The notes beneath the pieces were generated by a model that had not been told where the DNA came from, did no database searches, and worked only from the letters and a program-made list of their open reading frames with translations. A stretch of 64,000 nucleotides of DNA from Azospirillum sp. GTDB taxonomy: Bacteria; Pseudomonadota; Alphaproteobacteria; Azospirillales; Azospirillaceae. The DNA is taken from contig JAVBJZ010000007.1 in assembly GCA_031546725.1 (NCBI GenBank), positions 788 through 64,787 of the forward strand. The letters run 5' to 3'. The translations under genes and the position numbers were made by a program. Shown here one piece after another: positions 1 through 64,000 of the stretch (position 1 is its first letter; each line of letters begins with the position of its first letter).

Positions 1-11
1 CGCTGGCTCCG

Positions 12-662
12 ATGCCCACCGCATCGCACGCCGTTGTCATTCTGCACGGCCTCGGGCGCACACGGCGCTGCATGCGCCCGATGGCGCACGCCCTGGCGAC
101 GGCGGGTTTTCGCGTCGCCGATATCACCTACCCCAGCCTCATGCGCGGAATTACCGACCACGCCGCCCAGGTGGACCGCGTCCTCCTCGGCCTTGAGGGC
201 GCACAGACAGTATCCTTTGTCGGGCACAGCCTCGGTTGTCTGGTGATTCGGGCTTGCCTGGCCGGCGTGCGCCCATGGAACGGCGCACTGCGCCCAACGC
301 GAGCCGTGCTGATCGGGGGGCCAAACAACGGGGCGGCCTTCGCTGACGCCCTCAAGAATTTCAGCCCGTTCCGCACCACGGGGCCGAGCGGGCTGGCCTG
401 CACCACGGGGATGGCGCACACCGTCCCGCCCATGGCTGCCGATGTCGCCTTCGGCCTCATCGCCGGCGGCACGGGCAAGTCCGGCTACAACCCGTTCCTC
501 AACGGCGACAATGATGGCATTGTCAGCGTGCGGGAATCCCGCCTCGGCGGGGCCGCTGACTTTTTGCTCTTACCCTCGTTCCACACCTTCATCATGGCGC
601 ACCCCGCCGCCATAGCGGCGACAGCACGCTTCCTTCACACCGGCGGCTTCGCCACACCGTAA
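12..662 (+). CDS. alpha/beta-fold hydrolase (esterase/lipase-like)
   Basis: VILHGLGR oxyanion motif, nucleophile elbow GHSLG, DGIV and C-terminal His (FHTF). Confidence 0.85.
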   Translation: MPTASHAVVILHGLGRTRRCMRPMAHALATAGFRVADITYPSLMRGITDHAAQVDRVLLGLEGAQTVSFVGHSLGCLVIRACLAGVRPWNGALRPTRAVLIGGPNNGAAFADALKNFSPFRTTGPSGLACTTGMAHTVPPMAADVAFGLIAGGTGKSGYNPFLNGDNDGIVSVRESRLGGAADFLLLPSFHTFIMAHPAAIAATARFLHTGGFATP

Positions 663-680
663 GCGGCGTTCCTTCCCATA

Positions 681-725
681 GCTTACAGCCACACCCTTTA
701 CGGCCACGTCCTTTACGGCCACGCT
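681..725. repeat. 15-bp tandem repeat x3 (degenerate), intergenic
   Basis: GCTTACAGCCACACC / CTTTACGGCCACGTC / CTTTACGGCCACGCT at 681, 696, 711. Confidence 0.85.
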
Positions 726-729
726 ATAG

Positions 730-744
730 GTTCACTTTTTGTTC
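730..744 (+). promoter_or_regulatory. alphaproteobacterial LexA (SOS) box
   Basis: GTTC-ACTTTTT-GTTC, an exact GTTC-N7-GTTC match, 112 bp upstream of the ORF at 857. Confidence 0.65.
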
Positions 745-856
745 TTGAAGCCCGTACGGTCGCCTCCATATTTAGGGCCCGGCTTTATGGTTAACGCCAA
801 CGCAGCGCTCCCCGCAACGGATGGTGTGCGGGGCGCTTGTCTAGAGGACCCGAGCG

Positions 857-1645
857 ATGGGACGTATGAGCAAGACCGACACCACCGCTGAAACCAGTGG
901 GATGGAAAGCAAAACCAAAACACCGGAGAAAGCTGCGGTGAGCGCCCCGCGCGCTGATAGTCTCTATCTATGGAATCGCTTGAAGCGGACGGACCCGAAA
1001 GCAACCAAGCCTTTCGCCCGCCCCGGCGGCTTTCGCGGCACACAGATCGATCCGACTTGGCGCCTCCAGATGATGACCGAGGTGTTCGGTCCGGTCGGCA
1101 AGGGCTGGGGGTATGAACAGATGGACTGGACCATCGCCGAGCGCATGGTCTTCATCTGCGCCCATGTCTGGTACATCGACCCGCAAACCGGCCAAACATG
1201 CTGGACCGGCCCGCAATGGGGCGGCACCGAAATGCTGCGCCGGCGCAACGGAATCGAGGCGCCGGACGACGAATGCTTCAAGATGTCGATGACCGACGCG
1301 GTGGGCAAATGCCTGCTGCAATTGGGCCTCGGCGCTGACATCTACATGGGCCAGTTCGACGATTCCAAATACCGCGAGGAGTCCGAGGCCTATTACGCCA
1401 TCAAGGCCAACCCCGCGCTTCAGCCCGAGGCCATCCAGGCTTTCGAGAGCGAGGTGAAGGGGCGCCTGGACGCCTGTCTTGACCTGGATGATTTGGAAGA
1501 GGTCTGGCGCGCCGGCGTCAGCGTTCATCTGCGCGAGATCGGCACAGTGGACAAGGCGGCCCAGCACCGCATCACCGCTCTGTTCGCCCAGAAGAAGGGC
1601 GAAATCATCAAGCGCGAGGAGGCCGACGGTCGTGAGGCCGCGTGA
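857..1645 (+). CDS. phage-type Rad52/Rad22 (Sak-like) single-strand annealing protein, putative
   Basis: LWNRLKRTDP..TKPF...GGFRGTQIDPTWRLQMMTEVFGP.G.GWG and KMSMTDAVGKCLLQLGLGADIYMG resemble Rad52-like phage recombinases (from memory). RBS GAGGA at 844-848. Alternative start 866. Confidence 0.6.
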   Translation: MGRMSKTDTTAETSGMESKTKTPEKAAVSAPRADSLYLWNRLKRTDPKATKPFARPGGFRGTQIDPTWRLQMMTEVFGPVGKGWGYEQMDWTIAERMVFICAHVWYIDPQTGQTCWTGPQWGGTEMLRRRNGIEAPDDECFKMSMTDAVGKCLLQLGLGADIYMGQFDDSKYREESEAYYAIKANPALQPEAIQAFESEVKGRLDACLDLDDLEEVWRAGVSVHLREIGTVDKAAQHRITALFAQKKGEIIKREEADGREAA

Positions 1646-1651
1646 CGCCCC

Positions 1652-2017
1652 ATGCATGTCAAGGGAATGATGACCGCCCACACGGAACGTTCCCCCAGCG
1701 GCCTGTTCCGCATGTCCGTCTGGGAAAACGACATGGAACGCACCTACACGCAAATGCCGGCCTGGTATTGGAACCATGCTGAGCGGCGCTGGCATTTCGC
1801 CCGCTGGGTCGAGATGGAGGCCAGCGGCATGGCGATGCTGCTGGCGCGGCACCTGCGCTCGGACACCCCCTTGGAAACCGCCGGACCAACGCGCCGCATG
1901 CTTGACCTGCTGATGCATGACGCGCACTGGGCCCAGCGCGCCACCGAACAGCCTGCCGCCCAACAGCCTCCCGCCCCCTCTGGCCGGACAGCCGCGTGGC
2001 GTCAGGAAAAATCGTAA
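1652..2017 (+). CDS. hypothetical protein (Trp/Met-rich)
   Basis: Starts 6 nt after the upstream stop, same strand; no family recognised. Start may be 1667/1670. Confidence 0.6.
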   Translation: MHVKGMMTAHTERSPSGLFRMSVWENDMERTYTQMPAWYWNHAERRWHFARWVEMEASGMAMLLARHLRSDTPLETAGPTRRMLDLLMHDAHWAQRATEQPAAQQPPAPSGRTAAWRQEKS

Positions 2018-2034
2018 AGAAAGGACCAAAGGCG

Positions 2035-2343
2035 ATGACCATCGAGGAGGTCCAAGCCCGTCTGCGCGCAGCGCATGCCCGCATCGGGCATGAGGGCCGC
2101 TTCGCCCTGACCCTCATCTCCAGCAAAACCGACGAGGCATACCTCACGCATTGGTTCCGCCCCGACCCCACCGCCTTCGAGGAATGCAAGGCGGTGGGCT
2201 CCGGCGCCCTCACCGACTGTCTGGCGGCGCTGGAGCGCTATACCGCCGGTTATCACCGCCAACCCACGCCGGAGGAAATCGGTCGCACCCTCGGCCTGAT
2301 CCGATCAGCCGAAGGCCGCCGTTTCCTGATGGTCGCGGAGTGA
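2035..2343 (+). CDS. hypothetical protein
   Basis: ATG at 2035 (MTIEEVQARL) after AAAGGA; third gene of the apparent operon, convergent on tex. Confidence 0.65.
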   Translation: MTIEEVQARLRAAHARIGHEGRFALTLISSKTDEAYLTHWFRPDPTAFEECKAVGSGALTDCLAALERYTAGYHRQPTPEEIGRTLGLIRSAEGRRFLMVAE

Positions 2344-2350
2344 TGACGTC

Positions 2351-4690
2351 TTAGCGCTTCTTCTCCTTGGCCCGGGCGAACGCATCGGCGAAGGCGCCGC
2401 TGGGCGGGGCGACCTCGGCGCGGGGCTCCGCTGGCTTCTTCACCGCTGGCTTGCTCTGCTGGGCCTTGGCCGGCGCGGCGCGGCGCTCATCCCGTTGCCC
2501 CTCCCTCTGCGGCGATGGTGCGGCGACCGGCTCGCTCAGGCGCATGGTCAGGGCGATCCGCTTGCGCGGCAAGTCCACCTCTTGGACCTTCACCTTGACG
2601 ATGTCGCCGGCCTTCACCACCGCGTGCGGGTCCTTCACGAAGCTGTTGGCGAGCTGCGAGATATGCACCAGCCCATCCTGGTGCACGCCCACATCGACGA
2701 AAGCCCCAAAGGCGGTGACGTTGGTCACCACCCCCTCCAGCAGCATGCCGGGCTGGAGATCCTTCAGCTCGTTGACCCCCTCCTTGAACACGGCGGCCTT
2801 GAATTCCGGGCGCGGGTCACGGCCGGGCTTCTCCAGCTCTTTCAGGATATCCTCCACCGTCGGCAAGCCAAAGCGTGCGTCGGTGAAGTCCTCGGCGTTC
2901 AGCGACCGCAGGTAGCGCGCGTCCCCGATCACCGCGCTCAGTTCCTTGCCGAGCGTCTTCAAAATACGCTCGACCACCGGGTAGGCTTCGGGGTGCACGG
3001 CCGAACCGTCCAGCGGCGTGTCGCCACCCCGGATGCGCAGGAAGCCAGCGGCCTGCTCAAAGGTCTTCGGCCCGAGGCGCGACACCTCCAGAAGCTGCTT
3101 GCGCGACCGGAACGCGCCGTTGGCGTCGCGGTATTCGACGATGTTGCGGGCGGTGGTCTCATTCAGGCCGGACACGCGGGTCAGAAGCGGGATGGAGGCG
3201 GTGTTGAGATCGACACCGACGGCGTTCACGCAATCCTCAACCACCGCGTCCAGCGAGCGCGCCAGCTTCTGCGGGGCCACATCGTGCTGGTACTGGCCGA
3301 CACCGATGGATTTCGGCTCGATCTTCACCAACTCGGCCAGCGGGTCTTGCAGACGCCGCGCGATGGACACCGCGCCGCGCAGGCTGACGTCAAGCTGCGG
3401 GAACTCCGCCGCGGCGGTCGCTGAGGCCGAATACACCGACGCCCCGGCCTCCGACACCATGATCTTCGACAGCTTCAGTTCCGGGTGGCGGGCGAAGAGA
3501 TCGGCGACCAGCTTGTCGGTCTCGCGCGAGGCGGTGCCGTTGCCGATGGCGATCAGCTCCGCCTTGTGGCGCACGGCCAGCGCGGCGATAACGGCGATGG
3601 AGCCATCCCAATCGTTGCGGGGCTGGTGCGGGTAGATGGTGGAGGTCTCCACCAGCTTGCCGGTGGCGTCCACCACCGCAACCTTGACGCCGGTGCGGAT
3701 GCCCGGATCGAGGCCAATGGTGGAGCGCATGCCGGCGGGGGCCGCCAGCAGCAGATCGTGCAGATTGCGAGCGAAGACACGAATCGCCTCATCCTCGGCC
3801 TGTTCGCGCAGAGCTGCGGTCAAATCGGTTTCGATGTGCGGACCGATTTTCAGCTTCCAGGTCCAGCGCACCACATCGGCCAGCCATTTGTCCGCCGGAC
3901 GCCCCAGATCACGGATGCCGGTGTGAACCGCAATCGTGCCCTCGGCTGGATGCTTGGCTCCCGGCTCGACATCCAGGTCAAGGCGCAGGTCAAGCACACC
4001 CTGGGCGCGGGCGCGGAACAGCGCCAGCGCGCGGTGCGACGGGATCTGTTTCCACGACTCGGAAAAGTCGAAATAATCGGAGAATTTGGCGCCCTCGGCC
4101 CGCTTCTCCTCAACGACCTTTGAGAAGATCTTGCCTTGCTCCGCCATGGTCGTGCGCAGGCGACCGACCAATTCGGCATCCTCGCCAAAACGCTCAACCA
4201 GAATATGCCGGGCGCCGTCCAGCGCCGCCTTGACGTCGGCCACTTCCTTGGCGGGATCGACAAAAGCGGCGGCCTCGGCCTCCGGCGCCTTGCCGGGATC
4301 AGCCAGCAACTGGTCGGCCAGCGGCTCCAACCCCGCCTCACGGGCGATCTGCGCCTTGGTGCGGCGCTTGGGCTTGTAGGGAAGGTAAAGGTCTTCCAGG
4401 CGCGTCTTGGTGTCCGCCGCCTGGATCTGCCCCGCCAGCTCCGGCGTCAGCTTGCCTTGCTCCTGGACGGAAGCGAGAATCGCGGCGCGGCGATCCTCCA
4501 ACTCGCGCAGATAGCCCAGCCGCTCCTCAAGCGTGCGGAGGTGCGTGTCGTCAAGGCCGCCGGTGGCCTCCTTGCGGTAGCGCGCGATGAAGGGAACCGT
4601 CGAGCCTTCGTCAAGCAAGGTGACGGCGGCGGCGACCTGATTTTCGCGGACCTGGAGTTCGTCGGCGATGCGCTGGCTGATCGAAAGCAT
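2351..4690 (-). CDS. tex: Tex family RNA-binding transcriptional accessory protein
   Basis: [21 protein letters not shown]-terminus, YqgF-like [11 protein letters not shown], HhH motifs, C-terminal S1 domain ([17 protein letters not shown]). Confidence 0.97.
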
Positions 4691-4779
4691 GACAGGACGT
4701 GACCATGGTGAATGCAAAGCGGTCCTATACCCCGGAGGAGACGCTGCGTGCCAGGGGGGATTCGGCGATGAATTTACGG

Positions 4780-7700
4780 TTACTTCAAGAATGAGAGAAC
4801 CAACCCCTTCTGTGGAGAGGCCAAGGCGGCGATCTGCTCATCGGTGAAGGCCTGGACATTGCTGGCTCCAAGATCCGCAATCTGCGTCATGGTCAACCCT
4901 TTGACCGCCGCTGTCGTCAGCCATTGCGCGTTCGCGCCGGAATGATCGTTTCCAGTGCTCAAGAGGTCATTAAGCAATGCCGTGGACATGACGGAGAGCT
5001 GGGTCGCGGTGAAGCCTTTCATCTGCGCCGAACTCAGATTATCCAGGACATCCGTTGCAAACGCCTTGACCTGCGCGGTCGAGAGAGCGGCGATTTGCGT
5101 CGCGGCCAGCCCATGGACATGCTCGGCGTCCAAGTCCCCGATCTGGCCGGACGACAAGGCCCTGATCTGCGTCACGGTCAGGTCTTTGATAAGATTTTTG
5201 TCCCAATGGGCGACATCCAGGGCGGAAATGGACACACCGCTGACAAACTTCTCTGCGTAAGGCGTAACCCCGTACAGACCCAAGAGCGCATCAACCTGGC
5301 TGGTGTTCATCGCCCCCACCTGCGCCAGGGTAAGTCCCTTGAGCTGGTTGGCGCTCAGATCGCCAATTTGGTCCGCCGTCAAGACTTTGATCTGGTTAAC
5401 GGTCATCGCACCGATCTGTCCGGCGTTCAAACTATCGAACAGATCGGTGGGATCAGCCGCCGTCCCCGTCAGAAGCGTGATCTGGTCCGAGGACAGAGCC
5501 CGGATCTGGGCTGTGGTCAGGGCGCCGACATTGGCCGCGCCCAGACCTGTAATACCCGACCCCAGAGCGGTGATGCTGGCCGCGGACAAGGCCACGACTT
5601 GATTTGTTGACAAACGGGCCAGATCAGCCTGAGCAATTCCTTTCATTTGGGCTGCGGACAAGGCGGCGACCTGGGTCGTGGTCAGAGCCGCAGCCCGATC
5701 CGTTGCGAGCGCGCCAATCTGCGTCGTCGTGAGAGCCCTGATCTGAGCGTTGGTCAGCGCGGAAATTTGGGCGTCCGTCAGATTAGCGACATCCAAAGCA
5801 GCGATCTGCGCCGTGGTCAGGCCTGCGACATCGCTGGTTTTCATCCCCATAATCTGCGTCGCGGTCAAAGCCGCGAGCTGGGCCGCGGACAAAGCGTTGA
5901 TCTGGGTGGCGGTCAGGGCCCTGACCCCATCGGCGGTCAAGCCAGAAAGCTGCAACGGCGACAAGGCGCTTATGGTCAACTTCGCAATCTGCGCCGCCGA
6001 AAGGACGCTGATTTCGTCTCTCGTCAACGCCGCAGAGAGCGTGCTGATGAGGGTGGCAGGCACATCGCTGATATCAAGGGCGCCTCCCGCCGAATAAGGA
6101 GCTTTCAGCTTGCTCGCAAGTATAGTTTTCTGATCGACCGTAAGCCCGATTAATTGCTGATCCGTCAAGGCGTCAACCTGCGGACGGGTTAATGATAAAA
6201 GTTGCGTTATGGAAAAATTACTTAGATTAGCGCCGATGAGCGCCCGAAACTGCGTCAGCGGCAACGCCTGGATCTGCGCCGTCGTCAAGTCACTGATGCC
6301 GCCAAGCAAGAGAGAAAGGTCCAATCCTGCGATCTGAGTGAAAGTCAAGCTCTGGATCTGTGCTTTGCTGAGCGTCATCGTGCTTAAGATGGCGTTAAGC
6401 TGCGCTGAAGACAAAGCCGCGATCTGGCCTTTGGTGGCAGGGGTGCTGATGCTCAGATCCCAGATCTGTACCTGCGTCAACTTCTGAAACCAGCCGGGGC
6501 TCACACCGGCAAGCTGAGCATTCGTCAAGCTGTCGATTTGCTCCTTCTCTTTCTTGAGATCACCACCCGTCAGGGCTTGGACCTGATACTTATCCAGCGC
6601 CTCAAGCTGCGTGGCCGTCAGCGCCGCCACTCCCCTTGGGAGTAGATTCCAAATAAGATTTCCCTCCAGACCTTGAATTTGGGTTGGCGTCAAGGTCTTG
6701 ATGAGAGAATCTTTCTTAAGAAGATCGGTTATATCATAGTACTGTAGCGCATCATTTAGCGAAAAATCTGAGTAATTAATCGAAAAACCTAAAGAACTAT
6801 AGTAATTATACAGTGATTCAAAATCATTTAAAATTTCTTTTTTCATTATTGCCGCTTGATTTAAATTAAAACTCTTAATACATTCAACAGCTTCCCAATA
6901 ATAATAAACCGTTGATGAGTTCCAATACGCATCAATATTCCGGCACACATCTAAAATTTGCGCAGATGTTGTACCTTTTGTCTGACCAATTGTCATTACA
7001 CCGAATTGGTCGACCGTCAACACGCCACCCATAGCGCCAATCTGCGTTGCTGAAAGGGCTTTGAATTGGGTGAGCGACAGTTTGTCGAACGGTATTTCCT
7101 TGGTTTGGGAAGGGTTCAGGGCCGCAAACTGGGTCTTGGTGAATCCCCTCACCTGATCTGTTGTCAGCCCGCGAATCTGTGTCTCGCTAAAACCCTTGAC
7201 CGCAGCCGTGGTGAGGTTGCCGATCTGCGTTCTCGTCAGCGCATTGAGTTGGGCCATGGTCAAATCGGCAATCTGGGCCGCCGTAAAGCCCGCAACCGCA
7301 GCCGTGGTCAATATACCGATCTGTACAGGCGTCAATCCATCGATCTGGTCCATGTCCGCGTTTGCACCCGTTCCCCCAGCGCTCAAACGAGCAAGCTGGG
7401 TGGCGGTCAATGCGGCGACGGCATCGTAATCCAAGGCGCCAATCTGCGTAGAGTTCAATGCTGCAAATTGAACGGTGCTCAAAGAACCAAGCATGGCCCC
7501 GTTCAACGCACCGATAGCCATGGTGGTGAGATGACTGATTTGCGAATCGGTAAAGGCTGCAATCTGATTTTTTGTGAAAATGTTAATGTCCTCTGGCGTC
7601 AAACCAGCAACCGCTAAGGAATCCAGTTTCTTGATTTGCGATGTTGTTAACACTCCGAGTTGGGTTCTTGTCAGAATACCAACAGCGGTTTCATCCAACT

Positions 7701-8286
7701 GCCCCACTTGCGTCACGGACAGCCGGCCAATCAATGCGCTGTCCAAGCCAAGAATCGCCCCAGTGCTCAGCGCGGCGAACTGGGTATCGCTCAGCGCATT
7801 CAGCTTGGCGCCCAAAGCACGGGCGTTCACCGTGTCCAGCTTGGCGATCTGGGCCGTGGTCAACGTGGCAAGAATTTCAGCACTCAACCCGGCGATTTGA
7901 CTGTTCGTTAGGGCATCGAACTGATCAGCGCTCAACTTCCGCATCAACACCGCAGTTTTACTGATGTCTGCAATAACAGCGGCGCTAAGCTTGCCAACAT
8001 CCAACGCCGCTATGGCGCCTGACGGTATCTTCTTAAATTGATCGATCGTCAAAGCGCCGATCGCCGAGGTGGACAAAGCCGCCACCCTGTCAGCGGGGGC
8101 GTCGCCGACGCTTCCCGCGCCCGTCAGCAGCAACGCAAACACGTCAGGTCTGAAGGCCAGAACTTGCGTTCCCGTAAGAAAAGCTATGCTTGCAGCGTCC
8201 CAATCAGCCGGCGCAAAAGTAGAAGCGGACCACCCGCTTATGATGCTTGTGCTTAAATTTTCGACACCGGCCCGGTCATACGGCAT
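4780..8286 (-). CDS. large 8-residue-period (L-T/S-x-x-Q-I) repeat protein, putative surface/secreted solenoid
   Basis: 1168-aa ORF with dozens of LTxxQIxxL units, RBS AAGGA upstream, no signal peptide, non-repeat insert at about 6705-6950. Confidence 0.85.
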
Positions 8287-8475
8287 AATCCGTCCTTATA
8301 GGAAAAGCACTCTCAATTTTCCGGCTTCCGCAAAGCATTAAGATGCAGCGCCAGCCTAGGTGTTATTGCAAACCGCCTCATGTCTTGTCAGCCCTCAAAT
8401 ACCGGGCAGCAACAAAATCCCATGGCGCAACCGTCATACGCCGCCTCGATCCACCCCCTTCCCTTGGAGCTTTCC

Positions 8476-8817
8476 ATGATCGCCGTCATCTTCGAGGTCT
8501 GGCCCACGCCAGAGGGCAAGGGCGACTATTTTGACATCGCCGCCAGCCTGCGGCCTGAGCTGGAGCGCGTTGACGGCTTTCTATCCGTTGAGCGCTTCCA
8601 GAGTCTCACGGACCCTGCCAAGCTGCTGTCGCTCTCCTTCTGGCGTGATGAGGCCGCGGTGACGGCATGGCGGACCCACGCTGAACACCGCAACGCCCAA
8701 GCCCAGGGGCGCGGTCATGTCTTTCAGGATTATCGCCTGCGGGTCGCCGCCGTCATGCGTGATTACGGCATGACCGAACGCGAAGCGGCGCCAGGGATCT
8801 TCGCGGATAAGGCATAG
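8476..8817 (+). CDS. antibiotic biosynthesis monooxygenase (ABM) family protein
   Basis: MIAVIFEV..P, GFLSVERFQSL, LSLSFWRDE, HRNAQAQGR..F.DYRLRVA motifs. Confidence 0.9.
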   Translation: MIAVIFEVWPTPEGKGDYFDIAASLRPELERVDGFLSVERFQSLTDPAKLLSLSFWRDEAAVTAWRTHAEHRNAQAQGRGHVFQDYRLRVAAVMRDYGMTEREAAPGIFADKA

Positions 8818-8919
8818 CCAGCGCGGCGCTATCGCGCCCAAGGCCTCGTTTTCTTCTTGCAAGAACGAAGAGGAAAGACTCTTACTTGACGAGCAGTCCT
8901 TGACGTCAGGTCTCCGGCC

Positions 8920-10953
8920 TTGAGTCTTCTGGTATCCGCAATCGCCTCTCTTCTGCTGCTGGCGGCGGTGGGAATGGCGGCGCCCCGGTCTTCGTTCACA
9001 CGCGGCATCGTGTATGGCGGGACGGCGGTGACCTGCGCGGCGACCACGCTGTGGGCGCTCCTGACTCTGGCCAAGGGCGGCGATCCCGTGGCGGTGGTGC
9101 TGCCTATCGGTCTGCCCTGGCTGCACGCTCATTTTCGCGCCGATGCGCTGTCGGTCTTTTTCTTGCTGGTGATCAACCTGACCGGCGCCACCGCCAGCCT
9201 GTTCGGCTGGGGGTATGAGCGCGCGCAGCACGATTCCCCTGGCGATCACCGGGCCGGGCCCGTGCTGCCGCTGTTCGCGCTGTTCATCGCCGGGATGAAT
9301 TTGGTGCTGGTCGCCGACGACGCCTATGTTTTCCTGGTGTCGTGGGAGTTCATGTCGCTGACCTCCTGGCTGCTGGTGCTGTCCACCCACCGCGACCCCG
9401 ACACGCCGCGCGCCGCGCGCGTCTATTTGATCATGGCGAGCTTTGGGACTTTGTGCCTGCTGCTCGCCTTCGGTCTGCTGGCGGGGGCGCACGGTGATTA
9501 CAGCTTTGCGGCGATCCGCAGCCACCCGCCCGCCACCGGGGCGGCGACGCTGTGCGTGTTGCTGGTGCTGGCCGGGGCGGGATCGAAGGCCGGCGTGGCG
9601 CCGCTGCACGTCTGGCTGCCGCTGGCCCATCCGGCGGCCCCCAGCCATGTGTCCGCCCTGATGTCCGGCGTCATGACCAAAGTCGCCATCTACGCCATGA
9701 TCCGCGTGATTTTCGATCTGGTCGGCGAACCGCTGTGGTGGTGGGGCGGCGTCATGCTGGCGTTCGGCGCGCTCACCGCGGTCATGGGCGTCTTGTATGC
9801 GTTGATGCAGGATGATGTGAAGCGCCTCCTGGCCTTTTCGACGGTGGAGAACATCGGCGCCATCGTCATCGCCCTGGGCATGGCGCTGGTCTTCAAGGCG
9901 GCGCATGTGCCGGTGATCGCAGGGCTGGCCCTGTCGGCGGCGCTGCTGCACGTGATCAACCATTCGCTGTTCAAAAGCCTGCTGTTCTTCGGCGCGGGCG
10001 CGGTGCTGTGCGCCACGCGCAGCCGGGATCTGGGGAGCATGGGCGGGCTGATCCACCGCATGCCGCACACGGCGCTGTTCATGCTGGTGGGGGCCGCCGC
10101 CATCTCCGCCCTGCCACCGCTCAACGGCTTCGTCGGCGAGTGGCTGCTGTTCCAGGCGATCCTCAACGGACCGGCGTTGCCGCAATGGTCGCTGAAGATC
10201 CTCATCGCCGTGGTCGGGGCGGCGGTGGCGTTGGCGGCGGCGCTGGCGGCGGCGTGTTTCGTGCGCCTGTACGGAACGGCGTTCCTCGGCCGCCCCCGCT
10301 CCCCCCAAGCAGCGCAGGCGCAGGAGGTCGGCTTGGCCATGCGGTTGGGCATGGCGATACCGGCGGTGCTGTGCGTACTGCTCGGCGTGCTGCCAACCCC
10401 GCTCATCCGCCTGTTCGCACCGGCGACGCGCCTGATGGTGGAGGCGGGACCGTTCGACGACCGCGCCTACCAATCCTGGTTCTGGCTGGCCCCCACCTCG
10501 GCAATCGGCAATTCGTACAATGGCCTGATCATGGCGGTGGTCATCGCCTTGCTGTCGCTGCTGCTGATCACGGCGATTCACCGCTGGGCCTCGAACCGTG
10601 TGCGCCGCTCAATCCCCTGGGGTTGCGGCTATGATGACCCGGACCCGACCGCCATCATCCAATACAGCCCCTCCAGCTTCAGCCAGCCGATCCGCCGCAC
10701 CTTTGGCGCATCGGTGTTCCGCGCCCGCGATCATGTCGATATGCCCGAGCCGGGGGACATCCGCCCCGCGCGTTTCCGCATGAGCTGGATCGACCCGGCC
10801 TGGCATTTGATCTTCACCCCCATCGGGCGGGCCGTGGACCGCCTCGCCGATCTGGTCAACCCTTTGCAATTCCTGACGATCCGCCGCTACCTGACGCTGA
10901 TGTTCATGGCCCTGGTGGCGTTGCTGATCCTGGTGGCGGTGGCGCAACAATGA
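8920..10953 (+). CDS. hyfB: Hyf/Ehr complex antiporter-like membrane subunit (HyfB/NuoL-like)
   Basis: FLVSWEFMSL, SKAGVAPLHVWLPLAHPAAPSHVSALMSG, KRLLAFSTVENIG, LPPLNGFVGEW. TTG start. Confidence 0.92.
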   Translation: MSLLVSAIASLLLLAAVGMAAPRSSFTRGIVYGGTAVTCAATTLWALLTLAKGGDPVAVVLPIGLPWLHAHFRADALSVFFLLVINLTGATASLFGWGYERAQHDSPGDHRAGPVLPLFALFIAGMNLVLVADDAYVFLVSWEFMSLTSWLLVLSTHRDPDTPRAARVYLIMASFGTLCLLLAFGLLAGAHGDYSFAAIRSHPPATGAATLCVLLVLAGAGSKAGVAPLHVWLPLAHPAAPSHVSALMSGVMTKVAIYAMIRVIFDLVGEPLWWWGGVMLAFGALTAVMGVLYALMQDDVKRLLAFSTVENIGAIVIALGMALVFKAAHVPVIAGLALSAALLHVINHSLFKSLLFFGAGAVLCATRSRDLGSMGGLIHRMPHTALFMLVGAAAISALPPLNGFVGEWLLFQAILNGPALPQWSLKILIAVVGAAVALAAALAAACFVRLYGTAFLGRPRSPQAAQAQEVGLAMRLGMAIPAVLCVLLGVLPTPLIRLFAPATRLMVEAGPFDDRAYQSWFWLAPTSAIGNSYNGLIMAVVIALLSLLLITAIHRWASNRVRRSIPWGCGYDDPDPTAIIQYSPSSFSQPIRRTFGASVFRARDHVDMPEPGDIRPARFRMSWIDPAWHLIFTPIGRAVDRLADLVNPLQFLTIRRYLTLMFMALVALLILVAVAQQ

Positions 10954-11918
10954 GCCTCGTCCTGACCATCCCGCTGCAAATTCTGCAAATGCTCCTGGTG
11001 CTGGCCTTGGCGCCGGGGCTGACCGGGTTCATCCGCCTGGTCAAGGCGCGCCTCGTCGGGCGGCGGGGCCCGTCAGTCATGCAACCCTACCGGGATATTT
11101 TACGCCTGCTGCGCAAAGACGTGGTGTTGGCGCACAACGCCTCCTGGCTGTTCCGCGCCACCCCTTATGTGATGTTCACCGCGCTGTGGCTGGCGGCGGG
11201 GCTGGTGCCGACTTTTTCCACGCAGTTGGCGCTGGCTCCCACCGCTGATCTCATCGCGTTGATCGCGCTTTTGGGATCGGCGCGCTTTTTCCTGGCGCTG
11301 GCCGGCATGGATGTGGGCACGAGCTTCGGCGGCATCGGTTCATCCCGTGAAATGATGATCGCGGCGCTGGCCGAGCCGGCCATGTTGATGGTTGTGTTCT
11401 CCCTGGCGATCCTGGTGCGCACCACCTCGCTGGCGGAGATCGCCGACTTCATGATGACCGGCATGGTCGGCCTGCGCATCTCGCTGGCGCTGGCGCTGAT
11501 TTCGCTGATCATGGTCGCCATCGCCGAGAACGCCCGCATCCCCGTCGACAACCCGGCCACGCATTTGGAGCTGACCATGGTGCACGAGGCCATGGTGCTG
11601 GAATATTCCGGCCGCCATCTGGCGCTGGTCGAGGCCGCCGGGATGCTCAAGCTGCTGCTTTATATGGCGCTGATCGCCTGCGTCTTCACGCCCTGGGGCA
11701 TGAGTGGAGGCATGGCCGGGGCGACGGCCACCCTGGCCATGATCCCCATCGGCGTCATCACCTTCATCGCCAAACTTCTGGTCGGCGGCGTCCTGCTGGC
11801 GGTGTTTGAGACGTCCATCGCCAAGATGCGGGTCTTCCGCGTCAGCGAATTCCTTGGCGGCGCGCTGCTGCTCAGCCTGCTTGGGGCCATCTTTCTTTAT
11901 GTGTCGCGGGGGGTGTGA
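10950..11918 (+). CDS. hyfC: Hyf/Ehr complex NuoH-like subunit (HyfC/HycD)
   Basis: RRGPSVMQPYRDILRLLRK, GIGSSRE, ENARIPVDNPATHLELTMVHEAMVLEYSG. 4-nt overlap with hyfB. Confidence 0.93.
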   Translation: MSLVLTIPLQILQMLLVLALAPGLTGFIRLVKARLVGRRGPSVMQPYRDILRLLRKDVVLAHNASWLFRATPYVMFTALWLAAGLVPTFSTQLALAPTADLIALIALLGSARFFLALAGMDVGTSFGGIGSSREMMIAALAEPAMLMVVFSLAILVRTTSLAEIADFMMTGMVGLRISLALALISLIMVAIAENARIPVDNPATHLELTMVHEAMVLEYSGRHLALVEAAGMLKLLLYMALIACVFTPWGMSGGMAGATATLAMIPIGVITFIAKLLVGGVLLAVFETSIAKMRVFRVSEFLGGALLLSLLGAIFLYVSRGV

Positions 11919-12580
11919 TGCTCGACCTCGGTTACGACATCGCGCATCTCATGGGGGCCATCGTTCTGCTGATGAGCTTTGCGCTGCTGTATCAACGCCG
12001 GCTTTTCTCGCTGCTCAACGTCTTCACCGTTCAGGCGCTGGCGTTGACGGCGGCGGCGGCGTGGCAGGGTTATACCCAGCACGCGCCCCATCTCTATGTG
12101 ACTGCGCTGCTGACGCTGGGCCTGAAAGCGATCCTCATCCCCGTGGCGCTGCACCGGATCATCGTGAAGCTGAACATCCAGCGCAGCATTGAGCCGGCGC
12201 TGTCCATCGGCCTGACCATGCTGATCGGCGTGTCGCTGGTGACGCTGTCGATCCTGCTGGTCATGCCGGTGACCGAACAGGCCACGGCGCTGACCCGCGA
12301 AGATCTGGCGCTGTCGCTGTCGGTGGTGCTGCTCGGGCTTTTGATGATGATCAGCCGCCGCAACGCGGTCAGCCAGGTTGTGGGCTTCATGTCCATCGAA
12401 AACGGGCTGATCCTGGCGGCCATCGGCGTCGCCGGCATGCCGCTGGTGATCGAGATGTCCATCGCCTTTTCGGTGATGGTGGCTTTTATCGTCTTTGGAA
12501 TTTTCCTCTTTCATATCCGTGAGCGCTTCGACACCCTGGATATGCAGCAGATCGACACCTTCCGGGGGGAGCGTCCGTGA
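11918..12580 (+). CDS. hyfE: Hyf/Ehr complex membrane subunit (HyfE-like)
   Basis: SQVVGFMSIENGLIL motif, multi-TM, operon position. Confidence 0.9.
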   Translation: MLDLGYDIAHLMGAIVLLMSFALLYQRRLFSLLNVFTVQALALTAAAAWQGYTQHAPHLYVTALLTLGLKAILIPVALHRIIVKLNIQRSIEPALSIGLTMLIGVSLVTLSILLVMPVTEQATALTREDLALSLSVVLLGLLMMISRRNAVSQVVGFMSIENGLILAAIGVAGMPLVIEMSIAFSVMVAFIVFGIFLFHIRERFDTLDMQQIDTFRGERP

Positions 12581-14010
12581 CCCTGATCCACGGCGTCGTT
12601 GCGTTGCCGCTGATCGCCGGGGCTATCCTGGCGACCGTGCCCAGCCCCTGGCTGGGCGCTCGGTTGAACGTGGCGGCGTCAGGGGTGACTCTGCTGCTGG
12701 CGCTGGCGCTGTTCACCGCCCCACCGGCGGCGGATGCGTTGTTCGTGATCGACGCCTTCAACAGCGCGCTGATCGGGCTGACCGCCTTTGTCGGCTTCAC
12801 CACCAGCCTGTTCTCGGTCTCCTACATCGGGCGCGACGTTAAGACGGGCACGCTCCGGCCCCGCGCCGTGCGTTTTTACCACGCCATGTATCAGGCGTTC
12901 ATGTTCACCATGCTGCTGGCCCTGTCCGCCAACAATCTGGGGGTGATGTGGGTGGCGGTGGAGGGGGCGACGCTGACCACCGTTTTGATGGTCAGCCTCT
13001 ACCGCACGGCGGCGAGCATCGAGGCGGCGTGGAAGTATTTCATCCTCTGCGGTGTTGGCATTGCGCTGGCGCTGTTTGGAACCATCCTCATCTACCTCGC
13101 CGCCCAGCCGGTGATGGGGCCGGGCATGGCGGCGATGACCTGGACCAGATTGATCGAGAACGTCGCCGCGATCGACGCCAACATCCTGAACCTCGCCTTC
13201 GTGTTTTTGCTGGTCGGCTATGGAACCAAAGTCGGTCTGGCGCCGCTGCACGCCTGGTTGCCGGACGCGCACGCCGAGGGGCCGACGCCGATCTCAGCCG
13301 TGCTTTCGGGCTTGCTGCTGAATGTGGCGCTGTACGCCGTGCTGCGCTTCAAGATGCTGCTGGCGGCCAATGGTCGGGCCCTGCCCTCAGGGCCGTTGAT
13401 GATGTGCATGGGCCTGGGCTCATTGCTGCTGGCCGGTTTGATGCTGTACCGGCGGCGCGACATCAAGCGCTTCTTCGCCTACAGCTCGATCGAGCATATG
13501 GGAATCATCACCTTCGCCTTCGGCATGGGCGGCCCGCTGGCTAATTTCGCCGGGCTGCTGCACATGGCGATGCACAGCCTGACCAAGTCGGCGATCTTCT
13601 ACGCCGTCGGCCATGTGACGCAAGCCAAGGGCACGCAGAGCCTCAACCGGATCAGCGGCCTGACGGTAAGCCACCCGGCGCTGGGCTGGGGGTTGCTGCT
13701 GGGGGTGGTGGCGATAGCCGGCCTGCCTCCCTTCGGGGTTTTCATGAGCGAGTTCTTGCTGATCACCACGACCTTCGCACGCGAACCCTTGCTGGCCCTG
13801 CCGCTGGTGGTGGGCCTGCTGATCGCTTTCGGGGCGCTGGTTCTGCGCGTCCAACAGCTTTGCTTCGGCGCGGTGGAGGACGACGCAGCGCCGATCTGCG
13901 GTTCGCTGATACCGTTGTACACGCATCTGGGGCTGGTGCTGGCAGCCGGTATCTGGCTGCCGGCCCCCCTGGTCGCCTGGCTCCAAACCGTCGCGACTCT
14001 GTTGGGATAA
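12577..14010 (+). CDS. hyfF: Hyf/Ehr complex antiporter-like subunit (HyfF-like)
   Basis: MWVAVEGATL, EAAWKYFILC, TKVGLAPLHAWLPDAHAEGPTPISAVLSG, KRFFAYSSIEHMG. Confidence 0.93.
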   Translation: MTLIHGVVALPLIAGAILATVPSPWLGARLNVAASGVTLLLALALFTAPPAADALFVIDAFNSALIGLTAFVGFTTSLFSVSYIGRDVKTGTLRPRAVRFYHAMYQAFMFTMLLALSANNLGVMWVAVEGATLTTVLMVSLYRTAASIEAAWKYFILCGVGIALALFGTILIYLAAQPVMGPGMAAMTWTRLIENVAAIDANILNLAFVFLLVGYGTKVGLAPLHAWLPDAHAEGPTPISAVLSGLLLNVALYAVLRFKMLLAANGRALPSGPLMMCMGLGSLLLAGLMLYRRRDIKRFFAYSSIEHMGIITFAFGMGGPLANFAGLLHMAMHSLTKSAIFYAVGHVTQAKGTQSLNRISGLTVSHPALGWGLLLGVVAIAGLPPFGVFMSEFLLITTTFAREPLLALPLVVGLLIAFGALVLRVQQLCFGAVEDDAAPICGSLIPLYTHLGLVLAAGIWLPAPLVAWLQTVATLLG

Positions 14011-14014
14011 GGCC

Positions 14015-15577
14015 ATGCTGTTCGGTGACGATCCTCTCATCGGCCTTTTGTCGCGCATCGGCGCCCCGGTGGTGGAACACCGGCCCTGGCCGCGCTACAC
14101 CACCACGCCGGAGGGATGGCGCAGCGTGATCGAGGCGTTGGCGGTCAACCCCTGGTCGCTGCTCGGCCTGTGGGCTGAACCCGGCGTGGTGCACGCGGCG
14201 TTGCGTGAGGATCGAACCGGCGGGGTGGCGGTGCTCTCGCTTGATTGCCTGGACGGCTCCTTCCCCAGCCTCAGCGGCGTGCGCCCCAGCGCCGTGCGGT
14301 TGGAACGCGCCATTCAGGATTTGTACGGCCTCAAGGCGGAGGGGTTGACCGACCCCCGCCCCTGGCTCGACCACGGCGTCTGGGATGTGCGCCATCCCCT
14401 GGCGGACCACCCATCCCCGCAAAGCCCACCTCCGCCCTACCGCTTCCTGCCCGTTGAAGGCGAAGGGTTGCACCAGATCGCCGTCGGCCCGGTGCACGCC
14501 GGCATCATCGAGCCCGGCCACTTCCGCTTCACCTGCAACGGGGAAACGGTGGTCCGCCTGGAGCAGCGTCTGGGCTGGGTGCACAAGGGCGTTGAAGGGC
14601 TGATGCGCGGCAAGAGCCTCGATGACGCGGCGAAACTGGCCGCCCGCGTTTCCGGTGACAGCACGGTCGCCCATTCCCTGGCCTTCGCGCGGGCGGTGGA
14701 GGCGGCGCTGGGCGTCGCCGTGCCGCTGCGCGCGGTGTGGCTGCGCGCCCTGATGGCCGAGCTGGAGCGTCTGGCCAACCATTTCGGCGATATCGGCGCG
14801 GTGTGCAACGACGCCGCCTTCGCCTTCATGCTGGCCGCCTTGAGCCCGTTGCGCGAGATGGTTTTGCAAACCGCCGACGCCTGTTTCGGCCACCGGCTGA
14901 TGATGGACCGCGTGGCGCCCGGCGGTGTGGCGATGGACATCGCAGCCGACGGCGTCCCTCGCCTTTTGGCCATGGCCGCTGAACTGCGCCGCCGCTTCCT
15001 GCCGTTGGTGCGCGTCTACGACCAGAAGGCAAGCCTGCAAGACCGCACGGTTGGCGCCGGAATCATCTCCGCCAGCCTGGTGAACCGCTTCGGCGTCGGC
15101 GGCTTCATCGGTCGGGCGTCGGGGCGTGGCATGGACGCCCGGCGCAGCCCGTCCTACCCACCCTATGAGGGGCTGGAATTCGACGTGCCGGTGTTGACCG
15201 ACGGCGATGTCAACGCCCGAATCTGGATTCGCATCCGCGAGGTGGAGCAGAGCCTTGGCCTGATCGAGCAGATCGTCAAGCGCATCCCCGGCGTGCCGCG
15301 CGACGTCCAGGGCGACACACCGCTCCCTCGCGCCGCGCTCGACTTGCCGAAGAGCGAAGGCCCATGGGAGGGAATGGCGCTGGTCGAAGGCTTCCGTGGC
15401 GCCGTCATGACCTGGGTGCGGGTGAGCGCCGACGGCCTCATCGACCGCTGCCACCCCTGTGACCCTTCCTGGTTCCAATGGCCACTCCTGGAAGCGGCGA
15501 TCGAGGGCAACATCGTTGCCGATTTCCCTTTGTGCAACAAGTCGTTCAACTGTTCCTACTCTGGACACGACCTGTAA
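14015..15577 (+). CDS. hyfG: Ehr large subunit (HyfG/HycE, NuoC-D fusion-like) lacking NiFe-binding cysteines
   Basis: GPVHAGIIEPGHFRF, LGWVHKGVE and ELERLANH motifs. L1 motif reads RVSGDSTVAH; C-terminus reads DFPLCNKSFNCSYSGHDL. Confidence 0.9.
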   Translation: MLFGDDPLIGLLSRIGAPVVEHRPWPRYTTTPEGWRSVIEALAVNPWSLLGLWAEPGVVHAALREDRTGGVAVLSLDCLDGSFPSLSGVRPSAVRLERAIQDLYGLKAEGLTDPRPWLDHGVWDVRHPLADHPSPQSPPPPYRFLPVEGEGLHQIAVGPVHAGIIEPGHFRFTCNGETVVRLEQRLGWVHKGVEGLMRGKSLDDAAKLAARVSGDSTVAHSLAFARAVEAALGVAVPLRAVWLRALMAELERLANHFGDIGAVCNDAAFAFMLAALSPLREMVLQTADACFGHRLMMDRVAPGGVAMDIAADGVPRLLAMAAELRRRFLPLVRVYDQKASLQDRTVGAGIISASLVNRFGVGGFIGRASGRGMDARRSPSYPPYEGLEFDVPVLTDGDVNARIWIRIREVEQSLGLIEQIVKRIPGVPRDVQGDTPLPRAALDLPKSEGPWEGMALVEGFRGAVMTWVRVSADGLIDRCHPCDPSWFQWPLLEAAIEGNIVADFPLCNKSFNCSYSGHDL

Positions 15578-15589
15578 GGGAGGGCGACG

Positions 15590-16126
15590 ATGCTCAAGCA
15601 CATACTCAAGGCCCTTCAGAACGGCCCGGTGACCATGGAGGGCCCGCCACCCTCCTCTGACGCGCAAGCGGAACTCGCCGTTCGGCTGCAAAAGGCCGCG
15701 CATGCCCGCCTTGGCCGCAGCCTGTCGATCCGCGCGGTGGACGCCGGCTCGTGCAATGGCTGTGAGCTGGAGATCCACGCGCTCAACAACCCGCTCTACG
15801 ACCTGGAACGCTTCGGCATCCGCTTCGTCGCCTCCCCGCGGCACGCCGATGTCTTGCTGGTGACCGGGCCGGTGACCAAGACCATGCGCGAAGCGCTGCA
15901 CCGCACCTGGGACGCGGCGCCGGACCCGAAATGGGTGGTCGCCTGCGGCGTCTGCGCCTTCGACGGCGGCTTGTTCAAAGACAGCTACGCCGTGCTTGGC
16001 GGCGTGTCCGCCGTGATCCCCGTCGACCTGCACATCCCCGGCTGCCCACCCCGCCCGGTTGATTTGCTGGCCGGGCTGTTGGCGCTGCTGGAAACCACCG
16101 CCAAGGAGGGGTGTCCAGCGCCTTGA
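15590..16126 (+). CDS. hyfI: Ehr small Fe-S subunit (HyfI/NuoB-like)
   Basis: GSCNGCELEI, SPRHADVLLVTGPVT, VACGVC, IPGCPP. Confidence 0.93.
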   Translation: MLKHILKALQNGPVTMEGPPPSSDAQAELAVRLQKAAHARLGRSLSIRAVDAGSCNGCELEIHALNNPLYDLERFGIRFVASPRHADVLLVTGPVTKTMREALHRTWDAAPDPKWVVACGVCAFDGGLFKDSYAVLGGVSAVIPVDLHIPGCPPRPVDLLAGLLALLETTAKEGCPAP

Positions 16127-16153
16127 ACAAGCCTGAACTGGACGGACGCTTCG

Positions 16154-16217
16154 TTGACATTGGTCCGTCGTGCATTAAACTGAGTTTACCCGAATTTACC
16201 GATTTTTTGGTAAACTC
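16154..16217 (+). promoter_or_regulatory. sigma70-type promoter with adjacent inverted-repeat operator
   Basis: TTGACA (16154-59)-N16-TAAACT (16176-81); GAGTTTACC (16182-90) ... GGTAAACTC (16209-17). Confidence 0.55.
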
Positions 16218-16243
16218 GATAAACTTGCTATAGGCTGCCCTCG

Positions 16244-17425
16244 ATGGACCGTGTCCAGAACCCGTTCGCCCCTGGAGCCGGCAATCCTCCGCCTGAGTTG
16301 ACAGGCCGCACTGTCGTGCTGGAGGAGGCAAGAATAGCGCTCCAGCGTATTGCTGTCGGTCGCTCCGTTCAGAGCTCCATTCTTGTGGGGCTGCGTGGGG
16401 TCGGAAAAACCGTCTTGCTTGTGCGCATCCAGAAGATGGCTGAAGAATTGGGATTCAAGACACACCTCTTTGAAGCTCACGAATCAAAGACTCTTACCGA
16501 ATTGATTGTACCAGGATTGCGCTCCATTCTTTTTTCTTTAAGCACATTTGAAAAAAGCAAGGACAAGGCGCGCCGAGCATTGCGGGTGCTCAAGAGCTTT
16601 CTGAACAGTTTCCAGATCAAGATCGGTGACATGGAGTTCGGGCTGGGAATCGACTCGGAGGCTGGGATAGCTGACAGTGGCGATTTGGAAGCAGACCTGC
16701 CGGCGCTGTTTGTCGCCATCGGAGAAGCCGCTAAAGCCGCGGGCCAACCCGTTGCATTAATGATTGATGAGCTCCAGTATGTTTCTGAAAAAGAATTCAG
16801 CGCGCTTATTATGGCTATCCATAAAATTAGCCAGACACAGCTTCCTTTGACTCTGATCGGCGCCGGCCTGCCTCAAATACTTGGCTTGGCTGGAGAATCT
16901 AAATCATATGCCGAACGTCTATTTAAGTATCCAAAGATTGGGGCTTTGATGGAAGAGGATGCGAAAGCCGCGATTGTTGGTCCAACGGAGGCAGAGGGTG
17001 CTAAAATTGACAGCGCCGCCATCTCAGAAATTCTTCGAGTGACAGAAAGATACCCCTATTTTCTTCAGCAATGGGGCCATGATGCGTGGAATATCGCAAC
17101 CGGTGACACTATCCACTATGATGATGTCGTCGCAGCGACCGCTGTCTCAATTCAGACGCTGGATGAAAGCTTCTTTCGTGTTCGTTTCGATCGATGCACA
17201 CCGACAGAAAAAAGATACATGCGCGCCTTGGCGGAGTTCGGCCCAGGCACCCATCGGTCTGGAGACATCGCCGATAAGCTTGGCCTCAAGACAACCACTG
17301 TTGGCCCAATACGTGGGAAGCTCATCAAAAAGGGCATGATCTATTCCCCCCAACATGGGGATACCGCCTTCACCGTCCCGCTATTCGATGCTTACATGAT
17401 GCGGGCCATGCCGATTCTGGAATGA
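16244..17425 (+). CDS. P-loop ATPase (AAA_16/ORC-Cdc6-like) with C-terminal winged HTH
   Basis: NPFAPGAG.PPPEL.GR N-terminus, Walker A GLRGVGKT, Walker B LMIDELQ, C-terminal SGDIADKLGLKTTTVGPIRGKLIKKG. Lower GC than flanks. Confidence 0.88.
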   Translation: MDRVQNPFAPGAGNPPPELTGRTVVLEEARIALQRIAVGRSVQSSILVGLRGVGKTVLLVRIQKMAEELGFKTHLFEAHESKTLTELIVPGLRSILFSLSTFEKSKDKARRALRVLKSFLNSFQIKIGDMEFGLGIDSEAGIADSGDLEADLPALFVAIGEAAKAAGQPVALMIDELQYVSEKEFSALIMAIHKISQTQLPLTLIGAGLPQILGLAGESKSYAERLFKYPKIGALMEEDAKAAIVGPTEAEGAKIDSAAISEILRVTERYPYFLQQWGHDAWNIATGDTIHYDDVVAATAVSIQTLDESFFRVRFDRCTPTEKRYMRALAEFGPGTHRSGDIADKLGLKTTTVGPIRGKLIKKGMIYSPQHGDTAFTVPLFDAYMMRAMPILE

Positions 17426-17434
17426 TCATCTCTC

Positions 17435-19573
17435 TCACCGTCCCAGCAGGGCGCTGAGCACATGGCTTTGCTGGTGGCCAAGGCTGACGGCGGAGTTGCC
17501 CAGGGGGTCGGTTCGGTTGGGGTCGGCGCCGGCGTCCATAAGCATGCGGACCACCGGCTCATTGCCGGCGTGGGCGGCGTACATCAAGGCCGTCCAGCCA
17601 TGGGCGGCGACGCGGTCCACCATGACGCCACGCGCCAGCAAGGCCTGCACCACACCGGTGTGACCGCGCGCGGCGGCGGCCATCAAGGCGGTCTTGCCAT
17701 CGTCGTTGCCGGCGTTCACATCGGCTCCGGCATCGGCAAGCAGAGCGATCATATCCTCCCGACCGTTCCAGGCGGCATACATCATGGCCGTCGCGCCGTC
17801 GCCGGTCCGCAGATTGGGATTGGCCCCCCGGTCGAGCAAGGGGCGCGCGGCGTCGCGCAGACCAGCCTCCGCCGCCAGCATCAGCGGGGTTTTGCCGTTT
17901 TCCAGGCGCTGGTTGGGGTTCTGCCCCGCCGCCAGGGCGGCGACCAGCGACGGGGTGTGATGCAGGAGCGCCCGCGTCGTTTCCTGATCGGTAAAGCCGC
18001 GCGCCGGAGCCGCTGGCGGCGGCCCAGAGAGCGGTGGACCAAAAAGCGGCGATGGAGGTGAGGTTTCGGCGCGCCGTCCACGCTCTTCGATGGCCCTGAT
18101 CTGGGCGCGCAACGCCGGATCGTCGGGATTGACCATCAAGGCCCGCTCGTAATAGCGCCGCGCCTCATCCACATCGCCGTCGGCTTCAGCCTGGGTGGCC
18201 CAACGGCGGTAGATGTCGGTGATGGCGGTGAGCAGCGCCGGAATCTCCGGCGAGGCCGGCGCCAATGCGCGGATACGCCGCACCGTCTCATAAGCGTTGT
18301 CCCCGAGCGGCGTGGTCAAGCGTCTGGTGCGGATCTGCCGGTGGGCCAGTTCAACCAGACCATCCACACGCTGCCCAGCCATCGGTTCGGACAGCGGCGG
18401 AATGGGTGGCCGCGCTGTGACCGGCGTGGATTCCATGAGTGAGGGAAGGGTGGGCGTCTCGCTCGGCGCCGAGGGTTCCGGCAGGGGCGCAACCGCGATG
18501 GAAACAGCGACGGGCGGGGTCAGGGCCGGTGGTGGTGGTGGCAAAACAACCGAAGGCGGAATGACCGGAGGCGGTGCGGTAAAGAGCGGCGGAAGCGGCC
18601 CCCGTTCGGCTGGCGCATGGTCGGGCTCAGGGAGAGCGGCCAGAGGCGACTCCGTGGGTGACTCCATGGGCTTGCGGCTGTCATGAAACGCCAGAGCGTC
18701 ATCATCCCGCGGCCAACCAAACGTTTCCTGCGACCACGCGCGAACCCCGCTTTCTACACGGACCCAGATTTTCCGGGCATCGGCGCTCACCCGCGCGGCG
18801 TATGCCTCGAATGATCGAATGTTCAGCGCCCTGATATCCAGGTCGGGATTCAGCTTTTGCACGGCCAGCGCGGTAACGCCTCCCATGGCGATCAGGATGA
18901 AGACGGCCACCCACCCCACCGCCGCGCGGCGGCGCGGGCGCATGGGGTGAGGGACGTTCTGCGACGACTCGACGCCGGGGCTGGTGACCAGCGGTTCCCC
19001 ATCGTCCTGCAACGCTGCCCCCGCCGCGTCGCCGGAAAGCCGGTAAATGACGCCCGCATCGCGGATGAATCGCTCCAGGCCGGCGCGCGCCAGCGTGTGT
19101 TCCAATTCCGGCGCGCCGGACAGCAAACTCTGCACACACCGCCCGCCCCCGCTCTCCGACCGGCTGAGATCGGCGAGATCGACCAGCGTGGCCGGGGTAA
19201 GACGATGGGCTTCATTCACGGCCAGCAGACCGCTGCCGGCAAGGTCAAGCTGCTCCTCCACCGCCTCGATGAACGCATCGAAGTTCTCGGCATCGAACCG
19301 CGTCGCCGAGACGGCAAGCAGATCTTCGACCTGCATGCCTTGCCGCGCCACCACCGGCAGCACCAGGGAACCGTCGGCGGCGACCTGCTCGATCAATCCC
19401 GCGAGCACCGCGCCCCGCCGGGCGCTCACGCTGTCGGTCAGCACAAGAAAACGCTTGCGGGCAAGCAACGCCAACAAAAGGCCCTCATACGCCTCCCGCT
19501 GATCGGGATGGAATCGTTGAACACTCCGGTCGGGCGTGGAGGCTGGCTTTTGCGCGTGTCGATCCATGACCAT
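17435..19573 (-). CDS. membrane-anchored ankyrin-repeat protein with degenerate ExeA-like N-terminal domain
   Basis: Four-plus ankyrin repeats (GKTPLMLAA, GATAMMYAA, GKTALMAAA, GWTALMYAA), TM segment AAVGWVAVFILIAMGGVTALAV, Pro-rich linker, TPR-like helix pair. Confidence 0.85.
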   Translation of the reverse strand: MVMDRHAQKPASTPDRSVQRFHPDQREAYEGLLLALLARKRFLVLTDSVSARRGAVLAGLIEQVAADGSLVLPVVARQGMQVEDLLAVSATRFDAENFDAFIEAVEEQLDLAGSGLLAVNEAHRLTPATLVDLADLSRSESGGGRCVQSLLSGAPELEHTLARAGLERFIRDAGVIYRLSGDAAGAALQDDGEPLVTSPGVESSQNVPHPMRPRRRAAVGWVAVFILIAMGGVTALAVQKLNPDLDIRALNIRSFEAYAARVSADARKIWVRVESGVRAWSQETFGWPRDDDALAFHDSRKPMESPTESPLAALPEPDHAPAERGPLPPLFTAPPPVIPPSVVLPPPPPALTPPVAVSIAVAPLPEPSAPSETPTLPSLMESTPVTARPPIPPLSEPMAGQRVDGLVELAHRQIRTRRLTTPLGDNAYETVRRIRALAPASPEIPALLTAITDIYRRWATQAEADGDVDEARRYYERALMVNPDDPALRAQIRAIEERGRRAETSPPSPLFGPPLSGPPPAAPARGFTDQETTRALLHHTPSLVAALAAGQNPNQRLENGKTPLMLAAEAGLRDAARPLLDRGANPNLRTGDGATAMMYAAWNGREDMIALLADAGADVNAGNDDGKTALMAAAARGHTGVVQALLARGVMVDRVAAHGWTALMYAAHAGNEPVVRMLMDAGADPNRTDPLGNSAVSLGHQQSHVLSALLGR

Positions 19574-19759
19574 GCCCTGACCAGTGAAAACAATGCCGTA
19601 ACGCTGACTCTAGAGGACGGGCGATCCCATGCGACGGTGCAAAAGGGCGGTGCTTCACCCTCTTTTGGAGCGGAGTCCGCGCCCAGAGGGTTGGTTGAAC
19701 CGGGGCTGTGCGCTATAGAGCGGGCGTCGCCTCATGGTAAAAAGCGAAAGAGTCCTTCC

Positions 19760-20671
19760 ATGCGCATCGGCATCGACCTCGGCGGCACCAAGATCGCCGC
19801 TGTCGCCCTGGATGAGATGGGTGTCGAATGCGCCCGCACCCGCGCCGACACGCCGCACGATTATCCGGCCACCCTGGCGGCCCTGGCCGATACGGTGTCC
19901 GGGTTGGAGCGGATGGTGGGACGAGCGACGGCCAGCGTCGGCATCAGCCTGCCGGGGGTGGTCGATGCGCGGGCGGGCACGGTGCGGGCGGTCAACCTGC
20001 CATGGCTTGACGAACAACCCTTCGCAGCATCCCTCAGCGAGCGAATCGGGCGTGATGTGCGGCTTGCCAACGATGGCAATTGCTTTGCGCTGTCAGAGGC
20101 GGTGGATGGGGCCGCCGCCGGCGCCGAAATGGTGTTCGGCGTCATCCTGGGCACCGGTGTGGGCGGTGGGCTGGTGGTGGACGGGCGCATCCTCGGCGGC
20201 GCCAACGCGCTGGCCGGGGAGTGGGGCCACACACCCCTGCCCTGGCGCACACCCGCCGATGGACCGCCGGAGAGGTGCGGCTGTGGCCGATTAGGCTGTA
20301 TCGAAACGCTGTTGAGCGGCGCCGGGCTTACCCGCCTGCACGCACGGCGCACCGATAAGAGCTTGTCACCACCGGAAATCGCCCACAGCGCCCAATCCGG
20401 TGACCCCGCGGCGCAGGCGACGCTGGACCATTACGCGGATGCGCTGGCCCGGGCATTGGCGATGATCGTCAATATTCTGGACCCCGACGCGATGGTGGTC
20501 GGGGGCGGGCTGTCGAATCTGGCTGGCGTGGTGGAGGTAACCGCCGTTCAGCTGGGGCGCTACGCCCTGGTGGCGCACCCGAACACCCGCATCGTCCGGG
20601 CCCGCTACGGCGCCGAAAGCGGCATGCGCGGCGCGGCGTGGTTGTGGTCGCGGAATGTGCAGACAGGGTAA
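19760..20671 (+). CDS. ROK family sugar kinase (NagK/Mak-like)
   Basis: MRIGIDLGGTKI, NDGNCFALSEA, ILGTGVGGG, GEWGH, Zn motif CGCGRLGCIET. Confidence 0.93.
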   Translation: MRIGIDLGGTKIAAVALDEMGVECARTRADTPHDYPATLAALADTVSGLERMVGRATASVGISLPGVVDARAGTVRAVNLPWLDEQPFAASLSERIGRDVRLANDGNCFALSEAVDGAAAGAEMVFGVILGTGVGGGLVVDGRILGGANALAGEWGHTPLPWRTPADGPPERCGCGRLGCIETLLSGAGLTRLHARRTDKSLSPPEIAHSAQSGDPAAQATLDHYADALARALAMIVNILDPDAMVVGGGLSNLAGVVEVTAVQLGRYALVAHPNTRIVRARYGAESGMRGAAWLWSRNVQTG

Positions 20672-20842
20672 AGGCTTGTTTCCCACGCGAACGACCCCGT
20701 CATAGGGGGCCGTTCGCGCCGGTATTCCTTAATCAATCGGTCATGGTCTGCCAGAAAAAGAAAACCGTGACCAAAGCCAGCAGAGCGATATCCATCGCGA
20801 AACTCCCGGATGTGATTGAGTGCATTGGCGCTTACGCACGCC

Positions 20843-20872
20843 GTTCCTATACGCCTGGTTCCTATACGCCAG
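20843..20872. repeat. 15-bp tandem duplication, intergenic
   Basis: GTTCCTATACGCCTG / GTTCCTATACGCCAG. Confidence 0.8.
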
Positions 20873-20898
20873 ATTTCACGGTGGTGGGAGCCCGCAGT

Positions 20899-22083
20899 TC
20901 AGCATTGTTCCATTTTTCCGCCGACCCAGGTCCTCCGTGGGATCAGATCGTCATCAAGATGCACGAGATCAGCCGCCATGCCCGGTGCGATACGGCCACG
21001 CCGGTCCGCCACGCCCAGGAATTCCGCTGGGTAGGTGGAGGCCATGCGCAACGCCTCCTCCACGGGAATGCCGACCAGCCGCACGCAGTTGCGCACCGCC
21101 GTCGCCATGTCGAGCGCTGAGCCAGCCAGCCGGCCATCGGCGCTGACACACCGGCCACCGCGCACCGTCACCGTTTGCCCGTAGAGCTGAAAATCGCCGG
21201 TCTGAGAATCGGGGGCCTGAGAATCGGGGGCCTGAGAATCGCTGTGGAAGGCCCCCACCGGCGGCATGGAATCGGTGACCAGGAACAGCTTGCCGCGCGG
21301 TTTCGCCTTCCAGGCCAGGCGCACGGCGGCGGGGTGCACGTGGTGGCCGTCCACCACGATGCCGCACCAGACCGAATCCTCGGCCAGCGCCGCCCCGACC
21401 GCACCGGGTTCCCGATGGCCCAGGGGGCTCATGGCGTTGTAGAGATGGGTGAAACCGCTGATCCCCGCCGCGATTCCCGCTTGCGCCTGTTCCCACGTCG
21501 CGGCGGTATGCCCGGCTGAAACACGAACGCCGTGCGCCACCAGGGCGCGGATCGTCTCGGCGGGCGCCGTCTCCGGGGCCAGAGTGACCAGCGTGCGGTT
21601 GGGCCCGAGCTGGGTCATCAGGTGAAAATCATCCTCATCGGGCAGCCCGATGAAGCGGGCGTCGTGCACTCCCCGGCGCTCGAAAGCGATGTGCGGCCCT
21701 TCGAGATGCAGGCCCAGCACACCCGGTTCATCATCGGCCAACGCGGCGGCGACCGCCTCCACCGCGCGGCGGCGCTGGCCCGGTGAATCGGTGATGAACG
21801 TCAGCAAAAGCCCGGTGACGCCAAAACGCCGATGAGCGGCGACGATACGCCGAATCGCCTCACGGTCCGGCTGATCGTTGAACAGAACGCCGCCACCGCC
21901 ATTGACCTGCGCGTCGATAAAGCCGGGAGCCAGCACGCCGCCGCCAAGATCATGCAGCACGGTCTGCGCGGGGATCTGCGCCAACGGCGCCACGCCAAGC
22001 ACCGAGTCACCATCGAGCAGCACCGCCGTATTGGAAAGGACGGCATCGCCGGTGTGGATGGTGGCATTGATAAGAGCGTCCAT
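20899..22083 (-). CDS. nagA: N-acetylglucosamine-6-phosphate deacetylase
   Basis: PGFIDAQVNGGGG, LHLEGP, VSAGHTAA, THLYNAMS, HVHP, VTDSM, LAGSAL. Confidence 0.95.
   Translation of the reverse strand: MDALINATIHTGDAVLSNTAVLLDGDSVLGVAPLAQIPAQTVLHDLGGGVLAPGFIDAQVNGGGGVLFNDQPDREAIRRIVAAHRRFGVTGLLLTFITDSPGQRRRAVEAVAAALADDEPGVLGLHLEGPHIAFERRGVHDARFIGLPDEDDFHLMTQLGPNRTLVTLAPETAPAETIRALVAHGVRVSAGHTAATWEQAQAGIAAGISGFTHLYNAMSPLGHREPGAVGAALAEDSVWCGIVVDGHHVHPAAVRLAWKAKPRGKLFLVTDSMPPVGAFHSDSQAPDSQAPDSQTGDFQLYGQTVTVRGGRCVSADGRLAGSALDMATAVRNCVRLVGIPVEEALRMASTYPAEFLGVADRRGRIAPGMAADLVHLDDDLIPRRTWVGGKMEQC
21187..21241. repeat. 15-bp in-frame tandem repeat in nagA (DSQAP units)
   Basis: CTGAGAATCGGGGGC x2 plus a partial copy and a degenerate leading copy; protein HSDSQAPDSQAPDSQTGDF. 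Confidence 0.9.
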
Positions 22084-22187
22084 GAGAGGCAAACCTGACC
22101 AGACAAAAAGAGCCCTTCTGCGCCTGGCTCAGGAGAAACCCCTGATCGTCGTCGTCGGGGATTGCCCAGCCGCCGGATTTCTGGCAG

Positions 22188-22255
22188 AAAAAAGGCCGCT
22201 GCATGCAGCGGCCTGAGTTTAGGGAGGAAACGCCCACGAAGGGCAATGCAGCAAT
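22188..22255 (-). ncRNA. suhB / MmgR (alpha-r8) family small RNA
   Basis: Minus strand: 5' hairpin GCCC-TTCGT-GGGC, conserved decamer TTTCCTCCCT (22230-22221), then terminator palindrome AGGCCGCTGCATGCAGCGGCCT plus TTTTT. 5' end approximate. Confidence 0.72.
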
Positions 22256-22259
22256 CGTC

Positions 22260-22271
22260 TGCTGCACTGCA
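22260..22271 (-). promoter_or_regulatory. PhaR/AniA-like operator upstream of the sRNA
   Basis: Minus strand TGCAGTGCAGCA fits the TGCRNYGCASMA motif I recall for Bradyrhizobium PhaR. Confidence 0.45.
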
Positions 22272-22417
22272 AAAAATATGCAGTAAACGACGATCTGGCA
22301 ACACCGAAGCAAAACCCCAATGGTGGGAATTCTGTGTTTTAAGGACGAAGTGTGGTCGTAGAGCCACACCGATCACAGCCATTCAAGGGCGCGGACTCTC
22401 CGATTTAGAGGCTGTCT

Positions 22418-23281
22418 GTGACTGAGGCGACGCCAACCCAACCACCGCCGCCCTCCGCCAATCGGCAGTTTGGCGCGTTCCTGACCGCTCTGTCTGAGCG
22501 AACCCCGGCTGAACAAACATTGGCTGGACAAACATTAGCTGGACGCAAGCTGGCGCTTTTTCTCGACTATGACGGCACATTGGCGCCCATCGTCGATCGC
22601 CCGGAACAGGCGCTTCTCAGCGACGCCACGCGGTCGGTCATCGCGAAACTCGCCGCGCTGTGCACGGTGGCGGTGGTGAGCGGTCGTGATCTCGATGACG
22701 TCCACCGGATGGTTGGACTGGACACGCTCGTCTACGCCGGCAGCCATGGCTTCGACATCCGTGGGCCAAATCTGCGCCTTCAGATCGGCCTGGAATACGT
22801 GCCGGCGCTGGAACGCGCCGCTGCAGCCTTGCGGGAACGGCTGGGCGCTGGAAAGGAGACGGGCGTGCTGGTTGAGCACAAGCGCTTCGCTGTCGCCGTC
22901 CACACGCGGCTCGCCTCGCCTGAAGCCAAATCCATGGCCGCCGCCGCGGTGCGCGCGGTGGCGGCGGGGGAGAACGGGCTGCGCATCACCGGCGGCAAGG
23001 AAATCCTGGAACTGCGCCCGAATCTGCCCTGGGACAAGGGGCGGGCGGTGCTGGCCCTGCTGGACGCGCTGGGGGGGCCGGACACGCTGCCGCTTTACAT
23101 CGGCGACGACGAGACCGACGAGGACGCCTTGCGTGCCCTGCACGGGCGCGGCATCGGCATCCGCGTCATGGACAGCCCGACCGATTCGGCTGCGGACTGG
23201 AGCCTGGCTGATCCTTATGAGGTGCGGTTGTTCTTGGAGCGTCTTCAAAAGACCCTGGCTGAACGTCATAGGGCCTTATGA
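22418..23281 (+). CDS. otsB: trehalose-6-phosphate phosphatase
   Basis: HAD motifs FLDYDGTLAPIV, VVSGRDL, YAGSHG, ELRP..WDKG, YIGDDETDEDA. Confidence 0.95.
   Translation: MTEATPTQPPPPSANRQFGAFLTALSERTPAEQTLAGQTLAGRKLALFLDYDGTLAPIVDRPEQALLSDATRSVIAKLAALCTVAVVSGRDLDDVHRMVGLDTLVYAGSHGFDIRGPNLRLQIGLEYVPALERAAAALRERLGAGKETGVLVEHKRFAVAVHTRLASPEAKSMAAAAVRAVAAGENGLRITGGKEILELRPNLPWDKGRAVLALLDALGGPDTLPLYIGDDETDEDALRALHGRGIGIRVMDSPTDSAADWSLADPYEVRLFLERLQKTLAERHRAL
22511..22555. repeat. 15-bp in-frame tandem repeat in otsB (xQTLA units)
   Basis: GAACAAACATTGGCT / GGACAAACATTAGCT / GGACGCAAGCTGGCG = EQTLA GQTLA GRKLA. Confidence 0.8.
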
Positions 23282-23362
23282 ACCAAGACTCCCTCACGGC
23301 TGCGCTTTGAAGCGCCAGGAGTATAACCTTCGCCCTGGCTTTGCGTGAAATGACAGCTTTAC

Positions 23363-23396
23363 TGCGCGTAACGCGCAATATTTGTTGCCATAACAA
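23363..23396. promoter_or_regulatory. two adjacent palindromes upstream of the polysaccharide export genes (candidate operators)
   Basis: TGCGCGT-A-ACGCGCA (23363-77) and TTGTT-GCCAT-AACAA (23382-96). Confidence 0.3.
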
Positions 23397-23544
23397 CACA
23401 GAGGCGCGCAAAAACTGGAGCACTACGTCTTCATTGTTGCCTTGGAAGCACGGCATGGGCTGAGTTTGTCGTTCGTTTGCGACCGTCCCAACCGACGGGC
23501 GCACCAGAATAACGGCAAATGAGCCCTCAAGCGCGGTGCCCAAA

Positions 23545-24864
23545 ATGAAGAACACGTCTCTATCGATTCTTGCTTTTGCATCGATGGCCACCGCCCTGAC
23601 CAGCCAACCAGCGAGGGCGCAAGAGATGCCGCTGGGGCTGCCGCTGGAGCTGGAACGCGGCGAAACCGTTCTGCAACGCCACCGCCCGGAGGTGGAACAG
23701 CTCGGCGTGCGCGCCGGGTCATTCCTTATCCTGCCGCGCATCGAAGCCGGCGCCACCTACGACACCAACGTCTTTTTGACCGACACCGACACGCGGCACG
23801 ACTGGTTGTTCATCGTCCGGCCCAGTGTCGACGTGAAGTCGAACTTTTCAAGCCACGCGCTGAATTTCAGCGCGTCCGGTGACTTCGGTCGCTACAGCGA
23901 GTTCGACAGCGAGAATTACGACGATTACCGGGTGGCGGTCGACGGGCGCTATGACATCGGGCGCGAGACGGCGCTCAGCGGCAATTTGTTTCACAGCCGC
24001 TTCCACGAGGGACGCTCGGACCCCGATGCTTTCGCCAGCGGCGTCATCAACCCCTTCCAGGTCGGCAACTTCGCCGAGCCCGTCGTCTATTACGGCACCG
24101 GCGGCGAAGTCGCCCTGACGCAAGGCTTCAACCGCATCCACGTGCGCTTGAGCGCCCAGGCCACCAACTATGACTACAATGACATCGCCCTTGTCGGCGG
24201 CGGCAAGGATTCGCTGGAAGACCGCAACCGCTGGGAATACGGGACGGCGCTGCGCGTCGGCTATGACCTCGGCACCGGCTATCAGCCCTTCGTGCAAGCC
24301 GCCTACACCCGAACCGACTACGAGCGCGCCACTGATTTCTCCGGCCGCGACCGTGATGCGAACGGGTATGAGTTCGATGTCGGCGCCGCCTTCGCTCTGA
24401 ACGGCCTGATGACCGGCGAGATCTTCGCCGGCTATTTGACCCGGCAGTATGAAGACCATCAGGTCAAGGACTTCAGCGGCTTATCCATCGGCGGTCAGCT
24501 TAATTGGACGGTCACCCAGCTGACCACCATCAGCGGTCGTCTCGCCCGCCAAATCCACGAGACGGACGTGACGCTTGGCGATCAGCTCGCATCCAACTAC
24601 ACAAGGACCATCGTCGCCCTTGGCGTCGATCACGAACTGCGGCGCAACCTGCTGCTTAACGCGCGCCTGCAATGGCGTCAGGATGACTTCAACGGGATCC
24701 CCCGCACCGACAATGTCTACACCGCCACAGCCGGCGCCACCTATCTGATCAACCGGAACCTCTTCTTGAACGGCGGATACACCTACGAGACTCGGAAATC
24801 GAATGTTTCCGGCCTCGACTATAAGGACAATCTGCTGTTCTTGCGCCTTGGGGTGCAAATGTAG
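23545..24864 (+). CDS. outer-membrane beta-barrel protein associated with polysaccharide export
   Basis: Sec signal (ARA-Q), G.RAGSF...P motif, alternating beta-strand pattern, C-terminal LFLRLGVQM. Confidence 0.85.
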   Translation: MKNTSLSILAFASMATALTSQPARAQEMPLGLPLELERGETVLQRHRPEVEQLGVRAGSFLILPRIEAGATYDTNVFLTDTDTRHDWLFIVRPSVDVKSNFSSHALNFSASGDFGRYSEFDSENYDDYRVAVDGRYDIGRETALSGNLFHSRFHEGRSDPDAFASGVINPFQVGNFAEPVVYYGTGGEVALTQGFNRIHVRLSAQATNYDYNDIALVGGGKDSLEDRNRWEYGTALRVGYDLGTGYQPFVQAAYTRTDYERATDFSGRDRDANGYEFDVGAAFALNGLMTGEIFAGYLTRQYEDHQVKDFSGLSIGGQLNWTVTQLTTISGRLARQIHETDVTLGDQLASNYTRTIVALGVDHELRRNLLLNARLQWRQDDFNGIPRTDNVYTATAGATYLINRNLFLNGGYTYETRKSNVSGLDYKDNLLFLRLGVQM

Positions 24865-24965
24865 GAATCGTTGCGTTTAGAGCCGATCGCGTTCGGCTAA
24901 AAGCCGGATGCGTGAATCGGCCCCTTAGTGAATCGGCTCGTCAAATCAAATAGCTGAAACGCTCG

Positions 24966-24993
24966 ACGCCCACCGAAAGGTGGGCGTTTTCTT
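24966..24993 (+). terminator. Rho-independent terminator
   Basis: ACGCCCACC-GAAA-GGTGGGCGT followed by TTTCTT. Confidence 0.8.
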
Positions 24994-25176
24994 ATGCGCA
25001 TGGCATAGGCCCTTGACGTTTGCACGTGGTGAGTCTCGACCGGGTGGATTAATCCGACTCCACTTTTTCCCAAACCCCATCGACTTGCTAGGCTTGACAG
25101 TAAGACCTCGGGTGAGTCGTTCGCTAACGCCTTCCTGCCGGTCCTGGAGTTCACGAGCTTAGGGAAGGTTTTCCGG

Positions 25177-25755
25177 ATGAATCGACGTATGGTATTCCGC
25201 ACGCTCGGGTTCACCGCTGTCGGCGCCGGTTTTGCCCTCAGCGGCTGCGCCAGCCAAGACGCCCCATTTGAACCAGCGGAACTCACGCCACAGGCGAACG
25301 AGTACCGGCTTGGTGCGGGCGACGCCTTGCGTGTCATCGTGTTCGGTGAAGAACAATTGTCCGGCGAGTTTCGCCTCGATGCGGTAGGCCGTGTAGCGAT
25401 GCCGTTGATCGGCGAAGTGCAGGCCAAGAACAAGACCACCCGCGATCTGGAAAAGGACATCGCCAAACGCCTGCAGGCCGGCTATGTCAAGGACGCCAAG
25501 GTCAGTGTCGAGGTGCTGAACTTCCGCCCCTTCTTTATTCTGGGAGAGGTGCGCAACCCCGGCCAATACGCCTATGTCAACGGCATGTCCGCGCTGTCCG
25601 CGGTCGCCATGGCCGGCGGCTACACCTACCGCGCCAAGGAGGATTACATCCTCGTCTCACGCGGCAGCGACCCGACCAAACAGATCTATAAGGCGCCGAT
25701 CACCACGCCGGTGATGCCCGACGACGTCGTCCGCATCCCCGAACGCTATTTCTGA
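25177..25755 (+). CDS. short OPX (Wza/GumB-like) polysaccharide export lipoprotein
   Basis: Lipobox LSGC; Poly_export YRLGAGDALRV.VFGE, MPLIGEV; SLBB domain GEVRNPGQY, AVAMAGGYT; 192 aa. Confidence 0.92.
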   Translation: MNRRMVFRTLGFTAVGAGFALSGCASQDAPFEPAELTPQANEYRLGAGDALRVIVFGEEQLSGEFRLDAVGRVAMPLIGEVQAKNKTTRDLEKDIAKRLQAGYVKDAKVSVEVLNFRPFFILGEVRNPGQYAYVNGMSALSAVAMAGGYTYRAKEDYILVSRGSDPTKQIYKAPITTPVMPDDVVRIPERYF

Positions 25756-25793
25756 GCCTTGCGCCGGAAGGCTTGGAGCAAGCCTTCCGGTAT

Positions 25794-25955
25794 CTATACA
25801 TAGGCCAAGATCAAGAACGCGTTTATCACGATCACCGCAGCCACCGCCAGGATAAGCCCGGTTGTCCGCAACGCTCCTTGCCGGTGCAGCGCCACGGCGG
25901 TCCCTATAACGGCGATACTCAGAAAAAGGAGCGTAAATTCACGGTCTGTCATCAT
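25794..25955 (-). CDS. small two-TM membrane protein
   Basis: MMTDREFTLLFLSIAVIGTAVALHRQGALRTTGLILAVAAVIVINAFLILAYV; follows the Sel1 gene on the same strand. Confidence 0.55.
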   Translation of the reverse strand: MMTDREFTLLFLSIAVIGTAVALHRQGALRTTGLILAVAAVIVINAFLILAYV

Positions 25956-26023
25956 GCGTGGACACCGCCCATCATCCTTATACGATGGGGACAATAGGCA
26001 TCTCCGGCTGCGCTGAACAAGCC

Positions 26024-27322
26024 TTACTCTTGCTCCGCCCCCTCCTCCGGGGCCGGCAATCCGAACTCGGCATAGCCTTGGCGCACATTGTTCCGCTGGG
26101 CGGGGCTGGCGCGTTTCCAGGCGAAATCCAGCCATTGCCGGGCGCGAATCCTGTCCGGGTCGCCAAGCCGGCCACGACCGATGATCAGGCCAAGGTTAAG
26201 CGCGGCGTCGACATGCCCTTGCCGGGCGGCTTTCTCAAACCACTGGGCGGCCATGTGCGGGTCGGCTTTCATGGCGTGCCCACGGTAATGGCACAGGCCC
26301 AGTTCGAACTGCGCGGCGGCATGCCCTTGTTCAGCCGCCATACGGAACCACAGCGCCGCGTCGAACAGGTCCGGCGCACCCACCTGCCCTTGCCGATACA
26401 CGCAGCCGAGCCGCCATTGAGCGGACGGGTCCCCCTGCCGCGCCGCCCGGCGCAGCAGCGCGACCGCCCGCCCCATATCCGGCGCTGCGCCTTGCCCCGT
26501 GGCGTGCAGCGCGGCCAAATGGATCATCGACGGCGTATGGTGGCGCTCGACCGCTCGCCGGAACCAGACGACGGCGTGCGCCGGGTCGCGCAGCGATTCC
26601 GGCGCCGTGAGGTACAGCATCCCCAACGCCCCCATGGCTTCGACATCACCGAGACCGGCGGCGATGCGCAGATGCCCCAGGGCTTCGTCTTCATTACGCT
26701 CGAGGTGGTCGCCGGCGATCCGAAGGCTCGCCATCACCCGATGAGCGTCAGCGCAACCGGCCTGCATGGACTGGCGCAACAGGGCGATGGCGCGCTCCGG
26801 GTCCGGCGCAACGCCAACGCCGTCGAGATAGCGGCGGGCCATATGGACCTGAGCCATGGCGTCGCCACCACACGCCGCGCGCTCCATCCACCGGAGCCCT
26901 TCCGCCTCGTTGCACGGCAGCTCGACACCGACCGGAAACAACAAAGCGCGGTTGGCCCGCGCTGCTTCAGCCGCAACGTCGCCGTACCATTGGTCCGGCG
27001 CATGCCCCCGCGGAAGCCTCTCCGAGCCACGAAGCAGCATCTGCCCGAGCAGGCGTTGCGCTTCCCCATTCCCCGCTTCAGCGGCCCGGCGCAGCCACAC
27101 CGCCGCCTCGGGGAAGTTGCGCACCACACCGCGCCCTTCGATGAAGCAGCGGGCAAGCAACAATTGGACGTCCGTGTCGCCCGTCCTGGCCCGCCGTTTC
27201 AGCGCGGAGATGGTGTGCGGGTTGCTGGTGAACAGCCTTTCCATGCGGCTGACCAGGGCCCAGAAGCGGCGCATCCATCCGCCTGAGCCCCCGCTTGGCC
27301 GGGTTTCCGCGTCAGGGCTCAC
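26024..27322 (-). CDS. Sel1-like repeat (SLR) protein
   Basis: Repeated A.x.LG..Y..G.G...D...A..W.x.AA..G units; GTG start overlaps the hlyD-like stop. Confidence 0.9.
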   Translation of the reverse strand: MSPDAETRPSGGSGGWMRRFWALVSRMERLFTSNPHTISALKRRARTGDTDVQLLLARCFIEGRGVVRNFPEAAVWLRRAAEAGNGEAQRLLGQMLLRGSERLPRGHAPDQWYGDVAAEAARANRALLFPVGVELPCNEAEGLRWMERAACGGDAMAQVHMARRYLDGVGVAPDPERAIALLRQSMQAGCADAHRVMASLRIAGDHLERNEDEALGHLRIAAGLGDVEAMGALGMLYLTAPESLRDPAHAVVWFRRAVERHHTPSMIHLAALHATGQGAAPDMGRAVALLRRAARQGDPSAQWRLGCVYRQGQVGAPDLFDAALWFRMAAEQGHAAAQFELGLCHYRGHAMKADPHMAAQWFEKAARQGHVDAALNLGLIIGRGRLGDPDRIRARQWLDFAWKRASPAQRNNVRQGYAEFGLPAPEEGAEQE

Positions 27323-28718
27323 GCATGCTCTCGCGCACGCCGCCCAACAAGGGGCGCAGAAGGTAGGAGATGACCGTCCGCTCTCCGACTTTAATGTCGG
27401 CGACCAGCGGCATGCCCGGCAGCAGCGGGTGGTTTTCCGGCACGTTGCGCAACGCGCTGTCCGTCAGCGTGATGCGAGCGCGGTAGTACAGGCCCGAACC
27501 GGCGCGCGGCATTCCGCCATCGGCGCCCCCCATCATGTTCTGATTGCCCACCTGCTCTGATTTTCCGGCGAAGGAATCCTCACTGATGGTGAGAACCACG
27601 CCCTTGGCCGCGCCATGTTCAAGAAAACTATAGGCATCGAACTTGACTTGCACCGCGTCGCCGGCACGGACAAAGCCGATGTCGCCGCCGTCGATCTGCG
27701 CCATCACTTCCAGGGGTGCGTTCATCGGCGCCAGCGTGAACAGCGGCTCCGCTTCGCGCAGAACCGCGTTGACGGAACGATTCGCCACCTCCAGCACGAT
27801 GGAATCGACGGGGGCGGTCAGAGTCACCAGTTGCTGGCGTTTCCTGGCCTTTTGCATCTGCTCGACCAAGCCGTCACGCTCGGTGCGTTGCTGGACCAGA
27901 GTTTGGGCGGTCTCGCTTTCCCATTGACCGACGAAGGCCGCGCGCTGGGCCTTGAGGTCGTCCAGCTCATGCTCGGCTTCCTCGGCGCTGGCGTTGGCGA
28001 CCACAAGGTTTCGCTCCGCCTCCAGGCGTCCCGCCGTGGCGGCCAGCGCGTTCAGTCGGCTGCCGGTCTGGTTGGCCGCCAGCATGTTGCGGATGCTCTC
28101 GATCTCGCGATAGCTGGTGAGCTGATCCGCGTAGAACCGCGCTTGACGGCGGTTGCTGGTCACCATCGCCAGGGAACGGGCCATGCGTTCGTCGTAACTG
28201 CGGGTCTGCGATTGAAAATGCTCCTGTCGGCTGCGCCACAGCGCCGTCTGGGTCAGCGTCACCTCCGGCGGCAGCGTGCCGGCCGGCTCGTACGGCGCGT
28301 TGGCCATTTCAGCGGCGAGGCGCGCGATCTGCGCGTCGAGCATCTGTATCCGCACGGCAAGCTGACCGACATCCGACGCCGTAAAAGTCGGGTCCAGGGT
28401 GGCCAGCACCTGGCCGGCGCGCACCACATCGCCGGCCTTGACGCTGACGCTCTTCAGGATCGAGGTCTCGATCGGTTGCAAGGTGATCGCCGTCTCGGTG
28501 GACACCAATTTGCCGTGCGCCACCACGACACGGTCGATCCTGGCCAGACACGCCCAGATGATCGCAGCCACGATCAACGCCACCAGCGCATAGAGCGTCG
28601 CGCGCAGGGTTTTCGGTTCTCCCTCGATCTCCGCCATACCCGACTGGAAATCATCGATGAACGGCGCGCTATCCGTCTCAGCCCTGCGGCTGGGCGTTTT
28701 GATCGGTACGACGCTCAT
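27312..28718 (-). CDS. HlyD family type I secretion periplasmic adaptor
   Basis: N-terminal TM, V.AGDVVRAGQVL, coiled coil, TLTAPVDS, DIGFVRAG, LLPGMPL.ADIKVGERTVISYLL. ATGA overlap with the ABC gene. Confidence 0.95.
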   Translation of the reverse strand: MSVVPIKTPSRRAETDSAPFIDDFQSGMAEIEGEPKTLRATLYALVALIVAAIIWACLARIDRVVVAHGKLVSTETAITLQPIETSILKSVSVKAGDVVRAGQVLATLDPTFTASDVGQLAVRIQMLDAQIARLAAEMANAPYEPAGTLPPEVTLTQTALWRSRQEHFQSQTRSYDERMARSLAMVTSNRRQARFYADQLTSYREIESIRNMLAANQTGSRLNALAATAGRLEAERNLVVANASAEEAEHELDDLKAQRAAFVGQWESETAQTLVQQRTERDGLVEQMQKARKRQQLVTLTAPVDSIVLEVANRSVNAVLREAEPLFTLAPMNAPLEVMAQIDGGDIGFVRAGDAVQVKFDAYSFLEHGAAKGVVLTISEDSFAGKSEQVGNQNMMGGADGGMPRAGSGLYYRARITLTDSALRNVPENHPLLPGMPLVADIKVGERTVISYLLRPLLGGVRESMREP

Positions 28719-30856
28719 GACACGAGCCCCAGATGGCGATTCTGCTTGTGCCACAGGTGACGGTAGACATCGCAGCGGCCCAGCAAATCATGGTGCCGTC
28801 CCTGATCAGCGACCTTTCCCTGCTCCATCACCAGAATGGAATCACAGGCGACCAGCGATGAAAGGCGGTGCGAAATGATGATCAGCGTGCGCCCCCTGGC
28901 GATGCCCGTCAGGTTCGCCTGCACGATCGCCTCGCTTTCGGCGTCGAGCGCGCTGGTCGCTTCGTCCAGGATCAGAATGGGTGGGTCGATCAGCAGGGCG
29001 CGGGCGATGGCCAGGCGCTGGCGCTGGCCGCCGGACAAATTGCTCGACCCCTCCTCCAGCATGGTGTCGAAGCCGTGCGGCAGGCGCTCGATGAACTCAT
29101 CGGCGCCCGCCAGGCGGGCGGCCTCCATGACGTCCTCGAACGCCGCCTCCGGCTTCGCGGCGGCGATGTTTTCGCGGATAGTTCCATGGAACAGGAAGCT
29201 GTCTTGCAAAACCACGCCGATGCTGGTGCGCAGATGATCCAGGTCGATCGCGCGCACATCGTGACCATCGATTTTGATCATGCCGTCTTGCGGGCGGTGC
29301 AAGGCTTGCAACAAGCGGGTGAGCGTCGTCTTGCCGGAGCCGCTGCGGCCCATGACGCCGACCATCGCCCCCTTGGGGATGGTGAACGACACGCCGTCCA
29401 GCGCCGGGGTCGCCGATCCTGGATAGGCGAAGCGGACATCGGTGAACGCCACCGTCCCCTCGATCGGGGTGTGCAGCCCCCGCCCCGTGCGCCCCTGCTC
29501 CGAGGGGTGATTCATGATCTGCCCGAGCATGCGCACGGACAGCGACATCTCCTGGAACGGCTGGATCATCTGCGACAGCCCGACGAGCGGCTGGGTGACG
29601 CGCGCGGCGATGATTTTAAAGGCGATCAGCGCGCCGACCATCATGTCACCGTTGAAAACCAGATAAGCGCCCATGGCCATCACCGCGATCTGCGCGCCCT
29701 TGTCGATCGGGTTGATGAGCGTCTGTGCGATGGCCGCGCCGTTCGCCATGGCGAATCGTCGCCGGATGGCGCGAAACAGCAGCCGATCCCAAGCCCGGCG
29801 CTGCTGCGCGTCGAGCGCCAACGCCTTGACGGTGCGCATGCCCTGGATGGTCTCGACCAGGAAGCCCTGAAGCCGCGCCTCGGCCTGATAGAGCGCGTTC
29901 ATGCGCCGGCCCATCACCGGCAGCATCACCACCATGACCAGGCACAACAGCCCCGCCGAACTCAGCACGACCACCGCCAGTTCAGCGCTGTAGGCGAACA
30001 TCAGCGGAATGAGGACGATCAGACCGACGGCGTCCAAAAGCGTCACGAACAATTGGCCGGTCAGGAAATAACGGACCCGCTCGGTTTGCAGCATGTTCTT
30101 CGTGATGACGCCGGTCGAGGCGCGCTCGAAGAAATCCATGGGCAGACTGACCAGCTTTGCGAAAGTCTTCACCCCGACCTGCGCGTCGATCCTGTTCGAG
30201 GCATAGAGCATCAAGCGGCGGCGCAGGTACAAAAACACCGTTTCAAACAGCACGGCGCCCGCCATGCCGACGACCAGAACGTTCAGCGTGCCGAGGCTGT
30301 GATGCACCAGCACCCGGTCGATGATGATCTGCACGAAGACCGGCATCGCCACCGCCAGCACGCTGAGCACCAGGGCCGCCACCGCCACATCCCGGAAAAT
30401 TCGGCGGTGGGTCATGATGAGCGGCATGAACCAAGCGAAGCCGAACGGCGTCTCGTCCTCCTCATCGAGGGTGGCGCGTTTGACCAGGATCGCATCACCG
30501 TTCCAGGCGGCCTTCAGGCGGGTTTCGTCAAGCGGAAGCGGCGCAGGGCTGCCGGCGAGCGGGTCGCGGATCATCGTCACCGGTGTGTCGTTCAACGTCT
30601 CAAACCCGACGATGAGCACGCAATTGCCGTTCCGCAGCCTGGCGATGATGGGAAAAGCCTGATCGAGGCCGCCCAGATCCGCCCATTTCACCCGAAGTGA
30701 ACGCGCCTGAAGGCCGATGGCGTTGGCGATGCTCAGCACCAGGCGGGTCGACGGCTCCCCCGCATCGAGGGCATAGTCATGGCGCAGGCGTTCAGCGGAG
30801 GTCTCGACCCCTCGCGCACGGGCCACCTCCGCCAAACATTTCAAGGCGCTGTGCAT
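28715..30856 (-). CDS. type I secretion ABC transporter with inactive C39-like domain (HlyB type)
   Basis: C39-like N-terminus without catalytic Cys/His (HSALKCL; GNCVL), TMD, GRSGSGKT, LSGGQRQR, ILDEATS. Confidence 0.95.
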   Translation of the reverse strand: MHSALKCLAEVARARGVETSAERLRHDYALDAGEPSTRLVLSIANAIGLQARSLRVKWADLGGLDQAFPIIARLRNGNCVLIVGFETLNDTPVTMIRDPLAGSPAPLPLDETRLKAAWNGDAILVKRATLDEEDETPFGFAWFMPLIMTHRRIFRDVAVAALVLSVLAVAMPVFVQIIIDRVLVHHSLGTLNVLVVGMAGAVLFETVFLYLRRRLMLYASNRIDAQVGVKTFAKLVSLPMDFFERASTGVITKNMLQTERVRYFLTGQLFVTLLDAVGLIVLIPLMFAYSAELAVVVLSSAGLLCLVMVVMLPVMGRRMNALYQAEARLQGFLVETIQGMRTVKALALDAQQRRAWDRLLFRAIRRRFAMANGAAIAQTLINPIDKGAQIAVMAMGAYLVFNGDMMVGALIAFKIIAARVTQPLVGLSQMIQPFQEMSLSVRMLGQIMNHPSEQGRTGRGLHTPIEGTVAFTDVRFAYPGSATPALDGVSFTIPKGAMVGVMGRSGSGKTTLTRLLQALHRPQDGMIKIDGHDVRAIDLDHLRTSIGVVLQDSFLFHGTIRENIAAAKPEAAFEDVMEAARLAGADEFIERLPHGFDTMLEEGSSNLSGGQRQRLAIARALLIDPPILILDEATSALDAESEAIVQANLTGIARGRTLIIISHRLSSLVACDSILVMEQGKVADQGRHHDLLGRCDVYRHLWHKQNRHLGLVS

Positions 30857-30975
30857 GACCGGCCTTCATCATGGTCAGGGTGTTCCTCACATGAACACCC
30901 GAACCCGGAGAAGGTGCCCGCCACCGGGATTTGGTATAAAGTCGAGCGTGTCGGAAGGGACCAAAGCACGAGGGG

Positions 30976-31212
30976 ATGGGTGTGACGGTAAGAGAGTTAG
31001 ATGTGCGCGGCCTGTCCTGTCCGCTGCCGATTCTACGGACACGGGCGCTTCTCGACCGCATGGCCGAGGGTGAAGAGGTGATCGTCTACGTGACCGATCC
31101 CGCCTCGGTGATCGACTTTCGTCACTTTTGCAACATCACGGCCAACGAACTGATCGCGCACGAAACCCGTGAAGACGCGGTGTTCGTCTACCGCATCCGC
31201 CGCCACGCCTAA
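30976..31212 (+). CDS. tusA: TusA/SirA family sulfurtransferase
   Basis: LDVRGLSCPLP motif, TDP.S..D, 78 aa. Confidence 0.9.
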   Translation: MGVTVRELDVRGLSCPLPILRTRALLDRMAEGEEVIVYVTDPASVIDFRHFCNITANELIAHETREDAVFVYRIRRHA

Positions 31213-31228
31213 GGATTCACCGCCTGTC

Positions 31229-32470
31229 ATGATCAACGCCCATCCCATCTCCCCGCCATCCTTGCGCCCCGGTGCGGTCATCCACGGTCCGGGATCGGCG
31301 TCCATCGACATTTTGCTCGACCGCTTCACCAGCGAGCTGATCCGCCGCGGTTTCCGGGTGGGGGGGGTGGTGCAGCGCAATTACGGCATGCGTGATGACT
31401 GCTCGGATCGGATGGAGATGGTGGATGTCGCCACCGGCTACGCCTTTGGCATTTCCCAAAATCTGGGCCGGGAATCACGCGCCTGCCGTGTCGATCCGGC
31501 GGGTGTGGCCGACGCCAGCCAAGCAATCCGCCGCGCCATCGCCAAACAGCCCGACCTGATCGTCGTAAACAAATTCGCCGGGTTGGAGGCGCATGGCGAG
31601 GGCCTGTCGACAGAGATGCTCGCCGCGATCGCCGAGGGAATCCCGGTGCTGACCAGCGTCGGCAGCCGCTTCCTCAATGAATGGCAGAACTTCACCGGCG
31701 GCTACACCGACCTCCTGGCGCCGGACATGGACGCGCTGTGGCGCTGGTGGGGCCCGCACCGGCTGTATGAGGATCTGGCGCTGAGCGTTGAGGACGCCGA
31801 GGTTCGCCGCATCATCATCGGCGCCAAGTGGATCATGGTGGAAACAGTGGCCGGGGCTGTCGGGCTCGTCGCTCGCCCCACCACTGCGGCCCTCTCCCTG
31901 CCCGAAACCCACGGCGGCGGCGCCAGCCTGAAGGCGCTGGCGTTGCAGGCCGCACGGTCATGGGACCCTCTGGAGATCGCCATCGGCATCGCGGCGGTAA
32001 ACGCGCACCACAACCACGCCAACCAAAGCGGCCCGGCTATCAACGGCCTTGACCTCTACGGCGCTATACAGGGGCGGGTTGTGGTGATCGGCGGCTTCCC
32101 GCAAATCGCCCAGCGCCTGCCACACGCCCATGTTATCGAGATCGCCCCCCGCCCTGGCGAATACCCGCAACCCGCTTGCGAATGGTTGCTGCCCGGCGCC
32201 GACGCCGTGGTGGTCACGGCCTCGGCTCTGGCCAACCGGACATTGCCCCAACTGCTGACCGCCGCCCGAACCGCGCCGGCGCCCGGCGCCCGCCTGGCGC
32301 TGGTCGGACCGGGAACACCGCTCACCGCACGGCTGTTCGCTTATGGCGTCGAGACTCTGTGTGGGTTTGTCGCGGTGGACGCGCCCGCGCTGGCGGAGGT
32401 GATCCTCGCCGGTGGCTCATCGAAGCAGTTCCACAAGCATGGCCGCTTCGTGACGCTGCACCGCCCATGA
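31229..32470 (+). CDS. DUF2478 - DUF364 (Rossmann-like) fusion protein
   Basis: N-terminal RVGGVVQ, ISQNLG..S.ACRVD, DLIVVNKF..LEA.GEG, IPVLTSV; C-terminal VVVIGGFP, ADAVVVTASALAN.TL, LVGPGTP. Confidence 0.7.
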   Translation: MINAHPISPPSLRPGAVIHGPGSASIDILLDRFTSELIRRGFRVGGVVQRNYGMRDDCSDRMEMVDVATGYAFGISQNLGRESRACRVDPAGVADASQAIRRAIAKQPDLIVVNKFAGLEAHGEGLSTEMLAAIAEGIPVLTSVGSRFLNEWQNFTGGYTDLLAPDMDALWRWWGPHRLYEDLALSVEDAEVRRIIIGAKWIMVETVAGAVGLVARPTTAALSLPETHGGGASLKALALQAARSWDPLEIAIGIAAVNAHHNHANQSGPAINGLDLYGAIQGRVVVIGGFPQIAQRLPHAHVIEIAPRPGEYPQPACEWLLPGADAVVVTASALANRTLPQLLTAARTAPAPGARLALVGPGTPLTARLFAYGVETLCGFVAVDAPALAEVILAGGSSKQFHKHGRFVTLHRP

Positions 32471-32501
32471 TCCTTCATTCCGATTGAGGCAAAAGCCTCC
32501 C

Positions 32502-33758
32502 TCACCCCAACAGCCCGGTGAAGGGCATAAAGCTGACGATGTCGCCTTCCCGGATCGTGCTGGCGGCGGCGGGCATGTCCACCAGCCCGTCGGACTCCAC
32601 CATGGAGGTCAGCACGCCGGAACTGTCGCTTGGAAATTTGCGCGCCACCGGGCGGCCATCGGCGTCCTTCTCCAAACGCACCCGTAGGAATTCCTGCCGA
32701 CCGGGCTTTTTGGTGAAGGAGAATCCCGCCACCACCAGAGAACGGGGCATCGACGCAGACCCGCCGCCGCCCATCAGGCTCAACACCAGCGGTCGGCCAA
32801 CCAGCATAAAGGTCACCATGGCCGACACCGGGTTGCCGGGCAGGCCAAGGAAGGCGGCGGCGCCTACCCGCCCCAAAGCCAGCGGTTTTCCGGGCTTGAT
32901 CGCCAGCGTCCACAGATCGATCGCCCCCAGCGCGGTGACCGCCGCCTTGACGTGATCCTCCTCCCCCACCGAGACGCCGCCGGAGGTGATGATCAAATGG
33001 GCCCATTGCGCCGCATCCGCCAGCGCCGCCCGCACCACCTCGGCCTTGTCCGCCAGAATGCCAAGATCCCGCACCTCGACCCCCAGCGCCGTGAGCTGCG
33101 CGTTGAGGGTGTAACGGTTCGCATCGTAGATGGCGTGTGACGGCTTGGCCGTGCCGGGTTCCCGCAGTTCATCCCCGGTGGAAAACAGCACCACCCGCAG
33201 GCGTTGGCGCACCGGCAGCGTGGCGCTCCCCACAGCCGCCGCCAGCCCCACTTCCTGTGCACGCAGGAGCCGGCCCGCCTCCAGGACCACGGCCCCGGCT
33301 TTCATGTCCTCACCAGCCGGGCGGATGTTGTCGCCGGGCTCGGGCAGAGAGAGGACGGTGACCGCGCCATCCTCGGCCCGGCAATCCTCCTGCATGACGA
33401 CGGTGTCCGCGCCCGCCGGCAGCGGCGCGCCGGTGAAAATGCGCACCGCCTCGCCAGGGGCGACGGCGCCCTCGAAAGACGCTCCCGCCGGGACCCGCCC
33501 CACCAGCCGCCGCCGCAGCGGCGCCGCCGCGGCGTCAGAAGAGGCATAGGCATAGCCATCCATCGCCGACACGGCAACCGGCGGCACGTCCACCGGCGCG
33601 GTCACCGGCGCGGCCAGGACTCGGCCCAGCGACAGGCCCACCGGCACCGTCTCGACGCCGGTGACCACACCGTAACGCTGCAACACATGGTCCAGAACCG
33701 CATCGAGCGGCATCGGACCGGCTTTTTTGGCGGGGCTGCTGCAACAATCCATAACCAT
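32502..33758 (-). CDS. moeA: molybdopterin molybdotransferase
   Basis: SAMDGYA, RIFTGAPLP.GADTVVMQE, STGDEL, SGGVSVGEEDHVK, IKPGKP, LPGNPVS. Confidence 0.96.
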   Translation of the reverse strand: MVMDCCSSPAKKAGPMPLDAVLDHVLQRYGVVTGVETVPVGLSLGRVLAAPVTAPVDVPPVAVSAMDGYAYASSDAAAAPLRRRLVGRVPAGASFEGAVAPGEAVRIFTGAPLPAGADTVVMQEDCRAEDGAVTVLSLPEPGDNIRPAGEDMKAGAVVLEAGRLLRAQEVGLAAAVGSATLPVRQRLRVVLFSTGDELREPGTAKPSHAIYDANRYTLNAQLTALGVEVRDLGILADKAEVVRAALADAAQWAHLIITSGGVSVGEEDHVKAAVTALGAIDLWTLAIKPGKPLALGRVGAAAFLGLPGNPVSAMVTFMLVGRPLVLSLMGGGGSASMPRSLVVAGFSFTKKPGRQEFLRVRLEKDADGRPVARKFPSDSSGVLTSMVESDGLVDMPAAASTIREGDIVSFMPFTGLLG

Positions 33759-33815
33759 ACCTCTCCTCGCGTCCTACGCGGTGCTCATAGCATACGAAAG
33801 CGGATCGAAGCCGCT

Positions 33816-34865
33816 TCAGTTTGTTACCGGAAGCATGAAGATCTGCCCAGGGTAGATCCGGTCCGGGTCGCGGATCTGGTCGCGGTTGGCCTGGTAAATC
33901 GTGGTGTAACGCACCCCATCACCATAAGAACGGCGTGCGATGCGCCACAGGCTGTTGCCCGGTTGTACGACCACGCTGCCTTCCGGTGGCAGGTCTTTCG
34001 GCATCTCCGAGACCTGAACCGGCAACTCGACACGCGCGCTCACCGTGCCGGAATCGCCGATCTGGTCAGCGCGCAACATGTAGATGTTGGGATCGATGCT
34101 GCGCTCCGGGCTCAGCCGCCAATGTCCCTTGGGGTCGGTGGCGGCGCGACCGATCAGGATGTTGTCCAGGTAAAGATGCACGGAACTGCCCGGCTGCGCC
34201 CGCCCGCCCATGGCGACTCGCCCGTTTGCATCATAATCCACCGTCTCCACCGACACCCCACTGGGTGGTGCTGGCGGCGGGGTTTTAACCGGCTCCGCTT
34301 CAGCCCCGGTCGGCTCCGCCTCCGGTTTGGTTTCAACAGAGAGCGGGGTTTGCAGAACGGTGCTGGCGCCGGGCCCCTCACGCGGAACAGCCACCGCCAG
34401 CGCTTGACCAGGCTGTTCGGGAATCGCCAGCACCACCACACGCCCGGACGGCGTGGTCTCATCACCCTGACGAGCGGTCATGCTGAGTTCACGGCTGCCC
34501 ACCGGCAACGGTTGCGCTGGCAGCAGCACCCATTCACCGCGCGTGTCGGCCGTCACCTCACCGATGGGTCGGTTTGCATCGAATACCGAGACCACGGCGC
34601 CGGGCGCGGCGCGGCCAGCGATCACCGCCTCGCCATCGGGCATCACACGGACCACATCGAACTGTGGCGCGTTCACCGCCTCAGGCTTGGTTTTCTCAGG
34701 CCCGATCTGGGGTTTTACGACCTGGATCGGCTGCGCGGTCTGTGCGATCGGCGGAGCTGATTTTTTGTTTTCTTCATTGCGGCTGGGTGCTGTCAAAAGA
34801 CTATAAGAAACCGTCGCCGCCAAAATGGCGGCCACCACCGCACCAAGAAACAGAGTCTGTCTCAC
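33816..34865 (-). CDS. LysM peptidoglycan-binding protein with Ig-like domains
   Basis: N-terminal anchor, FDVVRV.PDG.AVIAGRA, C-terminal VVQPGNSLWRIARRSYGDG.RYTTIYQANRDQIRDPDRIYPGQ. Confidence 0.92.
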   Translation of the reverse strand: MRQTLFLGAVVAAILAATVSYSLLTAPSRNEENKKSAPPIAQTAQPIQVVKPQIGPEKTKPEAVNAPQFDVVRVMPDGEAVIAGRAAPGAVVSVFDANRPIGEVTADTRGEWVLLPAQPLPVGSRELSMTARQGDETTPSGRVVVLAIPEQPGQALAVAVPREGPGASTVLQTPLSVETKPEAEPTGAEAEPVKTPPPAPPSGVSVETVDYDANGRVAMGGRAQPGSSVHLYLDNILIGRAATDPKGHWRLSPERSIDPNIYMLRADQIGDSGTVSARVELPVQVSEMPKDLPPEGSVVVQPGNSLWRIARRSYGDGVRYTTIYQANRDQIRDPDRIYPGQIFMLPVTN

Positions 34866-35150
34866 CGCCGCATCCTAAGCTGGCGCCCGGTCGGCTGGGC
34901 CAAGCGCTGGGGCAAGTATCGATGGGTCGCGAAGCGGGATCAATGGCCGTATGCGGTACCCCCTGAACTCTTTTGGCAAAAGAGCGCCCCTTTCCGCAGA
35001 GGTGATCCCGATGTGACAAGCCGGGGGGAGAGGCTGTGGCCGACTCCCCCGGCGTCGATGGCCCATGCGCTGCGGATTCCGGTTCAAATCGAACCGGAAT
35101 CCGCTGTAGACAAGGCACGCAATCGAGAACGAACAACGAAGGTTCCTGGG

Positions 35151-35735
35151 ATGAAAACTCCGAACGCCGTCTGTGTGTATTGTGGCGCCTCCAGCCGTGT
35201 CTCCGATGTCTACAAGATGGCTGGGCATAAGCTGGGCGTCGGCTTGGCGGAGCGTAAGATCCAGGTCGTCTACGGCGGTGGCCGGGTTGGGCTGATGGGT
35301 ATCGTCGCCGACGCCGCCATCGGCGCGGGAGGAAGCGTGGTCGGCATCATCCCCGACCATATCCAGGCCCTGGAGGTGGAGCACACCGGCCTGAGTGAGT
35401 TGCATGTGGTCGACAGCATGCACACACGCAAGCGCATGATGGTCGACCGTTCAGACGCCTTCATCGTTCTGCCCGGCGGGATCGGCACCCTGGACGAAAC
35501 ATTTGAAGTGCTGACCTGGAAACAGTTGCGCCTGCACGATAAACCAATCGTCATCGTCGATGTCGACGGCTATTGGGCGCCGCTGGTCGCGATGATCGAA
35601 CACATGATCACGCAGGGATTCTGCCAGCCCGCACACCGCCGCCTGTTCACCGTGGTGAACAGGGTGGAGGATGTGTTCGACGCCCTGAACCGCGAACCCG
35701 AACCGATGGTGTCACCCGAGACGAAGTGGCTCTGA
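35151..35735 (+). CDS. LOG family (TIGR00730) nucleotide phosphoribohydrolase
   Basis: VCVYCGAS, YGGGRVGLMG, MHTRK, PGGIGTLDE signature. Confidence 0.94.
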   Translation: MKTPNAVCVYCGASSRVSDVYKMAGHKLGVGLAERKIQVVYGGGRVGLMGIVADAAIGAGGSVVGIIPDHIQALEVEHTGLSELHVVDSMHTRKRMMVDRSDAFIVLPGGIGTLDETFEVLTWKQLRLHDKPIVIVDVDGYWAPLVAMIEHMITQGFCQPAHRRLFTVVNRVEDVFDALNREPEPMVSPETKWL

Positions 35736-35749
35736 AGCCGTCCCCTTAC

Positions 35750-36748
35750 TCAGGCCGTCCCAACCGGCCCCCCGGATGGGCGGACAGAGCGGCAGAAGCG
35801 CTTCAGGGTGTCTATGGTTGTGGCCAGCGCCGTCTCCGGCACATCGAAGACGGCGCTGTCCACGAAGCGACCATCGGAACCGGACAGGCTGACCTCCAGC
35901 GAGCCGGGAATCCACAGCACCTCGGCATCCAGCAGGCCGTCGTCAACCTCAGCCCGCGCCACTTCGATGAAGCGCTGGAGGTCCTTCAGGTCGGCCCCTT
36001 CCTCCCACGGCTCCTCAGCGACGAACTCCAAAAGGTCGGTCAGCCCGCCCACGGGCCGGCAACGGGTGATGCGCTGGTCGGCCCGGGCGACAGCGGTGGA
36101 GAAATCCTCGATGGCGGCGCCGATGCGCTCAACCTCCTCCTCGCTCTCCTCGTCCTCCCAGGCGTCATCCTCGCCGCCATCGCGCAACGCCTCGTCGAAC
36201 AGACCGACAAAGGCCAGCAAACGCGGCCCCTCGTCGGTTTCGGCGGTCATTTCCTGGTCCACGGCATAACGTGCGGCATCGTCGAAAGACACGAGCATAC
36301 GGCGCAGCAAAGCCCGGCGATCCATCGCTTCGAGATAGGAGAGCTGCTCCGGATCGAACCACACCGGCAACAGGCGAACCCGTTCTTGCGGCTTCAGCAG
36401 GTTGACCGAGGTGAAAGCCTCTTCGATCGCCTCCACCGATGGCGGGGTATGGGCATCCCCCTCCATCTCGGCGACAAACCAGTACAGACTGGTGGAGACG
36501 GCCTGGCCATCCTCGTCGACGCGCTCGACGAACTCAGCCAAGGTCTCGACATCATCCATGAAGGGCATGTGTTCGCCCTCCTTCAGTCTGGACATTGTCG
36601 CCTCGATCAGCGCCTGCCGGCCACCATCCAGCACCTCGTCCAGTTCCTCATCGAAGCGGGGATCTTCGGTCCGCCAGAGGTGAGCCAACCGATCGGCCAG
36701 CGTCGCTTCGATATGGGCCTTCTCCTGCCCGTCGTCCCTCTTGCCCAC
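35750..36748 (-). CDS. uncharacterised acidic protein
   Basis: 332-aa ORF, Asp/Glu-rich, normal codon usage, RBS-like GGAG upstream; family not recognised. Confidence 0.75.
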   Translation of the reverse strand: MGKRDDGQEKAHIEATLADRLAHLWRTEDPRFDEELDEVLDGGRQALIEATMSRLKEGEHMPFMDDVETLAEFVERVDEDGQAVSTSLYWFVAEMEGDAHTPPSVEAIEEAFTSVNLLKPQERVRLLPVWFDPEQLSYLEAMDRRALLRRMLVSFDDAARYAVDQEMTAETDEGPRLLAFVGLFDEALRDGGEDDAWEDEESEEEVERIGAAIEDFSTAVARADQRITRCRPVGGLTDLLEFVAEEPWEEGADLKDLQRFIEVARAEVDDGLLDAEVLWIPGSLEVSLSGSDGRFVDSAVFDVPETALATTIDTLKRFCRSVRPSGGPVGTA

Positions 36749-36885
36749 GCCCCATCTCCACTAAGCATTCCCTGATCAGCAGGGGATCTTAGGGACCTCG
36801 GCCTCACCCGTCCAGCATTGCAGCGATGGCCTTCGGGGCTATCGTTCAGGAATTCGGCGGCGCTGCGCCGCCGCGCGCGCCTGTT

Positions 36886-37311
36886 TCAGTCTCCTGACGC
36901 CTCCCGCACCTCGAAGTCGTGGGTGATCTGGGCCATAGCGCCCAGCATCACCGAGGCCGAGCAATATTTCTCCGCCGACAGCGCGATCGCGCGTTCAACC
37001 TTCGTGGGGTCAAGGGCGCGGCCGGTCACCACGAAATGCGCGTGGATCCTGGTGAACACCTTGGGATCGGTCTCGGCGCGCTCGGCGTCGAGTTCAACCC
37101 AGCAGTCGGTCACCGTCTGGCGGCCCTTTTGCAAGATCGTCACCACATCGATCGACGAGCAGCCGCCCATGCCCAGCAGCAGCATCTCCATAGGCCGGAT
37201 TCCCAGGTCACGCCCGCCCACGGTCGGGGCGGCGTCCATGACCACACTGTGCCCGCTTCCCGATTCACCGACGAACATCAGGCCTTCCACCCACTTCACA
37301 CGCGCCTTCAT
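36886..37311 (-). CDS. OsmC family protein (YhfA-like)
   Basis: MKARVKWVEG, RPMEMLLLGMGGCSSIDV, LSAEKYCSAS. Confidence 0.93.
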   Translation of the reverse strand: MKARVKWVEGLMFVGESGSGHSVVMDAAPTVGGRDLGIRPMEMLLLGMGGCSSIDVVTILQKGRQTVTDCWVELDAERAETDPKVFTRIHAHFVVTGRALDPTKVERAIALSAEKYCSASVMLGAMAQITHDFEVREASGD

Positions 37312-37402
37312 CGCTTCGCCTCCATTGCTCTCAATGATTTTTGAGGCTAAAGGGGGTGATCCCCTGGCGCAAGCCTGCCGCGACTCTGCACCCGAAAGCC
37401 GC

Positions 37403-38887
37403 ATGACGTCGCCGTGCGTGGCGTCTGGCCAATGCGGAGCGATTGCGACGCCTCCCTGCCCACACCACGTTGGAGAAGACACGCCCCCCTGTGGCGCTTA
37501 TGCTCTCCCTCCATCCGCCGGAACGCCGTTGGTCTTCATTCCCTTTCCCTACACCGTCCCCGCCACCGCCTTCCGCCCCCTCGCCGGGCAGGCTTACGCC
37601 ATGCTGCTGGACAGCGCCGTGACCGACGGTGAGCGAGGCCGTTTCTCCATCATCGCCGTTGAGCCCGTCCGGGTGATTGAGGCGACGAACGGGCAGGTGC
37701 GGGTGAACGGCGCGTTGGTGTCCGGCGACCCCTTCGCGGTGCTGGAACGGGAGTTGGGAGCCTGCCGCCAATCAACAGCGGACCCGGTCCCCTTCACCGG
37801 CGGGGCGATAGGCTTTCTTGGCTACGAATTGTCACGGACACTGGAGCGGCTGCCGGCGCGGCACGGCAATCCCCATGGGTTGCCGGATATGCTCGTCGGA
37901 ATCTATGAGACCGTCGCCGTCTTCGACCAGAAAGAGCAGCAGGCCTGGGCCACAGGCCCGGACGCGCTGGGGTTGGCCCGGCGGCTCTCTGCCCCACTGT
38001 CGCCAGCCCCATCATTTCCGCCCATGACGGCGGCCGCACGCTGGATCCCTGACCTGGAGCGTAGCGCGTACATGCAGCGGGTGCAGCGGGTTCTGGATTA
38101 CATCTACGCCGGCGATATTTTCCAAGCCAACTTCACCCAGCGCTTCGTGGCGCCCCGTCCCCCGGAAATCCCTGCCTATGCGCTGTACGAACGGTTGCGG
38201 AGCATAAGCCCGGCTCCGTTCTCCGCCTTCCTCAACGGCGGGCCGGCCCTGCAAATCGCCAGTGTTTCACCCGAGCGCTTCCTGCGCCTGTCGGCGGGCG
38301 GAGCGGTCGAGTCGCGGCCAATCAAAGGCACCCGCCCCCGCCACGCCGACCCAGCCGCCGACCGCGCCGCAGCGGAAGACCTTCTGGCCAGCACCAAGGA
38401 CCACGCCGAAAACCTGATGATCGTCGATTTGATGCGCAACGACCTATCGCGCGTCTGCGCGGTGGGTTCGGTCCGTGCGCCGAAACTGGTGGGGCTGGAG
38501 AGTTTCGCTTCCGCCCACCACCTCGTCTCTTCGGTGACCGGGCGCTTGCGCCCTGGGCTCGGGCCGGTGGATCTGCTGCGCGCCGCCTTTCCCGGTGGCT
38601 CCATCACCGGCGCGCCCAAGGTCCGCGCCATGGAGATCATCGATGAGTTGGAAGAATCCCGTCGCGGCGCCTATTGCGGCAGCGTGGTATGGATCGGTTT
38701 CGATGGCGCCATGGACAGCAGCATCGTCATCCGCACCCTATCGATAACCAGCGATGCCGTGATCGCCCAGGCCGGGGGTGGTATCGTCGCCGATTCCGAC
38801 CCCGCTGCGGAGTGGGAGGAGATGCTGGTGAAAATCCGCCCGCAACTGACCGTCCTGTCCGGCAGCGTAGAAGAGGAATGGGGATGA
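37403..38887 (+). CDS. pabB: aminodeoxychorismate synthase component I
   Basis: LLDSA, FTGGAIGFLGYE, GDIFQAN, SPERFL, SRPIKGT, AENLMIVDLMRND, FPGGSITGAPK. Start uncertain. Confidence 0.9.
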   Translation: MTSPCVASGQCGAIATPPCPHHVGEDTPPCGAYALPPSAGTPLVFIPFPYTVPATAFRPLAGQAYAMLLDSAVTDGERGRFSIIAVEPVRVIEATNGQVRVNGALVSGDPFAVLERELGACRQSTADPVPFTGGAIGFLGYELSRTLERLPARHGNPHGLPDMLVGIYETVAVFDQKEQQAWATGPDALGLARRLSAPLSPAPSFPPMTAAARWIPDLERSAYMQRVQRVLDYIYAGDIFQANFTQRFVAPRPPEIPAYALYERLRSISPAPFSAFLNGGPALQIASVSPERFLRLSAGGAVESRPIKGTRPRHADPAADRAAAEDLLASTKDHAENLMIVDLMRNDLSRVCAVGSVRAPKLVGLESFASAHHLVSSVTGRLRPGLGPVDLLRAAFPGGSITGAPKVRAMEIIDELEESRRGAYCGSVVWIGFDGAMDSSIVIRTLSITSDAVIAQAGGGIVADSDPAAEWEEMLVKIRPQLTVLSGSVEEEWG

Positions 38888-39711
38888 CCCATGTATGGCT
38901 GAACGATGCGCTGGTGGCCGAGGAGCAAGCCCGCATCGCCCCCACCGACCGTGGTTTGCTGCTGGGCGATGGCCTGTTCGAGACACTGCGCGTCGCCTCC
39001 GGTCGGCCACGCCACCTGGAGCGCCATTTGGCGCGGCTGCGGGCCGGGGCGGCGGTTCTCGACATGCCGGTACCGCTCGATGATGCCGGCGTCGCGGCGG
39101 CCATGGCCGCCCTGCTGGAAGCGCGCGGCCTGAACGAGGCGTCGTTGCGCCTGACGCTGACGCGCGGCGCGGCCCCGCGCGGCTTGTTGCCGCCGTCTCA
39201 ACCGACGCCGACTCTGCTGATCACCGCCGCCCCCCTGCCCCCGCCGCTGCCGCCAGCGCGTGTCGTGGTGGCCACCGCCACCCGACGCAACGAGCACTCC
39301 CCCCTTGCGCGCATCAAATCGCTGAACTGTCTTGATAGTGTGCTTGCCCGGCAGGAGGCGGCGCGCCAGGGGGCCGATGACTCGCTGCTGCTCAACACCG
39401 CCGGGCGGGTGGCCGAAGCATCGGCCGCCAATCTGTTTCTGGTGCTTGACCGAACACTGATCACCCCACCGATAAGCGAAGGTGCGCTGCCCGGCGTGCT
39501 GCGCGCCGCCGTGATGGACGCCTTCGCCGTGGAGGAGCGCACGGTGTCGGTGGACGACGCCTTGCGGGCTGAAGAGCTTTTCCTGACCAGCAGCCTGGGC
39601 GTCCGACCGGTGATCGCCCTAAACGGCAGGCCGGTGCAGATGGGGGAATGGGCGGCGGTGATCGCGGTTGTGCTTAACGCTGAGACGGTGGCCCCCACCG
39701 CCGCCGAGTGA
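38884..39711 (+). CDS. pabC: class IV aminotransferase / aminodeoxychorismate lyase
   Basis: DRGLLLGDGLFET, IKSLN, EASAANLF, LPGVLR. ATGA-coupled to pabB. Confidence 0.88.
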   Translation: MTHVWLNDALVAEEQARIAPTDRGLLLGDGLFETLRVASGRPRHLERHLARLRAGAAVLDMPVPLDDAGVAAAMAALLEARGLNEASLRLTLTRGAAPRGLLPPSQPTPTLLITAAPLPPPLPPARVVVATATRRNEHSPLARIKSLNCLDSVLARQEAARQGADDSLLLNTAGRVAEASAANLFLVLDRTLITPPISEGALPGVLRAAVMDAFAVEERTVSVDDALRAEELFLTSSLGVRPVIALNGRPVQMGEWAAVIAVVLNAETVAPTAAE

Positions 39712-39723
39712 TGCGCAAGGGGA

Positions 39724-41154
39724 TCAATCGTCTGTGGCGAAGGGGTTCTTGCGTTTGCGCAGGACAAGACGAACCGGCACGCCGGGCAAGTCGAAGGCGT
39801 CGCGGAGGCCGGCGATCAGGTAGCGCTGATAGGCTTCCGGCAGATCGAGCGGCTTGTTCACGAACAGCGCGAAGGTCGGCGGACGGGCCTTCACTTGCGT
39901 CATGTAGCGAATCTTCAGCCGGCGCCCTTCCACCAGGGGCGGCGGGTGATGTTCCAGCACGCCTTCCAGCCAGCGGTTGAGCTGCGCGGTCGGTATGCGG
40001 CGGTTCCACACATCATAGGTCGCCAGCACCGCATCCAGCAGCGTGTCCAGCTTCTGCTGCTTGAGCGCGGAAATGGTGACGGCCTGCACACCCTTGGCCT
40101 GGGCGAACGATGCCTCGAGCCTGTCCTCAACCTGGCGGAGCGCCATGGCGCGATTCTCGACCGCATCCCATTTGTTGATCGCCAGAACCAGCGCCCGGCC
40201 TTCATCGAACACCGTGCGGGCGATGGTCAGATCCTGCTTGTCGAGACTCTGGTCGGGATCCACCACCAGCACCACGACCTGCGCCATGCGCACGACACGC
40301 AAAGCGTCGGCGACAGCCAGCTTCTCCACCTTCTCGTCGACACGGGCGCGACGGCGGATGCCGGCGGTGTCCACCAGGCGGAAGTTGCGGTTGCGCCATG
40401 TCCAGTCCACGGCGATGGCGTCGCGAGTCATGCCGGCCTCTGGGCCGGTCAGCACCCGCTCCTCACCGATCAGGCTGTTGAGCAGCGTGGACTTGCCGAC
40501 ATTCGGGCGGCCAACGATGGCGACCTGGATGGGCTTGACGCGCTCTTCCTCTGGCTCCGGCAGGTCGCCGATGCCTTCGATTTCCCCATCGGGGACCGCT
40601 GCCTTCACCGCCCCCTTGGGCGTGCTGCGACGCCGCCGTGGCGCCGGCTCCTGCTCCTCCTTGGGGGCGTAGGGCAGCAGCGCCTCGACCAGATCGGCCA
40701 TGCCCTCGCCATGCTCGGCGGAGAGCGGCACGGGATCGCCCAGGCCCAATTCGAACGCCTCATACAGGCCGGGCATGCCGGCCTTTCCTTCCGCCTTGTT
40801 GGCGACCAGGATGACAGGCGTCTTCGAGCGGCGCAGCAGCGTCGCGAAGTGACGGTCAAGCGGTGACACGCCGGCGCGGGCGTCGATCAGGAACAACGCC
40901 ACATCGGCGCGCACCAGCGCCTGTTCAGTCTGGCGGCGCATGCGCGCTTCCAGACTGTTGTCGGTCACATCCTCGAGACCGGCGGTGTCGACGATGGTGA
41001 AAGACAAGCCACCGACGAAGCCCTCAGCCGAGCGCCAATCGCGGGTCACCCCCGGCGTATCATCCACCAGCGCCAGCTTCTTGCCAGCCAAACGGTTGAA
41101 GAGCGTCGACTTGCCAACATTCGGGCGGCCAATAATGGCGACTGTAAACGGCAT
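39724..41154 (-). CDS. der: ribosome biogenesis GTPase Der/EngA
   Basis: Two G domains ([10 protein letters not shown] x2, DTAG x2), KH-like C-terminus. Confidence 0.97.
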
Positions 41155-41181
41155 GCAGCCGGAAATCCTTAAACAAGCGGG

Positions 41182-42525
41182 TCAGCGAAAAGCGCTGAGC
41201 GTCCCATTGTCGCTCAACACATAAAGGGTATTGTTCGCAACGACCGGCGGCAAGTAGGTGGACGTCGGTAAACTGTAGCGCCCGACCTCCTTCCCGTTGG
41301 TCGGATCCAGCGCCGCCAGCACGCCATGCGACCCGGTCAGCCACAGCCGGTTGCCGGCCAGAACCGGCCCGGCCCAGGTGATGCCCCCCGTCTTGTCCTT
41401 GGGGTTCTTGAACACCTCAAGCTGACTGACCCAGCGCACGCCACCGGACTTGCGGGAGATCGCCAGCACCTCGTTATCATTGTCGACAACGAACAGAGTG
41501 TCGCCAGCCAGCCACGGAGTCTGCTTGCCGCCAACCTCGGCTTCCCACAAGCGGGCCCCCATGCGCTCATCCAACGCCACCATGCGGCCGGCATGACCGA
41601 TGGCGTAGACCTGACCACGGTCAATCACCGGCAGACCCTGAATATCGGTCATGCTGGCCAGCGCACCACCACGACGGATCATCGCCAGACTATCCTGCCA
41701 GGCGATCCGGCCATTCTCGATGCGCAGCCCAAACAACTCACCCGAGGAATACGGCGCCACCACCAGCGTCCCGCTGGCGGCTGGGCTGGACGATCCCAGC
41801 AGGCCGGCGTTTTCCAGAATACCGGAGTGATTCCACTTCACGGAGCCATCGTCGGCTGACAAGGCGAAGGCTTGGTTGTCGAGCGTCAGCACGAAGACGG
41901 CGCCGCTCATCACCGTGGGCGCGCCACGCACCGGCCCGGCGATATGCTTGCGCCACACCACAGCCCCGTTGGCCGGATCAAGCGCCAGCACCTCACCATA
42001 GCCGGTGGCGGCGAACAGCTTGCCATCGGCGAAGGCGACCCCGCCGCCCATGGAATCGCCACGGCGCTTTTCTGGCCGCACATCGACGCGCCAGAGCTGG
42101 CTGCCGGTGCGTTCATCGAGCGCGGCGATGTGGGCGTCGGCGTCCATGGCGTAGATGCGCCCCTGGGCGATCACCGGGGTGCTCAACAGCATCTCCGCGC
42201 TGCTGGAGCCGCTGCCGATGCTGGCGCGCCAGGCCTGGACAGGCGCCGCCGCCAGATCCAGGTGCCCCATCGCGTGGCTGGGATTGCCGCCAGCCTGCGC
42301 CCAGGCCTCATTCACCTGCGCCGCCGGCAGCACCACTCCTTCACCGGAAAGGCGTTGATCCGCTTCCACCTTGTGGCCGCTGACCAGCACGGAAACACGT
42401 TCACCAGGCAAGGGTGGCGCCGGAGTCTTGCTGAAGAAATCGCCAACGGTGTCGCAGCCGGCCAGCAACAGGCCAAGCAGGGATGTCGTGAGAAGGGCGC
42501 CGCAGCGACGGTTTGTCCAGGTCAT
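41182..42525 (-). CDS. bamB: PQQ-like beta-propeller lipoprotein (BamB-like)
   Basis: Lipobox LAGC, repeated W-containing propeller blades, yfgM-bamB-der synteny. Confidence 0.85.
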   Translation of the reverse strand: MTWTNRRCGALLTTSLLGLLLAGCDTVGDFFSKTPAPPLPGERVSVLVSGHKVEADQRLSGEGVVLPAAQVNEAWAQAGGNPSHAMGHLDLAAAPVQAWRASIGSGSSSAEMLLSTPVIAQGRIYAMDADAHIAALDERTGSQLWRVDVRPEKRRGDSMGGGVAFADGKLFAATGYGEVLALDPANGAVVWRKHIAGPVRGAPTVMSGAVFVLTLDNQAFALSADDGSVKWNHSGILENAGLLGSSSPAASGTLVVAPYSSGELFGLRIENGRIAWQDSLAMIRRGGALASMTDIQGLPVIDRGQVYAIGHAGRMVALDERMGARLWEAEVGGKQTPWLAGDTLFVVDNDNEVLAISRKSGGVRWVSQLEVFKNPKDKTGGITWAGPVLAGNRLWLTGSHGVLAALDPTNGKEVGRYSLPTSTYLPPVVANNTLYVLSDNGTLSAFR

Positions 42526-43169
42526 CAGCTCTTGCCGTATAGAGCGGCGAGTTCGGCGGCCCGTGAGCGTACGCCCGACGGAGCCAGCGAATCATCCGCA
42601 AGTTGCTGAAAGAGGGTGCGGGCGCGTTCGGTGTCGCCGGTGCGCACGGCGAGCAACGCCATCATCTCACGCGCCGAGAAGCGCCAAGCGTTGCCATCCG
42701 CCGTCAGCGGTTGCAGACGCGTTTGCAACGCGGCGGCGTCGCCGCCGCCAATCTGCTGGGTGATGGACAGCAAGACCGCGAGATCGCGGTAAGTGACGTC
42801 CACCTGGGCGTTGGCGGCGACAGAATCATAAATCGCCACGGCTTCGGCGCTCTTGCCTTCACCGACGTACAACGCCGCCTCGTTGAGGTGGGCCAACACC
42901 GCCAGTTCGGCGGGAGCCGTGAGCGCGTAGGAAGACAGCGCCTCGATCCCTTTGGCCGGGCTGGCCTGGGTCTGCGTCAAGGCGTTGACCAGTTGGCCCG
43001 TCACAGCTTCACGCTGCGACGTCCGCCAGCCCTGCCAAACCTGATAGCCGGCGGTGGCGGCGACGATCAGCACCGCCACGGCGCCAATGACGCCACCATA
43101 GCGCTTCGCCAACCGCGACATCCGATCGCGGCGGAGATCCTCGTCGACTTCTTGGAAAATGTCGCTCAT
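42525..43169 (-). CDS. YfgM-like TPR membrane protein
   Basis: MSDIFQEVDEDLRRDR, single TM, TPR-like helices; upstream of bamB-der. Confidence 0.88.
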   Translation of the reverse strand: MSDIFQEVDEDLRRDRMSRLAKRYGGVIGAVAVLIVAATAGYQVWQGWRTSQREAVTGQLVNALTQTQASPAKGIEALSSYALTAPAELAVLAHLNEAALYVGEGKSAEAVAIYDSVAANAQVDVTYRDLAVLLSITQQIGGGDAAALQTRLQPLTADGNAWRFSAREMMALLAVRTGDTERARTLFQQLADDSLAPSGVRSRAAELAALYGKS

Positions 43170-43364
43170 GGCTTAGACAGCGTCCTCATGGGGCAACCCG
43201 ATCAGATACCCAAGATGGAGTCTCAACAAAGGGTCCAGGTAGCAGAGGCCGGCACGCCCGGTCAAGGTCGCTCACCGTCCGTCACACTTATGATGGCGCA
43301 AAGGTCACACGCGCGCGGTGCGACGTCCGCCTGAACGCCACCGATTCACCAGACGCTGCATAAT

Positions 43365-43397
43365 AAAAAAACCTCCTCTTCCAGGATGGAAGAGGAG
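43365..43397 (-). terminator. Rho-independent terminator of the LuxR gene
   Basis: CTCCTCTTCCA-GGA-TGGAAGAGGAG hairpin; A7 at 43365-71 gives a U-tract on the minus strand. Confidence 0.75.
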
Positions 43398-43432
43398 ATT
43401 GAGAGACAAAACCGACTGTCAGAATGATTTCA

Positions 43433-44077
43433 TCAAGAAGCCATGGCCGCCGCCGTGATGACCGCCTGGGTCCGGTTCTTGACGCCTAATGATTTGAAGA
43501 TCGCGGTAACATGGATTTTAACCGTGCCTTCAGACAGGCCAAGCTCATAGGCGATCTGTTTGTTTGATTTGCCGGCGCTCAGGCACTCCAGCACCTCGCG
43601 CTGACGCTGGGTCAGGCCATAATTGCCGCCACGCCCGGTGGATTCGTCCGCATGGCGGTTCAGAGCATTATCGACACCAAAAGTGATGGCGCCCGGCGGC
43701 ACATAGATCCCGCCAGAGAACACCAGGTTAAGCGCGCCCATCATGACCTTTACGCTGCTCGATTTCGGGATGTAGCCCGTCACCCCATGGTCAAGCGCGT
43801 TGCGGATATCGCTGAGTGTCTCTGATGCGGAAATGACCACCACCGGCGTACCGGGCAGCAGGTTCTGCACCTCGCGCATGCCCTCGAAACCCGACCAACC
43901 GGGCATATGCAGATCCATCAGCACAATATCGAACGGCGCGCTGCTGCGGCATTGTTCAATTAGTTCACTGAAGGTTCCCGCCTCGAAGAACTCGGCATCA
44001 GCGTGCAACTGCTCAAGCAGACGGCGCAGGCCTTCGCGAAACAACAGATGGTCGTCACCGATCAGAATCTTCATCAT
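43433..44077 (-). CDS. NarL/LuxR family response regulator (resembles Azospirillum FlcA, from memory)
   Basis: Canonical REC (GDDH, LMDLHMP, SASE, YIPKS) plus LTQRQREVL..GKSNKQIA..LSEGTVKIH. Confidence 0.92.
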   Translation of the reverse strand: MMKILIGDDHLLFREGLRRLLEQLHADAEFFEAGTFSELIEQCRSSAPFDIVLMDLHMPGWSGFEGMREVQNLLPGTPVVVISASETLSDIRNALDHGVTGYIPKSSSVKVMMGALNLVFSGGIYVPPGAITFGVDNALNRHADESTGRGGNYGLTQRQREVLECLSAGKSNKQIAYELGLSEGTVKIHVTAIFKSLGVKNRTQAVITAAAMAS

Positions 44078-44795
44078 CCCCGCCTATCCTATTTTAACCC
44101 GACCAGATCGACCGGACGGTATTTATCCAAGTATCCCTTCTTGCTTGAAGGGACTGTGTATTTTGCCGACAGTATCGGCGTCTGTTGACAAGACAGCTAC
44201 CACAATCGATCGTGCCTAAATATATCAACAAGCGCCATAGAGCCTTTGCCGTCGGACCATTACCCTTGGTGGTCACGAACGTTACACTAACCAGAACAAA
44301 AGTCATAGGTAGTTTGTGACTTAAAATTATCACATACAAAAGTATGCATATAGAATAATGGAAATATTTGGTAGAAATAATCCATATTTGGCGTCGATAA
44401 AAATCATTATTCATAATTTTTAGAAAATTAGACACGACCTCCACAACAACCACGAATGTCGAGGCATAGCATAACCATGCGCATTGGTCATACCTCGACG
44501 CGCTCTTTTGCTCAATATCAGCACGGATGGAGTATCACAAGGAGATCAACTATCGCCAATAATCGTCGCCTTGACGATCTCGCATGACAAGCTATCGTTT
44601 AATTTACAAGGAAACAGTCAAAATTATAAAATCAAAATATGCCGGTATGTTCCTTTGCAGATTTATATAAGGCTTTCCTAAAAAATTATGGAAGACGACG
44701 GCATTTCTGCTGATCCCGATGCGGAAGGTGACTCGACAAGAAGCGGAGCCCGGAAAGGGGCCGCCCGTGGATGCCCCCAAGCCAGAGCTGACTCC

Positions 44796-45542
44796 ATGCA
44801 CCCAACCCATGAGCACGCGCCCGAGAAAGCATCGCCATCGTCCCGCAACGCGGTGAGCCCCATGCATGTCTGTCTCATTCTCGACAACAACGGCCTTACG
44901 GACACCGTCGTCCAGGCACTGGAAAAGGCGGGTCGGCACCGACTCACCGTCTTCCATACCCTGAGCGAACTGACGCAGAGCACGCTGACGCCCGACGCCA
45001 TCCTGATCGGCCTGCAACAGTTCACGGCGTTGCGGGAAAACGAGCCTATGGTGTACCTGCGCCTGTCACGGCGCTCGCGCATCGTCGTCGTCCTTTCGTC
45101 CCGTGAACTGCTGGACGCCGCCCATATCCTCGCCTTCGCCGACGCCTGGGTGTTCGAAGACATCAACGTCGATCGCATCAACGAACTGCTGGACCTCGGT
45201 CTGGAAGGGCATTGCCTGATGCCCAAGCAGTTCCTGTCGCGTCTTGGCGTGGATGAGATCCGACTCACTCTGCTGCCTCGCCTCTCGGCGCCGGAGTTTC
45301 AGACTCTGCGCCTGCTTGGACAGGGACTCAACAACCGCACCATCGCCAACGGACTGGAGTTATCCGAGGCGGTGATCAAATCGATGGTGCGCAGCGTCCT
45401 GTCCAAGCTGCATTTTCGCAACCGCACCGAAGCCGGCGTCTTCGCCGCACGCCAGCAGGGTGCGCTGCAATCGGCTCGGGACGGCGCGGTTCCGCCGATC
45501 GCCCAACCCCACCATCTCCCTCAGATCAGCCGTTTGGCCTGA
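44796..45542 (+). CDS. LuxR family regulator with pseudo-receiver domain
   Basis: HTH GLNNRTIA..LSEAVIKSMV..LHFRNRTEA; REC lacks the phospho-Asp (ILIGLQ) and Lys. Start uncertain (44688-44862). Confidence 0.85.
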   Translation: MHPTHEHAPEKASPSSRNAVSPMHVCLILDNNGLTDTVVQALEKAGRHRLTVFHTLSELTQSTLTPDAILIGLQQFTALRENEPMVYLRLSRRSRIVVVLSSRELLDAAHILAFADAWVFEDINVDRINELLDLGLEGHCLMPKQFLSRLGVDEIRLTLLPRLSAPEFQTLRLLGQGLNNRTIANGLELSEAVIKSMVRSVLSKLHFRNRTEAGVFAARQQGALQSARDGAVPPIAQPHHLPQISRLA

Positions 45543-45602
45543 GGCAAGGTGCGGTCACCGCAGTTTCGCTGCGACGACCGCACCGTCATCATACAGGAAG
45601 GA

Positions 45603-46295
45603 TCACTGGTGAACCGCCGCCGCGTTCACCACGGCGCCGCCGGCGAACTCGCCACCGATACCGTTGTTGAGCGCCCAGATGGCCGCCTGCGTGCGGTTGG
45701 AGGCGTTGATCTTGCGCAACAGGCTCTTGAGATGAACCTTGACGGTCGCTTCGGTGATGTTCAGATGGTTGGCGATCATCTTGTTGGAATCGCCATTGAG
45801 CAGGCAGCGCAGAATTTGCACCTCGCGCTGCGACAAGCCCTTGCGTGAGACCGGCATATCGGCGCCATTGCCGTTGACGCGCCCGCTGATCAACAGCGCC
45901 GCCAGATGCGTCGGGAACACCTTTTCCCCCATCATCACCAAACGCAGCGACTGCGCCAGCGCGTCCGAGGACAGGTCCTTCATCAAATAACCATCCGCAC
46001 CGGCTTCAAGCGCGTTGGCCAAACGGCGGGTGCACAACTCGCTGGTGAGAATGACCATGCGGGCCTCTGGCAGCACGGCGCGCAGACGGCGCATGCCCTC
46101 CGCCTCCTCATCGCCGCCGCTCACCAGATCGAGCAGAATCAACTGGGGGTGCGTACCGCCTTCAACCGCAGACACCGCCTCGCGCAAATTGCCGGCTTCG
46201 GCAACGATCTGAAAAGGCGAATCATCCAGGAGGCGCTTCAGACCCTCCCGAAAGAGCTTGTTCGAGTCGATCAGAAAGGCTCGTACTGGTTCCAT
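45603..46295 (-). CDS. NarL/LuxR family response regulator
   Basis: LILLDL, VILTSE, YLMKD; LSQREVQIL..GDSNKMIA..ITEATVKVH. Confidence 0.92.
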   Translation of the reverse strand: MEPVRAFLIDSNKLFREGLKRLLDDSPFQIVAEAGNLREAVSAVEGGTHPQLILLDLVSGGDEEAEGMRRLRAVLPEARMVILTSELCTRRLANALEAGADGYLMKDLSSDALAQSLRLVMMGEKVFPTHLAALLISGRVNGNGADMPVSRKGLSQREVQILRCLLNGDSNKMIANHLNITEATVKVHLKSLLRKINASNRTQAAIWALNNGIGGEFAGGAVVNAAAVHQ

Positions 46296-46762
46296 TGTCA
46301 ACTCCCGCGATATCCGGATATTTTCGCAAGTCCCCATCGGTACTTTTGCCGGTATCGGCTGCGTTCAGCCTCCCAACAGCGCCACTCCATCGCATCTTTG
46401 TGCCGATATTTTGGATGAAGATACCCCCGTGTCGCAGTTATCGATACCGCTCCGTGGTATTAATGGATGAACGCATTGGGTATATGCGTAAAGCTATTTA
46501 CAAAAATGGAACAGCCAATTGGCTTTCAAATGATCAGCAATCTCTTTACGTGTCAATTTTTTTGGGTCATCTTAACACTATATTGACAATATAATATCAT
46601 TTCTTAAGAAATTAACAAATTCCAAACACCCCAGAGTTACAAATAACCGAGTTCATGGCTATAAAAAGCGCACCCCCCACAAATTTGTTTACACTTTTCT
46701 TCCAAAAATAAGGCGTTCTTACGCTCAAGCCGCTATGCCTTTAGTCATAGGATTGTCATGGC

Positions 46763-47029
46763 TTGCATCGACGCAAGAGCTGGCGGCTCCCCAAACGCCC
46801 GGCGTATTGTCCAGCCGTCCGCGCTGGCCGCCAGCGCCTGTGGAGCATCATTGCGTTGGTTTGGAAAATTACCGGCCTGTTGGCCCTGGCCTATTTGCTT
46901 TTGCTGGCGCGCAGCGCCTGGAAGCAAGGGGAAATCCGTCAGTATCTCTGGAGCTTAGCCATCATCGCCGGGATCCTCGCCTTCATCACCGCAGCGCTGC
47001 TGTTCACGGTGATGGTGAGCAACCAGTAA
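46763..47029 (+). CDS. small two-TM membrane protein
   Basis: Two hydrophobic segments (WKITGLLALAYLLLLA; LWSLAIIAGILAFITAALLFTVMV); true start probably downstream of 46763. Confidence 0.5.
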   Translation: MHRRKSWRLPKRPAYCPAVRAGRQRLWSIIALVWKITGLLALAYLLLLARSAWKQGEIRQYLWSLAIIAGILAFITAALLFTVMVSNQ

Positions 47030-47070
47030 ACACGCCGCCGGCGCTGGTGCAGCCAGCGCCGGCGGCCGGA

Positions 47071-48585
47071 TCAGATTTGCGCACGCTCGTGAGCAAGCCG
47101 CATCAGCACGTACTGGCGCATCATCTGGTTGCGAAAACGGTAGCGAAAACGCCCAGGCTCGGGCACCGCCGCCAAGACATTGCCGTGGTCTTCATCGGAT
47201 AACCGCTTGAGCATCCCATCAAGATCGGCAAAGACCGGCATGCCCTCGGGACCGGTCAGTTCTTTGGGATCGAAAACGCCGTATTCATCGGCCGGGCATA
47301 ACGCGGCGGCGTGCAGCACATCTTCCAACTCGACACGCCGGGCGCCGGCAAGCGCCCGATTGTAAGAGTCGACGATACCGCGTTCCGCCTCTTGCAGGCA
47401 GCGATTGGCCGCGTAAGCAAGATCGACGCGCTCAACGGTCGTCGCCTCCCGGCTGATAGCGCTGCGCGCCGCGTGCAGACCAAGCAATTGCGCATAATAG
47501 GGCAGCCCACGGACAAACTCCGCGATGCGGCGGACCACATCCGGCGCGAAGCCGATCCCCGCGTTCTCCCCTCCGGCTTGAATCAACCGCTCGATCTCTT
47601 TGTCAGTCATCAAGGGCAGGTGCACGGGCGCCAGTGACCGCTGAATCGAGGGGTGCTTGCCAAGCAACTGGTCAAGATTTTCGGCCACGCCGACGATCAG
47701 CAAGGTTACGGAGATTGAGCTGTCAGTCAGGTTTTTCAGCATTTCCGCGAGCTTGTTGCGAAAATCCTCGTCGGTGATGCGGTCGTATTCGTCGAGAATC
47801 AGCAACGCATGCGTGCCGTAGATACCGGCAAGCACCTCGTTCAGCTCGGTGACGCTGAAGCTACCCTCTGGCAACAGCTCGTTGAAGCTGGTGAAGGTGC
47901 GGCGCGCCGCGAAGGGGTTATCCATCCCCGAGCGGTAGTAGGTGGAGGGAATGCGCCGCAGTAAATGACGAAAACTGTCCTCGAAGCTCAACTCGGCGCT
48001 GCATGTCAGCTTGAGCGCCAAATACCCGGCTTGCGCCGCGATCTGCTCGATGGCGTTGGCCACGGACGTCTTGCCACGACCACGGTCACCGAACAGGATG
48101 ACATGCGCCCGCTCTTCCTCGATGGCCGAGATGATGCGCTTGAGCGCGGCAGTGCGGCCAACGAACAAGGCGTTCAGCGCCTGCTTTGGCCGGGTTGGCG
48201 TGAACGCCTCGCGCAGGCGACCGTTCATTTCCGGCGTCAACCCGGTCAACAGCGCCGGCGCCGTGCCGCGCGGTCCTCGCAGGCCGGTGTTTACCGGCAT
48301 GGTGAAGCGCGGCAGGTCGTGATCACCGCCGCCGGAACCAGCGTCGCCGAGTTGTCGGCCATGCTGGGTCGGCGTCATTCCCGCTCCGGGCACCGCACGC
48401 AACCGTGGCGGCCCACCCATGCTGACAGGGGACCGCAGGGGCCCCGAGGGTGATCCTGGAGCCCCCATCCCGGTGAAGCCTGCCGGATTCTCGCCCTCCT
48501 TGGCGCCCGGGGCGTTGAGGCCCGGACCGCCCGTAGCATCGTCGTCCACACCGGCGCTGCGCCGTTTCCGAAAAAAATTCCGCAT
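47071..48585 (-). CDS. AAA+ ATPase (ORC/Cdc6-like) with low-complexity N-terminal extension
   Basis: LREAFTP..P, FVGR, Walker A GDRGRGKT, Walker B LILDEYD, PYYAQLLG. Alternative start 48651. Confidence 0.87.
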   Translation of the reverse strand: MRNFFRKRRSAGVDDDATGGPGLNAPGAKEGENPAGFTGMGAPGSPSGPLRSPVSMGGPPRLRAVPGAGMTPTQHGRQLGDAGSGGGDHDLPRFTMPVNTGLRGPRGTAPALLTGLTPEMNGRLREAFTPTRPKQALNALFVGRTAALKRIISAIEEERAHVILFGDRGRGKTSVANAIEQIAAQAGYLALKLTCSAELSFEDSFRHLLRRIPSTYYRSGMDNPFAARRTFTSFNELLPEGSFSVTELNEVLAGIYGTHALLILDEYDRITDEDFRNKLAEMLKNLTDSSISVTLLIVGVAENLDQLLGKHPSIQRSLAPVHLPLMTDKEIERLIQAGGENAGIGFAPDVVRRIAEFVRGLPYYAQLLGLHAARSAISREATTVERVDLAYAANRCLQEAERGIVDSYNRALAGARRVELEDVLHAAALCPADEYGVFDPKELTGPEGMPVFADLDGMLKRLSDEDHGNVLAAVPEPGRFRYRFRNQMMRQYVLMRLAHERAQI

Positions 48586-48832
48586 TGCCCCTGCTTCCCG
48601 ACCATCGTCACCAAGCGCCGGCTCCACCTCGTGAGAGCCGGCTCCATTCAAATATTTAAGGATGCCGAGGCGTGGGAGGGGCTGCGAAATCGGATATTAT
48701 ACTGATGCGGATATGGGTCTGCGTACTCTTCAATTCCTGAATATAATTTTTGGCAGAGAAATGTAGTTCTTTCCTTCTATTGATCGTCAAGCCGGCGCTT
48801 GCCCCGCAGCCGAAAGCCCAAGCTTAGCCCCA

Positions 48833-48931
48833 TCAAAGGCCAAGCGCGTAACCAAACAGCGTCCAAGCGTACAGCGTGGCCAGCAACGCGATCAGGGTGA
48901 ACATCTCTTTCAGAAACTCGAGCATCGGCAT
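48833..48931 (-). CDS. 32-aa single-TM small protein (below the ORF-track cutoff)
   Basis: MPMLEFLKEMFTLIALLATLYAWTLFGYALGL*, with GAGGA 8 nt before the ATG. Confidence 0.6.
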   Translation of the reverse strand: MPMLEFLKEMFTLIALLATLYAWTLFGYALGL

Positions 48932-49137
48932 GGCGCTGTTCCTCATATCGCGTGAGAGCGCCGAGGCTGACAGAACGAATTGCGAACTTCAAGCGTTAAG
49001 TTTCCTCTGTGTTCCCTATATCACCCCTTCTTGTGCCTGCATCCGCCATACCCCCTCGATGTGAGAGGAACGCCTGCGCTGCTGGCCGGACCTTCAACCA
49101 CGGGGTAACGAACTTTGCTGCAATGCGGCGGCCAATC

Positions 49138-49187
49138 TGGCATGCCATTTTGTCGTATCCTGCCATAATGGCATTGCGAAAATGCCG
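49138..49187. promoter_or_regulatory. candidate enhancer (UAS) for a sigma54 activator
   Basis: TGCCATTTTGTCG (49143), TGCCATAATGGCA (49161, palindrome), TGCGAAAATGCCG (49175); TGGCATGCCA palindrome at 49138. Confidence 0.5.
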
Positions 49188-49242
49188 CAGGCTACAGCCC
49201 CTTGCGGTAAGGTAGGTTATCTTTCGAAGTATCGTGGCGATT

Positions 49243-49258
49243 TGGCCCGGAACTTGCT
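49243..49258 (+). promoter_or_regulatory. sigma54 (-24/-12) promoter
   Basis: TGGCCCGGAACTTGCT: GG-N10-GC spacing, 1 mismatch to TGGCAC-N5-TTGCW; a sigma54 activator is encoded in the same locus. Confidence 0.75.
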
Positions 49259-49294
49259 GCTATTTAGGCGACCAAATCAGGAGTAACCGCCGCC

Positions 49295-49546
49295 ATGACC
49301 GTGACGAGAAAGACAATATTGGTTTTGGCAGCCGTACTGGCTGTAGGGGTGATGGCTGATGGAGCTCGGGCTGCTGCGGATGCGCAGCCGGCGCAGGCCA
49401 TCAAAGCAACGACCGCGAACCCCACCAAGGTCGTGGACAATCCCGTCGCGACGCACACCCCCTGGTACACGCCAGCGGGCCGGCGCGGGATGCCCGCACC
49501 CTATGATCTGAAGAACCGGGTCACCGGGTTGCCCCCGCAAAAATAA
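49295..49546 (+). CDS. small secreted protein of unknown function
   Basis: Sec-type signal (RKTILVLAAVLAVGVMADGARA), AGGAG RBS at 49279-83, first gene after the sigma54 promoter. Confidence 0.7.
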   Translation: MTVTRKTILVLAAVLAVGVMADGARAAADAQPAQAIKATTANPTKVVDNPVATHTPWYTPAGRRGMPAPYDLKNRVTGLPPQK

Positions 49547-49667
49547 GTTCTGGCCTCTGATCCCTCGGGAAACACTGGCCATTTCTGCGGTTCCAACCGC
49601 CCATCAACAACAGATCTCGTGCTCCATCGAGACACCAATCCTACGACTGTCAAAAGAAAGATTTATC

Positions 49668-49967
<300 letters not shown>

Positions 49968-49979
49968 TTCTTCCTATTG

Positions 49980-50010
49980 GGGCGGCCTCAATCGAGGCCG
50001 CCCTTTGTTT
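49980..50010 (+). terminator. Rho-independent terminator between the Met-rich peptide and the cytochrome gene
   Basis: GGGCGGCCTC-AATC-GAGGCCGCCC followed by TTTGTTT. Confidence 0.8.
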
Positions 50011-50033
50011 CACTCCGTAACAACGGGTGTGCG

Positions 50034-50867
50034 ATGAACGTCGGGAGACTGCTCTCCGCCGCGATGGGGCTGTTGCTGTGTGGTGCAGCGATACCGGCCA
50101 CCGCCGCTGACTATCAGCGTGAAGTTTGGTCGCCTCTGCACTTGGCGCCAAACACCGCGAAAGCTACAAATGCTGAATGTCTTGCTTGCCACAGCGAGAT
50201 TCTACAAGACAAGATCCGCGAAGTCTCGCCAGCTGGCAAGAAAACATCGGATATAGGCCCGACGTGGTACCAGACTCTGGACACGTACAAGGGGACGCAG
50301 GAAACTTTCCATGCCCGGCATTTGACGACTGCTTATGCCAAGAAGGTTATGGACCTGAAGTGTTCGACCTGCCACACCGGCCATGACCCACGCGAAGAGT
50401 CCATGGCGCGCCCGCGGGTTGAAAAACAGGATGGCAAATGGACCGCCATTCCCGTTGAGACGACATTCCGCTTGCGCAAGCAGGTCAACCCCGAGACCAC
50501 ATGCCTCATGTGCCACGGGAAATTCCCGTTCGAGAACATGAGCCTGCCGGACGAGTGGTCGAAGATTCGGACCGACATGGAAAATGAGGACGCCAAGAAT
50601 GGCTGTCTGACCTGCCATGCCGAGCAAACCCGCACGAACCGTCACCAGGTCACTTATCTGAAGGCCGCGAACATCGAGAAGCTGGCAAAGGATGATTCCG
50701 ACGTTTGCTATGGCTGCCACGGCGGCCGTGCTTGGTATCGGCTGTCCTTCCCGTATCCGCGTCACGATTGGCCGGATATGCCCGCTGACGTTCCCGACTG
50801 GGCTACGGACCGGCCCAAGCAATCCGAAGCTCGATTCCGGCTGGATGCAGGGACCGCCAAGCACTGA
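50034..50867 (+). CDS. periplasmic pentaheme cytochrome c
   Basis: Signal peptide (ATA-AD); five CxxCH motifs: CLACH, CSTCH, CLMCH, CLTCH, CYGCH; no TM anchor. Confidence 0.9.
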   Translation: MNVGRLLSAAMGLLLCGAAIPATAADYQREVWSPLHLAPNTAKATNAECLACHSEILQDKIREVSPAGKKTSDIGPTWYQTLDTYKGTQETFHARHLTTAYAKKVMDLKCSTCHTGHDPREESMARPRVEKQDGKWTAIPVETTFRLRKQVNPETTCLMCHGKFPFENMSLPDEWSKIRTDMENEDAKNGCLTCHAEQTRTNRHQVTYLKAANIEKLAKDDSDVCYGCHGGRAWYRLSFPYPRHDWPDMPADVPDWATDRPKQSEARFRLDAGTAKH

Positions 50868-50885
50868 CGCCAGAGGAAACTCATT

Positions 50886-53429
50886 ATGATTAAAATCGAT
50901 CGGAAGGACCTTCTGGCGCGTGCTCTTGAATTGTCGCGTCGCGACTTGTTCAAGGTAAGCGCCGGAGCCGGCGCCGCCGCCGCCACGGGGTTGACGCCGT
51001 TGCGGCCCGCTCATGGTTTTGCTTACGAGCCCTACCCCAAGGACGATGAGCTCACCACGGTGGTGACGTCGTGCGCGCATAATTGCGGTTCGCGCCATAT
51101 GCTGGTGGCGCACAAGAAGGGGGATGTCATCGTCCGTTTGTCCACGGATGATGGCCGCGCTCAGGGTGACGCCTACGGGACCGACACGGCGGAAACGCCT
51201 CAGTTGCGGGCATGTCTGCGTGGACGGTCGTATCGTTCGCGTCTCTACAGCCCCGAGCGGTTGCTCTACCCCATGGTGCGGACGGGTGAGCGCGGCGAGG
51301 GTAAGTTCAAGCGGGTCTCCTGGGATCTGGCGCTGGACCTGATTGCCGAAAAGATGGTCCGGCTGAAGGAAAAATACGGCCCGACGGCGATTCTCGATCA
51401 ATCCTACGCCGGCGCGTCCTACGGCGTTCTGCACAAGTCGGATCAGATCGAAGGGCTGCTGGCCCGCTTCCTTGGTATCTTCGGCTGCCGCACCAGCTCC
51501 TGGTCGGTGCCCAGCTACCAGGGAACCACCTTCAGCTCCCGCATCACCTACGGCACCATCGAGGACGGCAACGAAGACGACGCCTTCGCCCACTCGAAGC
51601 TGATCATCATGTGGGGATGGAACCCGGCCTATACGTTCCACGGCGGCAACACCCACTGGTACATGCGCACAGCCAAACAGAATGGCTGCAAGTTCGTCGT
51701 CGTCGATCCCCAGTACACGGATGCGGCTGCGGCTTATGACGCCTGGTGGATCCCCATCAAGCCGAATACCGACGCGGCCATGATGGCCGGGATGGCGTAT
51801 TATATTTTTGTCAATGAACTGCAGGATCAGCAGTTCATCGCCCGCTTCTGCCAGGGCGTCGATCCCAGCACCATGCCGGGCTGGGCTCAGGGTAAGGAAA
51901 GCTTCAAGGAATACATCCTCGGCATGTCCGATGGTGTGCCCAAGACCCCGCAATGGGCCGCGGCCATTTGCGGTGTTCCGGCGGAAACCATCGCCAAGCT
52001 GGCGCATATGTACGCCGCGACCAAGCCGGCGGCTCTCAAGGCGTCGTGGGCTCCGGGCCGTAACGCCTATGGCGAGCAGTACAACCGTATGGCGGCCGCC
52101 CTGCAGGCGATCACCGGCAACATCGGTAAGCTCGGCGGTTGCGCTGAAGGCGTGGGCAAGGGCTGGCATTCCGAAGGCGTGGCCTACCCCTACGACGAGT
52201 ATTCGAACGTCTGGTATGCCGCGATCAAGTCTGACCGCTGGGCCCATTGCGTCCTCAACTACCCCAATGTCAAGCGTGAAGAGATTGGCTGTTGGGAGCG
52301 GAGCGATGCGCTGGACGGGAAGATTCCAGACATCCGGGGCATCTGGTGGCATGGTTCCAACTGGTTCAACCAGCTGACCAACATCAACAAAGAAATCGAA
52401 GCCATCAAGAAGCTGGATTTCGTGGTGTGCAATGACGCCACACTCACCAGCTCGGCGCTCTTTGCTGATTTCGTGCTGCCGGCCTGCACCCACTTTGAAC
52501 GGCACGATGTGGCGTTGCCCTGGTACAAGGGGCACTACTACATCCATCGTCCCAAAGTCATCGAGCCCTTGGGCGAAAGCCGCACCGACTTCCAGATCTT
52601 CACCGAACTGGCCTACCGTCTTGGCTATGGCGAGAAGTATAACCCACGCTCCAAGCGGGATTACTTCTATGACAACGAAGCCACGGACGAAGCCTATCTG
52701 AAGACGTGGTGGGAAGAAAAGGTGATGCACCATCAAGGCGTCACCGTGGGTTGGGAAGAGTTCAAGAGCAAGGGCGTCCACAAGTTCAAGTTCGACAAAC
52801 CGCATGTGGCTTTTCGTGCTCAGATCGAAGACGGCGTGCCGTTCCAGACCGCGTCTGGTAAGATTGAAATCCTATCGACCAGCCTGGCCAACATCACGGA
52901 TTGGACCAAGACCCGGTATGGTTATCCCATCCCGGCCATTCCCAAATGGATCGAACCGTGGGAATCCTTGAACCATCCCAAGGCCAAGGACTTCCCCTTC
53001 CATCTCGTCAGCCCGCACCCGCGTTGGCGGACCCACTCGATCTTCAACAACATTCCGTGGCTGCGGGAGACTTTTGAACAGGAAGTCACCATCAACGCAT
53101 CCGACGCCGCCAAGCTGGGGATCAACACCGGCGATACGGTGGAGTTGTGGAACGATCGCGGCAAAACCGTGGTCCCCGTCTATGTCACCGAGCGGTGCAT
53201 GCCCGGCGTTCTGGTCCTGCACGAAGGTGCGTGGCTGGACATGGTTGACGGCGTTGATCGAGCCGGCAACCCGGATGTCCTGACCAAGGATGATCCCAGT
53301 CCGGCAGGGGCTTTCGCCTACAACACCGTTCTGTGCAACATCCGCAAGACCGACCTGGACCACCATCCCGGCTGGGACAAGACCGTAACCGCCCGCGCCG
53401 CCAAATGGCGGCGCGACACCAGAGCTTGA
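50886..53429 (+). CDS. DmsA-clade molybdopterin oxidoreductase catalytic subunit (Tat-exported)
   Basis: Tat motif SRRDLFK; C63-x3-C67-x3-H71...RAC110LRGRS; Ser210 aligns with the E. coli DmsA Mo-ligand Ser; PIKPNTDAAM, ADFVLP, RTHS motifs. Confidence 0.93.
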   Translation: MIKIDRKDLLARALELSRRDLFKVSAGAGAAAATGLTPLRPAHGFAYEPYPKDDELTTVVTSCAHNCGSRHMLVAHKKGDVIVRLSTDDGRAQGDAYGTDTAETPQLRACLRGRSYRSRLYSPERLLYPMVRTGERGEGKFKRVSWDLALDLIAEKMVRLKEKYGPTAILDQSYAGASYGVLHKSDQIEGLLARFLGIFGCRTSSWSVPSYQGTTFSSRITYGTIEDGNEDDAFAHSKLIIMWGWNPAYTFHGGNTHWYMRTAKQNGCKFVVVDPQYTDAAAAYDAWWIPIKPNTDAAMMAGMAYYIFVNELQDQQFIARFCQGVDPSTMPGWAQGKESFKEYILGMSDGVPKTPQWAAAICGVPAETIAKLAHMYAATKPAALKASWAPGRNAYGEQYNRMAAALQAITGNIGKLGGCAEGVGKGWHSEGVAYPYDEYSNVWYAAIKSDRWAHCVLNYPNVKREEIGCWERSDALDGKIPDIRGIWWHGSNWFNQLTNINKEIEAIKKLDFVVCNDATLTSSALFADFVLPACTHFERHDVALPWYKGHYYIHRPKVIEPLGESRTDFQIFTELAYRLGYGEKYNPRSKRDYFYDNEATDEAYLKTWWEEKVMHHQGVTVGWEEFKSKGVHKFKFDKPHVAFRAQIEDGVPFQTASGKIEILSTSLANITDWTKTRYGYPIPAIPKWIEPWESLNHPKAKDFPFHLVSPHPRWRTHSIFNNIPWLRETFEQEVTINASDAAKLGINTGDTVELWNDRGKTVVPVYVTERCMPGVLVLHEGAWLDMVDGVDRAGNPDVLTKDDPSPAGAFAYNTVLCNIRKTDLDHHPGWDKTVTARAAKWRRDTRA

Positions 53430-53446
53430 TGTGAGGGGTGGCGAGA

Positions 53447-54121
53447 ATGACGACCCAGCCCAAATCGAAGATGGAACTTCGGCAAGCGGCTCAAAAAGCT
53501 GTCGAAGACCGTAAGACCTACACGCCCGTGGTGCCCAAAGAGCAGTTCGGTTTCATCCACAACAATGTGGAATGCATCGGCTGCCGGGCCTGCGAGATTG
53601 CGTGCAAGGATAAGAACGGCCTGCCACCCGGTCCGCGGTTCCGCCGCGTGCTGTATGTGGAAGGCGGGACTTTCCCTGAGGTCTATGCCTACAAGGTCAA
53701 TCTGTCTTGCAACCATTGCGCCGAACCGGCGTGCTTGCCGACCTGCCCCACCGGGGCGATCACCAAGCGGGCCGACAATGGCGTGGTGGACATCGACTCC
53801 ACCTTGTGTATCGGGTGTCGCCGGTGTGAGGCGGCCTGTCCTTATGGGGCCCCGCAGTGGGATCCTGAGGCGCAGGTCATTAAAAAGTGCAACATGTGCA
53901 TCGATGAACTCGATGCTGGCCGCAAACCCTATTGCGTTATGGCCTGCATGATGCGCGTGTTGGACATTGGTCCTATCGACCAGCTGCGGGAGGGAACATA
54001 CCCAACCAAGGCCATGGGGCCGAATGACAAGCCGGTTCGTCGTGTCAAGGACATGTCGAATCCGGAACTGACCAACGCCTCGATTGTGTTCATCGCCCAT
54101 CCGAAAGCCCGAGTAGACTAA
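53447..54121 (+). CDS. DmsB-like 4x[4Fe-4S] electron transfer subunit
   Basis: CIGCRACEIAC, CNHCAEPACLPTCP, CIGCRRCEAACP, CNMC...CVMAC. Confidence 0.94.
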   Translation: MTTQPKSKMELRQAAQKAVEDRKTYTPVVPKEQFGFIHNNVECIGCRACEIACKDKNGLPPGPRFRRVLYVEGGTFPEVYAYKVNLSCNHCAEPACLPTCPTGAITKRADNGVVDIDSTLCIGCRRCEAACPYGAPQWDPEAQVIKKCNMCIDELDAGRKPYCVMACMMRVLDIGPIDQLREGTYPTKAMGPNDKPVRRVKDMSNPELTNASIVFIAHPKARVD

Positions 54122-54837
54122 TGGTTGAAGCCGCCGAGTTAGAGGTTAGCCTGCGTCATGCCATCGCTGCCGATTTGGAAATGTTGGCGGCCATACATGA
54201 TCGCGAGCCAGACGCCGAGATGGTGGGGGTGTTGCAAAGCAGCAAATTCCCACTCTGCTTGACCCTTCCCCTCGATGATCCCGAGGCGGTGGTGGCCGGG
54301 CAAGTCATGGCGGCGATCCTCGACTCATTCGGTTCCGCATTGTCCGCCGAGGACGCCGACGAATTGGCGGCGTCCTACGCGGATGTTTATCTGCTCAACG
54401 GGTGCGGCTGTTCTCCCTATGCCTCACCGTGGCTGGATAAAGACGGGCTGGTGCGCCAGGAACCCATGCTTGACGTGCGGGCCTGGTTTGCCCGTCATCA
54501 CTTGCGCGTGCCCGACTCAGCGCTGCGTGCTGATGATCATTTGTCCATGCTTTTGCTTTTCCTGGCTCATCTGATCCGCTCGGGGGACGAGAAAGCGGGG
54601 GACGAGAAAACGGGAGAGGTGGAAGCCGCCGAATTCCTCAGCCGCTATGTGACGAATTGGCTTCCCTCTTTCGCCAAAGCGCTGGTCAGTCGGCATGGCC
54701 CTCCCTTCTATGCGGCTTTGGCGGTCCTGACCTCGGCCTATACCGAGGCGTTGGCCGCCCTGCTCCCTGAAGTGGAGGTTCCCGTGGCGGCTCCGCCGGA
54801 GCCGGTCTGCGCGCCTCGTGATCATGTGCATTTTTAA
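54121..54837 (+). CDS. TorD/DmsD family molybdoenzyme chaperone
   Basis: SPYASPWL, DDHLSMLLLFLAHL, FL..Y...WLPSF, FYAALA.LT. Confidence 0.9.
   Translation: MVEAAELEVSLRHAIAADLEMLAAIHDREPDAEMVGVLQSSKFPLCLTLPLDDPEAVVAGQVMAAILDSFGSALSAEDADELAASYADVYLLNGCGCSPYASPWLDKDGLVRQEPMLDVRAWFARHHLRVPDSALRADDHLSMLLLFLAHLIRSGDEKAGDEKTGEVEAAEFLSRYVTNWLPSFAKALVSRHGPPFYAALAVLTSAYTEALAALLPEVEVPVAAPPEPVCAPRDHVHF
54583..54612. repeat. 15-bp in-frame duplication in the chaperone gene (GDEKA/GDEKT)
   Basis: GGGGACGAGAAAGCG / GGGGACGAGAAAACG. Confidence 0.8.
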
Positions 54838-54920
54838 AGGCCAGACGTAAATTCTGAAGACTGAGCATAGACAGGCCAACACCAAGTACTATCCATCCTA
54901 TTCATCGTGAATCTATTTGT

Positions 54921-54969
54921 TTACAGCGGATTTCAGTTCAGCTTGAACCGAAATCCGCTGTAATTTTTT
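54921..54969 (+). terminator. long-stem Rho-independent terminator ending the oxidoreductase operon
   Basis: TTACAGCGGATTTC...GAAATCCGCTGTAA perfect 14-bp stem plus inner GTTCA/TGAAC, followed by TTTTTT. Confidence 0.85.
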
Positions 54970-55111
54970 GCCCGCCCTTCAAGATGAAGGCTTTTTTACT
55001 TAATGCACAGGATGCAAGCATATAAGGCTTGAATCCATCCGGCTCGATCGCGGTAGACTCGAAAACTCCGGCAGATCTTTCCCGGCTGATTTTTCAAGGT
55101 GGTGTCACGTT

Positions 55112-57007
55112 ATGGGATCGTGGGTAACCGCAAGGTTGGGGCGGGTTTTTGGCTTTGCTCTCGGGCTTGTGTTGTTGTCGGCGCTGCTGGTGTTTCTGGC
55201 GCTGTTCATCGGGGCCTATCAGTGGCAGATCGGGCATGAGCGCACCCGGCTGTCGGAACAGACGGCGCTGTTGTTGCAGGCGGCGCTGGAGAACGCCATG
55301 CTGAAGCGTGACCTGCCCGGTCTGCAAACGATCGTCGATCGCTTGGGACAGCAGGAAGGGGTTCGGCAGGTTCTCATCGTCAATCCCAGCGGAGAGGTGC
55401 GGTTCGCCTCCAACCGCCAGATGCTCAATCATCATTTCCTGACCGACAATGATTCCGGGTGCCGGGAATGCCATCAACAGAACACGGCGCGTGGCCGGAC
55501 ACTGTTTATGGTGGATAAAAACGGGCAAGAGGTTTTGCGCGGCGTCGATCCCGTCCGCAATCGGGAGCCGTGCCAACAATGCCACGGCCCGTTGAGCGAA
55601 CACCCGATCAACGGCGTTTTGATCATCGATTATGACGCCGCGGCCATTCGGACGACGGCGCTGCATGGCGCGCTGGCCTTTTTAGGGGCGGGGGCCATGG
55701 TGGTTCTGCTGGTGACCACGACGCTGTGGTGGCTGTTGCGCCGCCGGGTTCTTGACCGGCTGGAGGTGTTGGGGGCGGCCAACCGCGCCGTCGAAAGGGG
55801 CGTGCTGGACGTTCGGGTTCCCGAGGACGGCAGGGATGAAATCGCTGATCTCGCCCGCGGCTTCAATGAGATGACCGAGACGTTGCGCGCCCGCATGCGC
55901 GACATCCGTGACCGTGAAGCCTTCCTCCAGGCGATGATCGACGCCGTGCCCGATGGATTGCGTGTCATCGCCGCCAACAGCATGATCGTGACGGCGAACC
56001 GCACCTACCGTCGTCAATTGGGTCTGGATGACAGCCAGCCGTTGGCGGGCCAGACCTGCTACAACTCCAGCCACGGCGCTTCCGAGCCCTGTCCTCCCAC
56101 CCTGATCGCCTGCCCGCTGAATATTCTGGCTCGTGAAAAAGAGCCGCTGAAGACCGTGCATCAGCATATCCGCCGGGATGGCTCCACCGTCCATATGGAA
56201 GTCTACGCCGCCCCCATGATGCTGGAACAACAGGGGCGGGAGAGCTTTTATGTGGTCGAATCCATCCGTGATCTTAGCGAGGATATACGTTTTTCCCACG
56301 GGCAGAAGCTGTCTTCCGTCGGGCAGTTGGCGGCGGGGGTCGCCCATGAGATCCGCAACCCGCTCGCATCGATCCGCCTGGCTTTGGAAGGGCTGCTCCG
56401 CGATATCGAAGCCGGCGGGACCAGCGCTGAGGTTTTGACCTATTTACGGCTGGTGGATGGCCAGATCGACAAATGCATCGATGTCAGCAACCGCTTGCTA
56501 AAGCTTTCCGCCGTCGGGGGAGAGCAAAAGACCCTTGTGGATATTGGGCAAGCGGTTGAGGAAACCCTCTCCTTGGTTCACTGGCATGCCGAAACCTTGG
56601 GCATTGAGATTATCTTCACCCCCGATCCCAGTTCTCCCCGGATTTTGGCGGTGGATGGCGATGTGCGGATGGTGGCGTTGAATCTGATCCAGAATTCCTT
56701 TCATTCCATGCCCACGGGCGGTCGCCTGCTGGTCGATGTCCGTTCCGACGCCAAGCAGGTGGCGCTGATTGTCACGGACACCGGGGTGGGCATAAAACCC
56801 GAGTATCGCCGCCACATTTTTGAGCCATTCTTCAGTCATCGCGCCGACACCGAACAAGGAACGGGTTTGGGCCTGGCTATTTGCAAGAGCATCGTTGAAG
56901 GATTGTCCGGCTCCATTCACGTGGAAAGCCAACCGGGACAAGGCGCTTGCTTCACCGTCCTGTTTCCATCAGCGGAAGCAGCCATGGCTGCGGAGAATCG
57001 GGTATGA
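55112..57007 (+). CDS. sensor histidine kinase with periplasmic di-heme c motifs, HAMP and Cys-containing PAS
   Basis: TM1-periplasm (CRECH, CQQCH)-TM2-HAMP-PAS; H-box AHEIRNPL; N, G1 (DTGVGI), F and G2 (GTGLGL) boxes. Confidence 0.93.
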   Translation: MGSWVTARLGRVFGFALGLVLLSALLVFLALFIGAYQWQIGHERTRLSEQTALLLQAALENAMLKRDLPGLQTIVDRLGQQEGVRQVLIVNPSGEVRFASNRQMLNHHFLTDNDSGCRECHQQNTARGRTLFMVDKNGQEVLRGVDPVRNREPCQQCHGPLSEHPINGVLIIDYDAAAIRTTALHGALAFLGAGAMVVLLVTTTLWWLLRRRVLDRLEVLGAANRAVERGVLDVRVPEDGRDEIADLARGFNEMTETLRARMRDIRDREAFLQAMIDAVPDGLRVIAANSMIVTANRTYRRQLGLDDSQPLAGQTCYNSSHGASEPCPPTLIACPLNILAREKEPLKTVHQHIRRDGSTVHMEVYAAPMMLEQQGRESFYVVESIRDLSEDIRFSHGQKLSSVGQLAAGVAHEIRNPLASIRLALEGLLRDIEAGGTSAEVLTYLRLVDGQIDKCIDVSNRLLKLSAVGGEQKTLVDIGQAVEETLSLVHWHAETLGIEIIFTPDPSSPRILAVDGDVRMVALNLIQNSFHSMPTGGRLLVDVRSDAKQVALIVTDTGVGIKPEYRRHIFEPFFSHRADTEQGTGLGLAICKSIVEGLSGSIHVESQPGQGACFTVLFPSAEAAMAAENRV

Positions 57008-58350
57008 CACGGCGTATCCTGGTTATTGAAGATGACGCCATCCTCAATACTTTGCTGTGCAACCATCTGACCCGCGTCGGCTATGACGCCAGCGCGGCGC
57101 GGCGCTGGAGCGAAGCCGAGGCTTGGCTTGCCGCCGAATCCGCCGACCTCATCATCCTGGATGTCAATCTTCCCGACGCCGACGGCCTGGAAATGCTGCC
57201 GCATCTGGCGCCGCATCAACCGGTGATCATTCTCACCGCCTATGGATCGGTGCAGACCGCTGTCCGGGCGGTCAAAGCCGGCGCCGCCGAATATTTGGTC
57301 AAGCCCATCAACATCGATGAGCTGGAAGTCGTGGTCAGCCGCGCCATCGAAATGGCCACCATCAAACGGGAACACAGCTTCATCAAAGACCGGCTGGCGG
57401 TGCGCCCGGATAATTTGATGGTGGGAGCCGGGCGTGGGATCAGCGAGGTCCGCCGGTTGATCGAGGCGGTGGCGCCCTCGGACATGACGGTCTTGATCCA
57501 GGGCGAAAGCGGCGCTGGAAAAGAACTGGTGGCCCAGGCGATCCATGCCCGCTCCAAGCGGGACCGGCATACCTTTGTGGCGGTGGATTGCTGCACCTTG
57601 CAACGGACCTTGTTCGAGTCCGAACTGTTCGGTCACGAAAAAGGGGCGTTTACCGGGGCCGATCGGCAAAAGAAAGGGCTGATCGAGGGGGCCGAGGACG
57701 GGACCCTGTTTCTCGACGAAATCGGCGAAATCGAACCGGCCATCCAAGCCAAACTGTTGCGCGTCCTGGAAACCGGGCGCTACCGACGGCTGGGAGGAAC
57801 CAAGGATCTCAGCGCCAATGTCCGCATTGTCGCCGCGACCAACCGAGACTTAGCGGCGATGAGCCGGGATGGCCAGTTCCGACCGGATTTATTCTACCGC
57901 TTGAACGGCTTCGTCATCCATGTCCCCCCCCTGCGTGAGCGGCGCGAGGATATTTCTCAACTGGCGCAACATTTTGTCCGCAATCATGATTTTTCTCGTC
58001 GAATCAACAAGGAAATTTCTCAGTCAGCGCTTGATGTTCTCAAGAAATACAATTGGCCCGGCAACATCCGGGAATTAAGGAATTTTGTTGAGCGCGCCAT
58101 TATTTTATCAGGGGATGCAGAAATAATAGGTGAGGAATTTTTTTCTTTCCATGGACCTCAAAAATCATCTCAGCCAACAACTGAAGTTATGGATATTTTT
58201 GCCAATGATCCCCCATTGGAAGAGATAGAACGCTATTATATTGCTTATCTTCTGAAGAAATACGGTGGGCATCGGTCCTTGGTTGCGCAAAAACTGGGGA
58301 TCAGCGAGCGGAATATCTATCGGCTGATTCGCCGTTATGAGCTGGACTGA
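57004..58350 (+). CDS. sigma54-dependent (NtrC family) response regulator
   Basis: REC (EDD, ILDVNLP), [31 protein letters not shown], Fis HTH. ATGA-coupled to the kinase. Confidence 0.95.
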
Positions 58351-59370
58351 TCAACCCCCGACCACCGCGCCGAGAGTCCTTACGAGTCTTTCCTGCGCCG
58401 CGAAATCCGCGGGCAAGCCAAAACGCAGCCATTCCCGCTGATCCTCGAAAGACCGCACCATCACCCCGGCGGCGCCCAGGGCCTTGACCATCTCCGGCGC
58501 TCGGCTGTGGCTGGCCAGCCGAAACAGCGGCGTGCCACCCAGCACCACCAAGCCAAGCGCAGCCAGGCATCGATCCAGCTCCGCCGCAGCCTCTACCAAC
58601 CGGCAGCGCGTGGCGGCGATCCACGGAGCATCGCGCAACGCCTGCGTGGCCACCGTCAGCACGGGCCCCGGCGCCGCCCAAGGGCCAAAGGCATCCCGCA
58701 GCGTCTCCGCCAGCCTGGGCTCCGTCACCGCGAAGCCAAGCCGCGCGCCGGCCAGACCGAAGAATTTGCCAAAGGAACGCAGCACCACCAACCCTGGCCG
58801 GTCCACCAGACCGGCGACGCTGATCTCGGGCGTCACCTCGGCGAACGCCTCGTCCACGATCAAGACCCCGCCACGTCCGGCGAATTGTTCGGCCAGCGCC
58901 AGGACATCCGTGGGAGCGATGATGCGCCCGTCGGGGTTGTTCGGGTTGACGATCACCCCGATAGCGCCGTCCATATCCTCACGCCGGTCGACCGTTCGTA
59001 CGGTATGACCGGCCAGGGCCCAGGCGCGGGCGTGCTCGGCGTATGTCGGCCCCAGCACCGTCACCCGCCCCGGCTTCCACAGGCGGGGCATCATCTGAAT
59101 CAGCGCCTGCGATCCCGGCGCCACGACGATGTGCGCCGCCGACGGCGCCCCGTATGCGTCGCTGGCGGCGCTTCGCAACGCCAGCGAAGCGCTGCGGTTG
59201 GGCAGGCGCGCCCAGGCGTCCAAGGAAATCGCCGGAAGCGGATAAGGCCAGGGGTTGATGCCGGTGGACAGGTCCACCCATGGCTCGGGCGCCTGTGGAA
59301 ACGCCGCGCGCGCCGCATCCAGGTCACCACCATGCAGGACTCGCTTGGTCCCATCCGCCGTTTCGGCCAT
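58351..59370 (-). CDS. cobD: threonine-phosphate decarboxylase
   Basis: LHGGDL, DLSTGINPWPYP, VNPNNPDG, VDEAF, LRSFGKFFGLAGARLG. Confidence 0.93.
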   Translation of the reverse strand: MAETADGTKRVLHGGDLDAARAAFPQAPEPWVDLSTGINPWPYPLPAISLDAWARLPNRSASLALRSAASDAYGAPSAAHIVVAPGSQALIQMMPRLWKPGRVTVLGPTYAEHARAWALAGHTVRTVDRREDMDGAIGVIVNPNNPDGRIIAPTDVLALAEQFAGRGGVLIVDEAFAEVTPEISVAGLVDRPGLVVLRSFGKFFGLAGARLGFAVTEPRLAETLRDAFGPWAAPGPVLTVATQALRDAPWIAATRCRLVEAAAELDRCLAALGLVVLGGTPLFRLASHSRAPEMVKALGAAGVMVRSFEDQREWLRFGLPADFAAQERLVRTLGAVVGG

Positions 59371-59403
59371 GATCACGCCTTCTTTCGTTATTGGCTTTCG
59401 CTA

Positions 59404-60450
59404 TTGGATGCGCCGCCCGTGGACTTTAGCCCGATCGTGCTCGCCGCCGCCCTCGCCATCGAGGCCACCGTCGGATACCCGCCTGTGCTTTATGCGCGGG
59501 TGCGCCACCCCGTGGTGTGGGTTGGCGCCCTCATAGCCCGCTTGGACCGGATGCTCAACCACAACGACGCCCCGGCGTGGCGGCGGCGGTTGGCCGGGGT
59601 GCTGGCGCTGGGCGTGCTGCTGGGCGTGGTGGGGGCCGCCGCCTCGCTGGTCGCCGGGATCTGCCGGACTCTGCCGCTGGGCTGGGTGTGGGAAGGGGCC
59701 TTGGCCTCCACCTTGTTGGCGCAACGCAGCCTGTCCGAGCATGTCATGGCCGTGGCCACAGCCTTGCGCACCGGCGGGCTGGCGGCCGGGCGCAGAGCGG
59801 TGGGACGCATCGTCGGGCGCGATCCCGCCACGCTCGATGAACCCGCCGTCGCCCGGGCCGCCATCGAGAGCCTGGCGGAGAACTTCTCCGACGGCGTGGT
59901 GGCGCCGGCTTTCTGGCTGCTGATCGGTGGGCTGCCGGGAATAGCCGTGTACAAGGCCATCAACACCGCCGACAGCATGATCGGCCACCGCACGCCACGG
60001 CACGAAGCCTTCGGCTGGGCCGCGGCCCGCCTTGACGATCTGGTGAACCTGCCCGGCTCGCGCCTTGCCGCCGCGCTGCTCATCGCCGCGGCGGCCATCG
60101 GCGGCGGCGCCTTGCCGAAACAGGCCTGGGCCAGCGTGCGCAAGGACGCGGCGCATCACCGCTCCCCCAACGCCGGCTGGCCGGAAGCGGCGATGGCCGG
60201 CGCCCTGGATCTGCGGCTTGGCGGTCCCCGCACCTATGGCGGCGTCCGCATCATGGATTCCTGGCTTGGCTCCGGCCGCACCGCCGCAACGCCGCACGAC
60301 ATCGACAGAGCGTTGAGGCTGTATCGCCGGGCGTGCCTGATTCTGATGGGAGCGGCGGCGGCGCTAGCCGTGGTCCTGGTCGGGGTGGCGATGCTGCTGC
60401 CCGTGCTTGTGCTGGGAGCCATCGTCCTGCTCGCCGTGAAGCGTGGTTAA
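59404..60450 (+). CDS. cbiB: adenosylcobinamide-phosphate synthase
   Basis: HPVVWVG, IVGRD, AIESLAENFSDGVVAP, YKAINTADSMIGH, SPNAGWPEAAMA. Start approximately 59404-59419. Confidence 0.92.
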   Translation: MDAPPVDFSPIVLAAALAIEATVGYPPVLYARVRHPVVWVGALIARLDRMLNHNDAPAWRRRLAGVLALGVLLGVVGAAASLVAGICRTLPLGWVWEGALASTLLAQRSLSEHVMAVATALRTGGLAAGRRAVGRIVGRDPATLDEPAVARAAIESLAENFSDGVVAPAFWLLIGGLPGIAVYKAINTADSMIGHRTPRHEAFGWAAARLDDLVNLPGSRLAAALLIAAAAIGGGALPKQAWASVRKDAAHHRSPNAGWPEAAMAGALDLRLGGPRTYGGVRIMDSWLGSGRTAATPHDIDRALRLYRRACLILMGAAAALAVVLVGVAMLLPVLVLGAIVLLAVKRG

Positions 60451-60471
60451 GGCGGACGGGAAAGGTTGAGT

Positions 60472-60600
60472 CTACTTGCTGGCCGCGCGCTCAATGGCCG
60501 AGCCGCTCGCCTTGATGTCCTGCCCAATGCCCTGAACCGTGTTGCACCCCGCAAGCAGAGCCGCCGCCATCGATACGACAAGCACAAGAATGGTCTTCAT
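60472..60600 (-). CDS. entericidin A/B family lipoprotein
   Basis: MKTILVLVVSMAAALLAG-CNTVQGIGQDIKASGSAIERAA; AGGAG RBS. Confidence 0.9.
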   Translation of the reverse strand: MKTILVLVVSMAAALLAGCNTVQGIGQDIKASGSAIERAASK

Positions 60601-60711
60601 GAATACCTCTCCTGAACAACGGCATGGCGCCGCTCTCGCTTCCTGGCATGAGGGCTGCGCCAAAGAAAGTCAAGGCAGGGGTGCGGAAAGTCGAGCCGGA
60701 CGTCCTACAGC

Positions 60712-61995
60712 TCAACAGCGGTCGATCCGCCACAGGCGGCAGGAAATAACCAGCGCGATGGCCAGCAGGACGCTGTTGAAGCCCGCCACCATGGGCCAGC
60801 CGCCTTCCGCCCAGAACCAGCCGCCGGCTGATCCCATCGTGCTTGAGCCCAGATAATAGGCCAGCAGATAGAGCGACGAGGCATAGCCCTTATTCCCCAC
60901 GGCCATCAGCCCGACCCAGCCGCTGGCGACGGAATGGGCGATGAAGAAGCCGATGGTCACGGCGACCACCCCGCCGATCACCCCGGCCAGCGAGGGGAGC
61001 AGCGATAGAAGCATCCCAGCCACCATGATGAGGACACCAGCCACCAGGACCGAGCCGCGCCCGAATCGATCCGCCATCCAGCCCGCCACCGAGGACGACA
61101 CGACACCGAACAGCAACACCGTGAAGATCGCGCTGATCTGCGCGTGGCTGAAGTTATACGGCGCCGCGACCAGCCGGAACGTCATGTAGTTGAACGTGCT
61201 CACGAAGACGCCGAGGCCAAGGAATCCCATCACGAACAGCAGCGGAAGGCCAGGACTGCGCACATGCTTGAGCCAGGCGTCGCAATGATGCGCCAAGGCG
61301 GCCCTTGGTTTTCGGACAAAATTCCGCGACGCCGGCAAAAGCAGAAAGAAGCCGAGCGCCGAGATAAGGTCAATCAGGCCGAGCGTCCCCAGCGCAACGC
61401 GCCAGGATGTGAACTCGGTCAACACGCCGATCCCAACCCGGCCCAGCATGGCGCCAAGCCCTGTCCCGCCAACGTAAAGCCCCATGGCGGAACCCAGCGC
61501 CCTGGGATGGATTTCCTCGGCGAGATAGGCCATGGCCACCGCCGGCACCCCACCGAGCACGAACCCCTCCAGCGCGCGCAAGACCAGCATCATATGCCAG
61601 TCTGGGGTGATCGCGCAGCCCAGGTGGAGAAGGGCCGCGCCCGCCATCGAGATGAACATCAGCCCCCGGCGACCGACCGACTCGGAAAGAGCGCCGGCGC
61701 ACAGGATGGCGAACGCAAGGAAGCCCGTCGTTACGGACAGGACCAGCGAACTTTCGGAAGGGCTGAGATGGAATTCAGCCGCCAGGTTCGGCAGCAGGGG
61801 TTGCACGGCGTAAATCAGCGAAAAGCTTGAAAATCCCGCCAGGAAAAGCGCCAGGCTGGTCCGCCGGAAAGCCGCCGTCCCAGGTTCCGTCCATAGGGCG
61901 GCTGGCGGGGGTGGCGGCGCAGGGGGTATATCATCGTGCGGCGGTTGCGGATCTGGCCGCAAGAGGGTCGGGGTGGAAGGGGATCCGGGGCTCAC
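60712..61995 (-). CDS. MFS transporter (YnfM-like)
   Basis: FSLIYAVQPLLP, SESVGRR, AVAMAYLAEE, ADRFGR; 12-TM pattern. Confidence 0.92.
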   Translation of the reverse strand: MSPGSPSTPTLLRPDPQPPHDDIPPAPPPPPAALWTEPGTAAFRRTSLALFLAGFSSFSLIYAVQPLLPNLAAEFHLSPSESSLVLSVTTGFLAFAILCAGALSESVGRRGLMFISMAGAALLHLGCAITPDWHMMLVLRALEGFVLGGVPAVAMAYLAEEIHPRALGSAMGLYVGGTGLGAMLGRVGIGVLTEFTSWRVALGTLGLIDLISALGFFLLLPASRNFVRKPRAALAHHCDAWLKHVRSPGLPLLFVMGFLGLGVFVSTFNYMTFRLVAAPYNFSHAQISAIFTVLLFGVVSSSVAGWMADRFGRGSVLVAGVLIMVAGMLLSLLPSLAGVIGGVVAVTIGFFIAHSVASGWVGLMAVGNKGYASSLYLLAYYLGSSTMGSAGGWFWAEGGWPMVAGFNSVLLAIALVISCRLWRIDRC

Positions 61996-62329
61996 ATCGG
62001 GCCTTTTCTTTTATGAACGGCCAGACTGTAGCGGAGACTGCGTTATCGCAGGCCAGCAATTTTTATGGAACAGATGTGTGATCTTTTATGTCAGGCATGA
62101 AGATCATAGAGGGAATGGGCTTCAATCCACGTCTCAACTCCTTATCACCACCGCCATACAGAGAGTCTACGCACAGCCTGTGGTCGCACACGATGCCCGC
62201 AATCTTTCCATGGGAATTTATTTGTGGCTCTGCTTACAAATTTTTAATCTCTGGCTTATAAAAATATTCATGATAGACTAAATGTATACAATGTGACATC
62301 TGTACATATTCATCCGAAAGGGAATTCCC

Positions 62330-63823
<1,494 letters not shown>

Positions 63824-64000
63824 AGCCGGCGCCCAAGCGCGGTCCAAGCCCGCTCCGTCGGGCCCTGCTCCGCCGGTTGAGCGGGCGTTCTCTGTGGAGT
63901 GTGACGGATGCGCGCAAGCACGCCGAACGAGCAGACCAGGTTTGCATCGACGTTAATATACTAGTATGTAGTTCCCGTACAGAATGGGTGCTGAACGGCG

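Follow-up and report, generated by a model that had tools for sequence, protein, structure and literature searches.

The sensor histidine kinase encoded at 55112-57007 of the window (the whole 64,000-nucleotide stretch that was analysed) probably senses redox state or oxidants in the periplasm through heme, has an additional metal or Fe-S input on the cytoplasmic side, and would activate the neighbouring operon through a sigma-54-dependent regulator (probability about 0.6). This reading was built on what was directly observed: the motifs and their conservation, the class of fold, a homology to heme-c sensors, synteny and a conserved promoter/UAS architecture. The kinase and its membrane and catalytic parts were located as follows:

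55112..57007, forward strand: sensor histidine kinase gene, stop-free translation of 631 aa
55145..55219, forward strand: TM1, residues about 12-36 (hydropathy)
55658..55735, forward strand: TM2, residues about 183-208 (hydropathy)
55733..55891, forward strand: HAMP, residues 208-260 (Pfam PF00672, E 1.5e-11)
56321..56509, forward strand: HisKA/DHp; H412 (nt 56345-56347) is the phospho-acceptor, and C455 (nt 56474-56476) is conserved
56663..56971, forward strand: HATPase_c catalytic domain, with invariant N, G1 and G2 boxes

The ORF translation, Pfam and hydropathy gave the order TM1, sCache_heme-like domain, TM2, HAMP, PAS, HisKA and HATPase_c. A Shine-Dalgarno-like sequence (AAGGTGG) lay 5' of the kinase ATG, and positive residues at the N-terminus fitted an inside orientation. 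H412 was part of HEIRNPL, and N524/N528, D556-G558-G560 and G583-G587 were invariant in the alignment of relatives; with the H-box and the N, G1 and G2 boxes in place, the protein was a class I transmembrane histidine kinase of the HisKA family.

The features of the periplasmic input were:

55220..55669, forward strand: periplasmic single-Cache domain with heme motifs, residues 37-186 (AF2 pLDDT 80.7, Foldseek, profiles)
55298..55300, forward strand: M63 codon, candidate labile distal axial heme ligand, 100% conserved in 137 sequences
55460..55474, forward strand: first CXXCH (CRECH, residues 117-121), clade-specific candidate second heme site in the beta2-beta3 loop
55571..55585, forward strand: second CXXCH (CQQCH, residues 154-158), invariant and aligned with the CXXCH of GSU0582/GSU0935

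Both CXXCH motifs that the original prediction had placed between the TM helices were found in the translated ORF, and their four Cys were the only ones between the two hydrophobic segments. Shuffling the protein 20,000 times produced one CXXCH in 0.3% of the shuffles and two in none, so that a chance origin of the pair was negligible. C154, C157 and H158, as well as C316, C327 and C334 of the PAS domain, were invariant in the 137 relatives, which confirms that these residues are under selection.

The AF2 model placed CQQCH on a helix (residues 152-158) flanked by two strands, corresponding to the short-helix CXXCH of sCache_heme (PF11845/PF21563), and the model and Foldseek both gave a single-Cache (PDC) fold. 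The Cache domain lay between hydrophobic helices 12-36 and 183-208, and was thus extracytoplasmic, the location that covalent heme attachment needs. Foldseek top matches were the Cache domains of WalK, DctB, CitA and KinD, plus GSU0935 and GSU0582 (E-values 3e-7 to 1e-3 for WalK, DctB, CitA, KinD and DcuS, and 7.6e-5 for GSU0935). The profile search matched 3b47 and 3b42, with their CXXCH aligned to CQQCH; these are the PDB entries of GSU0582 and GSU0935, which are Geobacter sulfurreducens chemoreceptors. The window domain scored 23 bits against a Pfam gathering score of 27 for PF21563, and 14.8 against 24.1 for PF11845; PF11845 and PF21563 were both matched sub-threshold in 21 of 22 relatives (best E-values 3.5e-5 and 8.5e-6). 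Because these scores were below the gathering thresholds, the domain was filed as a divergent sCache_heme relative, and not as a curated member. Sequence profiles and the structural model thus place it in the heme-c Cache family of Geobacter GSU0582/GSU0935 and Tll0287, a covalent-heme family defined by experimentally shown heme binding (PMC12889525). CQQCH is, from its conservation and alignment, the family-defining heme-c site, with H158 as the predicted proximal ligand.

M63 was separated from H158 by 84 profile positions in the PF21563 alignment, equal to the distance between Met60 and His144, the heme ligand pair of GSU0935 (PMC8396549). M63 is likely the counterpart of the labile distal Met60, and as such a labile axial ligand of the conserved heme. 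The original prediction had overlooked this invariant residue.

The first CXXCH was much more variable. Among the 137 relatives it was an intact CxxCH in 34, a CxxC without His in 47 and absent in 54, with at least 17 changes of state on the tree; all 8 sequences of the window's clade had the intact motif. The beta2-beta3 loop that carries it was modelled with low confidence (AF2 pLDDT 63-69). A description with two heme motifs holds for the window protein and roughly one in four of its family, and not for the family as a whole. The alignment and the tree indicate that the first CXXCH has repeatedly decayed or disappeared and that most relatives can do without it. Column statistics by class in the 137 relatives gave no distal His or Met specific to the first-CXXCH class, and in four annotated loci the class of the first motif followed no pattern with operon content, such as an extra poly-ferredoxin gene. 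The window protein and about a quarter of the relatives probably bind a second heme at C117/C120/H121. Of the covalent di-heme originally proposed, the periplasmic heme-c part stood, through domain homology and the alignment of CQQCH with proven sensors, and the first CXXCH turned out to be a non-essential motif on a variable loop.

The cytoplasmic input comprised:

55895..56305, forward strand: cytoplasmic PAS, residues 262-398, LOV/FixL-like fold (AF2 pLDDT 91.6; Foldseek; Pfam PAS/PAS_4/PAS_9)
56057..56116, forward strand: C316-x4-H321-x5-C327-x6-C334-P335, candidate metal/Fe-S site in E-alpha, loop and start of F-alpha

The Cys cluster reported earlier, TCYNSSHGASEPCPPTLIACP with C316, C327 and C334, fell inside the Pfam PAS match (residues 271-390). 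Foldseek of the PAS model, which was judged on secondary structure and pLDDT, returned LOV, FixL and DosP (TM about 0.68), and C316 aligned with the photoactive LOV Cys. The Cys triad was conserved in 137 of 137 relatives, P335 in 136 and H321 in 121 (88%). The C-x4-H-x5-C-x6-CP motif was also common in many unrelated multi-PAS sensors, and was kept across PAS domains otherwise only 22-30% identical. The possible cytoplasmic metal site of the original prediction was borne out to the extent that a separate conserved Cys site was located in the PAS cofactor pocket. When the PDB was searched with profiles, the hits were LOV, FixL, DosP and WalK PAS structures without the motif, and no solved structure with a Cys3His PAS motif came up; neither a cofactor assignment nor a dedicated family model was found for this variant. 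The Cys triad and H321 most likely hold a metal or Fe-S centre, judging from their conservation and position; the site could instead be purely structural Zn. OrpR (PMC8359166) and NreB (PMC13478379) carry a three-Cys Fe-S cluster in the same PAS region.

The partner regulator and the presumed target were arranged around the kinase gene as follows:

49130..49173, forward strand: three activator-type palindromes, TGNCA-N3-TGNCA, upstream of the operon
49243..49258, forward strand: sigma-54 -24/-12 promoter ahead of the first gene of the operon, TGGCCCGGAACTTGCT
49295..54837, forward strand: target operon, with genes for a Met-rich secreted protein, a pentaheme cytochrome c and DmsAB-like subunits, among others
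54921..54999, forward strand: two intrinsic-terminator-like hairpins between operon and kinase gene
57004..58350, forward strand: sigma-54-dependent response regulator (REC D53, AAA+ GAFTGA at 214, Fis-type HTH)

The regulator was of the NtrC type (D53, GAFTGA at 214, HTH_8 at 424-464) and was directly downstream of the kinase in 23 of 23 relatives. Its start overlapped the kinase stop (ATGA), an arrangement from which the two genes are read as translationally coupled. The operon encoded a small secreted protein, an (MSGMGG)n Met-rich secreted protein, a pentaheme cytochrome c, a DmsA-like Mo subunit with a Tat signal, a DmsB-like Fe-S subunit and a TorD-like chaperone. It adjoined the kinase in 16 of the 23 relatives' loci, the other 7 having contig ends or at most 3.4 kb of upstream DNA; the neighbourhood was thus kept wherever flanking DNA sufficed. 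Equivalent -24/-12 elements occurred upstream of the operon in most relatives. The palindrome at 49161 was perfect, and those at 49130 and 49143 had one mismatch each; perfect TGNCA-N3-TGNCA sites numbered 36 in 24 loci, where 4.6 would be expected, and almost every one of them was upstream of the operon. The gap between operon and kinase (54838-55111) had no such palindrome and no -24/-12 element. The first hairpin (-26.7 kcal/mol) was followed by a T-run, and the second was at 54976-54990; because these hairpins part the operon from the kinase gene, kinase and regulator most likely form a separate transcription unit.

Synteny, the sigma-54 partner, the -24/-12 promoters and the upstream palindromes all supported the earlier suggestion that the kinase controls the operon from the 49243 promoter. 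The kinase most likely switches on the neighbouring operon of Met-rich protein and reductase. In a search for transcripts, no public run contained the kinase gene. One metatranscriptome had a 185-nt contig within the regulator gene, and the runs reached via the Met-repeat gene gave repeat-driven matches plus one exact 216-nt contig at 49569-49784.

From this evidence we infer that heme is attached and ligated by M63, what kind of signal is read, which cofactor the PAS carries and in which direction the operon is regulated; these points would combine as follows. The kinase would be a dimeric membrane protein with a divergent Cache domain of the sCache_heme type, in which heme c is bound covalently through C154/C157 and H158 serves as its proximal ligand. 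M63, on the helix continuing from TM1, would be a distal ligand that can be exchanged, the role that Met60 plays in Geobacter GSU0935, and a second heme probably sits at C117/C120/H121 on the variable loop in the window protein and about a quarter of relatives. Oxidants in the periplasm, or its redox poise, would change heme oxidation or ligation and displace M63, and the resulting helix movement would pass through TM1/TM2, HAMP and PAS to the kinase core, with the PAS metal/Fe-S site adding a further redox input or gate from the cytoplasm. The kinase would then phosphorylate the co-translated sigma-54 activator at D53, and the activator would bind the palindromes at 49130-49173 and open the 49243 promoter, so that the pentaheme cytochrome and the DmsAB-like reductase are produced together with the Met-rich protein.

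Three other explanations of the sensor were weighed. A single input, with a mono-heme sCache_heme kinase, a vestigial or structural first CXXCH (a disulfide-type CxxC loop in which His has by chance been kept in the window protein) and structural Zn at the PAS Cys, was rated somewhat unlikely. The intact first CXXCH was missing in 75% of relatives, the 47 sequences with CxxC but no His and the repeated changes of state fitted a vestigial loop, no class-specific distal ligand was found, and Cys3His is a classical Zn ligand set; however, Ccm normally attaches heme to any CXXCH that is accessible in the periplasm, the window's clade kept CxxCH throughout, and a motif in the cofactor pocket conserved at 22-30% identity was beyond what is usual for a structural site. 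Sensing of nitric oxide, with NO binding the heme and displacing M63 or H158 and the operon serving a nitrosative or peroxynitrite stress response instead of answering chlorine or oxygen oxidants or redox poise, was considered unlikely. The window domain had the same fold and motif as the sCache_heme sensors, of which the P. azotoformans receptor had slow NO off-rates typical of NO sensors and formed no stable O2 complex (PMC12889525), and GSU0582 and GSU0935 bind NO and CO in place of Met60 (PMC8396549). The controlled operon, however, contained no recognisable NO-detoxifying gene, and its hallmark was a protein of about one quarter to one third methionine with an S-oxide-type reductase, which points to Met oxidation; E. 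coli HprS, a functional analogue, answers HOCl and not NO (bioRxiv 2021.09.09.459708). Counting against the preferred reading, the only signalling receptor of the sCache_heme type to have been characterised acts like a sensor of NO and not of oxidants.

A respiratory redox or anoxia sensor, in which reduced Met-ligated heme would induce a DmsAB-like anaerobic terminal reductase and no stress would be sensed, was judged quite improbable. GSU0582 and GSU0935 have been proposed as sensors of redox potential whose spin state and ligation change upon reduction (PMC8396549), the catalytic subunit belonged to the DmsA/YnfE respiratory family, and an Fe-S PAS would suit O2 or redox control as in NreB (PMC13478379) and OrpR (PMC8359166), but the operon lacked a quinol-oxidising membrane anchor, and simple respiration does not explain why secreted proteins very rich in Met invariably accompany it.

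A more specific joint reading, regarded as a long shot, makes M63 both axial ligand and chemical sensor and the C-x4-H-x5-C-x6-CP PAS a new, widespread LOV-derived class. Oxidants such as HOCl or chlorite would convert M63 to the sulfoxide, which cannot ligate iron, and this would lock the kinase on, and the induced DmsAB-like reductase would reduce the M63 sulfoxide and reset the sensor; in the PAS, the LOV flavin pocket would have been rebuilt for an Fe-S or metal centre. If true, this would reveal a previously unrecognised and widespread class of LOV-derived PAS domains.

The kinase was the only conserved regulator of a widespread periplasmic system of a poly-methionine protein and an anchorless DmsAB-cytochrome reductase, so that identifying its signal offers the most direct access to the system's physiological role. 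Since the relatives have motifs for two hemes, for one heme with an additional CxxC, or for a single heme, they form a natural series for dissecting heme-Cache signalling. The kinase also draws attention to the Cys3His variant of the PAS domain, which many multi-PAS kinases contain.

Among known systems, the LOV PAS domains (PpSB1-LOV, YtvA, LOV histidine kinases) matched the window PAS best in both sequence and fold, with C316 aligned to the flavin-adduct Cys and H352 to a flavin-binding Asn position. The NCRFLQ-type motif and the flavin-binding Arg, Asn and Gln of LOV were absent from the window PAS, whose sequence was TCYNSSHG with only the Cys position in common, and unlike in LOV a 5-residue insertion carried C327 and the pocket was lined by Cys and His. 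OrpR (Desulfovibrio vulgaris) and NreB (Bacillus licheniformis/Staphylococcus) likewise had three conserved Cys in the PAS E-alpha/F-alpha region, which hold a redox- or ligand-sensitive Fe-S cluster (redox-sensitive [4Fe-4S] in OrpR), and OrpR also works in a sigma-54 system. The resemblance was in motif position within the PAS fold only: the spacing was C-x2-C-x11-C(-x2-C) in NreB and C-x8-C-x3-C in OrpR, unlike that of the window PAS, and the PDB profile searches, which gave LOV, FixL and DosP and not NreB, detected no specific sequence relation to OrpR or NreB.

The E. coli HprSR (YedVW/HypVW)-msrPQ system was similar in that a two-component system switches on a periplasmic molybdoenzyme. 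This enzyme reduces methionine sulfoxide, sensing has been proposed to occur via periplasmic Met with the induced reductase resetting the sensor, and HprS (YedV), which uses a Met switch to control a Met-sulfoxide reductase of the periplasm, provides a precedent (bioRxiv 2021.09.09.459708). HprS differed from the window kinase in its unrelated sensor domain without heme or PAS, and the systems differed in regulator (OmpR type against sigma-54 type) and enzyme (MsrP with sulfite-oxidase fold against DmsAB-like). PcrS/PcrR of the Azospira suillum perchlorate island also paired a membrane kinase with a sigma-54 regulator, likewise targeting an operon for a periplasmic enzyme of the DMSO-reductase family with cytochrome and chaperone. 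PcrS was rejected as a homologue: its periplasmic domain (about 250 aa, no reported heme motif) was unrelated, and PAS was on the separate protein PcrP (PMC3884062).

The closest likeness was to sCache_heme itself (DUF3365/Tll0287-like, PF11845; PF21563), exemplified by PDB 3B47/3B42 and the P. azotoformans Cache_heme-HAMP receptor. Both had an extracytoplasmic single-Cache fold, a CXXCH on a short helix after a P-x2-N strand, an N-terminal-helix Met at the Met60-His144 distance from the proximal His, and a connection via TM and HAMP to a signalling output. Unlike these members, the window domain was a divergent branch below the Pfam gathering thresholds, its subfamily had an optional second CXXCH on the beta2-beta3 loop, its output passed through a HAMP-PAS(Cys3His)-kinase whose partner is a sigma-54 regulator, and the subfamily was dedicated to one operon type.

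The kinase gene (55112-57007, forward strand) was an open reading frame for a product of 631 aa with the following features:

Residues about 12-36 and 183-208: two membrane helices (hydropathy)
Residues 117-121: first CXXCH motif, CRECH, between the membrane helices
Residues 154-158: second CXXCH motif, CQQCH, between the membrane helices
Residues 208-260: HAMP (Pfam)
Residues 271-390: PAS (Pfam)
Residues C316, C327 and C334: PAS cysteines, within TCYNSSHGASEPCPPTLIACP
Residues 404-466: HisKA (Pfam)
Residues 518-620: HATPase_c (Pfam)

The only four cysteines of the inter-helix segment were those of CRECH and CQQCH, and 20,000 shuffles of the kinase protein produced one CXXCH in 0.3% and two CXXCH in 0. 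The original prediction of two heme-c motifs between the membrane helices and a PAS cysteine cluster was thus confirmed by reading frame, Pfam, hydropathy and shuffling.

A search of 5.8 billion proteins with the sensor half (residues 36-400) returned more than 488 relatives, the best 120 being 41-58% identical across the whole sensor region. They were all unnamed kinases of Gamma-, Beta- and Alphaproteobacteria, with members in Competibacter, Thiobacillaceae, Rhodocyclaceae, Thiolapillus, Magnetospirillum, Thiodiazotropha and Chromatiaceae. When 137 non-identical members were aligned, the invariant periplasmic positions were C154, C157, H158, M63, N150, R143, R97, D173, N167 and G168. One contig with full-length kinase and regulator relatives (L005; DATGZW010000114.1) was labelled 'Patescibacteria group bacterium'; a c-type-heme, sigma-54 system is implausible in Patescibacteria, and the label suggests a binning error. 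The protein matches P0188, P0201, P0219, P0222 and P0237 were kinases with the same PAS (FLQxLIDAxPDGxRVID ... VESIRDL) and core and an N-terminal part without CXXCH; they might be related kinases that use another periplasmic sensor.

In the AlphaFold2 model of the periplasmic domain (from 22 sequences; mean pLDDT 80.7), a long helix at the N-terminus and one further helix accompanied a sheet of five strands. The second CXXCH occupied a short helix lying between the final two strands, and the first a low-confidence loop (pLDDT 63-69). The model's top Foldseek matches in the PDB were the extracytoplasmic Cache domains WalK, DctB, KinD, CitA and DcuS, and the Geobacter heme-c sensor domains GSU0935 (E 7.6e-5) and GSU0582 were also matched. 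In the PDB, the family profile matched just the chains of these two Geobacter proteins (E about 0.01), with residue-for-residue alignment over strand-P-x2-N-x3-CxxCH. Sub-threshold matches to PF11845 (Tll0287-like) and PF21563 (GSU0582/0935 family) were found in 21 of the 22 relatives, and matches to sCache_3_2 in 14. In GSU0935 the heme has His144 as one ligand and, as a reversible one, Met60 from the N-terminal helix; Met60 is lost upon oxidation or NO/CO binding (PMC8396549). With PF21563 the window protein aligned from M63 (profile position 11) through G159 (position 96), which put M63 and H158 84 profile positions apart, the spacing of Met60 and His144. M63 was located in an invariant helix (LENAMLKRDL) continuous with the first membrane helix. 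By homology, CQQCH, H158 and M63 probably form the canonical sensing heme, with heme attachment predicted.

The first motif was CxxCH in 34 of the 137 members, CxxC with a different residue in place of the His (L, P, D, E, S, others) in 47 and C-x4-C in 2, and was absent from 54, because the loop is shorter there. With these four states on a family tree built without the first-motif columns, at least 17 changes were counted and CxxCH occurred in at least 7 separate clades; all 8 sequences of the window kinase's own clade had CxxCH. The 137-member alignment revealed no His or Met whose conservation was confined to sequences with CxxCH. A second heme, if attached at the first CXXCH, would be accessory, with no sixth ligand identifiable from the alignment, and not essential, since the motif was lost repeatedly; it might extend the redox range or accept electrons from the pentaheme cytochrome. 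C-x4-C (CVTAGC / CLTAGC) replaced the first-CXXCH loop at L021:1275-1748 and L022:2516-2959, loci of Burkholderiaceae and Arenimonas relatives.

The PAS domain was modelled confidently (pLDDT 91.6) as a standard PAS fold, and its nearest matches were PAS domains that bind cofactors (short LOV proteins, FixL, DosP; TM about 0.68). C316 started E-alpha, C327 fell in the next loop and C334-P335 started F-alpha. In HMM alignments the flavin-adduct cysteine of LOV domains coincided with C316, and the loop bearing C327 was an insertion of 5 residues that LOV lacks. Secondary structure and alignment thus place the motif along the classical cofactor pocket. The triad was present in 137/137 family members, P335 in 136/137 and H321 in 121/137, several exceptions having His at 317 instead.

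When 1.84 billion representative proteins were searched with a profile, 277 matched at E <= 1e-30. The triad, with the same spacing, occurred in 113 of the best 147 sequences inspected, 63 of them without any periplasmic CXXCH (consensus G-x-x-C-Y-x-x-S/T-H-x4-P-C-x6-C-P-L-x-E); about 50 of the 63 were multi-PAS kinases unrelated to this one, the longest of 2,600 aa, and the others looked like truncated or variant members of the kinase family. Triad PAS domains 22-30% identical to that of the window had N296, C316, H321, C327, C334, P335 and D387 invariant, and H350 and H352 were at least 90% conserved among these divergent domains and about 55-60% within the kinase family. Pfam assigned all triad PAS domains to generic PAS families, and profile searches found no PDB chain with the motif. 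Three cysteines in the same PAS region bind [4Fe-4S] in OrpR (C-x8-C-x3-C; PMC8359166) and [2Fe-2S] in B. licheniformis NreB (C-x2-C-x11-C; PMC13478379), which makes a candidate Fe-S centre a reasonable guess for the kinase PAS. The conserved Cys and His residues could possibly form a Zn(Cys)3(His) redox switch instead, or the Cys-Pro motif could possibly hold a heme b.

C455 (window 56474-56476; DKCIDV, DHp/HisKA helix) was kept as Cys in 132/137 relatives and might act as an additional redox site through its thiol, as has been proposed for RegB or ArcB.

The kinase stop overlapped the start of the sigma-54 activator through ATGA, and a six-gene operon lay upstream on the same strand:

57004-58350, forward: sigma-54 response regulator; REC with D53, GAFTGA at 214, Fis-type HTH
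49295-54837, forward: predicted target operon, genes 1 to 6
Gene 1, 49295-49546: small secreted protein, no family match
Gene 2: signal-peptide protein of MSGMGG repeats, 26% Met
Gene 3: pentaheme cytochrome c
Gene 4: Tat-exported DmsA/YnfE-family subunit
Gene 5: DmsB-type subunit
Gene 6: TorD-type chaperone
49243: -24/-12 element (TGGC-N7-TTGC), TGGCCCGGAACTTGCT
49130, 49143 and 49161: TGNCA-N3-TGNCA palindromes

Loci with kinase relatives numbered 23, of which 19 came from GTDB genomes and four from metagenome or genome contigs. In all 23 the regulator directly followed the kinase, and in 16 the reductase operon adjoined it; the other 7 were cut by contig ends or had at most 3.4 kb of upstream DNA, two of them with a Met-rich ORF at the contig edge. 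At the loci examined in detail, proteins of 16-29% Met accompanied the operon. The -24/-12 element also preceded the first operon gene in most relatives, with one to three palindromes about 80-160 bp upstream of it. Perfect palindromes numbered 36 in 24 sequences (4.6 expected from shuffling), almost all in intergenic regions upstream of the operon. In the window, the chaperone-kinase gap contained two hairpins and no palindromes: the first hairpin (-26.7 kcal/mol) had a T-run, and the second, further on, also resembled a terminator. This points to transcription of kinase and regulator apart from the operon. Control of the upstream operon by the kinase, as originally predicted, is strongly supported for the kinase-regulator pair by these comparative data on synteny, promoters and palindromes.

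Relatives of the small secreted protein (L002:2317-2631, L003:8370-8654, L004:3502-4014) shared the motif ...WY..ALTG...PYP.SL.FL..QG.W.TPF..PGMTG.YD.RGWH, the window copy being more diverged, PWYTPAGRRGMPAPYD. In many relatives the chaperone gene was followed by genes for a Cys-rich poly-ferredoxin-like protein (310-378 aa, 24-25 Cys; L001:2480-3538, L002:8778-9914, L003:614-1546) and a 170-aa protein; the window lacked both and had terminators at that place. Where the operon was divergent from the kinase (L003:9865, L007:9841, L011:9775, L012:1842, L018:9843 (minus strand)), there was a pair of sigma-54 promoters with separate palindromes, one driving a DGS-x-LL-repeat protein gene beside the kinase and the other the small-protein and Met-rich genes. 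No public sequencing runs with the kinase gene were found. An invertebrate-gut metatranscriptome contained a contig that matched the 5' part of the Met-rich gene without a difference (window 49569-49784) and a 185-nt piece of the regulator gene with 3 differences (window 57293-57477), so the organism or a close relative was transcriptionally active in that sample.

In the most likely scheme the kinase would be a heme-based periplasmic sensor: the conserved heme, by its oxidation or ligation state, would set the position of the M63 helix and through it kinase output, and a putative PAS metal site would serve as a second gate. Sensing of an oxidant or of redox state (probability about 0.45-0.5) is favoured by the nature of the target operon and by the precedent of HprS, whose Met switch controls msrPQ and is reset by MsrP. 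The sCache_heme group of heme-c Cache domains, defined in a 2026 preprint, has CXXCH 99% conserved, incorporates heme with Ccm and includes a receptor-type member that behaves like an NO sensor (PMC12889525); from this characterised receptor, the kinase could be an NO sensor, which seems unlikely. A role in sensing anoxia or in respiratory control is improbable.

Heme-c Cache sensors have been known from Geobacter since 2008, and it is nothing unusual for molybdoenzyme operons to be under sigma-54 two-component control. The sensors have been a defined family since 2026 (PMC12889525). New here are a divergent kinase subfamily, below Pfam thresholds and dedicated to one operon, the coupling of the sensor to a widespread, unclassified Cys3His PAS variant without a structure, and a predicted, optional second heme site.
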